Shown here in pieces: positions 1 to 35,678 of a DNA stretch of 35,678 nucleotides. Within the stretch, counting starts at the first letter, position 1, and the number at the start of each line of letters is the position of its first letter. The position numbers and the translations under genes were made by a program. Under the pieces are notes generated by a model. It saw nothing but the letters and a program-made list of their open reading frames with translations. It made no database searches and had not been told where the DNA came from. Origin of the DNA: a virus (lineage: Duplodnaviria; Caudoviricetes); the IMG/VR virus record IMGVR_UViG_3300023283_000077, positions 1-35,678 of that record; one strand, 5' to 3'.

Positions 1-399
1 CTTTATCACCAGCTCAAAATCTATGGAGGTCCCGGCCTCATCGAAGCTGTAGAACGTAAAGGAGAACGGACCATCCCATCGGATAGCGGGGGTCCCGTTA
101 TCGTCCACATGCTCAAACGGAGCGGCCAGATCGCCATATCGCCCGGTAAATCGGTCGAGTACGCTGGGCCCTTCTGCAGGATCTACAAACCACTGAGCCA
201 TTACGGGCTGACTCCAAATGTGCCGGGCGGATCAGGCCTCACCAGGAACGTCGCCGTATCAGTCGGACCTTTGGCCGACTCCAGCCCGTCGATGTCTGTA
301 GCGGTTATCGTGCATTCGTGCACCCCGGTGCCCTGGGCCAGGTCGGTGACCGGCACCTCTCGGCTGCCCGAGCTGACAAATCCCTCCAGCTGCAGTCCT
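1..399. repeat. Terminal overlap, copy 1 (circular genome)
   Basis: 1-399 matches 35280-35678 (offset 35279); one mismatch seen, A59 vs G35338. Confidence 0.97.
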
Positions 400-581
400 G
401 AGTCCGGCCAGACAGTGGCTCCCTGCTGCCGGCAAAATACGGTGTAGTGACTGATCTCGGTCACCGGGTCCAGTGGCTCGCCATTCTCGCGCGTCATCGG
501 CGGCTCCCAAGTCACAGTGACAGTCTGGGCAGCCGCGTATGCTGAGCTGAGCGCAATGAGTATTGCAGCTACCATCCTCAT
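201..581 (-). CDS. Secreted fibronectin type III-like protein
   Basis: Signal peptide MRMVAAILIALSSAYAAA/Q; FN3-like motifs TVTWEPP-TRENGEPL, ISHYTV, TITATDIDGLES; two Cys; stop overlaps next start (TAATG at 199-203). Confidence 0.75.
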   Translation of the reverse strand: MRMVAAILIALSSAYAAAQTVTVTWEPPMTRENGEPLDPVTEISHYTVFCRQQGATVWPDSGLQLEGFVSSGSREVPVTDLAQGTGVHECTITATDIDGLESAKGPTDTATFLVRPDPPGTFGVSP

Positions 582-582
582 G

Positions 583-858
583 TCATTGGCGCCTCGTGTT
601 GTTTGCTATGTCGATCAAATGCATGTTTGCCTCATCTAATCGCCGCTCCATGCCCTCAAAGCGGCGCTCGATGCGTGTATCCAGTGCGTCTATGCGCCGA
701 TGCACCTGCGCCTCCACGCGATCCATCTGCATCTGATGCCGCCGCCAGACCCAGCCGGCCAGCGCAAATAACCCGCAAGTCAGTATCGCGAGGACCCATC
801 TCAGCGGCTCCGGGAGCTGGACAAACAGCAGCGTCCAGATATCCGGCTCACCGCGCAT
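583..858 (-). CDS. Membrane protein with C-terminal coiled coil (lysis-cassette associated, holin/antiholin-like)
   Basis: GGAGG RBS before ATG 858; one TM segment (WVLAILTCGLFALAGWVW) followed by heptad-rich tail. Confidence 0.6.
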   Translation of the reverse strand: MRGEPDIWTLLFVQLPEPLRWVLAILTCGLFALAGWVWRRHQMQMDRVEAQVHRRIDALDTRIERRFEGMERRLDEANMHLIDIANNTRRQ

Positions 859-1177
859 AGCCGGCCTCCAGCTCTGTGATGTAGATGAGCAAGGCCCTGG
901 TGTCATCCTCGTTGAGCATCACGCCTCCGAGCGGGCCTGTCTGCCAGCTCTCCAGTATCGGCCTGGTCGGACGGTGAGGCATCTCGCTGCTCGTCCAGTT
1001 GCTCAGCGCCTGGCACCCCGAAATGTTCAGCACCATAGCCGACAGGATCAGACTCGATACGATCCCGGCGCGCCTGGGACTTGCGGCTTTGCTGCTCTCG
1101 TCGTTTGCGCTCTGCCCATGTTGCGAGCATCGGGACCAGGGTGGCGATGATGCGGAGAATTGCTGACAGCACATCAT
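848..1177 (-). CDS. Putative o-spanin (Rz1-like lipoprotein); true start uncertain
   Basis: Hydrophobic stretch ending in lipobox-like ISG-C, then Pro-rich segment; overlaps the i-spanin-like ORF in another frame. Confidence 0.55.
   Translation of the reverse strand: MMCCQQFSASSPPWSRCSQHGQSANDESSKAASPRRAGIVSSLILSAMVLNISGCQALSNWTSSEMPHRPTRPILESWQTGPLGGVMLNEDDTRALLIYITELEAGYAR
903..1172 (-). CDS. Putative i-spanin (Rz-like)
   Basis: GTG start just after holin stop; N-terminal hydrophobic anchor then charged helical region; lysis cassette position. Confidence 0.55.
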   Translation of the reverse strand: MLSAILRIIATLVPMLATWAERKRREQQSRKSQARRDRIESDPVGYGAEHFGVPGAEQLDEQRDASPSDQADTGELADRPARRRDAQRG

Positions 1178-1380
1178 CCGCCCTTGATCTTGTCCTTGGC
1201 TTTGACCCGGCCAATCACGACAACAACAGCGCCAATGATCCCGACCAGGCCGGTCGTGATCTGCTCCTGGCCCTCCGGGCCAATCTCCAATCCGAATGTG
1301 GCGGCCACGGCGGCGGCACCGGTGACCAGGGCGCCGATGATGGTCTTGCTCTGATACCAGGGTTTGCTTTGCTCATTCAC
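1174..1380 (-). CDS. Holin (2 TM)
   Basis: 68 aa, KPWYQSKTIIG N-terminus, two TM helices, basic C-terminus, follows endolysin. Confidence 0.75.
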   Translation of the reverse strand: MNEQSKPWYQSKTIIGALVTGAAAVAATFGLEIGPEGQEQITTGLVGIIGAVVVVIGRVKAKDKIKGG

Positions 1381-1691
1381 GGGCTCTTCCTCCGGGGCTG
1401 GTACTCAATGTGTAGGTGGGTGTCCTCGAGGATCACGTCGTAGTCGATTCCCAGCGACTCGCTGATCAGCTGCGCCAGGGGCTCCCGATCTTCTGCTGAC
1501 ACGTGCCGCGTGCGGAGGTCAACGGCACTGCCGGCATAATGGAGGCTCGTCGGGCTATGCCTGCCGTCGAGCAGCGATGTAATCACGCAGTCGTACCCGC
1601 CCCGCCGGTAGGCGGACTCGCTCACAATGACAGCCAGCAGCAGCTCAGGCCGTATACCCTGGCAGTCCACGCCGTCTTTGATCTGCAGCAT
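1377..1691 (-). CDS. Endolysin, peptidase M15-like Zn peptidase
   Basis: SLHYAGSAVD and HLHIE motifs; GAGG RBS before ATG 1691; first gene after late promoter. Confidence 0.8.
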   Translation of the reverse strand: MLQIKDGVDCQGIRPELLLAVIVSESAYRRGGYDCVITSLLDGRHSPTSLHYAGSAVDLRTRHVSAEDREPLAQLISESLGIDYDVILEDTHLHIEYQPRRKSP

Positions 1692-1701
1692 CAGGTGCCT
1701 C

Positions 1702-1728
1702 AAACAAAAAAGCCCCGCAGAACGGGGC
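1702..1728 (-). terminator. Intrinsic terminator 2 of late leader
   Basis: GCCCCG-TTCTG-CGGGGC then TTTTTTGTTT on minus strand. Confidence 0.8.
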
Positions 1729-1753
1729 AAGGGCTCGACTATCTGGAGGCCAG

Positions 1754-1788
1754 AAACGCAAAAGCCCCGCCGGTGAGGGCAGGGCTTT
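1754..1788 (-). terminator. Intrinsic terminator 1 of late leader
   Basis: AAAGCCCTGCC-CTCACC-GGCGGGGCTTT then TGCGTTT on minus strand. Confidence 0.75.
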
Positions 1789-1837
1789 CGTTGGTGGCAT
1801 GTTGGCCCGGGCGCAATACGACCAGACTACGGGAAAA

Positions 1838-1866
1838 ACTCTAAAACATGGCGGCCACCTATGCAA
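1838..1866 (-). promoter_or_regulatory. Late promoter (pR'-like)
   Basis: TTGCAT-N17-TAGAGT upstream of tandem terminators and lysis genes; -10-like TAGTCT just downstream of the predicted start. Confidence 0.7.
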
Positions 1867-1897
1867 GTATTTTTGGGTATCCGGATTAAGTGGAAGA

Positions 1898-2428
1898 TCA
1901 TGCGTTTCTTCTGTACTTTGTGCGATAGCGCTGCATGGGCACTGGGTCGCCCTGTTTGAGGGCCCGGTAGGCTACCTGGTATTCGCGTCTACGATCAGCA
2001 TCCCTGCCATCGGCTCGCCTAGCCCCTGGCGGCAGCTTGTGGTGGTCTCCGGGGCGTTGCTCAGTTATTAGCTTGCGGTGGCGAGTGTCATCGACGAGCG
2101 CTTTTCGTCGCCGCCCGCCTCGCCGCGCAGCTTCTACAGCAGACGGGAGATGGTCATAGGTCAGGCGTCCAGAGGTGATCTGGTCCTGCATCTGCAAGGA
2201 CAGCGCTTCGCGTGTGGCGGTCCCGGAAAGAGGGTAGCGCTTCGGTATGCCCCACTTTTCTCGGTAATCGTCATGCGTCATGCCATGGGTGCGAGGGAGG
2301 TGGGTGGCCAGACCGCGAAACCAGCGCCCACATTCCAAGCACTGTATGCGCGGGCCGCCAACGTAGGCGTCCAGTTCGTCGAGCGTCTGGAATGGCCTGT
2401 CACGCACGTCAGAAACCCAGCGACTCAA
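1898..2428 (-). CDS. Ros/MucR-family zinc-finger protein with basic C-terminal extension
   Basis: IQCLECGRWFRGLATHLPRTHGMTHDDYREKWGIPKRYPL = C-x2-C-x9-H-x4-H plus Y-R-x-K-W-x-x-P-x-x-Y-P; start TTG 2428 or GTG 2407. Confidence 0.8.
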   Translation of the reverse strand: MSRWVSDVRDRPFQTLDELDAYVGGPRIQCLECGRWFRGLATHLPRTHGMTHDDYREKWGIPKRYPLSGTATREALSLQMQDQITSGRLTYDHLPSAVEAARRGGRRRKALVDDTRHRKLITEQRPGDHHKLPPGARRADGRDADRRREYQVAYRALKQGDPVPMQRYRTKYRRNA

Positions 2429-2762
2429 TCATGGCCACCCGCTCGGCAAGGCTCATCTCCCGCACGCGGGCGGCGAGGTCACGCAGCGCCGAGTCATCGC
2501 CGGTGTCGCCGTCTTCCAGCTCGGCATCCAGGTGCTTGATCAGCAGCGGTTCTAGTAGTGATCCTGACAAAGTGGTCAAAAGTAGCTGTCGCTCAGCTTC
2601 TGTCAGATCGGGAGGCTGACTGCAAGCCAGCTCATAGCGCTCGGCAATGGTGGCCAGGCGTTGGCTTAGGGTATGGCGTTCGCCCAGGTTATCGACGACC
2701 CGCTCCAGGGGCGGGCTGAGGTAGATGCTAGGTCTACGCTTGTTACGCGACTTGTCGGTCAT
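2409..2762 (-). CDS. Putative ribbon-helix-helix-like regulator (117 aa)
   Basis: GGAG RBS before ATG 2762; N-terminal KRRPSIYLS strand followed by two predicted helices; helical acidic C-terminal part. Confidence 0.55.
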   Translation of the reverse strand: MTDKSRNKRRPSIYLSPPLERVVDNLGERHTLSQRLATIAERYELACSQPPDLTEAERQLLLTTLSGSLLEPLLIKHLDAELEDGDTGDDSALRDLAARVREMSLAERVAMIESLGF

Positions 2763-2773
2763 GACGGATCTCC

Positions 2774-2802
2774 AAAGCAAAGCCCCGACGCGAGGCCGGG
2801 GC
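2774..2802 (-). terminator. Intrinsic terminator/attenuator inside cassette operon
   Basis: GCCCCGGC-CTCGC-GTCGGGGC then TTTGCTTT, between gene 1 and gene 2. Confidence 0.7.
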
Positions 2803-2810
2803 AGCTTGAG

Positions 2811-3005
2811 TTAGCTGTTGCAGTAGTCACCCCAGAGGCGATTCATGATCTCGTCAGCTTCGGCATCGCTGGAGGTCCATACGCCATCGACATAGTTGCC
2901 AGTGCTGTCGCCGACCTTGGCGCTGTGGCCTTGCTCCTCCAGCCAGGTAGCGAATTCTTCGGCTTCCGGGGTATCGACGGCGATGATGATTTCGTAAGTG
3001 CTCAT
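2811..3005 (-). CDS. Small highly acidic protein (64 aa), unknown function
   Basis: AGGAG RBS; 14 D/E vs 2 K/R; first gene behind its own promoter. Confidence 0.8.
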   Translation of the reverse strand: MSTYEIIIAVDTPEAEEFATWLEEQGHSAKVGDSTGNYVDGVWTSSDAEADEIMNRLWGDYCNS

Positions 3006-3079
3006 GGTAGGTCTCCTAGTTCTGCGCCGGTGTGGCCAGTTCTTCGGTTGATGTGGGCTTCGTTTGCCTCACATGATTA

Positions 3080-3108
3080 AAGGTAGCACCCCAGGTGCTA
3101 CCTTGCAA
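3080..3108 (-). promoter_or_regulatory. Cassette sigma70 promoter with overlapping palindromic operator
   Basis: TTGCAA-N17-TACCTT; perfect inverted repeat AAGGTAGCACC-CCA-GGTGCTACCTT at 3080-3104. Confidence 0.8.
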
Positions 3109-3204
3109 GGATTATTTCCAACCAGACAATCCGGAGAGGGTTTTGGTTGCCCCAACCTACTGATTTGGGGAGATCAACCAGCTATTCCGGATACCCGTAT
3201 TTTT

Positions 3205-3546
3205 TCACCCGGCCTGATCAAGCCCATGCAGCAGGCCTTCCACATAGGCCTCTGCCTGGCACAGCAAGTGCGAGCTGGTGTGGCGGTTCATCGCCAGCGC
3301 CCGCCCGATCTGCGAGATACTCAGGCCCTGGATGTAGTAGGCCATGATCACCGCCGCCTGACGTTGGTCTCGCACCCTGAGCTGGGCCACGGCATAGTCC
3401 ACCCGGCCTGCCACCTCATCGGGCACATTCGGCATGCCAATGGTTGAGCCAAGTCCAAGCTGCTGCCGGCTGTAGCCGAGCGTCGTAATGAGATCCCCCC
3501 TGGCCCATCTTCCCCAATCCTCCAGCATGTCCTGTGTTGTCTTCAT
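3205..3546 (-). CDS. Q: Late antitermination protein Q-like
   Basis: MLEDWGRWAR N-terminus, C-terminal HTH and AEAYVEG; position between replication and lysis. Confidence 0.8.
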   Translation of the reverse strand: MKTTQDMLEDWGRWARGDLITTLGYSRQQLGLGSTIGMPNVPDEVAGRVDYAVAQLRVRDQRQAAVIMAYYIQGLSISQIGRALAMNRHTSSHLLCQAEAYVEGLLHGLDQAG

Positions 3547-3579
3547 CGCCTGCCCCTTATTTTCCTGTCAACGGTATGT

Positions 3580-3832
3580 CAAGGGTCTTTTCTAAACCCT
3601 TGCCGCTTTCAGCCCTTGTCCCCCAACGGTTGGCAAGGGTGGCAAGGGTGGCAAGGGTTGTATCCTCGCGCACGTGGGAAATATTTTTGTCTGGCCTGAG
3701 AGTACGCCCGTAAATACACACGCCCGTGCGCGCGCGATAGACCCTTGCCACCCTTGCCACCCTTGCCGGCCCTTGTGTCCCAAGGGCTGGACCCGGCAAG
3801 GGTCTGTTGCCAACCCTTGCCATGCCCTTGCC
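3580..3832. repeat. Iteron array, putative replication origin
   Basis: 14 CAAGGG/CCCTTG cores; (GGCAAGGGT)x3 at 3632-3658 and (ACCCTTGCC)x3 at 3741-3767 in inverted arrangement around a spacer containing AAATATTTTT; directly downstream of primase-helicase. Confidence 0.8.
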
Positions 3833-3837
3833 AACCA

Positions 3838-6282
3838 TCACCCTGCGTCCTCCATTGGGATGCTCCTCTGGCGGAATTCCGCCACACTGCGGCCGAGCCA
3901 CTCGGCCTCCCTGTCATCCGACGGCGGCTCCCCGATGATAAAAACCCGCTTTCGGTGCTCGATGCCCTGGATCCTGAAGCGCCGCGTGTCCTTGGTTATC
4001 CGGGTGCCCAGGATGGTGAGCAGCTTGGTCTCACTCATGGCCTTGTTGCCCGTGGCCGTGCACCATCGTCGGTAGACCTGGTACAGGTCTCGGGTGGTGC
4101 AGGAGATGAACGGCGCATCCAACTCGCCATCCCGCCACTCGCGCCAGAAAACCTCGAAGTTGGGCAACGAAAAATCGATCAGACGTCGTTTGGCGTCCGT
4201 GTCCGGCGGCTTACTGTGCGGCCCGAATCCGGTGACGCGGTAATCCAGCAGGTATCGGTACATGGCCTCTGGCCCGCCTCGCTCCAACTCCCACTCCACC
4301 AGGTGCTGGAGCTCGTCCGGCAAGGTATGCCGGGGCCAGGCGACCATGAACCGCCGGTCTGAGGGGTCGAGGGGAAACGGCTGTATCTCGTTGGAAAGGA
4401 AGACACCGTTCATAAAGTTGGCCTCCTCCCAACCGGCCACGAACTTGCGCTCGATCCGCTGTGTCTGGCCCGTGATCATGTGCTTGATCGTGCCCATCTG
4501 GTTGTGCTTCTCTGTGCGGCTGAGCACTTCCTCAAATACCGCATAGAGCAGGCGGGATCGCCAGTCGGTGTACTGGGATTCGAGCTGGTGCTGGCCAAGC
4601 ACGGAGGCGTACTCGCCATAAAGCCGGGTCATCACCTCGCCGAAGAACAAGCTCTTGCCGGAGCCCTGCACCTCGCTATGGAATAGCAGGGCAGTGTCGA
4701 GTTTGGCGCCGACGTGCTGTAGTGGATAGGCGAGCCAGCACAGCACCCAGTGCAGCGCATCGCTGTCCTGGTTGCAGAGGAGGTCGAGGGTTTGCAGGAT
4801 GCCCTGGCAGGCATCAGGGCTGCTGGCCGGCTGGAGCGGTAGGCCTGTGAAGGTGTTGATGGTCTTGTTGGGGTCCGACCTTTCGGTCGGGTCAAACACT
4901 ATCTGATCATCGTGGACGACACGCCGACGAGAGTGCTCTGCCCACCAGGTAAAATCCTTCGGCAACAGCGCTTTGACGGCATCCAGCGAGACGATTTGCC
5001 GTAGCTTCTGGTCCCATACGTTCCGTGATGGGTATACCAGGGTGAAACGTTCCAGTAGCCCCTGACGCGGATCGTGCGGATCCTGGTAGCCCTTGACCGT
5101 ATCCCAAGTGACTGTTCGCCTGTCGTCGTGCTCCATCCACTCGCCGAACAGCTCCTTGCCCATGAGGTCCCGGACGGCCGTCTTACGCAAAACCTGGCGC
5201 TCGTCGTAGTCGTACACCTTGGTCTCGCCGAAGATCAGGGCAAATCGCCGGAGCGCCTGCTCCAGTGTTGGCCGCTCCCCCGCTCCCCCATCAGAGGGGG
5301 CCGGGGGAGTTCCGGGAGGGGGCCCCGGATCGGCGGGGTCTGATTCCAGGGCCGCCTGGATCTGCGCCTTGAGCGCATCGGAGCCCGCCGCGATGCACAA
5401 ATCATTGAAGTCCGTGAGGCCCTCTCCTGACAGGGCCGAGCAATCGGGCACCACCCACCGCCCGCCAACGGCACTCGCGGCACTGATCGCCTTGTTCCGG
5501 CCCGGGTTGCCTGGCGTCTGCGCGTCATCGTCCCCGGCCACCAGGATATCGCCCAACGCGTCCCGGAATGCCGCGTGCAGGGCCCGGGCCACCGGTTCCA
5601 GGTTACCGGCATCGAAGGCCACGGCGACGGTGTAGCCGGTAGCCTCGTGGATGGACGCACCCGTGGCGTATCCCTCCACGATCACCAGGGGGCTCTGCGT
5701 GATGTCGCCGATCAGGTGGCAGGCACCGCGCTTGGGCGTGCCGGTTAGGAACTTTTTGCTGCCATCCTCAGCTACGAACTGCAGGCCCACCAGGTGCGGG
5801 CCGTCCTCATCGAATCGGTGCAACGGAACCACCAACTTGCCCCGGGCAAATCGGGTGCCGTGGTTACGCACCCGTTTGCGCTGCAGGTACGGGCAGGCGC
5901 CGCCGGCAGGCAGGTTGCTCCATATCTGCTGGGCCCGCTGCGCGCACTCTGTTGCCTGGCGCTCACGCTCCTCGCGGGCGGCCTGACGGGCGGCCTCCTG
6001 CTGGCGCCTGAACTCGGCGCGGTCCTCGTCTGAGAGGGGGCCGGGGGTAACACTGAGGGACTGGCTGTCCGAGTCTGATTTCCAGTTACCGTAGGCACCC
6101 GCGTAACCGATGCCGCCGGAACGCAGGTGTACCTCATGGATGACATACCACCCGCTTTTCTTGCCGCCCTTGTCCGGCCTGGGGTGGTCCACCGGCACGC
6201 GCACAATCTCGCCATACCGCGTGACACTCTCGACGCGCAGCCCATAGCCGCGCAGCTGGTCCAGGACGGTCGTCAGGTCCAT
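3838..6282 (-). CDS. Primase-helicase (Toprim primase + SF3/D5-like NTPase)
   Basis: Toprim IVEGYATG, VAFDAGNL, AGDDD, TDFNDL; Walker A QGSGKS, Walker B AVFEE; Pro-rich linker. Confidence 0.9.
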   Translation of the reverse strand: MDLTTVLDQLRGYGLRVESVTRYGEIVRVPVDHPRPDKGGKKSGWYVIHEVHLRSGGIGYAGAYGNWKSDSDSQSLSVTPGPLSDEDRAEFRRQQEAARQAAREERERQATECAQRAQQIWSNLPAGGACPYLQRKRVRNHGTRFARGKLVVPLHRFDEDGPHLVGLQFVAEDGSKKFLTGTPKRGACHLIGDITQSPLVIVEGYATGASIHEATGYTVAVAFDAGNLEPVARALHAAFRDALGDILVAGDDDAQTPGNPGRNKAISAASAVGGRWVVPDCSALSGEGLTDFNDLCIAAGSDALKAQIQAALESDPADPGPPPGTPPAPSDGGAGERPTLEQALRRFALIFGETKVYDYDERQVLRKTAVRDLMGKELFGEWMEHDDRRTVTWDTVKGYQDPHDPRQGLLERFTLVYPSRNVWDQKLRQIVSLDAVKALLPKDFTWWAEHSRRRVVHDDQIVFDPTERSDPNKTINTFTGLPLQPASSPDACQGILQTLDLLCNQDSDALHWVLCWLAYPLQHVGAKLDTALLFHSEVQGSGKSLFFGEVMTRLYGEYASVLGQHQLESQYTDWRSRLLYAVFEEVLSRTEKHNQMGTIKHMITGQTQRIERKFVAGWEEANFMNGVFLSNEIQPFPLDPSDRRFMVAWPRHTLPDELQHLVEWELERGGPEAMYRYLLDYRVTGFGPHSKPPDTDAKRRLIDFSLPNFEVFWREWRDGELDAPFISCTTRDLYQVYRRWCTATGNKAMSETKLLTILGTRITKDTRRFRIQGIEHRKRVFIIGEPPSDDREAEWLGRSVAEFRQRSIPMEDAG

Positions 6283-6353
6283 CGCGTGCCCTCCGGTTTG
6301 GGGGCAACGCAGTCAGTGAACTGATGCATAGTCGAGGCTTCCGTTTTTATTGG

Positions 6354-6917
6354 TCAGACTGCGGCTCGGCCATCTTCGGCGGCCGCGAGCAGGGCGTCAG
6401 CGAGCTCGGAGCAAGACGCCGCCTCCGCCTGATACGCCTGGGCGATCGCCACCAACTCATGCCGGCTCAGCTCGCCCGCGTGCCGCGCCAGGCGAAACCG
6501 GTGCGCGTCGGTCACGTTGTCGAGCCGCGCGTTGTCGCCCAGTGCGCCATCCAGGGCCCTGCCCTGGCACACCGGCGTGGGATAGATCAGGGAGCGGGCG
6601 GCGGCGCGGTAGGGCTCCGGCAGGCAATCGATCAGCTCAAAGGCCAGGTCCAGCGGCATGGAAAGCTCACCACTCATAATCCGGTCCAGCTTGCGTCCCG
6701 CCTTGCGCGGGTCATCCGCCGGCATCAGCGGCGTCTCGCCCCGCCGGTGCCACCGCTCAGCCAGCTCGCCGGCCACCCGGGTCTGCAGCCCGCTGCGGCC
6801 CCAGCCCATGATCCGCCACACGGCCTCCAGCCGCTGCCGCGGTGTGCCCGAGTCCCGCACTGGTTGCGGCACCTGGCTCAGGATTTGTTGCAGGGATGGT
6901 GTCAGGCTGTCATTCAT
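6354..6917 (-). CDS. CII/YdaT-position regulatory protein
   Basis: Coupled to cro (ATGA overlap); helical, LIDCLPEPYR motif. Confidence 0.55.
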   Translation of the reverse strand: MNDSLTPSLQQILSQVPQPVRDSGTPRQRLEAVWRIMGWGRSGLQTRVAGELAERWHRRGETPLMPADDPRKAGRKLDRIMSGELSMPLDLAFELIDCLPEPYRAAARSLIYPTPVCQGRALDGALGDNARLDNVTDAHRFRLARHAGELSRHELVAIAQAYQAEAASCSELADALLAAAEDGRAAV

Positions 6918-7165
6918 GCCGCTTCGCCTCCTGAGCGCATTTCGGCGGGTAGGCCATCGTCCGGGTGGGGGTAGATGTCTGGGCGGAGCTGGTGGGGAGT
7001 GACTCGCCACTTGGTTGCCCTCGCAATCCCGATAACGTGGTCAGCCGGTGCCTTAAGGCTCCTGTTCAGCCAGTTCCAAACGTGCGCCTGCTTGACCCCG
7101 AGAGCTCTGGCAAGAGCCGTCTGGGAGCCACAAATCTGAACGGATTTTTCAAGCGATGTACCCAT
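6914..7165 (-). CDS. cro: Cro-like repressor (YdaS-type)
   Basis: GSQTALARALGVKQAHVWNWL HTH and VTPHQLRPDIY; divergent from cI. Confidence 0.88.
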   Translation of the reverse strand: MGTSLEKSVQICGSQTALARALGVKQAHVWNWLNRSLKAPADHVIGIARATKWRVTPHQLRPDIYPHPDDGLPAEMRSGGEAA

Positions 7166-7172
7166 GCGAATC

Positions 7173-7239
7173 AGAATAAAACCTGAATTGTGCTCAAATC
7201 AATAGGGAAACGAGTATTTTTTTGGACAACAATGCTTGT
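7173..7239. promoter_or_regulatory. OR region: PR promoter and operators
   Basis: Minus-strand TTGATT-N18-TATTCT (7202-7173); operators AAAACCTGAATTGT (7178-7191) and ACAACAATGCTTGT (7226-7239). Confidence 0.75.
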
Positions 7240-7923
7240 ATGGATGAAATCAAAGACCGCGTGCAGAATCTCCGAAGACAGCTTGGACTAACCCAAGTCG
7301 AGCTGGCCAAGCTCGTTGGCGTCAGCCAGCAAAGTATCCAGAAGCTGGAGGCCGGATTCGTCACACGGCCAAAGTTTCTACTGGAACTGGCCACCGCGCT
7401 TGGCGTGGAGCCCGAGTGGCTGGTTAAGGGCGACAGGCAGGCCTTTGCCCCTCGTGAAATTGGCTATGGAATATCGCAAAACCAACTGCCTCAGGAGCCA
7501 GGCGCCGAGTTTGCGCCTGTGCAGCGCGTACGCTTACAGCTCAGTGCCGGCGTGACCGGCTACTCAGTCGATGCGGAGGGCGAGAACGGCAAGCCCATCT
7601 TCTTCCGCCGCGATTTCCTCGCCAGCAAGGGCTGGCGACCTGACCAGCTACTGGCGCTCCGCGTCAATGGCGATAGTATGGAGCCCGGGCTGTGGGACAA
7701 GGACATGGTGGTGATACACACGGCTGACACGGAACCGAGGGACGGGGAGGTGTTCGCGGTCAACTATGAAGGTGAGGCCACCATTAAGCGACTCAAACGG
7801 GATGCCGGCGAGTGGTGGCTGACCTCTGACAACCCTGACAAGACACGCTACCCGGACAAGCGGTGCCACGAGGGGGCCATAATAATAGGCAAAGCGGTTT
7901 ACAAGCAGAGCGAGCGGATATAG
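7240..7923 (+). CDS. cI: CI repressor (434-like HTH + S24 peptidase)
   Basis: [37 protein letters not shown]; Ala-Gly site (LSAG), catalytic GDSM and TIKRL; ATG 7240 preferred over TTG 7222. Confidence 0.93.
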   Translation: [227 protein letters not shown]

Positions 7924-7983
7924 CTCGGAAATTAGCGGTTTCGCGCGCGGCCAGCGAACAGGTAATAAATTGCGTAGAAAAAT

Positions 7984-8025
7984 ATACCCTGAATTGTTGA
8001 CGCAAAACAATACAGGTTGTATGTT
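7984..8025 (+). promoter_or_regulatory. PL promoter with OL operators
   Basis: TTGACG(7997)-N17-TATGTT(8020); operators ATACCCTGAATTGT (7984-7997) and ACAATACAGGTTGT (8007-8020). Confidence 0.8.
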
Positions 8026-8051
8026 GTGGGTGTTGCGAAGGAGCCACACTC

Positions 8052-8297
8052 ATGACCAAAATCACCATCGAGCTGCCCGACGACGCCCCCATGACCGTAC
8101 TGCGCGACCTGGCGGACGCCGTTGACTGCGACCTCAAGCTGCGCCCGGATGGCACCTACGTTGCCAGGCCGCGCATGACCCGCGTCGCTGCTTCCAATGT
8201 TGCGACGTTCCCCAACCAGGTCGGCGCCCGGATGATGCACCGCGCCCGCGCCGCCGACCGCTGCCCGGGGCCTCGCGACCCCAAGGGGGCAGCATGA
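8052..8297 (+). CDS. Hypothetical early protein
   Basis: AAGGAG RBS; first gene after PL; ATGA coupling to next gene. Confidence 0.75.
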   Translation: MTKITIELPDDAPMTVLRDLADAVDCDLKLRPDGTYVARPRMTRVAASNVATFPNQVGARMMHRARAADRCPGPRDPKGAA

Positions 8298-8611
8298 CCC
8301 AGGCCCAATTCACCCCGCGGACCTCCGTGAGCCAGCAGCACCGGGTAACCCAGGCTTTTGGCTGCCTCTACAACGGCGTGGTAATCGACGCGGACATCAC
8401 CCGCCGTGAACCGGACCTGATGACGGAGATCATGGGCGACGGAGCCCAGACCGTGGAGCTGTGCGAAGCAACGCCGGTGCTGGAGCGAGTGAAGGCGCTT
8501 TGTTTCGTCCTCGAAGACCTGGCCGCCATGGCCGGCGAGGCCAGTGTGAATGAGGCGGCGCTGCGCAACGCCCGGCAGCTGATCGAAGACACGCGGGAGA
8601 GGTTCCGTTAA
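8294..8611 (+). CDS. Hypothetical early protein
   Basis: Translationally coupled on both sides. Confidence 0.7.
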   Translation: MTQAQFTPRTSVSQQHRVTQAFGCLYNGVVIDADITRREPDLMTEIMGDGAQTVELCEATPVLERVKALCFVLEDLAAMAGEASVNEAALRNARQLIEDTRERFR

Positions 8612-8868
8612 TGCAGACGTTCTCCGTGGGCGAGGCGGCCCGGATGCTCAACATGGGTCCCAAGAGCCTATTCCGGACCCTGCGGGACAACCGCATCCTG
8701 GACGCAAATAACCTCCCGTACCGTCACTACGTGGACGCAGGCTACTTCCGCGTCAAGCTTAGCGTCGCGCCTACGGAAATTGGCGACCGGGCCTATGGAC
8801 AGCCCAGGGTCACGCCTCGTGGCCTGCAGTATCTGGAGAGGCGCTTTGCCGGGGGCGCTGCCTCGTAA
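8611..8868 (+). CDS. Stand-alone antirepressor KilA-C (ANT) domain protein
   Basis: SVGEAARML-MGPKSLFRTLRD-IL-NLPYRHYVDAGYF-QPRVTPRGLQYL pattern. Confidence 0.8.
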   Translation: MQTFSVGEAARMLNMGPKSLFRTLRDNRILDANNLPYRHYVDAGYFRVKLSVAPTEIGDRAYGQPRVTPRGLQYLERRFAGGAAS

Positions 8869-8908
8869 ATGCTCAGCTACAACAAACCGACCGAATGAGG
8901 GCAGGATC

Positions 8909-9280
8909 ATGACTGACACAAAACACCGCGACACCGACGTGCCGCAATTGCTCGACGACCTGGACGGCGGAGTGTTCCAGCAAAAGCTGGCCCGCGCATT
9001 CAGCGACGTGGCGGCCGGAGTGATCGACCAGGACAAGAAGGGCCGCGTAACGCTCTCGTTTGATTTTGAGCGCATCGGAACATCTCACCAGGTCAAGCTC
9101 GTGCATAGGCTTGGCTACACCATGCCAACAATGCGCGGCAAGCTGACGGAGGAAGACACCACCGAGACGCCATTGCACGTCAACACCGGCGGCCGCCTGT
9201 CGCTCTTCCCCGAAAACCAGGGCCAGCTTTTTTCCCGCCAGGGCGAGCCGGCCAAATCTACCCAGGAGAATGACCAATGA
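8909..9280 (+). CDS. YfdP-like protein (partner of DUF2303)
   Basis: TDVPQLLDDLDGGVFQQKL-KKGRVTL-GKLTEEDTTETPLHV pattern; directly upstream of the DUF2303-like gene. Confidence 0.75.
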   Translation: MTDTKHRDTDVPQLLDDLDGGVFQQKLARAFSDVAAGVIDQDKKGRVTLSFDFERIGTSHQVKLVHRLGYTMPTMRGKLTEEDTTETPLHVNTGGRLSLFPENQGQLFSRQGEPAKSTQENDQ

Positions 9281-10104
9281 ACAAAGAGTTTCTCACTGAT
9301 CTCCGGTCCGTGCTGGCATCCAGTGCTGCTAGGGCAGACGTCCGCGACCTGACGGGCATGCAGGTCGCGTTACCTGAATCTGTGCGCGTGGTAGACCTCG
9401 AGCGGTTTTGCGATTCGCGCCGCCGCTACAGGGGCGCCATGCGTACCTCGTCGATCACCGACTATGTGGCCTACAGCCGGGTCGCCGCGGCCGAGTCCAA
9501 AGAGGAGTGCCTCTGCTTCATCGACGCTGACGACATGTCGGCCACCACCTTTTTCAACCTGGGCGACCAATCGGCGCCCGGGCACGGCGATTACCAGAGC
9601 TACCTGAGACTCAAAGAAACCGCGCCGCTACTGGAGCTGAAGGCGCGGCACGGGCGCCGTCTTACCCAGACTGAGCTTGCGGAATGGATTGAAGACTGGG
9701 CCGCCCACATCGAAGCGATAGACGAGGATGGCGCCATCATCCCGCTAGGCTGCGCTGCTGCAGCTGTCCGGCGCATCACGATTGGCGCACAGGCTGAGCA
9801 GACCACCGAAGAGAGCAGTTTCGGGGCCCGCCGCACGTCCATGACGGAGGTCGAGGCCAAGAACCGGCACCAATTCCCGGCGTTCATCGACTTCAGCTGT
9901 GAGCCCTACCAGGGTTTGCCACAGCGGAGTTTCCGCGCACGGTTGGGCCTCATTACCGGCGATTCCCCTAGCATCTCGCTGCGCGTTGTCCGCATGGAGC
10001 AACATCAGGAGGAGATGGCTAAGGAGCTGGTGGAAGAACTGGAGAAGGGATTCGGAGGCTCAGCCGTCAGCTGCCATGTCGGCAGCTTCGCGGTGGGTGG
10101 TTAA
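9277..10104 (+). CDS. DUF2303 / YfdQ-family protein
   Basis: DLERF-RRRYRG-TSSITDY, FNLG-PGHGD, QTELAEWIEDW, F-CEPYQGL. Confidence 0.85.
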   Translation: MNKEFLTDLRSVLASSAARADVRDLTGMQVALPESVRVVDLERFCDSRRRYRGAMRTSSITDYVAYSRVAAAESKEECLCFIDADDMSATTFFNLGDQSAPGHGDYQSYLRLKETAPLLELKARHGRRLTQTELAEWIEDWAAHIEAIDEDGAIIPLGCAAAAVRRITIGAQAEQTTEESSFGARRTSMTEVEAKNRHQFPAFIDFSCEPYQGLPQRSFRARLGLITGDSPSISLRVVRMEQHQEEMAKELVEELEKGFGGSAVSCHVGSFAVGG

Positions 10105-10107
10105 GCC

Positions 10108-10608
10108 ATGGCCCGCCGCAAAAGCCACAACCCAACCAAACGCATGCAGCGTTTTTTCAGCTGCCTGACGCTCTGGAGCTGGGAAAGCGATGTAGATCCC
10201 GTCTCGAGTCTGCGCAACGCCCGGGCAACTGCCCGAGTGAACGGCGTCTGGCAGGATCTGGGTCCGTCCCACGTGAGCATGCTGGTCAACACCCCGCTCA
10301 ACTGGCGCCTGTGCTGCCGGGCCCTGTGCCGTGGCGCTGGTGAGGAGTGGGTGGAGCTGGAGATGACCGAGGCCAAGCAGGTCGCGCTCAACGACCTGGA
10401 GGAGCTGTATCGCATGCTCCGCACCCAGGTCACCGAGCACATCCGGCAGGACATGGTGGCGGATATCGGCTGGATAGCCACCACCTTCCTCAACCGCCCG
10501 GACGACGACCGCTGGTACCTGCACGGGCTCGGCCACTGGACCGAGGAGCGCCAGGCCCTGTGGCTCAAGTACCAGGACCGAGTGATCGAGGGAGTGAAGG
10601 TGGCATGA
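10108..10608 (+). CDS. Hypothetical phage protein
   Basis: In-operon ORF, coupled to next gene. Confidence 0.75.
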   Translation: MARRKSHNPTKRMQRFFSCLTLWSWESDVDPVSSLRNARATARVNGVWQDLGPSHVSMLVNTPLNWRLCCRALCRGAGEEWVELEMTEAKQVALNDLEELYRMLRTQVTEHIRQDMVADIGWIATTFLNRPDDDRWYLHGLGHWTEERQALWLKYQDRVIEGVKVA

Positions 10609-10790
10609 CCCACCGCCTGCGCCAGCTCACCCGGGCCTATCGACGCGCCAAGCGCTTGCTGGGCCGCGCCAATAAGGGGGCGGCGCTGCTGGCCCCGGCT
10701 ATTCGCTGGTGCAGCCAGTTAAGGCGGATGCTGGCCCAGGGAGCCGAGCGCGTGCATGCAGCCCTCTATAACCGGAGACCACAGCAATGA
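10605..10790 (+). CDS. Hypothetical basic protein (61 aa)
   Basis: ATGA overlaps at both ends. Confidence 0.6.
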   Translation: MTHRLRQLTRAYRRAKRLLGRANKGAALLAPAIRWCSQLRRMLAQGAERVHAALYNRRPQQ

Positions 10791-11338
10791 CTGACGACAC
10801 CCCGGAAATTCGCGAAATCATCCTGGCCGCTGCACACACCCCTTGCTCGACCAAGGCGATACAGGCACAAGTCTGCGACATCATCCCCGAGCGCTCCGAC
10901 CTGTCGCGCATCCTGGGCAACATGAAGCGTGACGGGGAGCTTAAGCGCTACGGCAACGGCTATTGGGCGCCTACGGAGCTGGCCGGGTCCGGACGCACCG
11001 GCAAAACCCGCAACCCAAACATCGACCCGGACGATCCACGCCTCGCCAGGGCCAGGCCTGAGGGCCAACCCGACCCACTCCCGGCCATCGAAGCCCTCGA
11101 GCGGCGTCTGACTGGCACCGTGGAGCGGCTTGACCTCAAGCGCCAGACGCTGGAGCGGTTGGCGCAGATACTGGATCCGAGCATTGGGGAGGTGCTGGAG
11201 GAGATACGGCAGGATTTGGAGGGCGCTGCATGTGCGCAATACAACAAGCCAATGCTGAATACACCGAATACGACAATGGACCTGACCATGACTGGCGCAG
11301 CATCGGAGACGGCGGCGAAGATAAGCCCGACGCCATAA
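10787..11338 (+). CDS. Putative winged-helix protein
   Basis: GGAG RBS; SDLSRILGNMKRDGELKRYGNGYW wHTH-like pattern. Confidence 0.65.
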   Translation: MTDDTPEIREIILAAAHTPCSTKAIQAQVCDIIPERSDLSRILGNMKRDGELKRYGNGYWAPTELAGSGRTGKTRNPNIDPDDPRLARARPEGQPDPLPAIEALERRLTGTVERLDLKRQTLERLAQILDPSIGEVLEEIRQDLEGAACAQYNKPMLNTPNTTMDLTMTGAASETAAKISPTP

Positions 11339-11593
11339 TTCTGCTGCGCCGACGGAGAACAAGACTGGCTTGAGCTATCCACAACCTGGAGGCCGTTTGT
11401 GCAGGTTGGCCCGCAAGGGCGCACAAGCTGGAGCACAAAGCGGCTAGCCCAGGCTATAGATCAGTTAGTGGATATGGGCCTGATCGAGGACGTAGACGGC
11501 GCAGATTGTAAGTGGCGGCTAACCCAGGAAGGGCAAAAGTGGACGTTCGAACCCGAGCTATCCGAGAGAGGGCTGAAAGGGAGACTGAAATGA
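11230..11593 (+). pseudogene. Possible frameshifted winged-helix gene
   Basis: ATG 11230 with GGAGG RBS reads to TGA 11373; the +1 frame from about 11354 continues GEQDWLEL...RLAQAIDQLVDMGLIE...KWRLT to 11593. Confidence 0.4.
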
Positions 11594-12327
11594 CCAGATG
11601 CACAAACGACGCAGATTACGGCCTTGTTGAGGTGGGCTCAATGTACCAGTGGGCGTACTGGCATTCCGACAGGTGGCTGATCCAGGCCCAGCTGGAGGCC
11701 ATCTACCAACTCTCAAAGCGGTGTGACTACCTGGAGGCACTGGATCGCGTCCAGGGTCTCAACTCGCCACTGCACATCCCACGTTGCGACGAGTGCGGCG
11801 AGGAGCTGGATTACCTGCCGTGGCATTTTTCGGAGATCCGCAACAGGCTGCAATACAGGGATCTGCGCGCTTGCGATGACTGCTGGCCCCGCGTAAAGCG
11901 GCGGATGCTCACGCTCCTAAAAACCCGAAACATCGGGGGAATCGTCGCTGAAGCCAAGGCCGAGGCCCTGGAAGAAGCCGCCCGGCTGATCGAAGCTGCG
12001 CCACAGAGGACGCCCTACGGTCGGATTGACATGCAAGCCGTCGCAAAGATTCACCGCGAGCGAGCGCGTGAATACAGGGAAGGCCAGGAAGGGCCGTTGA
12101 TGATGCCTGTTAGGGTCACCCAGGAGATGATAGAGGCCGGGGCACAGAGGCTGGTCCGCTGGGATGACGGCTGCAAATGGCCTGACAGTTGGGATGCCCT
12201 GGACGTAGCAGCTGCCAGGAGTGACGCAGAGCGAGTTATCCGGTCGGCGTTGGCAGTGTCCGGCGAGTTATCGCCCGAAAAACACGCCAACACGACGGTG
12301 GACGACCCCGTTCACGGCGAAAATTAG
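11590..12327 (+). CDS. Hypothetical mosaic early protein with CxxC-CxxC motif
   Basis: ATGA coupling at 11590; CDECG...CDDC; AEAKAEALEEAA segment. Confidence 0.65.
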   Translation: MTRCTNDADYGLVEVGSMYQWAYWHSDRWLIQAQLEAIYQLSKRCDYLEALDRVQGLNSPLHIPRCDECGEELDYLPWHFSEIRNRLQYRDLRACDDCWPRVKRRMLTLLKTRNIGGIVAEAKAEALEEAARLIEAAPQRTPYGRIDMQAVAKIHRERAREYREGQEGPLMMPVRVTQEMIEAGAQRLVRWDDGCKWPDSWDALDVAAARSDAERVIRSALAVSGELSPEKHANTTVDDPVHGEN

Positions 12328-12385
12328 CCGGTAGGATGAATACCGCGTTTTCGCTTGCGAGGTAGGAATGACGTACCAAATGAAC

Positions 12386-13060
12386 TCAGAGATCGCCAAC
12401 CAGATAGTCGATGAATCGCTGCTCCGCGATCAGGGAAACCGCGTGCCCCTGCTCCCGGAGCTCCACAGCCTTTTCGATTTTTCGCCCGAACGTGGAGTGG
12501 ATCCAGTCCCGGCTGCCGATTTCGCCGATCACGAGGAAATTGGTTTTTTTCGAGGGATTGGGCTTAACGAAGCCTCCCCGCAGGGTGATGCGCTCCTCAA
12601 CCTGCCGCCGGCTGCCCCAGGCAAACTGGCCAGTGAGGCAGAACCCGACGCCGTGGAAGGCGACCCGCGGCGGGGGATCGTCGAGGGGCAAGGTACTGCT
12701 GGCGCTCCTGCCAGTGGCGCCGACTTTGGGGGCTCCAGTGATATCCATCAGCAAATCCAGGAGCTCCTTCTCCTCGTCGTCGTCCAGGATACCGTCCTCC
12801 AACATGGCCTGTATCCTGGGGTAGATCACCTTTGCCGGCCATTTGCTGGCTGCGTGCCGGTTGGACTCCAGCCAGTCCAGGAGAAACTGGGCCTCCGACT
12901 GGTTGACCGCGCCGTCAGACAGCACGCCCTTGCACAGCCCGATGATCTCATCCACCTGCCGGTCCGCCACATGGGACCAGGCCAGACGTGGGTCTACGGG
13001 CTGCCCGTGTTCGTTAAGCGGTGTGCTGCCACGCGAGGTGGCGCGGGGGAAGATGGCCAT
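12386..13060 (-). CDS. TerB-like helical domain + BRCT domain protein (accessory gene)
   Basis: DGAVNQSE...DGILDDDE metal-binding-like motifs; BRCT FCLTG-F-R-GG-SKKTNFLVIG-GRKIEKA; start 13060 or 13150. Confidence 0.8.
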   Translation of the reverse strand: MAIFPRATSRGSTPLNEHGQPVDPRLAWSHVADRQVDEIIGLCKGVLSDGAVNQSEAQFLLDWLESNRHAASKWPAKVIYPRIQAMLEDGILDDDEEKELLDLLMDITGAPKVGATGRSASSTLPLDDPPPRVAFHGVGFCLTGQFAWGSRRQVEERITLRGGFVKPNPSKKTNFLVIGEIGSRDWIHSTFGRKIEKAVELREQGHAVSLIAEQRFIDYLVGDL

Positions 13061-13237
13061 GGCTACTGTGCTTCTGTATCTGGACGATCCGTAGACAAAA
13101 GCGTTATGAGTGCGGGTTAAGCTACCCTGGTCTATTAATTTCAACGACATGCGGCGCCGCCCTCGTCAGCTATGCGCTATAATGACCAACTGTGACCAGC
13201 TATTGGTCACCAAATGCCCGCCACATTTGGAGGTGAT

Positions 13238-13702
13238 ATGATCCGCGTTTTCCTAATCTTGCTCCTAGCGCCAGGCGTCGTAGCTGCAGATATCTACAAG
13301 TGCGGGGTGGACGGCAAAGTGGAGTTCTCGGACTCGCCCTGCGGGGACTCGGCAGAGCGGGTTGAGGTGCGTGATAACCGCATCGGCGGCTCGCTATCGG
13401 AGGGGCTGACTGGCCGATCGTTTGCCGCGGAGGAGGGCGGCGCCGACCAGGCGGAGGACGATGAGGGTGGTTACGACTGCCCACACATATCAAGTACCCG
13501 GCTGCGCCAGCTCAAGATCCGCGAAGAGGTGGCACCGGGGATGAGCCCGGGCGACGTACTGGACACCTGGGGCCAGCCGAACCAGATCACGACCGAGCAC
13601 GAGCTCGTGCGCTGGACATTCCAGGATTTCTACGGGGAGCGTCACATCTACTTTTACGATGACTGCATGGTATCCCGGGATTCGCACATTGACCTGAGAT
13701 AG
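13238..13702 (+). CDS. Exported DUF4124-like protein with C-terminal SmpA/BamE-like domain (accessory gene)
   Basis: GGAGGTG RBS; signal peptide; IYKC-DGKVEFSDSPC; GMSPGDV-WGQP. Confidence 0.75.
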   Translation: MIRVFLILLLAPGVVAADIYKCGVDGKVEFSDSPCGDSAERVEVRDNRIGGSLSEGLTGRSFAAEEGGADQAEDDEGGYDCPHISSTRLRQLKIREEVAPGMSPGDVLDTWGQPNQITTEHELVRWTFQDFYGERHIYFYDDCMVSRDSHIDLR

Positions 13703-13738
13703 AGTCAGTCCTCCGGGAGCTCACCCGATGATATCTGA

Positions 13739-13756
13739 GGGGTCGCCTCCGGCCCC
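13739..13756. terminator. Hairpin between convergent tail operon and accessory gene
   Basis: GGGGTCG-CCTC-CGGCCCC; no strong U tract. Confidence 0.45.
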
Positions 13757-13758
13757 GC

Positions 13759-13992
13759 TCAAACAAACTGCGTAGCCGTCGGCAGGTCCGGTGCCTCGCC
13801 GATGATCCGCTGGCCCTCGACCCAGGCTTTTTTGCCGGCCGCTATGCTGTCTCCCTGCAGGCGCACCTGGCTGCCATCGGATCGGGTGGCGAGGCTGGTG
13901 CCGTCTGCCAGTACCTGGTCCACGGTGACCACAAACCGCCGCTGCTGGGGCAGCAGGCCCTTGAATCGCTGCCAGGGGTTTACCGTTGCCAT
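13759..13992 (-). CDS. Small tail-tip protein (77 aa)
   Basis: GGAGG RBS before ATG 13992; beta-rich; last gene of tail operon. Confidence 0.7.
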   Translation of the reverse strand: MATVNPWQRFKGLLPQQRRFVVTVDQVLADGTSLATRSDGSQVRLQGDSIAAGKKAWVEGQRIIGEAPDLPTATQFV

Positions 13993-14000
13993 GTTGCCTC

Positions 14001-15887
14001 CTACTCGTGGTGCCGCTCGATCTTGACCGACTGGATGACCCGCCCGGTGCCGGGCTGGCTGACGGATATGCGGTTGCTGAGCGTGATGCCGCGCCAGCTC
14101 TGGCCGCCCTGGGTGTCCTGGTACTCGACGAGTTTGGCGACTTCGATCAGTCCGGGCGCGCCGGAGGTGGTCAGCGGTAGCTCCAGTGTGATGATCTCCT
14201 GGTTGCCGGATGCCCCCATGACGGACAGGCCCCTGTCGCGGCTTTGGAACTCGTCCAGGTTGAGATCGTCGAATTGATCCGGCGCCGGCTGGTCGCCGGC
14301 AGTGCCGAACCGCTCCACCGTGGTGGCCAGGCCCTGGGTTACGCCGCTGACCAACACGCTGTTGTAGTGAGGTTGGGGCTGCCACTGGCTGGCGTAGCTG
14401 ATGACCTGAGCGTCCGGGATGATGGTGTCCAGCTCATTGGTGGGCAGGTTAGGGTAGGTCCACGGCCCCTGCAGCGCGTAGCGGTGCCGGATCATGACGG
14501 TGTCCGTGTCTCGGGCCGGGAGTGCTACGGCGCCCAGGCTGTCGGCGAGGGCTGCAATCACCTCCATGGCGGTCTTGTCCTCCCACCCCCAGGCACCGGC
14601 GGGGATAGTGTAGTCCGTCAGGCCCTGCTGCCAGTCAATCGTAAAGCCGGTGAACTGGAGCTGGTCGGTCATGAGCTGCCGGACATTGATCTGACTATCC
14701 ACGCGACCGGTGCGGCTGGGGGCAAACGGCGCGGCCAGGAGCTGGGTGCGGCTGGTGCCCTGGATGCGCCAGCGCTGCTCGCTGAACCGCCGGTCCAGGC
14801 TGTAGCGCTCGATGATGCATACCCAGCTGCGGCCATTGACCGTTGCCCGTACCTGGGCCGGCCCGTCTACGGTAGGTTTGATCCGGTCGGCGCTGGCCTG
14901 GTTGAGCAGGGTCGCATCCAGGCGCCAGCTGATGCTGTCCATGTCGAGCTCAAGGCTCAGGTCGGCGAACTGGAGCGGGGTCTCGTCTGGGAGTGTGACC
15001 AGGCTGGAGGCATTCATAATGATGTACGCTCTGCGGATGTCTGCTGGGTCTGGGGGGTCGCCGGGCGGCAGGGGGGGCTCGCTGCGGATCGGGAAGCCCG
15101 CATCAGTGTCTTTGCGGGGCTGCGTGTCCCAAGGGCACCTCGTGCGGACATCATGAGGCGGGGCCATACCCCACCCCGCCATGGACCCTCCTGACACTGG
15201 GCGGGCCGGAAAAATCAGCCCGGTGCCCTGAACAGGCCCCAGCTCCAGCAATATCTCGTCCCCAGCAGGTATCCTGTAGGGCTTGGAAAAGATGTCCAGA
15301 GGGCCGGCAGGAACTGCCCCCACCGCCGTGCTGGGCTCGAAGAAGACTCGCGTTGTGTCGTGCGAATGGCGCAAAGGGATGTCCCGGTCTACCGGGTCCG
15401 GGTTGTAGCCGTGCGCGGAACCCGCCTCCTTCGGTACGGCTGATTCGCCCCACTGTTGCCTCTCCGGTTGCTGATCCTTAACGGAAACCTGATCCCAGGA
15501 TTGGGGCACTGGGATCAGCGTCATAGGCGCTGGAGTTCCCCACGTTAACAGACCCGGATCATCATTGTGCGGCCTGACCTGATTCCAGCCGGCCCCCATG
15601 GCCACAGCCCTAAGGTTTTGTAGCTGATCGGAAGAATGCAGCCGCACATCGACCAAGGACTCTGGCCTGGGGCTGGCATGCCCAACCTCGGACGCCGGCT
15701 CAGATGACGCTACGGCCGTGGCGTGCCCGACAGTTGACATGATGGCCAACGCCGGGGGTAACTGCGGCTCCGGAGGGCCCTGCACCAGCGGTGGGATATT
15801 CACCCTGATATCCAGGGCCAGGGGTATCTCATAGGCCGGTCCAGAGAGATCTTGGGAAACACCCAGGGGCCCCGGAATGGTGTACAT
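14001..15887 (-). CDS. Tail tip / hub-like protein
   Basis: 628 aa; C-terminal hub-like pattern; tail operon position. Confidence 0.65.
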   Translation of the reverse strand: MYTIPGPLGVSQDLSGPAYEIPLALDIRVNIPPLVQGPPEPQLPPALAIMSTVGHATAVASSEPASEVGHASPRPESLVDVRLHSSDQLQNLRAVAMGAGWNQVRPHNDDPGLLTWGTPAPMTLIPVPQSWDQVSVKDQQPERQQWGESAVPKEAGSAHGYNPDPVDRDIPLRHSHDTTRVFFEPSTAVGAVPAGPLDIFSKPYRIPAGDEILLELGPVQGTGLIFPARPVSGGSMAGWGMAPPHDVRTRCPWDTQPRKDTDAGFPIRSEPPLPPGDPPDPADIRRAYIIMNASSLVTLPDETPLQFADLSLELDMDSISWRLDATLLNQASADRIKPTVDGPAQVRATVNGRSWVCIIERYSLDRRFSEQRWRIQGTSRTQLLAAPFAPSRTGRVDSQINVRQLMTDQLQFTGFTIDWQQGLTDYTIPAGAWGWEDKTAMEVIAALADSLGAVALPARDTDTVMIRHRYALQGPWTYPNLPTNELDTIIPDAQVISYASQWQPQPHYNSVLVSGVTQGLATTVERFGTAGDQPAPDQFDDLNLDEFQSRDRGLSVMGASGNQEIITLELPLTTSGAPGLIEVAKLVEYQDTQGGQSWRGITLSNRISVSQPGTGRVIQSVKIERHHE

Positions 15888-15889
15888 GC

Positions 15890-17179
15890 TTACCCCGTGG
15901 ACAGGATCAGGTTAGCCGGTACCGTGGTTACGCCGGAGGGACCTGTGCCCCAAATCTGCAGGCTGCCGTCCGGGAATATGGCCCCGCCATACTCCTCTGC
16001 CAGACCGGCAGCAACCAGAACGGCCCCGGTGATTGGGGAGGGCGGCTGGGGTATGCTGGACGACCCGCTCCCCCAGACGACTACATCTCCCGACTCAAGG
16101 ACGGCCAGGCCTCCGCCGCCGTGCAGCTCTGCGTCAATGACAGGATCCGCGGGCAGGTTGGTGGTCGCCTCCGAGTCTATCCCCCAGGCGACCAACGTCC
16201 CATCGGATTTCTGCGCCATTGCGGAGTCGCTGGACACCCAGATGCGCTCGAAATCCGTGCCCGCAGGCGGGCTGTCAACGCCTCCCGGGCCGGCTCCAGG
16301 GCCCCAGACGACGATTTCGCCGTTGATTATGGCCCCGGCTACAGTGCCGTTCTCCGCTACATCTATGTCCGATGCCGGGCCCGAGGGCGGACTGCCTGTC
16401 TGGGTGTTGCCCCACCTGTGTATGACTCCATCATCAGTCAGTATCAGGCCGCCCTGCTCCTTGCCAGCCCTGACCCGCACAGCGTTACTGAGGTCGGGTA
16501 TATTGGTGATGACGCCACCCCAATCTGAGCCCCAACCTACTACAACACCGTCGTCCCTGACGGCAACGGCGTAGATCTCTGCGGACGAAACGTCAACATA
16601 AGTGCCCGCAGGCGGACTGCCACGACCGGAGCCGGTATCGCCCCAGGCTATTAGAGTCCCGTCGCTCTGGATGCCTGCAGCGAGCCCGCCGTGGAACGAT
16701 AGCGTCTGGGCGTGCCAGTCGATGATTTCCTTAGGCTTGATAGGCCCATCGACCACGGGCCGGAATAACTCCCGGGTTATCACCTCCGCTGTCCCGACGG
16801 GCGCTGTGGCATCGACGGCAGTAGGCCAGACTGGCTCAGTCGATGGCAGGGTGCCAGCCACGGTCACCTGATATACAAGACCATTAGGCTCCGTGGGCCT
16901 GATCCTGTCACCGATTTCGACCGCCAGATCGGGCTGGAACGGGACGCCGGAATTCGGTAGCGCTACCGCCATGACCTCGCCCTGGAATCCGCCGAGTAGG
17001 TCCACAGACCAGTCACCAGTAACAGGGTCACTCTGCGCATGACCCAGGGATCGGGCGAAGTCCAGGTTTTGCCCGTCAATGAGGTGCTCCTCTGCCCCCC
17101 ACGAGAATACCCTCACAGTGCGTTCAGCAGGTTCGCCCTCGACGGTCAGCGTGCCGCCGACGCGGGTAGGGTTACTCAT
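15890..17179 (-). CDS. Putative receptor-binding tail protein with RCC1-like beta-propeller
   Basis: About seven repeats of the type A-x-x-x-DG-x-V/L-x-x-WG; upstream NGLVYQVTVAGT-EPVWP module. Confidence 0.7.
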   Translation of the reverse strand: MSNPTRVGGTLTVEGEPAERTVRVFSWGAEEHLIDGQNLDFARSLGHAQSDPVTGDWSVDLLGGFQGEVMAVALPNSGVPFQPDLAVEIGDRIRPTEPNGLVYQVTVAGTLPSTEPVWPTAVDATAPVGTAEVITRELFRPVVDGPIKPKEIIDWHAQTLSFHGGLAAGIQSDGTLIAWGDTGSGRGSPPAGTYVDVSSAEIYAVAVRDDGVVVGWGSDWGGVITNIPDLSNAVRVRAGKEQGGLILTDDGVIHRWGNTQTGSPPSGPASDIDVAENGTVAGAIINGEIVVWGPGAGPGGVDSPPAGTDFERIWVSSDSAMAQKSDGTLVAWGIDSEATTNLPADPVIDAELHGGGGLAVLESGDVVVWGSGSSSIPQPPSPITGAVLVAAGLAEEYGGAIFPDGSLQIWGTGPSGVTTVPANLILSTG

Positions 17180-20100
17180 CAGTCAGCATCCCCCCTGTTC
17201 TGTGTGGCGAACTTGTCTTCCTCGACTTGGGCCGCCCCACTGGTGACAGTCCGCACGGCCCAAAATGGGGCCTGCGCCCCATCAGTGTTGAATCGCAGTG
17301 TGTTACCGGCCACCCATCCGGACCCCCAGCCCGCAGCCCTCATGACGAAATACGGGGCGTTGGTCGCTGGGTTTAGCGGCGCGGCGTCGGTCGAGATGTT
17401 GCCTACATCTACCACGCCAAAAGTCTCTCCGATAACCTGGAATGAGGTGGACCCGGTGAAAAAGATCGCCCAGCGCTCCTTGGCGCTGCCCTGGTTGCTG
17501 ATTTCGATGGGATTATTAATGAGGTCGTACTTTGCTACTGTGTCATCGCCCACGCGCTCATCGAGCCAAGTGGTGCCGTCCCAGGACTTTTGGTGGAACT
17601 CGTTGAAAACCCGGGCACGCAGGTCGCCGTACGGAACTGCGCTGCTGACGATGGTGTCGGTGGTGTCGTAGTCGTGGGTGAGGTCGCTGTTGATCGCGAT
17701 GCGGCCCGATATCTGCACGTCCGTCGCCAGGGTCATGTCCTCCACCCGGTCAAATACCGTGAGCGGCTCGGTCACCGGGTCACCGGCCTCGGTCTGTAGG
17801 GTCAGTGGGTCGGCCCAGGTGAGGGTGCCGGCCTGCCGGTCAGCGGTGAACTGGGCCGGGTCCAGGCGGCCGCCGCTGGCGCCCTCCACCCAGATTTCGG
17901 CCTGGCCTGCCCGGGCGAGAGTTTCTGTGGCCCCTGCGGTGGCGGTAGCAATCTCGGTCTGTTTGGTGTTGCTGACGACCAGCACGTCCGCCGGATCGAA
18001 TACGGGTACACGGCCATCACTGGGCAGCCGGGTGGGGTCGAGGCCCAGCAGGTCCGGATCCAGCGGCAGGCTGGTGAATGCTACGGCGCTGTAGGTCATC
18101 CCCGCGAATACCGGCTGGGCGAAGGAGAGCGTTACGAGCCCCAGGTCTGTTTGTACGTCGCCTGTAAATGCGGGGGAGCCCCCGGAATCAGGCCCGGTAA
18201 TTACGCCGCTGGTGTCTGCTGTAGCGCTGAAACCCATGCCGTCGGCCAGGGTGCCGCTGAGGATCAGCGAGCCGTCCCGCAGCGGGGCGCCTGCTGTGCG
18301 AAAAATCACATCGACGGTTGGGGCCTGGCCGTTACTCGTGGCCATGGCCCGGAATGATCCGGGTTGTGAGAAATCCGCGCCCTCGTCCCAGGTGCTGAGC
18401 GTCGCTATGCCGGTGTCGTAGTCCACGCTGCCCACCGTGACGCCCGCGTCTGTCTCGTGGTCGTAGTCCGTGATCAGTGCGCCGGATACGTCGCGGTAGG
18501 TCTTGCCGGCCACGTCGAGCAAGATGCTGGACGGGCTGACTGGCGTCTCCCGGGTCGTCAGGCTCAACTTGGCGTCCGGCGCAGGGATCGTCTCAGTCCG
18601 AGTAGCCCCCTGACTGCCTGCTCGGATGTACGTAAGTTCCAGGGGCTCGCCGGTAAAGTTGAACACCTCAGCCGTGTCAGTGATCTCCTGCGGCTCGAAA
18701 AATGTCTTTTCACCCCCGTTTATCAGGGTCTCCACGCGCTCAGCGTACTCGATCCGCGTGTACTCGAGGTCCGGAGTTGCATCCACTGCTCCAGTAGTGT
18801 AGTTGATGGTCCCGACCACCTGTGAGCCCTGCACAAGGTTGCCAGCTCCATCATCGGTTAGGGTGATCATTTCATTAACGGTCTCCCCCACCGTGGTCAG
18901 GGTCGGAAATGGCTTCTGCTTGCGGATCGGAACCGGCATCCGGAAAGTATTGGGCTCGACGGCCTCGGAGGTGACCAGGCTCATGGTGGCTGCAGCGGTG
19001 AAAGCATCGCTGACTTTATCCGCGTCGTTCTTTTGCTGCATCGAGATCTCGATATCCGCGCCCGGGGCTGGCGCTGGGTTAGGCTGCACCTGGATAGCCG
19101 CGGTCTGGCCAATGGTCAGCACGCGCCGCTGCCCAGAGCTGTCCCTGCTCGTGCTCCCGACTGGGGTGTAGAAAACCCGGCCGATGCCGTCCCCAGTCAG
19201 GGCCCCGGTGCCGTCGTCCGTGAGCGTGCGAGTGACACCTCCGGATTGCCAGGACACTGAGAGGGAGTTGGGCTCCATTTCGGCAAACGGTTGCGTCGGC
19301 GCCATTTGAGCGGTGATCTCGAGTGTTGGCTGTGCGTCATCTGCCGCCGTGGTGGCCACCGAGACACCCTGATCAGCGCCCCAGGAAAATATGATCCGCG
19401 TATCCACATCCGGCAGGGCCGCCAGCGTCACAGAGATGGTGCCGGTGGTGTAGTCGATAGTACCTGTACCAGCTCCGACCAGCCCTCCATTACCGTTGTC
19501 CGTGAGCGTCTCCCACCGCCCGAGTGCTCGGTACTCCACCACCAGCTGCCCACGGGCCAGCAACGGCCGGGCCTGGAACACCCAGCTCAGGCTGCGGGTC
19601 TGGAGCGTTACCTCGAGGCTGTCCGAGTAGCTGGCCTGTGTCTGCGGAGCCCCGGGCGTGAAGGTGGCCGACCAGGGGTCGAACTCGTTGGTGCTGCCGC
19701 TCCAGCGCACGTCCAGCTTGCCGTTGCCGTAGTCGATCCGGCTTGACTCCAGATTGTTGGTACCTGACTGGTGTGCAAGCTGCCCCCCGGCGTCGGCATA
19801 CACGCCCCCATCGACATTCAGGGTCAGCGACCCCGGCACTATCGCCCGGCCCATGAAATACACGGTATCAGGGCCATTAGCCACTGCGCGGCTGTGGGAT
19901 GCGGTGATCGTGCCGCTGGCGGCGGGCAGGACGGGCACCACCTGGGGGCCGGCCTTGCGGTCCGTAAGCGGCGTCTCCGATTGCGCCGAAGGTACGAGTG
20001 GGCTGAACACCGTGTCCAACTTGATGGTGCGATCCCCCACGGAGGCCGGCTCAGCCAGTGGGCGGGCGCCGAAATATTTGGCTGCGTCGGCTACCTGCGT

Positions 20101-20766
20101 GCGAAAGACCCGGGCAGCCGAACCCTGCCTGCCCGTAGGCCTGGGCTCACTGCCAGGGAAATCCTGAGACAGGGTGTTATTCGTTTCGATTTGCAGTGTG
20201 AGCAGCTCGAAATCAAAGAAGCCAGAGCCCTGCTCAATCGTGAATGTCTGCTCCTGGATCGTGACATTGGTCACCCGGATAAACTGCTCGGCCCCAGTAA
20301 TCTCATCCACCAAAGTGAAAATCTGGCCGGGCTCAGGTAGGCCGGTGGCGTCCAGGCGGGCAAGCGCCGCTATGGAACGCTGACCCTCGAGTTGCGTGCC
20401 CCAGAGCCAGAACTGGGCCTCGGTGGACTTGACCACAAATGACTCGAGACGGTCCTGTGCGTCGATCCTCCTGTCAGTGTGGCTGCCAGTCTGGAAAAGC
20501 AGAACGTGTACGTTTGGGTCCAGAGGTCGCCTGCTGAGGATAGTGTGGGCACCCAGCAGGGTATCCTGGTTGGCGGAGAGCACCGCCAGGAACAGCTTGC
20601 GCAGCTGTGTGCGGCCCATCACGCGGTCGAACCGGGAGATATCAGGGAAGGTGTTGTTGACCTGGTTATCCTGGATGATGACGCCGGACATGCGGCCGCC
20701 GCCGTCATCGGTGTCGGCCATGACCTGGGACTCGCTCAGGACGATATCGGCGTTAGTAATGGTCAC
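17179..20766 (-). CDS. Large tail protein (1195 aa)
   Basis: DTDDGGGRMSG N-terminus, repeated G-IDY-TG motifs; follows Dit-like gene. Confidence 0.75.
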   Translation of the reverse strand: MTITNADIVLSESQVMADTDDGGGRMSGVIIQDNQVNNTFPDISRFDRVMGRTQLRKLFLAVLSANQDTLLGAHTILSRRPLDPNVHVLLFQTGSHTDRRIDAQDRLESFVVKSTEAQFWLWGTQLEGQRSIAALARLDATGLPEPGQIFTLVDEITGAEQFIRVTNVTIQEQTFTIEQGSGFFDFELLTLQIETNNTLSQDFPGSEPRPTGRQGSAARVFRTQVADAAKYFGARPLAEPASVGDRTIKLDTVFSPLVPSAQSETPLTDRKAGPQVVPVLPAASGTITASHSRAVANGPDTVYFMGRAIVPGSLTLNVDGGVYADAGGQLAHQSGTNNLESSRIDYGNGKLDVRWSGSTNEFDPWSATFTPGAPQTQASYSDSLEVTLQTRSLSWVFQARPLLARGQLVVEYRALGRWETLTDNGNGGLVGAGTGTIDYTTGTISVTLAALPDVDTRIIFSWGADQGVSVATTAADDAQPTLEITAQMAPTQPFAEMEPNSLSVSWQSGGVTRTLTDDGTGALTGDGIGRVFYTPVGSTSRDSSGQRRVLTIGQTAAIQVQPNPAPAPGADIEISMQQKNDADKVSDAFTAAATMSLVTSEAVEPNTFRMPVPIRKQKPFPTLTTVGETVNEMITLTDDGAGNLVQGSQVVGTINYTTGAVDATPDLEYTRIEYAERVETLINGGEKTFFEPQEITDTAEVFNFTGEPLELTYIRAGSQGATRTETIPAPDAKLSLTTRETPVSPSSILLDVAGKTYRDVSGALITDYDHETDAGVTVGSVDYDTGIATLSTWDEGADFSQPGSFRAMATSNGQAPTVDVIFRTAGAPLRDGSLILSGTLADGMGFSATADTSGVITGPDSGGSPAFTGDVQTDLGLVTLSFAQPVFAGMTYSAVAFTSLPLDPDLLGLDPTRLPSDGRVPVFDPADVLVVSNTKQTEIATATAGATETLARAGQAEIWVEGASGGRLDPAQFTADRQAGTLTWADPLTLQTEAGDPVTEPLTVFDRVEDMTLATDVQISGRIAINSDLTHDYDTTDTIVSSAVPYGDLRARVFNEFHQKSWDGTTWLDERVGDDTVAKYDLINNPIEISNQGSAKERWAIFFTGSTSFQVIGETFGVVDVGNISTDAAPLNPATNAPYFVMRAAGWGSGWVAGNTLRFNTDGAQAPFWAVRTVTSGAAQVEEDKFATQNRGDAD

Positions 20767-21155
20767 GGGTTGATCTCCAGCAGGTTGATCGTGATGGCGT
20801 ACCAGTGGTCAGGCCCGGGGTCGGCCTGACGGATAATTTCACGGGCCTCGATTGCCGGGCGGCGGAACATGACGGAGAACTGGCGTCCCCAGAGATCCAG
20901 GGTCATGAGCTGATCCGGCTCGCTGGCCATGGCGTGCAGAGCCTCCACCAGGCTGCGCTTGGCCCAGGAGCCCTCCTGTCCTCCCACCAGGGTGATGGGG
21001 CGGCCATCCTGGCGCGTGCCCTCCTGGACCACCAGCGAGCCGGACAGGCTGAAATCGGTGCTGTGCTCCACCGGGGTCCAGCCGAATTCGTCGGACCATT
21101 GCAGGTCTTCCGGCAGTTCCAGGGTTGTGGTGCCATCGGATAGCGTGATGGGCAT
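20763..21155 (-). CDS. Distal tail (Dit-like) protein
   Basis: LPEDLQWSDEF-W, GRPITL; directly after tape measure. Confidence 0.7.
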   Translation of the reverse strand: MPITLSDGTTTLELPEDLQWSDEFGWTPVEHSTDFSLSGSLVVQEGTRQDGRPITLVGGQEGSWAKRSLVEALHAMASEPDQLMTLDLWGRQFSVMFRRPAIEAREIIRQADPGPDHWYAITINLLEINP

Positions 21156-24100
21156 CTATACGCTCCTGAGTCCGGCCTGTTCCAGGGCGGCCAGCAGGCC
21201 GTCCGGGTCAGTGGTCGTTACCTCCACGTCCTGGCCGCTGGGCGCCTGCAGGACGATGCGCTGGCCCGCCGGCGGGGCCACGGTCTGTTGCCGGTTGGTG
21301 GTGGTCGCCTGCTGGCGCTGGGCGCGGCGGGCTTGTTCTTCCTCCTCCCGCCTGGCTTCGGCCTCGCGCCGGCGTTCAGCCTCCGCCTCTTCGCGGCGTT
21401 GGCGCTCAATGTCCTGGATGCGCTCGAGCTGCTGGATGGATTCCTGCAGATTCCTGGCTGCCTCGCGGGCGCCCGCATCCTGGGCTTCCTCGAGCTGCTG
21501 CTGCAGCCGCTCGCGCTCCGCCTGGAATTCGATTTCCTGGGCGCGTGCTGTGTCGCCGCGTAGCTCGGCCAGGCGCTTTTGGAGATTACGGAGGGTATCC
21601 TCGGAGCTCTCATTGAGGCCCTCGAGCTGCTGCTGCGCGGCGGCGATCTCGCTGCGGAGCTGATCGAGACTCTGCTGATCCAGCAGGTCAAAGTTACGGT
21701 CAAGCCGGCTCGCCTCCTGATTGAGCTTCTGGAGGCTGATGCTCCCCGAGTCGATCTCCTCCCTGAGCTCGAGGGCCGCGAGCTTTTGCTCCGCGAACGT
21801 CTTACGGATCACCGCCGCCGCGGTGTCCATTTCGACGATGAACTCGCCAATGCCGGTGAAACTGAAGTTCAGCGGGGACCTGGCGAGGTCGGATATCTCC
21901 TGGGCGGCGCCGGATATCTCGTTGCGCAGCCGGGTGGCCTCATCGGCTGGCCGGTCGAGGCCAAGCGCACGGTCCTTGAACAGTATGAGAGCCGCCTGCG
22001 AGAGCTCAGCCATGGCGGCCTTGGCGTTGTCCACCATCTGGGACAGCGCCTTACCGGCTGACACGGCCTTCCGGAATCCTCCCTCTGCTGTGTCGCCAGT
22101 GTTCCTGGTCTCCGAATTGAGCTCGCGAGTCTTGGCAGTCGCCTCCTCGACAGAGGCGGAGAATTGGTCAACGGAGTCGCTCATCCGCTGCTCGTTGACC
22201 TCCTGCTGGCGCTCTCGGATGAGGCCGAGTGCCTGAGCCGCCTGGGCAGGATCAATCAGATCCTGGTCACGGAGCTCAGCGATCTGCTGCCGGATCGCCT
22301 TGAACTCCTCCGCTGTGCTGATTTCCTGCAGGGCGCTGCGCATGCCCTGCTCAAATGCCCGGGCCGCTCCCTCGGACTCGGTACCTATTTGCTGGATATC
22401 GGTAGCGATCTGCTCGAGACCATCAATCGCCTCCCGGGCGCCATCGCCGATGCCGTCGAAAGCGAGGCCCGCATCGACCCCCATCTCAACCAGGCGTTCC
22501 CGTGCGGCACGGGCGGCGTCCGCAGATCTGCCGGATTCATCCGCGACCTCGCCAATCTGATCAGCGAGGTCTGCGCCGCTCCTAAGTAGCTCATCGGCCA
22601 GGCGCTCGCGCTCTCTCAGCGCCTCGGCCTCTCTTTGCGCGGCTGTCCTCGAGTTGTCGAATGCCGCAGCCGCGTCCCTTCCAGCTTGGACAGCCTTGGC
22701 TCCGAAATCCGCCGTCTGCTTGGCCAGCGATACGGTGGTATCCCGTGCAGCCTCGGCGCTCGCGCTGAGCCGGCGGAACGCGCTGTCACTTACGATGCCG
22801 AGCTGGTTGAGGCCGAACGTGATGGCCTGGATCTGGGTCAGGAATGCAGAGAGCACGCCCGCCACTACGGTGACAGCGCCGGACACGGCGGTCTGCAGAC
22901 CTCGAAAAACCGAGATGAATCCGTTGCCGAGGAACTGGGCGGTGTCGATGATCCCCTGGAGGCTCTGCTGCACCGTCCCTGCATCGCCGGATAGACGACG
23001 CGTGAAGTCCCGGAAGTTCTCCGCCATCCGGCGGAATGTGTCGGCGAGAGTCTGGCCGCCTTCGCCGGCCTGGAACAACTTGACCAGATTCTCGGTCGCC
23101 TGGCCCAGAGCAGGAGCTACAGCGGCGGTGATGGTGTTGCCGACGCCCTTGAGTCGCCGCTCCACGCGCTCAAAAATCTCATTGGCGCGCTGGAGTTGCA
23201 CCAACTGCTCGGGGCTGATAAACGCGCCCTGCGCCTCTGCCTCTGCCGCTACCCGTCGCAGCGCCGCCGCGTTGTTCTCCAACAGCGGCTGGAGGAGGCT
23301 GGCGTCATCGGCGATGGATTCGAGGAAGAATATCTGTTCGGACTTGCTGTTGACCTCGCTGATAGCGCTGGCCAGCTTGATAAGCTGCTGGTCTGCCGCC
23401 AGGCCGCTGAAGTCCTCGATGCTGAGGTTGAGCCGCTCGAATACGTCTGCTGCCTCGCCGCCACCTGTCGCGGCAAAGTCGCCTATCTTGTCGGCCATGT
23501 CCTTGATGACATCGGTGGCCTTGTCCGCAGACAAGCCGAGCCCCTGCGCTGCCAGGCGCCAGACCTGCACCGTGCGCGCGCTGACGCCCAGGGCTTGGGC
23601 GGTGTTGGCGATTTCCTTGGCCGCCCGGCCCTGGCGGCGGCTGAATGCCGTGAGAGTGCCTATTGATGCAGCGATGGCCGCCGTATAGCCGACCAGGGCG
23701 CGGCCCGCGGCGTTGATGCCGGTGCGGATCTGCGAGATGGACGGCGTGACCCGGCGCAGAGCCTGCCCGAGGCGTCCGAAGCGGCCCGCAGCCTGGCCAG
23801 CGGCACCGCCGGCCTGCTCGGTGCCCCTGGCGGCGCCCTCTGCTGATCGACCCTGCTTCTCCAGCTGGGCATCCACCTGGCGGAGCTCGGCGGTGAGCTC
23901 CTCGCTGCGGCGGGTGAGTGCCTGCTGTTCGTTCTCCAGGTCGTCCGTGTCGACGCCAGCCGCGCGTAAGGACTGGCCCAGCCGGTCCAGCTCCTCGCGA
24001 TTCTGCAGAAACGCGGCTTTGGCCCCCTGCGCGTTTTTCTGGGCCTTCTCGAATTGGCGCTCAAGGCGCCGCGTGGGTCCTGTGGTCTGCTCGATCTGCT

Positions 24101-24347
24101 GCGAGAGCTCGCGCAGCTCCCGCTGAGCCCGTGCCCAGGCTTTGCGCGTGTCGTCAGTGCGCTCCTGGAGCTTGCGGAAATCCGCTGCCTGACTCTGGGT
24201 GTCCGACACCCGGCGCAGGGCGCCGCGCAGCCCCTCGCTGCTCTGCTGCAGCTCGTCCAGGCCTTTGCTGGCCGACTTTGCCGCCGGCGTGAGCAGATCT
24301 CGCCCGCGCAGGATCAGGTTGACGACGGATTCGCGGATTCCCGCCAT
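21156..24347 (-). CDS. Tape measure protein
   Basis: 1063 aa, Ala/Gln/Arg-rich helical with hydrophobic central segments; after tail tube. Confidence 0.9.
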   Translation of the reverse strand: MAGIRESVVNLILRGRDLLTPAAKSASKGLDELQQSSEGLRGALRRVSDTQSQAADFRKLQERTDDTRKAWARAQRELRELSQQIEQTTGPTRRLERQFEKAQKNAQGAKAAFLQNREELDRLGQSLRAAGVDTDDLENEQQALTRRSEELTAELRQVDAQLEKQGRSAEGAARGTEQAGGAAGQAAGRFGRLGQALRRVTPSISQIRTGINAAGRALVGYTAAIAASIGTLTAFSRRQGRAAKEIANTAQALGVSARTVQVWRLAAQGLGLSADKATDVIKDMADKIGDFAATGGGEAADVFERLNLSIEDFSGLAADQQLIKLASAISEVNSKSEQIFFLESIADDASLLQPLLENNAAALRRVAAEAEAQGAFISPEQLVQLQRANEIFERVERRLKGVGNTITAAVAPALGQATENLVKLFQAGEGGQTLADTFRRMAENFRDFTRRLSGDAGTVQQSLQGIIDTAQFLGNGFISVFRGLQTAVSGAVTVVAGVLSAFLTQIQAITFGLNQLGIVSDSAFRRLSASAEAARDTTVSLAKQTADFGAKAVQAGRDAAAAFDNSRTAAQREAEALRERERLADELLRSGADLADQIGEVADESGRSADAARAARERLVEMGVDAGLAFDGIGDGAREAIDGLEQIATDIQQIGTESEGAARAFEQGMRSALQEISTAEEFKAIRQQIAELRDQDLIDPAQAAQALGLIRERQQEVNEQRMSDSVDQFSASVEEATAKTRELNSETRNTGDTAEGGFRKAVSAGKALSQMVDNAKAAMAELSQAALILFKDRALGLDRPADEATRLRNEISGAAQEISDLARSPLNFSFTGIGEFIVEMDTAAAVIRKTFAEQKLAALELREEIDSGSISLQKLNQEASRLDRNFDLLDQQSLDQLRSEIAAAQQQLEGLNESSEDTLRNLQKRLAELRGDTARAQEIEFQAERERLQQQLEEAQDAGAREAARNLQESIQQLERIQDIERQRREEAEAERRREAEARREEEEQARRAQRQQATTTNRQQTVAPPAGQRIVLQAPSGQDVEVTTTDPDGLLAALEQAGLRSV

Positions 24348-24388
24348 GGGTTACTCCGGTTCAGCCCCGCCGGGGCGGGGCGCCACTA

Positions 24389-25117
24389 TCAGGCCGCAGC
24401 CCGGGTGAAGAACTTTGACTTGCCGGTGGCCTGAATGGTTTCGTCGGCCAGCACCTCGCCCTCGATGGTGAAGGTCGCGAAGTCCTCGGTGATGAGGCCA
24501 AGTCCGGAAGTGGGGCTGGGTTTCCAGCGGAATACCCTGACGGTCACCGGCTTGCCGGTGGAGTCGTTGATGCCGTCCAGCACGACAGACACCTCCTGGC
24601 CTGAGTCTACCAGGGCCTGGAGAACGTTGGTTGCCTTGGTGGTGTAGCTGACCAGCAGTTCCTCGGCGTCTGAGATCGTGCCGTCCTCCAGGATCTTGAG
24701 GCCCGCCGGGGTCACCTCGTAGTCCGTGCCCAGGACGTAGGTGGTGGAGCCTGTGCTGTCGGTGACCGTAACGGTGCCGGCCACGTCGGCGGTGTCGATC
24801 ATGCTGGCAGTGGCCGCCAGGCCGCCCAGTACAGCGGTGACGCTCTCGTCAGTGACCGGGCCGGCGGCGACTTCCTCCACGGTCCCGCGCAGGGCCAGAG
24901 CCAGGTTGGCATTGGAAAAGTTTGTCATGTCCATGGAGAGCGTGACGGCAGTGATGCTGGTCACGCTCGCGAAGTTGCCGCCGCCGCCGCGGAAATTCCG
25001 CTGGGTCTGGGTCTCCTGCTCGATGGCGAAGTTGACGTTGGAGACGTTGCCCACGTCCCGCCCGTTGATGTAGATGATGCCGGAGCCGATATAGGCCTCG
25101 TTGATCTGCGTTGCCAT
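24389..25117 (-). CDS. Major tail tube protein
   Basis: YIGSG-DVGNVS N-terminus, inserted beta domain, C-terminal EGEVLAD. Confidence 0.8.
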   Translation of the reverse strand: MATQINEAYIGSGIIYINGRDVGNVSNVNFAIEQETQTQRNFRGGGGNFASVTSITAVTLSMDMTNFSNANLALALRGTVEEVAAGPVTDESVTAVLGGLAATASMIDTADVAGTVTVTDSTGSTTYVLGTDYEVTPAGLKILEDGTISDAEELLVSYTTKATNVLQALVDSGQEVSVVLDGINDSTGKPVTVRVFRWKPSPTSGLGLITEDFATFTIEGEVLADETIQATGKSKFFTRAAA

Positions 25118-25128
25118 GGTGATGCCTC

Positions 25129-25587
25129 TTACGTTGCGGGGTTGGACAGGTCCTGGGACCAGTCGATGGTCAGCAGGACGGATAATGAGCAGAGCCGGGA
25201 GCCGTCATCCGGCGGCTCGATCACGCGGCCCTGGTATCGGCTCGCGATGATCAGGCCGGGGTCGGCCCGGCTCTCCAGCAGCGGCACGATGGCCCGCTGT
25301 ATGTCAGCCAGCAGCCGGTGCGCGTCATCCAGTGGGTTGAGCAGGTCTGTCTCGCACCAGCCCTCGATGGTGACATTAAGCCGGTTCTGCACGCGGCAGG
25401 GCCCGGCATTCTTGACCACCTCCTCCTCACCCTCGTGGATGATGAGCAGCGGGAACTGATCGTCATGGCCCACCTGGCGCCGCCCGCGGGTGATGCGGTT
25501 GCCGGCGTCGGTGTGGTAGTCCGCCCCGTCGATAGCGGACAGCGCCAGCTCCACGGCCTGGATGACTCGCAGCGACTTGGGTTCCAT
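25129..25587 (-). CDS. Tail terminator-like protein
   Basis: Position before tail tube; Y-TDAG, HRLLADI. Confidence 0.7.
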   Translation of the reverse strand: MEPKSLRVIQAVELALSAIDGADYHTDAGNRITRGRRQVGHDDQFPLLIIHEGEEEVVKNAGPCRVQNRLNVTIEGWCETDLLNPLDDAHRLLADIQRAIVPLLESRADPGLIIASRYQGRVIEPPDDGSRLCSLSVLLTIDWSQDLSNPAT

Positions 25588-26141
25588 CAGCGCCTCCGGG
25601 CGATCTGGTCGGCCAGTTTTTCCTCGGCGATTTCGGCGAGCCGGAAGGTGAATTTCTCCAGGCGGCCGTCATCGCGCACGCGTTTGAATGCCGCGGCCAC
25701 GCTCAGCCCGTGGGCCAGCACCGGGCGCGGTAGCACGCCACTGGGTGTGCGCGTTTTTAGCGGCACAGGGATCTGGGACGCCGGGTTGACGAAGCCGGGC
25801 GCCACTTTCCACACGCCGAACCAGCGGATGACTACACGGGCCCGGGTCGGGTGGCCGGTAGGCTCGGCGCGCCAGATGTATTCCGTGATCGGCAGGCCCT
25901 GGCTGTCGGACGCAAGCCGCGCCTCGGCGTTGGCATTCTTAGCCCGGCGAACCTGGATACGCGCCCGGACCAGCTTCTTTTTCAGCCCGGTGCCGGCATT
26001 GATGGCGTTAACCATGTCGCGCTTGATCTCGGTTGCACCGGTGTTCAGCGCGTTGCGCGTGGCCCGCTGGACCTCCTTGTCAGTGACACCCAATAGCGCC
26101 TGGAGGCGGCCCATCCCGTCTATGGTCAGGCGGTAGCTCAT
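25587..26141 (-). CDS. Tail completion protein (lambda gpZ-like)
   Basis: Basic; RATRNALN...GLKKKLVRARI. Confidence 0.7.
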   Translation of the reverse strand: MSYRLTIDGMGRLQALLGVTDKEVQRATRNALNTGATEIKRDMVNAINAGTGLKKKLVRARIQVRRAKNANAEARLASDSQGLPITEYIWRAEPTGHPTRARVVIRWFGVWKVAPGFVNPASQIPVPLKTRTPSGVLPRPVLAHGLSVAAAFKRVRDDGRLEKFTFRLAEIAEEKLADQIARRR

Positions 26142-26665
26142 GCCGTGTACCTCACCACCACGCCGTCGCTGCCCTCGTCATCGATGCCGGTGAGCTGGAA
26201 TGTCACGCCACCGGCGGTGATGGCGTCGCCGCGCTCAAGCCGGCCCGGCTGCTCGATGGCCGGTATCTCGATGCGATACCGGAAATCCATCAGCTGGCCA
26301 TTCGCCCCCACATAGGGCGTGTTGCGGCCTACCCAGACCCGCACCGGGTGCTCTGCGCCGCCAACCTGGGTATAGGTGCCAGGGTGCCCGGCCAGGCGGG
26401 TGCAGCTCAGGTGCTGGGCCACGCGCCGGTTGAGCTGGTCCGCCTCGCCGTCGATGTGGTAGAGCTGGCCCCGGCCCTCCAGGTACATGCCGGGCTGTAT
26501 GTCGGAGCGCGGCCTGATGATGATCTTGGTGCTGGCTGCCTCGCGCAGCCCCTGGGCCTCGCTCACCTCCAGCGGCGGTCGCACGTCGCCCCAGAGCTTG
26601 CCCAGGGCGGTGCCGGTCTGCCCGTCCAAAAGAAACAGCTTGGTGTTCAGCCGCCCGGCTCTCAT
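26138..26665 (-). CDS. Head closure / head-tail joining protein (two domains)
   Basis: MRAGRL start, IRPRSDIQPGM-LYHI; second beta domain with LERGDAI. Confidence 0.7.
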   Translation of the reverse strand: MRAGRLNTKLFLLDGQTGTALGKLWGDVRPPLEVSEAQGLREAASTKIIIRPRSDIQPGMYLEGRGQLYHIDGEADQLNRRVAQHLSCTRLAGHPGTYTQVGGAEHPVRVWVGRNTPYVGANGQLMDFRYRIEIPAIEQPGRLERGDAITAGGVTFQLTGIDDEGSDGVVVRYTA

Positions 26666-27192
26666 CCCAGCGACCTCTGCACGATGTAGGGCTGCACCAG
26701 GTATTCCACGGCCATGGGCAGCACGCTGCTGATAGTCCCGATGACGCTGGCCTCACGATTTTCAAACAGGTGCCCGACAATCAGCAAAGCCGCCCGCTGC
26801 AGGTCCGCCGGGATGGTGTTGTACCCGGCCTGCAAGGTCACGGTGACGGACTCCGGCTGCTCGCTGGTGGCCGGCCACTCGCTCCCGAATGCCGGGAAGA
26901 TCAGCGGGAATACGGGCCGCCGGTCCACGCGGAAATCAGCCAACGTCTGCTGCACGCCCTGCGGGTCCAGGTACTGGATGATGGTCACGCTGTCCAGCGG
27001 CGTCGCCGGTACCTCGATGCAGCCGGGGAAGCCGTCCAGGGTGTGGATGATCTCCCGCTGCTGGATCACGCGTCCGGTGATGTGCTCCAGATTCAGCACC
27101 GCCGCCTCGATCAGAGACTCAACGAGCTCGTCCTCGTCCGTCTCATCGGCCTCGATGCGCAGGTGCTGTTTGGCCTGCAGCAGGGTGATCAC
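26662..27192 (-). CDS. Head-tail connector (HK97 gp6-like)
   Basis: AKQHLRI-EDEL, VGHLFENRE. Confidence 0.88.
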   Translation of the reverse strand: MITLLQAKQHLRIEADETDEDELVESLIEAAVLNLEHITGRVIQQREIIHTLDGFPGCIEVPATPLDSVTIIQYLDPQGVQQTLADFRVDRRPVFPLIFPAFGSEWPATSEQPESVTVTLQAGYNTIPADLQRAALLIVGHLFENREASVIGTISSVLPMAVEYLVQPYIVQRSLG

Positions 27193-27386
27193 CGCTTGGA
27201 TTCCTCGCTGGCCTTAGAGGCGGCCTTCCTGCGTGGCTCGACGGCCTTGGGATTGCCGTCCGCCAGGCCCTGGGCCTCCAGCCTCTCGGCCAGATCCGAG
27301 CTGCACCTGACGACATCGCCACAGCGGTAGCCGTGATGCGGCGCATCTACCAGGATGAGGATTTCTTTCTCGCTTTTGCCCGCCAT
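27189..27386 (-). CDS. Small protein downstream of capsid
   Basis: GGAG RBS; GDVV-AERL-GLA pattern; coupled to connector. Confidence 0.7.
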   Translation of the reverse strand: MAGKSEKEILILVDAPHHGYRCGDVVRCSSDLAERLEAQGLADGNPKAVEPRRKAASKASEESKR

Positions 27387-27441
27387 TGTGGAGTCTCCTG
27401 TTCGATGGGCTAAGCCGGGGGCGAGCCCCGGCTACTGAGTT

Positions 27442-28680
27442 TTAAGTGGATGAATTCTGGTAGAATTTCACCGCGCCGCCCACGTCCATGAGGCCGCCCC
27501 CGGAGCGCATGAAGGCGAGGAAACCAACCTGACCTTTCTCCGTGTACTTGGAGTCAGTCAGCCGGAACAGCAGGAACTGCATCACGTCGCGAATGATGTA
27601 CTTGGACAGGTCCCCGTAGATGATGGACTTGGCGTCAGCCGCCATCACCGGCATGTGCTGGTTGATCACATAGGGGTTGCCGTCGATGGTGTCGGGCTCT
27701 GCCGTGGCCACGCCGGGAATCCAGAGCGGGCGGCCCTGGTCGTCCTTGAGCTTCTTGATCACCTTCAGCGTCTGGTCGTGGAACATCCAGCGCGGGTTGT
27801 TGGTGCGGTACGCCGGGTCCACGCTGTGCTTGAGGTCGATCAGGTCATTGTGCGTGACGGTGACCGTCTGGCCGGTGGCCCCGATCTTGCCTTCTACGGC
27901 GCCGGTGACGATGCCCTCGGGCTGGCCGGTGCCGGTGCCGTCGGTGAACAGCCGGTTGGTAATCCGTCCCAGGCGCTGCTGGAGGCGGGAGGTGATGTGG
28001 GCCTCCAGGTCGATGCCGGAGTCCTGCAACAGCTCGAAGGGCACGGCGATGGTCTTGCTCGAGAACTTGTGGGTGCCCAGGGCCTTGGTTCCGAATGTGG
28101 CATCCTGGTTGGTCACCGCGGCGTTCTCTCCAACGATCTCGCCTTCCTCGCTGGTCGCGTCGGTGGTCGGCCAGTCCATGGGTGCGCCGGACTCGGTGGG
28201 CAACAGGGTAGCTACATCGCGCATGCCGCCAAACTCTTTCAGGGCCTCCAGCATGGTCGCGCTGAACTCCTGCGGTACCGTAAAGCCACCCTCGGAGCCA
28301 GTGCCGGTGCTCATGGTGTTGCGCACCTCGCGTGCCTTGGCCACAACCTGCTGGCGCTGCTCCATGGAGAGACCGTCCATGCCGTCGCGCAGCCAGGTGT
28401 GGAAAATCTGGCGCTCGGCGTGGGCGCGGGCCTCGGCCTCGTCGGTGGAGATGCCGCCTCGGTCGGCCCGGTCCTGAATGCTGCGCTGGTTGGCCGCCTC
28501 GATCTCCAACTGCTTCTCGTGGCGCTTGATCTGCTCGTCCACGTTGCCGATTTCGTCGGCGATGCGGTCGTACTGCTGCTGGTGGTCGTTGTTCCACTGC
28601 TCGGGCTCAACGCCGTCGAGCAGCTTGCGGGCATCAGCCGCCATTTCGGTGCGCTTTTCGCGCAGTGCTTGGATAGACAT
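27442..28680 (-). CDS. Major capsid protein (HK97 fold with delta domain)
   Basis: Coiled-coil N-terminus, EGGFTVP, ELLQDS, GTGTGQPEGI, KLKDDQGRPLW. Confidence 0.95.
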   Translation of the reverse strand: MSIQALREKRTEMAADARKLLDGVEPEQWNNDHQQQYDRIADEIGNVDEQIKRHEKQLEIEAANQRSIQDRADRGGISTDEAEARAHAERQIFHTWLRDGMDGLSMEQRQQVVAKAREVRNTMSTGTGSEGGFTVPQEFSATMLEALKEFGGMRDVATLLPTESGAPMDWPTTDATSEEGEIVGENAAVTNQDATFGTKALGTHKFSSKTIAVPFELLQDSGIDLEAHITSRLQQRLGRITNRLFTDGTGTGQPEGIVTGAVEGKIGATGQTVTVTHNDLIDLKHSVDPAYRTNNPRWMFHDQTLKVIKKLKDDQGRPLWIPGVATAEPDTIDGNPYVINQHMPVMAADAKSIIYGDLSKYIIRDVMQFLLFRLTDSKYTEKGQVGFLAFMRSGGGLMDVGGAVKFYQNSST

Positions 28681-28707
28681 AATCACGTCCTCGTCGTCAG
28701 TCAGGTA

Positions 28708-28728
28708 CAAAAAACCGCCCGTAGGCGG
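28708..28728 (-). terminator. Intrinsic terminator between protease and capsid
   Basis: CCGCC-TACG-GGCGG then TTTTTT. Confidence 0.7.
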
Positions 28729-28754
28729 CTGGTTACTCGTCTTAGCGGTGCCCG

Positions 28755-29462
28755 CTAAGTGCCAAGTAGCTTGAGACGGCGCTCCAGGTGGGCGCGGTGG
28801 GCCTGGGGGTCCGGATCCGGCTCAGCAATCTGGGGCGCATGGTCATAGGCCGACAGGTTAAACCGGCTCATGTTCCGTGCCACGCTGCCCTGTGTCACCT
28901 CGTCAATGTGATCCACGAATCCGCGTTCGTGTGCCTCCTCGGCGCTCATCCAGGTCTCGTCCGCCATCCACTGCAGGATTTCCTCTTCGTTGCGGGAGGT
29001 CCTGGCAGCCAGCGTGCGAACGATGCTCTTATCTACCTGGTCCAGCAGGCCGGCAGTATCACGCATGTCGTCAGCGTTACCGAGGGCCAGGCTCCAGGCC
29101 TTGTGGATCATGTACATTCCGCCATCCGTCATCCGGATCTCGTCCGCTGCGGTCGTGATGAATGTAGCGGCGCTGGCAGCCACGCCGTCGATATGCGCGA
29201 TGATCCGTGCAGGGTGTTGGGCCAGTGCAGTCTGTATGGCCCGGGCCGCGAACACGTCCCCGCCGGGGCTGTTGATCCTGACGTGGATTGTCTCCGCTGT
29301 GATATCGGATAGCTCCCGGGCCACCATCTCGGCGCTGATCCCGAAAAAATCATCTATCACGTCGTAGAGGTACAGCGTCGCCTCCGCGCCTTCTGTGAGG
29401 GCACGAAAATCCCTCACCGCCCGGGCATTGTCCCGGAGCAGGTTAAGCAGTTTCCGATGCAT
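28755..29462 (-). CDS. ClpP-type head maturation protease
   Basis: INSPGGDVF, DGVAASAA, MIHKAW, ETWMSAEEA. Confidence 0.93.
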   Translation of the reverse strand: MHRKLLNLLRDNARAVRDFRALTEGAEATLYLYDVIDDFFGISAEMVARELSDITAETIHVRINSPGGDVFAARAIQTALAQHPARIIAHIDGVAASAATFITTAADEIRMTDGGMYMIHKAWSLALGNADDMRDTAGLLDQVDKSIVRTLAARTSRNEEEILQWMADETWMSAEEAHERGFVDHIDEVTQGSVARNMSRFNLSAYDHAPQIAEPDPDPQAHRAHLERRLKLLGT

Positions 29463-30729
29463 TGGTCCGTTCTCCGGTCGCTGGTCGGTATACGTCGTCG
29501 CCACCGTCCACCGGCGGCAGGTTTTCGAGTTTCCGGACTTCGTTGACGCTCATGTAGCCGGGCTGCTGGTTGCCGCCGAGCGCGATCTGGTAGGCCTCGT
29601 TGCGGCCCTTTATGTCGCCGCGCAACAGGCCCGAGACGTTGAATTCGGCGAAGGCATCCGGGCGGCGCACCAGCTTGCGGTTGATCTCCTGCTCGATCCG
29701 CCTCAAGTGCGGCCTGAGCGTATACATGACAAAGCCGATGCTCTGCTGCTCGATGCCGGCGCCGAAGCTCGTTGACTGGGTGGTCTCGCCGATCATGTGA
29801 GGCGGCACACCGAATATACGGGCAATGTCGGTTACCTGGAAGCGGCGGGTTTCGATGAGCTGGGAGTCCTCGGCGGACATCGTGATCTCCCGGAACTCGC
29901 CGCCATCCGGGATGAAGGCCGGCAGGTGGCTATTATCCAGGCCCTGCTGGCGCTTGTACCAATAATCCCGCATCAGGTTGGCCTGCTCGGCGGTGAGCTT
30001 CTTGCCCTCCGGGAATCGTATGTAGCCCCTGGGAGTCGCATCGTTGCTGAAGAACCGCCCGCTGTATTCGTCCGTTGCCAGGGCAGTGCCGATGCTGGGC
30101 CGCCCGGCGTGGCGGATCACGGACATGCCGCGCCGGCCATCCCAGCCCACACCCGGGACGTGGACCACGTCATCCTGGTCAAATGCCGCCCACTCGCCGG
30201 AGTCGAGCAGGACCATGTAGATCAGGCGCCCATCGCGTTTTTGCGGGTCCACGCGGTGCGGTTGTAGCGGCGTCAGAGACTGCGGCTGGCCGCCACCGGT
30301 GCGGCCTATCAGGCTGTAGTGATTGCCGGCCAGCAGGATGTGGCTGACCACGGTCTCCCAGTAGACCACCGCGCTCAGCATAGGGTTAGGCTCATCGTGC
30401 AGCAGCCGGTAGAGCGGGGTGGCCCTCCATGGCTCCCGGCCATCATCAGTGCGGCGAAACAGCTGCAGCGGCAGGCTGCCGATGGCGCCGGCCACCAGGC
30501 GCACGCTGGCGTAGACGGCAGAGACCTGCATGGCGCTCATCTCGTCCACATGCACCCCGGCGGCGGTCTTTCGCCCGTCGAGCATTTCGTGCAGCGCTTC
30601 CCAGCCCCGCGACCATTCCACGGCCTCATTGCGCACCGTCCGCAGCTCCTGGCGCACGGACTGGAGGTCATGCTGGGTGTTCTCCAGCTCTGCCTCCAGC
30701 CTCGCCTTGTCCCGGTTCCAGATCCGCAT
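29443..30729 (-). CDS. Portal protein (HK97 family)
   Basis: Start ATG 30729 overlapping terL stop; AVYASV, EPNP, IARIFGVPPHMIG, LLRGD, NEVRKLENLPP. Confidence 0.95.
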   Translation of the reverse strand: MRIWNRDKARLEAELENTQHDLQSVRQELRTVRNEAVEWSRGWEALHEMLDGRKTAAGVHVDEMSAMQVSAVYASVRLVAGAIGSLPLQLFRRTDDGREPWRATPLYRLLHDEPNPMLSAVVYWETVVSHILLAGNHYSLIGRTGGGQPQSLTPLQPHRVDPQKRDGRLIYMVLLDSGEWAAFDQDDVVHVPGVGWDGRRGMSVIRHAGRPSIGTALATDEYSGRFFSNDATPRGYIRFPEGKKLTAEQANLMRDYWYKRQQGLDNSHLPAFIPDGGEFREITMSAEDSQLIETRRFQVTDIARIFGVPPHMIGETTQSTSFGAGIEQQSIGFVMYTLRPHLRRIEQEINRKLVRRPDAFAEFNVSGLLRGDIKGRNEAYQIALGGNQQPGYMSVNEVRKLENLPPVDGGDDVYRPATGERTNASETA

Positions 30730-32411
30730 CACATAAAGTCCACAAATGAGGTGTCTATGTATTCGTCTTCCGGCTCGCGCTGCCGGATCGCCAGGCCCAG
30801 GGCCATGATCAGGGCCACCACGCCGTCGATCTTGTTTTCCGGGAATTCCTTCCGCGGGTAGATGTTGTCCTTGGCGTCGATGTGGCAGACCACATTGCTC
30901 ACCATCCAGGCCATCACCGGTGAGCCGTCGTGTACCAGGGTGCCCTCGAGCACCATGGCCTCCAGGGATTTCATCGGCTCGCTCATGTTCTGGGCCGTCT
31001 GCCGGTATTCGACCATCGGCAGGCCTTCGCCCTGCATGCGCGTCGCGAGGTATGTGGCCTGCCAGGGATCGAACGGCACGCCCTGGATATCCAGCAGCCT
31101 CGCCAGGTCGCGCAGGTCCTCCTCGATGTAGGCGTAATCCGTCACCGCTCCAGGAGTGAGCATCATCAGACCCTGGCGGGACCAGCCGGCGTAGTGCTGG
31201 TTGCGGCCATCTTCGGCGGCCTCCTCCGGGAGGTAGTATTTGCCAAAGGCCGCAAACCCGTCCCCGTGCTCCACGAGGATGGAGAGGGCCGCAATGTCTG
31301 TCTTGCTCGCCAGGTCGAGACCCAGCCAGGCCCTGCAGCCAGCCAGGTCCTCGAGCTTGAGGTCTCTGTTTGCGGCATTGTCCCAGGCCTGCATGTTCAT
31401 CCAGGCGGTGTCGGCGTTGACCCAGCAGTTCAGGTGCTTGGTCAAAAAGTTGTTGGTCGCGCTGGCCTGCACCATGGCCTTTCGGCACTTACGTTCGATG
31501 TCCTCCGGATTGACCGATACGCCCCAGTTTGGGTTGGCCTTTTGCCAGGCCGCCGGGTCCGTCCAGTCGTCGTCCTCGTCCAGCGTGTAGATGATCCCAA
31601 AGTAGCTTTCATCCTGCTGCACGCCCTCGAGGATCTTAGTCACGTAGGATCGCTGCTCGTAGCAGATCCCGGCTCGGTTGCTGCCCGCCGTGGTGATCAT
31701 CCAGAGCAGCGGCTGGCGCCGCGCGCCGGTGCCGGTCTCGATCACGTCGAAAATGTCACGGGTCTTGTGCGCGTGCAGCTCGTCGATCAGCCCGCCATGG
31801 ACATTCAGACCGTCGTGATTGCCGCCCTGGTCCCGGCTCAGCGGGCGGAAGACGCTGTTGGTGGCCTCCACGTAGATGGCGTTGGCGCTGGCGTCAGCGC
31901 CGAACCGGGCCTGCAGGCCTGGCGTCTGCTGCACCATCTTGCGGGCATCGCGCCATGTAATCTGGGCCTGCTCGCGGGTAGTCGCCGCGCTGTAGACCTC
32001 AGCGCCAGGCTCACCGTCGGCCGTGAGGAGGTAGAGGCCTACACCGGAGGTCTCAGAGCTCTTGCCTTGCTTGCGCGGCATCTCGTTGTACGCGGCCTTA
32101 AATCGCCGGTAGCCGTCAGCGTCCACCCAGCCGAATACCGTTGTGAGGCGGAATATCTGCCAGGGCTGGAGCTCTATCCTCTGCCGGGTGCGGGCCCACT
32201 CGCCCTTGACATGCGGCAATAGCTCGACGAACCGGCACACGCGGCCGGCCAACTCCTCCTGGAACCAGTAGGGGAAGTCCTCAGTGCCCTCTCGATCCAG
32301 GTCCCGGAGCTGGCGCTGGCAGGCCAATTTGACCCACTTGCAGGCCGGGACCTCGCCGTCCAGGACCTGCCGGATGTACCGGTTGGCTATGGCCACGTAG
32401 TCTCGGCTCAC
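30729..32411 (-). CDS. terL: Terminase large subunit
   Basis: LQPWQ, PRKQGKS, IDELHAH, ITTAG, GLDLAS, KIDGVVA. Confidence 0.96.
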   Translation of the reverse strand: MSRDYVAIANRYIRQVLDGEVPACKWVKLACQRQLRDLDREGTEDFPYWFQEELAGRVCRFVELLPHVKGEWARTRQRIELQPWQIFRLTTVFGWVDADGYRRFKAAYNEMPRKQGKSSETSGVGLYLLTADGEPGAEVYSAATTREQAQITWRDARKMVQQTPGLQARFGADASANAIYVEATNSVFRPLSRDQGGNHDGLNVHGGLIDELHAHKTRDIFDVIETGTGARRQPLLWMITTAGSNRAGICYEQRSYVTKILEGVQQDESYFGIIYTLDEDDDWTDPAAWQKANPNWGVSVNPEDIERKCRKAMVQASATNNFLTKHLNCWVNADTAWMNMQAWDNAANRDLKLEDLAGCRAWLGLDLASKTDIAALSILVEHGDGFAAFGKYYLPEEAAEDGRNQHYAGWSRQGLMMLTPGAVTDYAYIEEDLRDLARLLDIQGVPFDPWQATYLATRMQGEGLPMVEYRQTAQNMSEPMKSLEAMVLEGTLVHDGSPVMAWMVSNVVCHIDAKDNIYPRKEFPENKIDGVVALIMALGLAIRQREPEDEYIDTSFVDFM

Positions 32412-32866
32412 AGCTCCTCGAAACCCCCGAGGTCCAGCTGGCCCTGGCTGGGGGCCTTCATGCTGCTGCGGGCGGCTGGCGTGTGGCCGAACTCCCGGCC
32501 CGCGTCCATGACCTCTTTCCAGAGCTTGTTCCGGACGTGCAGGGCCTGGGACATCTGCAGGTAGCCGTTGGGCGTCTCCTCGAGCATGTCCTCCAGGCGC
32601 TCAATGGACTGGGTTACCATCCGGAACTTGGTGTAGCTATCCAGGTAAGCAAACAGCGTGATCTGGTCGCAGGATGAGAGCAGCCCCTGGCGAGCCAGGG
32701 TAGGGGCCAGCTTCTTCCACGCGATCCGCACACACTGGGGCGCATCCTTCGGGCACTCCGGCACACCGATATCAACCTGTGGGCCATGGCCGTCCCGGTC
32801 CCGCCGGAAGTTGCCCTGGAGCACCTTGGTTTGAGCCGGCACAGCCGGCCTGCCTCGCTTACTCAT
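32408..32866 (-). CDS. terS: Terminase small subunit (P27 family)
   Basis: GRPAVP-K-LQGN, EFGHTPAARS. Confidence 0.9.
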   Translation of the reverse strand: MSKRGRPAVPAQTKVLQGNFRRDRDGHGPQVDIGVPECPKDAPQCVRIAWKKLAPTLARQGLLSSCDQITLFAYLDSYTKFRMVTQSIERLEDMLEETPNGYLQMSQALHVRNKLWKEVMDAGREFGHTPAARSSMKAPSQGQLDLGGFEEL

Positions 32867-33344
32867 ATTGCGTCACGCCCCGGGGATGCTTGACCCCCCC
32901 TACCTGCTTTTTGCCATTGCGAAAGACCGAGATTGGCTCGCGGTCGAACTTCTCACGGCTGTGAACTTTCGACCCGCCCCCCTTCGATTTTTTTCTATTG
33001 GACTCCTCCTGGGTCTTGGCCTGGTGGCAGGCCTTGCAGATTGCCCGGAGATTCTCGATATCGTCAGTCCCGCCCTGCGACTTGGGTCGGATGTGGTCTA
33101 CCGCATGAGCAGGCATGATCCTGCCCTGCTTGGCGCATACCTGGCAGAGTCCTCTGTCCCTCTGAAGCACCGCCGCGCGCAGTCGCCGCCAACGGCTGCC
33201 GTACCCACGTTCCGTGCTGGTTCCACGCCCGGGCTTATCCCAGTTGGTCGCGAGATGCTGATGTAGACCGCAGTAGCCGTGGCGCTGCACCGTCGTGTTT
33301 CCACATCCTGATGCACGGCACGGGGTCGGGATGCGAGAGGGCAT
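32859..33344 (-). CDS. Terminase-associated HNH endonuclease
   Basis: RGYGSRW, LCQVC, VDHIRPK-GGTDD-NL-CKACH. Confidence 0.9.
   Translation of the reverse strand: MPSRIPTPCRASGCGNTTVQRHGYCGLHQHLATNWDKPGRGTSTERGYGSRWRRLRAAVLQRDRGLCQVCAKQGRIMPAHAVDHIRPKSQGGTDDIENLRAICKACHQAKTQEESNRKKSKGGGSKVHSREKFDREPISVFRNGKKQVGGVKHPRGVTQYE
32971..32986. other. Candidate cos site
   Basis: GAAGGGGGGCGGGTC (minus) between HNH domain and terS, the usual cos position in HNH/P27-type phages. Confidence 0.5.
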
Positions 33345-33347
33345 CAC

Positions 33348-33653
33348 CTACCGATCCATGACCGGGACCACAAACGACCGCTCATCTGTCCGTCCCGCAG
33401 CCGTAATGATCCGGTGAGTAATCTTCACGCGCTCCCCGGCTGTGCCACCGGACACCCATACAGTCGCCGACATGGCGTCATGGCTGTCGGAGACCAGCGT
33501 CAGCGCCGGGGGGACTGACCACTCACTGACTGTGATCGCATCGTCGCCCGCATCGGCCAAATAGCCAGACCAGTCGATTTTGTAATCAACCGTCGCATCC
33601 GGGTCCTTGGGCTCGACTCGCGTGCTCGGTCCCGCGTATGCCACCACGGCCAT
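33348..33653 (-). CDS. Putative fibre adaptor protein
   Basis: KDPDA-DY-IDW-YL, TVWVSGG-G, T-GRTDERS pattern seen in virion fibre modules. Confidence 0.6.
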   Translation of the reverse strand: MAVVAYAGPSTRVEPKDPDATVDYKIDWSGYLADAGDDAITVSEWSVPPALTLVSDSHDAMSATVWVSGGTAGERVKITHRIITAAGRTDERSFVVPVMDR

Positions 33654-34087
33654 TACGATGCCTCGTAGATGCCGCTGGGCGTGCGGACTGTAAACTCGCT
33701 GTTGGTGCTGCTCACAGACCCGCCCGACGTGTCGAGGTCTACGTAGCCGAGCAGCAAATCCGCGGACGCCAGGGACGCGCCGTCACGCCGGACGATCACG
33801 CCGTATTTTGCCGTGATGCTGACGTTGGACCCAAATGACACATCATCACTGTCCAATGTCACGGTGCCAGACGCCTCCGAAAATGTGACCGCACTAATTA
33901 ATTGTGGCGTGTAATCCGTATCGGTAATCTCATCGGCGGAGATGTCAGCATACGTGCTGTGCGTCACCGCTGGCGTGTAGGTGTCTGCAAGCAACACCAT
34001 CACCAGGGTATCTGTGTCAGCATCCAGAGCCCCGTTTAGTGAGCTGAGTTTGCCGCTGCTGTAGAGCTCGAAAATGCCTGCTGCCAT
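33653..34087 (-). CDS. Putative fibre subunit (144 aa, acidic, beta-rich)
   Basis: GALDADTDTL-LL-YTP-H-DI-EI-Y...DV-F-ITA pattern; coupled to adaptor. Confidence 0.6.
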   Translation of the reverse strand: MAAGIFELYSSGKLSSLNGALDADTDTLVMVLLADTYTPAVTHSTYADISADEITDTDYTPQLISAVTFSEASGTVTLDSDDVSFGSNVSITAKYGVIVRRDGASLASADLLLGYVDLDTSGGSVSSTNSEFTVRTPSGIYEAS

Positions 34088-34097
34088 GGTATTGCCC

Positions 34098-35480
34098 TCA
34101 GTTTATCGTGAGTATGTTTTGCCGCGCGCCAACGCGAATTGTGTTGGCGGCCGCCGGGACGCGCAGTGTCCTGCCGTCTGGAGTAGTGATCTCGATTGTC
34201 AGTATGCCGGCCTGCTGGCCGACGAACACGAGCTGCCCAGCACCCAATTCGAGCGACTGGCCGAACCTCGTATATATGCTCTGCCCGGACAACGCGATGC
34301 TACCGGGCGACACATCTATGCTGATGCCACCGTCAAATTCCGCATCCCGCGCTGTAAATGACAGTGCGCCGCGTGTGACGGACATCGACGCACCGGCAGA
34401 GATGACCCCGGCCAGCCCAGCCAGCGACAACTGGCCCCTGTCCAGTGGCTCAGCATAGCCAGCGGCCACGGCGTGTTGACGCCCCGACGTGACAAGCGAG
34501 CCCGGCTGGATATCCACGGAGACCGGGATGCTATCTCCCGTGACGACAGCCAGCTCCAGCCCCGCGATGCTCAGTGCACCGGCCTGTATCTCTGATCGAG
34601 CGCCCGCCGTGAGGTCAATCGCAGCGCCAGCCGCGGACAATGACCCGCGCAACGCTTCAGGCGCCGCTCCAGCAGACACGTCGCCTGGGGCCCCGCCGAT
34701 GGCCAGGGGGCCCGCCGTCGTATCCATGCGGGCGCCGGCTGACACGGATGCTGCTGTACCGGACAGGGCTAGCGACCCGACTGCCGGGGGCAGATCAGCG
34801 CCTGCAGATACGTCATACTGCGAGCCTCCGAGTGCGATGCTGCCCCGCTGGAGGTCGCCAGCAAAAGCAGTGCCTCCGCCCACGGGCGCCATCGGCGCTG
34901 GATCGCCATCCGTGCCAACGCCAAACCGGGCTATAAAAACTGAATCGTTAGTACGCGAAAACAGCCCAACCCAGCCCGCTGCCGTGATTTCTCCGTCGAT
35001 GTCGTCCGTGTGCCAGACTGACGGCTCCGGGTCCGTGGCCTCCCAAATCCTGGACTGTATCCTGTCCCCAGTGACCCGCAGGCGCAGCCAGTTGTATGTG
35101 ATCGCGCTGTGATTATCTGGAGCAGCAATCGTAAGAATAGTACGCGACCCTGCGACGACCTTCTCACTAATTACTGAGCCATCCCCAACGGGGGATGACA
35201 CATACCCAGTAAATGCCGAGTCGCTGAATCGCCCCCCGCAGCCGCCTTTTTGATTATTGCCGGTGGAGTCCGACCTGCTCTTTATCACCAGCTCAAAATC
35301 TATGGAGGTCCCGGCCTCATCGAAGCTGTAGAACGTAGAGGAGAACGGACCATCCCATCGGATAGCGGGGGTCCCGTTATCGTCCACATGCTCAAACGGA
35401 GCGGCCAGATCGCCATATCGCCCGGTAAATCGGTCGAGTACGCTGGGCCCTTCTGCAGGATCTACAAACCACTGAGCCAT
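34098..35480 (-). CDS. Putative fibre protein: lectin-like N-terminal beta-sandwich + ten ~22-aa repeats
   Basis: WLRLRVTG-I-RIW-EP-W, GWVGL, then G-x-L-x-x-x-G...V-x-AG repeats; 5' part duplicated at 1-201. Confidence 0.7.
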   Translation of the reverse strand: MAQWFVDPAEGPSVLDRFTGRYGDLAAPFEHVDDNGTPAIRWDGPFSSTFYSFDEAGTSIDFELVIKSRSDSTGNNQKGGCGGRFSDSAFTGYVSSPVGDGSVISEKVVAGSRTILTIAAPDNHSAITYNWLRLRVTGDRIQSRIWEATDPEPSVWHTDDIDGEITAAGWVGLFSRTNDSVFIARFGVGTDGDPAPMAPVGGGTAFAGDLQRGSIALGGSQYDVSAGADLPPAVGSLALSGTAASVSAGARMDTTAGPLAIGGAPGDVSAGAAPEALRGSLSAAGAAIDLTAGARSEIQAGALSIAGLELAVVTGDSIPVSVDIQPGSLVTSGRQHAVAAGYAEPLDRGQLSLAGLAGVISAGASMSVTRGALSFTARDAEFDGGISIDVSPGSIALSGQSIYTRFGQSLELGAGQLVFVGQQAGILTIEITTPDGRTLRVPAAANTIRVGARQNILTIN

Positions 35481-35678
35481 TACGGGCTGACTCCAAATGT
35501 GCCGGGCGGATCAGGCCTCACCAGGAACGTCGCCGTATCAGTCGGACCTTTGGCCGACTCCAGCCCGTCGATGTCTGTAGCGGTTATCGTGCATTCGTGC
35601 ACCCCGGTGCCCTGGGCCAGGTCGGTGACCGGCACCTCTCGGCTGCCCGAGCTGACAAATCCCTCCAGCTGCAGTCCT
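35280..35678. repeat. Terminal overlap, copy 2
   Basis: Begins CTTTATCACCAGCTC and ends GCAGTCCT exactly as 1-399. Confidence 0.97.

Follow-up and report, generated by a model that had tools for sequence, protein, structure and literature searches.

How does a phage come to hold three genes between the ends of a transposon that has no transposase? The question is raised by positions 1867–3204 of a 35,678-bp virus record, the whole of which is called the window below. A Pfam scan of this record found terminase, portal, HK97-type capsid, CI/Cro, primase, Q and lysis genes, and by large terminase the isolated phage closest to it is Marinobacter phage AS1 (77.5%). The ends of the element and its cargo seem to point to a host among the Halomonadaceae or related saline Gammaproteobacteria. 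A first-pass annotation of the locus suggested a non-autonomous gene cassette mobilised in trans by a host ISL3 transposase. We favour, with fair confidence, another account: the element is an ISL3 derivative without transposase which carries a likely anti-CRISPR operon, probably from a prophage, and the whole element likely jumped into the phage and probably lost its transposase afterwards.

The ends of the element and its insertion site

The edges of the element and its flanks have the following features.

1867..1874, no strand: target-site duplication, left copy, 8 bp, identical to 3197–3204
3197..3204, no strand: right copy of the 8-bp target-site duplication, immediately after the Q stop codon
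1875..1899, plus strand: terminal inverted repeat IRR, on the transposase-distal side of the cargo promoter, 22/25 against an end on plasmid pHAL1
3111..3196, minus strand: 86-bp left-end (IRL) region, with the terminal repeat at 3172–3196 and an inner repeat-like motif at 3119–3135
3205..3546, minus strand: antiterminator Q of the host phage, in the flank outside the element (PF06530, E 2e-12)
1838..1866, minus strand: predicted late promoter of the phage, in the flank, with the element immediately upstream of its -35 box

The structure described in the first-pass annotation was confirmed at these coordinates. The 25-bp repeats at 1875–1899 and 3172–3196 are imperfect (20 of 25 positions complementary, the first 11 perfect) and bound 1,322 bp, and the 8-mers at 1867–1874 and 3197–3204 are identical. 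The window contains 217 pairs of inverted repeats of at least 11 bp that lie 0.3–10 kb apart, and one pair, this element, is flanked by an 8-bp direct repeat. Resampling the sequence 100 times with a first-order Markov model gave no such combination of repeat and duplication (expectation about 0.002 per genome), and a chance repeat was rejected on the 1/217 pairs and 0/100 resamples. A composite transposon was rejected because there is no flanking IS, and an integron cassette or site-specific insertion because the ends and the duplication are of the transposase type. The G+C content of the element is 59%, compared with 63% elsewhere in the genome. Its three internal ORFs all lie on the minus strand, at 2811–3005 (64 aa), 2409–2762 (117 aa) and 1898–2428 (176 aa from a TTG). 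The annotation had seen no transposase, and neither did we: no transposase family was found among 45 ORFs, picked from 237, that were scanned against Pfam, and an ISL3 transposase had no tblastn match anywhere in the window at E<=1.

The ends were compared with plasmids and genomes. A blastn search of 72,556 plasmids returned two matches, both in Halomonas and both to the 3196 end. Plasmid pHAL1 carries an 11-kb element with an annotated ISL3 transposase, the cadR–cation transporter–lspA passengers typical of ISPpu12 and an 8-bp duplication, and its end behind the ISL3 transposase is identical to the window's 1875 end at 22 of 25 positions. The stretch 3105–3196 was found in 5 of 342 Halomonadaceae genomes. 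In three of them (G009, G219 and G310) the element is complete, with its transposase and an 8-bp duplication (once 7/8); G195 has a matching end with no transposase within 11 kb, and the match in G001 belongs to a phosphite cassette. Over 86 bp the left-end region shares 84% of its bases with the end of G009's autonomous ISL3 element, and the left end is identical at 47 of 48 positions to the end of the phosphite cassette. Duplications of 8 bp are also present at the related loci L006, L016, L039, L004 and L007, and, like those of other members, the insertion site lies in AT-rich sequence. Near-identical ends thus flank annotated ISL3 transposases with 8-bp duplications, and the comparison supports the first-pass annotation's assignment of the window's ends to ISL3 ends of the ISPpu12-like type, here as in Halomonadaceae elements. 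We take the name "ISPpu12-like" from a published passenger set. That set, for ISPpu12a, consists of tnpA, tnpR, a signal peptidase and a metal antiporter (PMC4133298). The ISL3 transposases of this cluster count 409 members. A search with the end pattern gave no hit in viral contigs, two in genomes and one in metagenomes, none of them with this cargo. The IRR of the window departs from its relatives at positions 20–21, where 16 of 16 related ends agree; these come from 8 loci, of which two are the same element.

The element lies with the stop codon of Q on one side and the predicted late promoter on the other. A single copy of the 8-mer would put the -35 box 8 bp behind the Q stop, and phage AS1, whose Q is an ortholog of the window's Q (34%, E 9e-19), has exactly this spacing of 8 bp and no insert there. 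By this analogy the AS1 locus may serve as a stand-in for the empty site. The first-pass annotation proposed a search for a true empty site in related phages, and none was found by Q protein, left-flank 22-mer, lysin relatives or blastn against isolated phages. Q protein relatives numbered zero in viral contigs and zero in the 342 Halomonadaceae genomes at E<=1e-10, and the left-flank 22-mer had no match in viral contigs. Lysin relatives were found at four loci (57–59%), which have a different Q-like gene and are too distant for an empty site, and blastn of the insertion region against isolated phages gave only terminator matches of 27–36 bp.

The parent element and the loss of its transposase

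Contigs of four sequencing runs were compared with the window over positions 1200–4000: X2, X3 and X6, which come from three other studies, and X11, which comes from the source study. The low-share runs X4, X5, X7–X10, X12 and X13 were kept outside the comparison. The cargo at 1896–3196 is present in X2, X3 and X6 with 36, 37 and 108 differences (92–97% identical). The X2 and X6 copies end exactly at 3196 and have new flanks there, and all three depart from the window at 1896 into one common sequence. X11 yielded short identical pieces, one of which, 151 bp long, spans the left junction. The common sequence beyond 1896 matches 1 of 342 genomes, at the start of the 433-aa ISL3 transposase in G009. 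The ISL3 element of this genome is 3.9 kb long and has an 8-bp duplication, and a 171-bp remnant of the 3' end of mucR (89%) lies in it directly before tnpA.

How far each copy reaches into the transposase differs between the runs. The cargo contig of X2 extends about 700 bp into tnpA, and a second contig of like depth (13.4 versus 12.8) has the rest of tnpA and the right end; the outer flanks of the two share one 8-mer, different from the window's duplication. The X3 contig continues 107 bp into tnpA, up to the contig end. In X6, tnpA has lost 1,080 bp from its interior, which is a second, independent loss of the transposase. Because the cargo of X2, X3 and X6 runs into tnpA and the X2 flanks share an 8-mer, the parent, pieced together from the two X2 contigs, is an element of about 2.6 kb with the order left end, gene 1, gene 2, gene 3, tnpA, right end. 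In a single X3 contig the left end of the cargo is linked to a right end across 5 bp, which fits a circle or a tandem alike. Work on IS1411 and ISPst9 is said to have found 5-bp spacing at the end-to-end junction of ISL3 circles. Circular intermediates do occur in the ISL3 family (PMC3812183).

What is left of the transposase in the window is the following.

1896..1901, minus strand: first two codons of the deleted ISL3 transposase; X2, X3 and X6 continue here into tnpA, and the same junction is found in G009

The start codon of tnpA overlaps the stop codon of the MucR-like third gene, and beyond codon 2 tnpA is absent from the window. The first-pass annotation had remarked that the last gene's stop codon lies at the inner edge of the repeat; the stop at 1898–1900 does overlap the inner edge of the repeat at 1875–1899, and the reason is the surviving overlap between the tnpA start and that stop. 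A 6-bp motif occurs both at the tnpA start and at the right end and is a likely microhomology for the deletion. Since tnpA is missing except for two codons, the window copy is a derivative of an autonomous ISL3 element and not itself an IS. An independently assembled mini-transposon was rejected on the tnpA start remnant and the parent. The first-pass annotation's description therefore stands in part: the copy is now non-autonomous and consists of IS ends and passengers without a transposase, but it is a deletion derivative and was not built as a mini-transposon. Its idea that the unit arrived in the phage by transposition is supported by the ISL3-type ends and the duplication, and a different 8-bp duplication around the same ends, which it had proposed to look for at other loci, was found in the X2 copy of the same cargo, there with tnpA.

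Did the element jump before or after it lost its transposase? It is possible, on a tentative view, that loss of the transposase came first and that a host ISL3 transposase, acting in trans, afterwards brought the 1,322-bp unit into the phage as a mobile insertion cassette. Ends of this type do move without a transposase of their own, since a 4.7-kb transposase-less cassette of lysR and phosphite uptake and oxidation genes, the one with the 47/48 left end, lies at two unrelated sites in copies 99.85% identical, with duplications that differ between the sites (L004/L009 versus L007). The wide spread of the transposases of this cluster (409 members) and the exactness of the window's duplication speak for the same order. 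Against it, this phage is the only place where the deleted form was seen (the window, run X1, and the 151-bp X11 piece of the same study), all three of the other copies retain the tnpA start, and the right-end repeat at 1875–1899 is altered at the two positions that are invariant in the 16 related ends. No close transposase came from the source run X1, whose contigs show presence and not absence and gave one 425-bp piece less than 90% alike. No transposase-less 1,322-bp form was found at a second site in the genomes, viral contigs and metagenomes examined. Because an autonomous form with the same cargo exists, arrival of the whole element followed by loss of tnpA explains the data at least as well, and we lean modestly towards loss after arrival. 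The mobilisation in trans proposed by the first-pass annotation thus keeps its plausibility for the family, through the phosphite cassette, while the parent with tnpA, the mutated end and the single site of the deleted form count against it here.

Two known kinds of element resemble this one. Mobile insertion cassettes of the MIC231 type are non-autonomous units of passenger genes between IS231 ends. The window copy is like them in having no transposase, IS-derived ends, passengers and a target duplication, and differs in that its ends are of ISL3, one end is mutated and the deleted form was seen at one site. Such cassettes are named as trans-activated elements (PMC4133298). With ISL3 transporter IS of the ISPpu12 type it has in common the end sequences, the 8-bp AT-rich duplication and the parental order of left end, passengers, tnpA and right end. 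It differs from these in that its passengers are a phage-type acr-aca-like operon and not metal resistance, the window copy is without tnpA, and it lies in a phage genome.

The passenger operon

The cargo contains the following features.

2811..3005, minus strand: gene 1, small acidic protein P0001, 64 aa, net charge -12, a candidate anti-CRISPR or other anti-defence protein
2409..2762, minus strand: gene 2, AcrIE10 homolog P0002, 117 aa, with a predicted N-terminal repressor domain of the ribbon-helix-helix (RHH) type and a helical Acr domain
1898..2407, minus strand: gene 3, Ros/MucR-like zinc-finger protein P0003 with a basic C-terminal extension (PF05443, E 2e-14, residues 27–75)
3080..3108, minus strand: predicted promoter (-35 at 3108–3103, -10 at 3085–3080), overlapped by the palindrome
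3080..3104, minus strand: palindromic candidate operator with 11-bp arms and a 3-bp centre, an inverted repeat found in the sequence
2782..2802, minus strand: terminator-like hairpin between gene 1 and gene 2; a similar hairpin is in the same place in L002 and L003

The family profile of P0002 matches AcrIE10 with E 4e-17 over 110 of 117 positions. The structure model (pLDDT 88) had AcrIE10 as its sole Foldseek match (TM 0.74, probability 1.00, E 1.5e-3), and VIA aligned the two over 111 residues with Z 13.7 and an rmsd of 4.0, while the next unrelated entry reached Z 2.6. Judged by sequence and predicted fold, P0002 is a full-length homolog of AcrIE10, an Acr-Aca protein. As an RHH repressor, AcrIE10 occupies an inverted repeat that covers the -35 and -10 boxes of its own promoter. 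Cas7 is a second binding partner and lifts this repression, and the main inhibitor is encoded by the gene upstream (PMC13530269). The DNA-reading residues R7 and S10 are kept: AcrIE10 R7, S10 and V28/T29 align to R9, S12 and L32/S33 of P0002. Eight AcrIE10 residues hydrogen-bond Cas7 (PMC11317147), and five of these, Q56, S65, E68, E78 and D83, are identical in P0002, while N63, Y74 and R116 are not (binomial p 0.04 against a background of 28%). The equivalent of the essential E78 is invariant in 44 of 44 family sequences. Its conservation and that of D81 may serve repression alone, because E78 and D81 also form the dimer-of-dimers surface (PMC13530269). Type I-E Cas7 is present in 80 of 342 Halomonadaceae genomes; of the 5 genomes that encode a P0002 homolog just 1 has it, which is no enrichment.

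Homologs of P0002 were found at 11 viral loci, some of them repeats of one another, and in 5 of the 342 Halomonadaceae genomes; a comparison with plasmids gave no match. None of the 11 prophage-type loci has ISL3-like ends (the best match has at least 9 mismatches of 25). A palindrome with arms of 10–12 bp lies over a matching -35/-10 pair in 7 of the 11, two of which have changes in both arms, and an eighth has a degenerate copy. A scan with a consensus promoter found no sites, as the predicted promoter falls below its threshold. The MucR-like gene comes next in 2 of the 11 loci, and the first gene upstream varies between them: by eye it comprises at least six unrelated proteins, mostly small and acidic. 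The window's leader, which begins right behind the left-end region, is 87–92% identical to prophage copies over 108–116 bp. The unrelated prophage L003 has this three-gene module, without ends, between a Q-like gene and lysis genes. In the family tree, a quick search over 64 rows and 117 columns that is unrooted and too weak to prove direction, the window's six-member cluster lies beside two prophage copies (SH-aLRT 92). The cargo is a phage-type acr-aca-like operon that was probably captured from a prophage, and the direction would be from phage to IS because the end-less form is spread wider.

P0001 had no match in Pfam, NCBIfam or PADLOC, and nothing usable came from PHROGs (best E 0.05), the ESM Atlas (best 0.78) or a single-sequence search of the PDB. 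The P0001 family has 198 cluster representatives at E<=0.001, and its best PDB sequence match is an "Anti-CRISPR protein", 9vx9, which at E 0.5 is only a lead. The P0001 model is confident (pLDDT 97), and its fold had no Foldseek match at E<=0.001 and a best VIA Z of 4.4. Among 46 longer or fused relatives, HTH domains were found in three and an Acr family in none, and two weak viral loci were uninformative. The first genes of four sister operons gave one weak match to AcrIC4 (E 0.014) and three blanks. P0003 matches the Ros structure 2jsp with E 6e-11 and is 73–78% identical to prophage copies. Its ORF reaches a TTG at 2428 (176 aa), and the GTG start at 2407 (169 aa) is common to its relatives. 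P0003 has the zinc-finger core of Ros/MucR regulators at residues 25–78, but is without the N-terminal half of the Pfam model (match 64–112 of 123) and has a long basic C-terminal extension. It probably binds DNA.

The closest known arrangement is the acrIE9-acrIE10 operon of Enterobacterales plasmids, which also has a small gene upstream of a full-length AcrIE10-type second gene and an inverted repeat over -35 and -10 (PMC13530269). Identity to AcrIE10 is 28%, and the first gene here is not AcrIE9 and varies between loci. The candidate operator has 11-bp arms around a 3-bp centre, whereas AcrIE10 needs a 2-bp spacer by its authors' arm definition (PMC13530269). The operon here further differs in its MucR-like third gene, and its carriers are phages and an ISL3 element in saline Gammaproteobacteria.

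By analogy with this system, we consider it rather probable that the operon would inhibit a type I CRISPR-Cas system. The cargo could instead be some other regulated phage accessory (moron) operon, which we think possible without favouring it. P0002 would then be a repressor only, P0001 an inhibitor of a non-CRISPR defence, a toxin-like protein or a superinfection factor, and the MucR-like protein would silence or counter-silence AT-rich DNA. The lack of a solid Acr match for P0001 and of Cas7e enrichment among carriers fits such an operon, as does the report from Klebsiella that the upstream gene is the main inhibitor and AcrIE10 mostly a regulator (PMC13530269). It fits less well with the Cas7-contact residues of P0002, which are kept above background, with an operon layout that equals acrIE9-acrIE10, and with the two weak best matches of cargo-type genes, both of which were anti-CRISPR structures out of 177,635 sequences.

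A benefit to the phage was also weighed against none. The insertion may be merely tolerated, because Q and the late promoter are spared, and the element could be neutral, decaying selfish DNA in an AT-rich spot. It is known from one phage lineage only, and the AT-rich site is typical of other members. This seems to us quite improbable: the loss of the transposase is a clean one, whereas all three cargo genes are still whole, as are the operator and the hairpin, and the end-less three-gene module of L003 lies at the same Q-lysis position.

A proposed history of the element and its significance

In the reading that we prefer, the history would begin in prophages without ISL3 ends, where the module is seen as a promoter-operator, a variable small acidic gene and an AcrIE10 homolog, with or without the MucR-like gene. 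The module would have been taken up by an ISL3 element, into the space that separates the left end from the transposase, where the tnpA start overlaps the MucR-like stop. The 2.6-kb autonomous form that was pieced together from assemblies, with another 8-bp duplication, would represent the next stage. That a copy entered the phage behind the Q stop and ahead of the predicted late promoter, with both left intact, is shown by the duplication. The transposase would have been deleted from codon 3 to the right end, probably via the 6-bp microhomology. If the operon acts like that of AcrIE10, it would be transcribed on cell entry, the small acidic protein and perhaps the AcrIE10 homolog would block type I CRISPR-Cas, and the AcrIE10 homolog would then repress the promoter via the palindrome.

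A bolder version makes the transposase itself the last gene of the captured acr-aca operon, in an anti-CRISPR transposon. Because the tnpA start overlaps the MucR-like stop, transposition would also come under the AcrIE10-like repressor. CRISPR inhibition and jumping would be triggered together when the element enters a naive cell or when Cas7 rises, recipient phages would keep the operon and shed the transposase, and P0001 would be a new, widespread Acr family. We consider this unlikely. A terminator-like hairpin follows gene 1, and tnpA may need only the signals in the last 171 bp of gene 3, because G009 keeps no more of that gene; both speak against a repressor that governs tnpA.

The classes of element involved are already known: ISL3 transporter IS, non-autonomous cassettes and acr-aca operons. 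No paper was found that places an acr-aca operon inside an ISL3 element, in a search that had most subscription journals outside it. The AcrIE10 type of RHH Acr-Aca protein, itself described only recently, is extended here to phages and insertion sequences of saline Gammaproteobacteria. Its homolog can be used as a marker gene, and at least six unrelated small upstream proteins become candidates for anti-defence functions. The coupling of the transposase start to the operon raises the question of whether an anti-CRISPR repressor regulates transposition. The movement of acr-aca operons between unrelated phages is mostly ascribed to recombination, and here a transposition route is visible. Several of its stages can be seen at once: a free phage module, an ISL3 carrier that still has its transposase, two deletions of that gene that arose independently, and a copy lodged in a phage's Q-lysis slot. 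Altogether this suggests that insertion sequences may ferry such operons between phages.

A phosphite cassette moved in trans

A 4.7-kb cassette with ISL3 ends, lacking a transposase, occurs at two different sites in Halomonadaceae, each with its own 8-bp duplication:

L004 1341-6048, cassette, first site
L009 6001-10712, cassette, first site
L007 3316-8027, cassette, second site

The cassette encodes lysR, phosphite/phosphonate uptake and an NAD-dependent dehydrogenase, which we take to be ptx-like. The copies are 99.85% identical; this identity at two sites with different duplications, in the absence of a transposase, makes the cassette a clear case of movement in trans within the family.

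Related ISL3 ends and elements

Three further loci carry ISL3 ends:

L006 3993-15062 (plasmid pHAL1), nested 11-kb element with an 8-bp duplication
L016 8294-12185 (genome G009), autonomous element adjoining hcp/vgrG-like genes
L037 16288-16392 (genome G195), left end with operator remnant

The pHAL1 element runs from cadR, a cation transporter, lspA and lnt through an internal left end to an arsenic-resistance cluster and tnpA. In G009, LysR/LysE-like genes (identified by eye) take the place of window-type cargo, a 3' remnant of mucR is still present before tnpA, and a second end-like start of 11 bp lies just inside the left-end region. In G195, the left end is followed by a remnant of the window-type -35 box and half an operator; neither a transposase nor a second end was found within 11 kb of it. 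Its outer flank matches the window's 8-bp duplication at 7/8 positions, which hints at a target preference.

Other features of the window genome

CI and Cro are present in the window (1-35678). No integrase was found by scanning 45 of its ORFs or by tblastn with the integrase of Marinobacter phage AS1. Between the primase gene and Q, short repeats and palindromes form an origin-like cluster (3640-3840).

P0002 homologs and their neighbors

One P0002 homolog appears to combine parts of two relatives:

L003 2986-3330, P0002 homolog

Its N-terminus nearly matches Klebsiella AcrIE10 and its operator differs, while its C-terminal half resembles the window's P0002; the part that reads DNA appears to have been swapped. 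In one prophage (L010 1854-2597), the gene behind the P0002 homolog is not MucR-like but encodes a protein of 247 aa that matches HTH domains weakly and stands in its place.

Upstream of the P0002 homologs in L012 (1901-2875), L026, L022, L025, L027, L013 and L028 lie unrelated small proteins that share a common operator. A 128-aa member of this operator-linked pool has a weakly AcrIC4-like C-terminal segment (E 0.014). These upstream genes are candidate anti-defence genes.

What the first reader, a model, noticed from the sequence alone, without database searches (positions are those of the whole stretch)
1898..3108. Cassette cargo has the layout of an autoregulated anti-defence (acr-aca-like) operon
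Seen: sigma70-like promoter (TTGCAA-N17-TACCTT) whose spacer and -10 are covered by a perfect 11-bp-arm palindrome. Then a hairpin at the predicted +1, a strong RBS, a tiny acidic gene, a terminator, an RHH-like gene and a MucR-like gene. Knowledge: anti-CRISPR operons typically pair a strong promoter bearing inverted repeats with small effector genes followed by their own repressor, giving a burst on DNA entry and then shut-off. Inference: a mobile counter-defence module with a non-HTH repressor; the internal terminator would make effector far more abundant than regulators.
Basis: partly seen in the sequence, partly recalled or inferred. Interest (0 to 1): 0.85.

Follow-up and report, generated by a model that had tools for sequence, protein, structure and literature searches.

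The report
IS-borne AcrIE10-like anti-CRISPR operon
A 1.3-kb piece bounded by insertion-sequence ends sits in a phage genome and carries a relative of the anti-CRISPR repressor AcrIE10 behind a small swappable gene that likely disarms host defence, so this repressor branch would point to about ten untested candidate inhibitors.

Summary
(1) The 117-aa gene is an AcrIE10 homologue (36 of 111 residues identical; profile E 8e-30; TM 0.73). AcrIE10 is a published RHH Aca that represses its own operon and binds Cas7, so a non-HTH Aca is not new. (2) The MucR-like gene is only a Ros zinc finger and follows the regulator in 3 of 14 related loci; it is not the conserved repressor. (3) The cassette is a transposase-less ISL3 element (IRs 1875-1899 and 3172-3196, 8-bp target duplication). 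It recurs with seven different flanks, and in three studies runs on into an ISL3 transposase start. In 14 Halomonas-type loci the promoter, palindrome and leader stay, while the upstream gene is swapped among 10 families, mostly acidic. One is weakly AcrIC4-like; one locus abuts an acrIF6-aca2 operon. The operator changes together with the DNA-reading strand. Cas7 binding is predicted (0.87 against 0.01), possibly from likeness to solved 8JI9. The 64-aa protein has no known relative; its target is untested. Verdict: new variant of a known kind.

The parts
3197..3204 (.). 8-bp target-site duplication, copy next to the Q stop codon
   Evidence: identical to 1867-1874
3172..3196 (-). ISL3-type terminal inverted repeat, promoter side
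   Evidence: 20 of 25 match to the other end; near-identical to ends of Halomonas plasmid elements L038 and L040, the latter holding an ISL3 transposase; contigs of other studies stop at 3196-3203
3103..3108 (-). putative -35 (TTGCAA)
   Evidence: sequence; register kept in relatives; not called by the consensus scan
3080..3104 (.). operator palindrome, 11-bp arms, 3-bp centre; includes the putative -10 TACCTT (3085-3080)
   Evidence: same position in 12 of 12 loci with this DNA-reading strand, two-sided arm changes in 4, nine different centres
3022..3073 (-). conserved 5' leader with two predicted hairpins (3052-3073, 3022-3039)
   Evidence: no Rfam family
3012..3017 (-). ribosome-binding site
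2811..3005 (-). 64-aa acidic cargo protein, candidate anti-defence effector (untested)
   Evidence: 42 homologues; first gene behind a promoter-like stretch in several other phage contigs; no family, PDB or fold match
2772..2802 (-). terminator-like stem-loop with interrupted U-run, likely leaky
   Evidence: a similar GC stem lies between cargo and regulator in 13 of 14 Halomonas-type loci, by eye
2409..2762 (-). AcrIE10-family RHH repressor (Aca), predicted Cas7 binder
1898..2407 (-). 169-aa basic protein with a Ros/MucR-type zinc finger; optional passenger
1875..1899 (+). ISL3-type terminal inverted repeat, distal end, overlapping the zinc-finger gene's stop codon
1867..1874 (.). 8-bp target-site duplication, lysis-side copy
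1838..1866 (-). putative phage late promoter (TTGCAT-N17-TAGAGT), left intact by the insertion
   Evidence: sequence; position between Q-like gene (3205-3546) and holin/spanin genes; role inferred from lambdoid layout (own knowledge)

Best explanation
This is a transposase-less ISL3 element inserted between the Q-like gene and the lysis genes of a lambdoid phage, carrying a likely self-repressing anti-CRISPR operon whose regulator is an AcrIE10 homologue. Shown by sequence and comparison: the ends, the duplication, the homology, the swappable cargo slot, and the operator that changes with the regulator's DNA-reading strand. Inferred mechanism: on entry into a naive cell the free promoter gives a burst of the 64-aa protein; read-through of the leaky terminator makes less of the 117-aa protein; two RHH dimers bind the two arms over the spacer and -10 and shut the promoter. 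As shown for AcrIE10, its C-terminal helices would also bind free type I-E Cas7, which both hinders Cascade assembly and lifts repression when Cas7 is abundant. The 64-aa protein would be the main inhibitor, in the slot that AcrIE9 fills in Klebsiella. My odds per step: 117-aa protein represses this palindrome 0.9; it binds Cas7 0.6; 64-aa protein is an Acr 0.45, another anti-defence protein 0.3, neither 0.25; mobility by ISL3 transposase in trans 0.85.
For: Regulator: profile hit to AcrIE10 E 8e-30; single-sequence E 7e-7; model pLDDT 88 matches 9M71, 9M7T and 8JI9 at TM 0.72-0.73 with nothing else under E 3. DNA-reading R7/N8/S10/F11 align to R9/R10/S12/I13. Of 8 Cas7 contacts, 5 are identical, including essential E78 = E81, present in 45 of 45 close homologues. 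Predicted complex of the dimer with a Halomonadaceae Cas7: 0.87 against best control 0.01, runs agree in 94% of contacts, partner pLDDT 81 or more, E81 in the interface; the mark was reached by 116 of 157 solved and 2 of 215 mismatched pairs. Operator: 12 of 12 loci with the [RK]R[PT]SIY strand have the ACC-N3-GGT palindrome; 3 of 4 with the RNPSF strand have the Klebsiella-type TGTA(T/C)GACA-N2-TGTCATACA and the fourth keeps one arm. Cargo: 17 ORFs, 10 families, 14 loci; 14 of 17 have pI under 5. One family matches AcrIC4 (E 0.004-0.009). L006 has an acrIF6-like gene (E 2.7e-4) and aca2 (E 2e-24) directly downstream. L067 stacks three cargo genes. Mobility. A Cas7 of family PF09344 is in 80 of 342 genomes of the host family.
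Against: The 64-aa protein matches no known Acr by sequence or fold. Only 1 of 10 cargo families has a known-Acr hit, and it is weak; only 4 of 10 were searched against the PDB. The complex score may come from memory of solved 8JI9. E81 is kept in only 69 of 135 wider family members; N63, Y74 and R116 differ. The operator centre is 3 bp, whereas AcrIE10 needs 2 bp (0, 1, 4, 8, 16 failed; 3 is not listed). Only 1 of 5 carrier genomes has a PF09344 hit, no more than the family rate. Of 5 further family members in 400 class genomes, three lie beside redox gene clusters with no small cargo (L073, L075, L076), so the wider family is not always an Aca. The strand-operator correlation may rest on one evolutionary event. 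No target duplication was seen in L028, whose far end is degenerate. No transposase lies in the window.
Confidence: 0.72

Rival explanations
1. The operon is autoregulated counter-defence, but the 64-aa protein acts on a non-CRISPR system (for example as an acidic DNA mimic against restriction), and the 117-aa protein is a plain repressor that no longer binds Cas7.
For: Net charge -12 on 64 aa. No Acr match. Cas7 contacts are variable across the wide family. No enrichment of Cas7 among carriers.
Against: E81 invariant in 45 of 45 close homologues. Predicted Cas7 complex. AcrIC4-like cargo and an acrIF6-aca2 neighbour.
Confidence: 0.17
2. It is a lysogen moron unrelated to counter-defence (superinfection exclusion or host fitness) that uses an AcrIE10-like repressor.
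For: It sits in the Q-lysis slot in several loci (L003, L006, L011, L031). Some family members occur outside mobile elements.
Against: Tight self-repression suits an entry burst, not steady lysogen expression (own knowledge). The cargo is mostly tiny and acidic, and Acr-like neighbours occur.
Confidence: 0.07
3. It is a toxin-antitoxin pair (64-aa toxin, RHH antitoxin) that stabilises the element.
For: Two small genes with an RHH protein and a promoter palindrome is a common TA layout (own knowledge).
Against: The same regulator pairs with 10 unrelated cargo families. 64-aa homologues occur in phage contigs where no such regulator was seen among the listed ORFs (5 of 5 loci). A terminator favours the cargo over the regulator. 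No TA family hit.
Confidence: 0.04

Closest known systems
acrIE9.2-acrIE10 operon of Klebsiella plasmids (PMC13530269, PMC11317147; PDB 8JI9, 9M71, 9M7T)
   Same: Homologous RHH plus helical-bundle regulator second in the operon; inverted repeat over -35/-10; small gene first; key Cas7 residue kept.
   Different: 32% identity; different DNA-reading strand and operator (3-bp centre); cargo is not AcrIE9 and is freely swapped, whereas those papers describe AcrIE9-AcrIE10 as a fixed unit; prophage and IS setting in Halomonas-type hosts; internal terminator; optional zinc-finger gene.
Classical acr-aca operons (Aca1, Aca2)
   Same: Strong promoter with inverted repeat, variable small acidic genes, terminal repressor; an acrIF6-like/aca2 operon directly follows one relative (L006).
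   Different: Repressor is RHH, not HTH, and is predicted to sense Cas7.
ISL3 elements with passenger genes (ISPpu12-like; ISPpu12a named as a 3372-bp ISL3 element with CzcD in PMC4447125, passages seen)
   Same: Near-identical terminal repeats and an 8-bp duplication, as in L040; the transposase start seen after the cargo in three studies matches the L040 transposase in 7 of 9 residues.
   Different: Passengers are a counter-defence-type operon, not metal transporters; the window's copy lacks the transposase.
Ros/MucR regulators
   Same: C-X2-C-X9-H-X4-H zinc finger, Pfam PF05443 E 2e-14.
   Different: The N-terminal half of the family profile is missing; long basic C-terminal extension.

Membership tests
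AcrIE10 family | Sequence and fold homology over the full length | tested here: met
   (36 of 111 identical, TM 0.73)
AcrIE10 family | N-terminal RHH strand with base-reading residues | tested here: met
   R7/N8/S10/F11 align to R9/R10/S12/I13; residues 1-10 are low-confidence in the monomer model
AcrIE10 family | Cas7-contact residues, above all E78 | tested here: met
   5 of 8 identical, E81 in 45 of 45 close homologues
AcrIE10 family | Physical binding of Cas7 and inhibition of type I-E | tested here: inconclusive
   model supports binding (0.87 vs 0.01) but a like complex is solved; no assay
AcrIE10 family | Same operator with 2-bp spacer | tested here: not met
   different arms, 3-bp centre: a specificity variant
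AcrIE10 family | Paired with AcrIE9 | tested here: not met
   no BLAST link between any Halomonas-type cargo and the Klebsiella or Edwardsiella cargo
acr-aca operon | Promoter inverted repeat conserved with the regulator | tested here: met
acr-aca operon | Variable small upstream genes | tested here: met
   10 families in 14 loci
acr-aca operon | Known Acr among the regulated genes | tested here: inconclusive
   one weak AcrIC4 match; none for the window's own cargo
acr-aca operon | Repressor binds and represses the promoter | not testable with these tools
   needs EMSA and reporter
ISL3 non-autonomous element | Terminal IRs of ISL3 type | tested here: met
ISL3 non-autonomous element | 8-bp target duplication | tested here: met
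   window and L040; not seen in L028
ISL3 non-autonomous element | Same element at unrelated sites | tested here: met
   seven different flanks at the 3196 end counting the window
ISL3 non-autonomous element | Complete autonomous parent between both IRs | tested here: inconclusive
   only 30-nt loose ends into a transposase start in X2, X5, X7 and a remnant in L028
Ros/MucR | Zinc finger | tested here: met
Ros/MucR | N-terminal part of the family profile (oligomerisation region, recalled) | tested here: not met
   match covers profile 64-112 of 123 only

The most novel reading that the evidence does not exclude
An ISL3 insertion sequence has captured a complete Cas7-sensing anti-CRISPR operon and hands it between phages, plasmids and chromosomes, with its transposase directly behind the operon's last gene, so that Cas7 levels and DNA entry would switch on both immunity blocking and transposition; the 64-aa protein and nine other cargo families are new Acrs.
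Probability: 0.25. Interest if true: 0.82.

Novelty: new variant of a known kind. Interest (0 to 1): 0.62.

Why it matters
The AcrIE10 papers treat the protein as a fixed partner of AcrIE9 on enterobacterial plasmids and call for new RHH repressors as landmarks. This branch behaves as a general Aca with a swappable slot, giving about ten candidate inhibitor families to test, and a natural swap of DNA-reading domain plus operator. An acr operon carried as IS passenger cargo would be a route for counter-defence to move between elements; my searches for it in print (listings only) showed no such report, which is not proof of absence.

Tried and rejected
MucR-like gene as the repressor: rejected (3 of 14 loci; truncated or absent in X13, X17). 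Leader as a known RNA: no Rfam family at gathering level. Pfam, PHROGs and NCBIfam named no cargo, but they also missed AcrIE9.2, AcrIE10 and the AcrIF6-like control, so these blanks say little. Fold searches of the 64-aa model (pLDDT 81, 6-sequence alignment): best Foldseek E 0.55, best Z 4.5, viral E 0.37: no fold assigned. Atlas hits at 0.78 or less, unnamed. PDB searches of two 81-aa cargo families found nothing. The 64-aa protein was not found in plasmids, phages or 400 class genomes. First operator pattern had the wrong centre length and found nothing; the corrected one gave 13 loci, 5 already known and 8 chance matches. IR pattern in viral contigs gave 26 loci, none with the cassette. 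No related phage with an empty site was found. No RNA holder listed; X13 is only a guess at RNA. X20 covers the genes but not the IRs. L033 was left out of the 14 loci because its upstream part is replaced; duplicate contigs of one locus were counted once. Earlier findings: none. Supplements of the AcrIE10 papers were not read and may list such homologues.

Full report
Setting. The window is a whole 35,678-base virus record with lambdoid genes: CI/Cro, primase, Q-like antiterminator at 3205-3546, holin and spanin, capsid, portal, terminase. The host is not given; the named close relatives of the cassette are Halomonadaceae. The feature lies on the minus strand between the Q stop and a putative late promoter at 1838-1866 (role from own knowledge of lambda).

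Observation. Every listed part is present at the stated place. The palindrome at 3080-3104 is the only perfect one with arms of 9 bp or more in the window, against 0.25 with arms of 11 or more per random sequence. The promoter is only 7 of 12 to consensus and was not called. The terminator and leader folds are modest (z -1.88 and -2.64; 1 of 13 pairs with a two-sided change).

The regulator. The 117-aa protein has 51 near homologues and 253 cluster representatives. Its profile hits AcrIE10 at E 8e-30, next hit 7e-4; the protein alone hits at E 7e-7, and its model matches 9M71, 9M7T and 8JI9. I read the abstract, results parts 1-2 of 4 and discussion of PMC13530269, the abstract and two results sections of PMC11317147, and passages of 10.1101/2025.05.07.652737. 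They show that AcrIE10 represses the acrIE9.2-acrIE10 promoter through an RHH dimer of dimers on an inverted repeat with a 2-bp spacer, binds Cas7 through E78, and is released by excess Cas7; AcrIE9.2 is the main inhibitor. Here the base-reading strand differs (RRPSI against RNPSF), 5 of 8 Cas7 contacts are identical, and E81 is kept in 45 of 45 close but only 69 of 135 wide homologues. A predicted complex with Cas7 from G003 passed (0.87, best control 0.01; 116 of 157 solved and 2 of 215 mismatched pairs reach the mark), which may reflect likeness to 8JI9.

Operator and cargo. After merging duplicates there are 14 Halomonas-type loci with an intact upstream region, the window included. Twelve have the [RK]R[PT]SIY strand and all 12 have the ACC-N3-GGT palindrome behind TTG: 8 perfect over 10 bp, 4 with paired changes in both arms, 9 different centres. 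Two have the RNPSF strand and carry the Klebsiella-type operator instead. One of these, P0037, has an AcrIE10-like N-terminus on a C-terminus nearly identical to ours, so DNA-reading domain and operator appear to have been swapped together. These loci are related, so this may be one event. The cargo slot holds 17 ORFs in 10 families, 14 with pI under 5. Four families were searched against the PDB; one matches AcrIC4 weakly, three match nothing. L006 is followed at once by an acrIF6-like gene and aca2. The window's 64-aa protein has 42 homologues; in 5 other viral loci it lies among small genes, often first behind a promoter-like stretch, without this regulator in the ORF lists. No fold could be assigned.

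Against a simple reading: three of five further family members in 400 class genomes lie beside redox clusters without cargo, and carriers are not enriched for Cas7 (1 of 5, against 80 of 342; that search rang in only 1 of 14 control genomes, so it may miss some).

The zinc-finger gene matches only the finger of PF05443, follows the regulator in 3 of 14 loci, and is replaced by other genes elsewhere. It is an optional passenger; its role is open.

Mobility. The cassette is bounded by 25-bp repeats (20 of 25 alike) and an exact 8-bp duplication. The ends match Halomonas plasmid elements, one of them a full ISL3 element with transposase, metal-efflux passengers and its own 8-bp duplication (L040). 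Of 8 runs laid, one may be the window's source and one lacks the ends; the other six, from five studies, hold the cassette at 90-99% identity and leave it at 3196-3203 into six flanks unlike the window's. In three (X2, X5, X7; three studies) the contig continues past the zinc-finger stop into 30 bases that read as an ISL3 transposase start, by eye. L028 has a transposase remnant (E 9e-9). The window has no transposase. Most other loci have the operon without IRs, so the IS likely captured a pre-existing phage operon; the direction is inferred.

Mechanism and verdict. Most likely: an entry burst of the 64-aa effector, shut-off by the AcrIE10-like dimer of dimers, release by Cas7, and movement by ISL3 transposase in trans. 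The architecture is known since the AcrIE10 work; new here are the different operator specificity, the freely swapped cargo, and carriage inside an IS. Searches for ISL3 or IS-passenger acr operons and for MucR with anti-CRISPR (listings only, plus passages of PMC4447125) showed no such report. New variant of a known kind; interest 0.62.

Noticed in passing
L006:5400-6213: Separate acrIF6-like plus aca2 operon with its own palindromic promoter directly behind the AcrIE10-like operon, between Q and the endolysin.
   Followed up: yes
L073, L075, L076 (around position 1500): AcrIE10-family genes beside iron-sulfur or cytochrome c redox clusters with no small cargo: the family may also serve as ordinary chromosomal regulators.
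   Followed up: partly
L036:1547-2200 and L037:1666-2345: Streptococcus and Paenibacillus phages carry distant family members behind a small acidic gene; the Streptococcus promoter has a partial palindrome like ours.
   Followed up: partly
L109:2950-3350: 64-aa homologue followed by a short CxxC basic ORF and preceded by a promoter palindrome: a possible further small Aca-like regulator.
   Followed up: no
L028:4637-5481: Two tandem paralogous 103-107-aa genes, each behind a near-identical promoter region, right after the element.
   Followed up: no
window 3596-3803: 79-bp inverted arms made of 9-bp repeats just after the primase gene, a likely replication origin.
   Followed up: no
window 1377-1730: Endolysin-position gene has only a weak Hedgehog-type (LAS peptidase-like) match, E 0.0015.
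   Followed up: no
window 7900-13700: No integrase was named among the 30 ORFs scanned; not all ORFs were scanned.
   Followed up: no

Follow-up and report, generated by a model that had tools for sequence, protein, structure and literature searches.

A small acidic phage protein as a candidate type I anti-CRISPR in a cassette with a predicted AcrIE10-type regulator on an ISL3-derived element

The acidic 64-aa protein encoded at 2811..3005 is, with modest confidence, a type I anti-CRISPR (Acr) of a new family, carried by an AcrIE10-regulated cassette that probably jumped into the phage behind its antiterminator gene Q. The window (the whole stretch of DNA analysed, 35,678 nucleotides) represents a temperate tailed phage, with terminase, portal, capsid, cI, cro, primase, Q and holin genes. 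A preliminary description had proposed an anti-CRISPR or other anti-defence role from the charge of the protein, and this reading is supported by its sequence context (i.e. an adjacent AcrIE10 homolog, an operator-like repeat and a slot whose cargo is exchangeable and in one case AcrIC4-like). It is this genomic context that is decisive for the Acr reading. The features are as follows (L and P numbers below denote related loci and proteins).

1867..1874, plus strand: target-site duplication, left copy, GTATTTTT
1875..1899, plus strand: left terminal inverted repeat of ISL3 type, identical to the right repeat at 20 of 25 bases
1898..2410, minus strand: Ros/MucR-type zinc-finger gene, third in the cassette (PF05443, E 2e-14)
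2409..2762, minus strand: AcrIE10-family ribbon-helix-helix (RHH) protein of 117 aa (PHROG 14350), predicted Aca repressor, possibly a Cas7 sensor
2782..2802, minus strand: terminator-like hairpin separating cargo and regulator, similar in most related cassettes
2811..3005, minus strand: acidic 64-aa protein, candidate anti-CRISPR and cassette cargo (from the ORF, homologs and composition)
3006..3078, minus strand: conserved 5' leader with two predicted hairpins, common to cassettes with different cargo
3013..3017, minus strand: ribosome-binding site AGGAG, 7 nt 5' of the 64-aa ATG
3080..3104, no strand: perfect 11-bp inverted repeat (arms 3080-3090 and 3094-3104), putative operator, spanning the -35/-10 spacer
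3080..3108, minus strand: putative sigma70-type promoter TTGCAA-17-TACCTT, identified by eye and scoring under the scanner threshold
3172..3196, minus strand: right terminal inverted repeat; similarity to L021 ends at 3196
3197..3204, plus strand: target-site duplication, right copy, abutting the Q stop codon
3205..3546, minus strand: antiterminator Q, flanking phage gene outside the element

The acidic gene and its family

The gene runs on the minus strand from an ATG at 3005 to a stop at 2811 and is the first of its unit, so that both the position and the operon order given in the preliminary description were correct; a plus-strand reading of the same interval was rejected, the ORF being on the minus strand. 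A recount reproduced the reported composition of 14 acidic residues (6 Asp, 8 Glu) against two basic ones (1 Lys, 1 Arg), with three Trp and three Tyr. At a net charge per residue of -0.188, compared to -0.104 to +0.117 for the 36 other phage genes scored, the protein is the most acidic product among the 37, and a net charge of -12 or lower occurs in just 13 of the 7,765 overlapping 64-aa windows taken from those 36 genes. The phage proteome is mildly acidic (D+E/K+R of 1.32), and the earlier caveat that a halophilic host could account for part of the charge therefore stands for a small part only; as the sole cause a halophilic background was rejected, since the protein is an outlier relative to the other 36 genes.

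The 64-aa family is unnamed and comprises about 144 clusters at 50% identity (144 of the 150 clusters collected contain the domain, and six long proteins without it were removed). This distribution, together with near-identical copies at L019, L020 and L021, supports the coding frame. The family has a median net charge of -7, with 67 of 85 members at -5 or lower, compared to -12 for the window protein. An acidic residue is present in over 70% of members at D11, E14 and D40 only. The best-conserved positions are core, aromatic and Gly residues, His27 and Cys62 rather than acids, which counts against the Acr reading, as does the fact that no known Acr is a clear homolog.

The Acr HMM and structure searches proposed in the preliminary description returned a weak similarity to AcrIE8 (discussed below) and, for the family, a confident structure model with no clear fold match. 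There was no match above the cut-off in Pfam, PHROGs or NCBIfam; for Pfam and NCBIfam this is uninformative, since a true AcrIE8.1 has no Acr match there either. Against PDB sequences, the single sequence gave no matches and the profile five at chance level, while the ESM Atlas gave three unnamed clusters at 0.77-0.78, which serve as leads only. No relative was found in viral contigs, and GenBank phages gave chance-level matches alone; the family was likewise not found in 4 individual genomes or in 400 sampled genomes at the level of Gammaproteobacteria, in a search that is uninformative because it had no positive control.

Within the related loci, the 64-aa gene occurs together with an AcrIE10-type regulator at L019 and L021, and at L020 it lies under the same promoter amid small genes including a Csx16 homolog. 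At L022 and L023 a family gene is present without the cassette, which again counts against the Acr reading. Three members (P0037, P0072, P0077) are fused to HTH domains, and the N-terminus of P0072 matches the cargo of L013 (E 4e-9), making it a family member fused to a piece of another cargo. Four further members (P0013, P0015, P0017, P0020) carry a short basic C-terminal peptide, which we take to be a KGG-type repeat, and P0038 is a tandem duplication of the domain. At L023:471-1425 the family member lies behind another promoter, which carries an inverted repeat of its own, and a small gene upstream looks RHH-like by eye, i.e. a second regulator type.

The AcrIE10-type regulator and the control region

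The second gene encodes a 117-aa homolog of AcrIE10, as judged from sequence (profile E 8e-17, single sequence E 7e-7) and from modelled fold (Foldseek probability 1.0, TM 0.72, 28% identity), residues 1-11 of the monomer model being of low confidence. On this combined sequence and fold homology it is assigned to the AcrIE10 family, with an RHH plus a helical domain. In Klebsiella, AcrIE10 represses the upstream acrIE9.2, the main Acr of the operon, through its RHH domain, which binds an inverted repeat over the -35/-10 of its own operon and is released by Cas7 (PMC13530269). The window protein retains R7/S10 of the DNA-reading strand (R9/S12) and is identical at five of the eight residues with which AcrIE10 forms hydrogen bonds to Cas7 (PMC11317147). 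The equivalents of E78 and D81 are kept, that of the essential E78 being invariant in 40 of 40 regulator relatives; Q56 is kept in 9 of 40 and N63 in 2 of 40, which speaks against the Acr reading. The E78 equivalent of AcrIE10 doubles in the dimer-of-dimers interface and oligomerisation (PMC13530269), and its conservation therefore need not mean Cas7 sensing. A tblastn search of plasmids gave no match to the regulator, and missed even AcrIE10 itself.

A subgroup of regulators (L006:3986-4330, P0192, P0197, P0200) has the RNPSF strand of AcrIE10 itself; as L006 also has a different promoter, it offers a natural test of strand-operator co-variation. The MucR-type gene travels with the cassette, following the regulator in the window, L006 and L007, and possibly encodes a counter-silencer or a second regulator.

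Across 12 loci, the arms of the inverted repeat at 3080-3104 contain four pairs with two-sided changes, as expected of an operator. Its arms are 3 nt apart, compared to an optimum of 2 bp for AcrIE10 (PMC13530269). A promoter scanner returned no sites, and both this and the operator spacing count against the Acr reading. The leader hairpins show little covariation in the same number of loci, and a search with the leader motif returned 14 viral loci, i.e. four known cassettes and ten chance matches. The two-hairpin leader is reminiscent of the Aca1/Aca2 RNA motifs (10.64898/2026.07.27.740549). The hairpin between cargo and regulator might fully uncouple the two, a point counted against the Acr reading.

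An exchangeable cargo slot

The same promoter and regulator flank nine other cargos, of 100, 161, 81, 81 (two kinds), 128, 173, 73, 114 and 62 aa (duplicate loci counted once; the distant L018 left out; L006 having a different promoter). At the DNA level, these loci resemble the window in promoter and regulator but not in the cargo. The nine sister families show no cross-family match at E<=0.01, and none to the 64-aa protein; L025 holds three cargos in a row. Five of the nine have a net charge of -9 or lower, the other four being weakly acidic or basic.

The acidic 128-aa cargo (L013:3560-3946, plus strand; L025:2489-2875, minus strand) has AcrIC4 as the best PDB match of its C-terminal part, with an E of 0.0037 for the single sequence and 3e-4 for a two-sequence profile, and it is likely, on this sequence comparison, an AcrIC4 relative outside Pseudomonas. 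It consists of an N-terminal module common to P0072 and the AcrIC4-like C-terminal part. The PDB sequence comparison covered four of the nine sister cargos, of which the other three gave no match below E 0.6; a known-Acr match in one of nine, and a modest one, was counted against the Acr reading. For the L012 cargo the ESM Atlas contained nothing usable.

At L020, a Csx16 ring-nuclease homolog (629-916; PF09652, E 5e-16) is encoded about 770 bp upstream of the 64-aa gene. Csx16 is a ring nuclease that degrades cA4 (bioRxiv 2024.09.24.614671), and L020:298-2445 is a candidate anti-type III locus. This small-gene cluster, which includes a partly duplicated segment, lies under and around the same promoter.

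The mobile element and its phage

As judged from its ends and from related elements, the 1,322-bp unit at 1875-3196 is an ISL3-derived, non-autonomous element from which the transposase has been deleted. Its 8-bp target-site duplication is perfect (chance about 3e-6), and public contigs of 95-99% identity align over 2322-3198 (X1) and 1870-3203 (X2) before continuing into unlike sequence. In Halomonadaceae genomes, ISL3 transposases are bracketed by the same ISL3-type ends: of 341 genomes of the family, 46 contain the end motif (reversed control 0), and among 12 fetched end pairs eight encode a shared transposase and four do not, with DDE_Tnp_ISL3 found in all four of the transposases scanned. 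The 8-bp duplication is perfect in six of these 12 elements, and matches at 7/8 bases in one more.

By tblastn, no transposase was found in the window. The element at L086 matches both ends of the window unit and retains the 3' part of the mucR-like gene; the window sequence agrees with L086 as far as the transposase ATG, after which the terminal repeat comes at once. At L021, in contrast, a 31-codon transposase remnant is left behind the regulator, and the two cases point to two independent deletions. The flanks of L021, X1 and X2/X4 differ, which gives only indirect support for the proposed transposition in trans. No such terminal repeats were found at the other prophage copies within the fetched DNA, and the acr-type module therefore likely predates its capture by the ISL3 element. 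None of the loci L065-L097 carries the 64-aa cargo or the AcrIE10-type regulator.

The elements at L086-L097 are widespread Halomonadaceae ISL3 transporter elements with 0.6-15 kb between their ends and varying passengers (transporters, LysR-type regulators and, by eye, apparent arsenic/metal genes). In the window, a 17-nt direct repeat (3119-3135 and 3175-3191) overlaps the right terminal repeat; it may serve as an internal repeat for transposase binding or mark the point of a deletion (L020 appears joined across it).

The 64-aa gene lies between Q and the lysis genes. No integrase was found among the 42 ORFs scanned in the window, and its last 340 bases (35339-35678) repeat 60-399, which fits a complete, circular assembly of the phage. 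The regulator has relatives in records of Billgrantia, Halomonas, Salinicola and Microbulbifer as well as in other contigs, and these origins suggest a Halomonadaceae-like host. In sampled Halomonadaceae genomes, markers of type I-F were found in 66 of 151, of I-E in 33 and of I-C in 16, which makes these type I systems plausible targets in the family of the regulator's named relatives.

Proposed function and alternative explanations

Taken together, a small gene on a mobile element lies directly upstream of an Aca-type regulator (a pair also present in L019 and L021), behind a putative promoter with an inverted-repeat operator (the hexamers being read by eye), in a locus and slot shared with known Acrs (the AcrIE10 homolog and the AcrIC4-like cargo with E 3e-4). 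The Acr reading is also favoured by the position, the same as that of acrIE9.2 upstream of its regulator in Klebsiella, by the same operator geometry, and by the high acidity of six of the seven type I-C Acrs in 10.1101/2020.06.15.151498. On balance we lean towards a stoichiometric inhibitor of type I Cascade, which the phage would make early and the AcrIE10-type repressor would later silence. If the unit works like acrIE9.2-acrIE10 (PMC13530269), a strong promoter would fire as long as the repressor is absent, producing the 64-aa protein in a burst on phage entry; the hairpin 3' of the cargo would limit read-through, so that cargo outnumbers regulator; and the RHH protein would then bind the inverted repeat and shut the unit down, possibly being released by free Cas7. 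The 64-aa protein itself would bind a Cascade subunit, its acidic face perhaps covering a basic nucleic-acid-binding surface. The unit would have reached the phage by capture in an ISL3 transporter element, loss of the transposase and insertion, likely in trans, between Q and the lysis genes. Type I-E is the first guess for the target, based on the AcrIE10 partner and the weak AcrIE8 likeness, with I-F and I-C also candidates.

It is rather improbable, though to be taken seriously, that the protein is instead a generic DNA mimic under the same Aca-type control, directed at type I restriction, BREX, RecBCD or a similar non-CRISPR defence. The high net negative charge typical of DNA mimics of the Ocr and AcrIF2 type is present (both in the protein and, by its median, in the family), and Ocr-type mimics act broadly. 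Loci L022 and L023 show family members outside the AcrIE10 cassette, and Aca-regulated operons are described as carrying non-CRISPR anti-defence genes as well, other anti-defence operons being predicted to be under Aca control (10.64898/2026.07.27.740549), which was weighed against the Acr reading. However, the functions that could be named in the slot or its vicinity (AcrIE10, AcrIC4-like, Csx16) are all directed at CRISPR, and three positions at which acids prevail amount to weak patterning for a strict phosphate mimic. That the protein modulates a host DNA-metabolism or SOS protein (e.g. RecA, in a DinI-like manner), or is another host-takeover factor unrelated to immunity, is decidedly unlikely. 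Slightly less probable still is a passenger without current role in a hitch-hiking, transposase-deleted relic: the lost transposase and the chance-like insertion behind Q fit such a relic, whereas the intact ORF, ribosome site, operator and regulator, and a core conserved across 144 clusters, do not.

Within the Acr reading, the preliminary description had noted a loose likeness to type I-E Acrs, and this likeness points to AcrIE8, of which the 64-aa protein would be a remote member that binds Cas11 of the type I-E Cascade; we regard this as unlikely. The lengths agree (63 versus 64 aa), and AcrIE8.1, which binds Cas11, is an acidic monomer built of two helices and two beta elements (PMC12883894). 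The 64-aa family HMM gives at least 10 bits to 5 of 24 AcrIE8 sequences (best 13.7), compared to none of 4,800 shuffles (maximum 6.9), and reversed sequences do not exceed 1.6 bits. The profile-profile score of 20.6 is higher than that of every one of 100 column shuffles and of all but one of 100 block shuffles. However, the HH probability is 13-40% over 31-35 columns, the unrelated PDB chain HicA equals the 13.7 bits of AcrIE8, and in the reverse direction the 64-aa query reaches 3.9 bits, with one family shuffle at 11.1. The invariant N-terminal residues N7, Y9, R14 and F15 of AcrIE8 have no counterpart, so the wider motif (T2, T3, N7, Y9, R14, F15) is absent from the 64-aa protein, while the NYVD stretch apparently common to both is not conserved within AcrIE8. 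The AcrIE8 set consisted of natural AcrIE8.1 loci confirmed against PDB 9VX9, with P0235 removed. The likeness is thus weak, and AcrIE8 membership is not assigned. A complex prediction with Halomonadaceae Cas11 and the family alignment scored 0.02, an uninformative value as it was run without controls. In ten AcrIE8.1 loci the next gene encodes a 68-aa protein and not AcrIE10. This 68-aa protein is presumably Aca5-like.

A broader reading can be offered tentatively, and we would not expect all of its parts to hold jointly: the AcrIE10-type RHH protein may be a general Aca marker of swappable Acr cassettes in Halomonadaceae phages, with the 64-aa protein a new Acr family of unmatched fold, several sister cargos new Acrs, a regulator that senses Cas7 to tune any cargo, and ISL3 mini-transposons that deliver regulated acr operons.

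Relation to known systems and implications

The nearest known arrangement is the acrIE9.2-acrIE10 operon of Klebsiella/Enterobacterales plasmids (PMC13530269, PMC11317147), with which the window shares a small first gene, an AcrIE10-family RHH gene in second place, an inverted repeat over the -35/-10 and the RHH strand residues. The window cassette, in contrast, is on a phage, with a different operator and a MucR-type third gene. Whereas AcrIE9 is paired with AcrIE10 in about 96% of AcrIE9 loci (bioRxiv 2025.05.07.652737), ten cargo families alternate here. Aca14, a 66-aa RHH Aca from Pasteurella (bioRxiv 10.64898/2026.07.27.740549), is likewise an RHH repressor of anti-defence operons, but it is stand-alone, while the window regulator has the extra helical domain of AcrIE10 (the two are set apart by description only). 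Acidic type I Acrs on mobile elements (AcrIF2*, AcrIC3-IC8) are also small and were found via Aca guilt-by-association (10.1101/2020.06.15.151498); unlike these, the 64-aa protein has no PDB sequence match, and its regulator is RHH rather than HTH. AcrIE8.1 (PDB 9VX9) and the 64-aa protein are both small acidic alpha/beta proteins, the weak profile similarity covering the first helix and second strand.

ISL3 transporter elements and mobile insertion cassettes (e.g. ISPpu12a) share with the window the ISL3-type ends, the 8-bp duplication and the presence of passengers, which have already been described for ISL3 (PMC4133298); here, the passenger genes form an acr-type operon, and the transposase has been lost. 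Associations of Acrs with transposition are known from AcrIC8 within Tn3 elements (bioRxiv 2020.06.15.151498) and from a DDE transposase often near acrIE9 (bioRxiv 2025.05.07.652737). In the mostly open-access literature searched, neither AcrIE10-type cassettes with variable cargo in Halomonadaceae phages nor an acr operon on a non-autonomous ISL3 element was found described; the candidate lists in preprint supplements, dbAPIS and AntiDefenseFinder may already include the 64-aa family.

The AcrIE10 paper proposed RHH repressors as baits for Acr discovery, but described one fixed partner, on plasmids. At the window locus the bait appears to work in phages of another family, yielding ten cargo families as candidates, one of them AcrIC4-like. 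The locus also suggests, in concrete terms, how a phage can acquire a whole counter-defence operon together with its own regulation, i.e. by ISL3 capture, transposase loss and a clean target duplication. Halomonas is an industrial chassis, and new type I inhibitors would serve as off-switches, including for Halomonas.

Distant AcrIE10-like genes of about 32% identity were seen in phages of Streptococcus and Paenibacillus and in a viral contig (H1-H11, L018), where the genes directly upstream would be Acr candidates in Gram-positive hosts.
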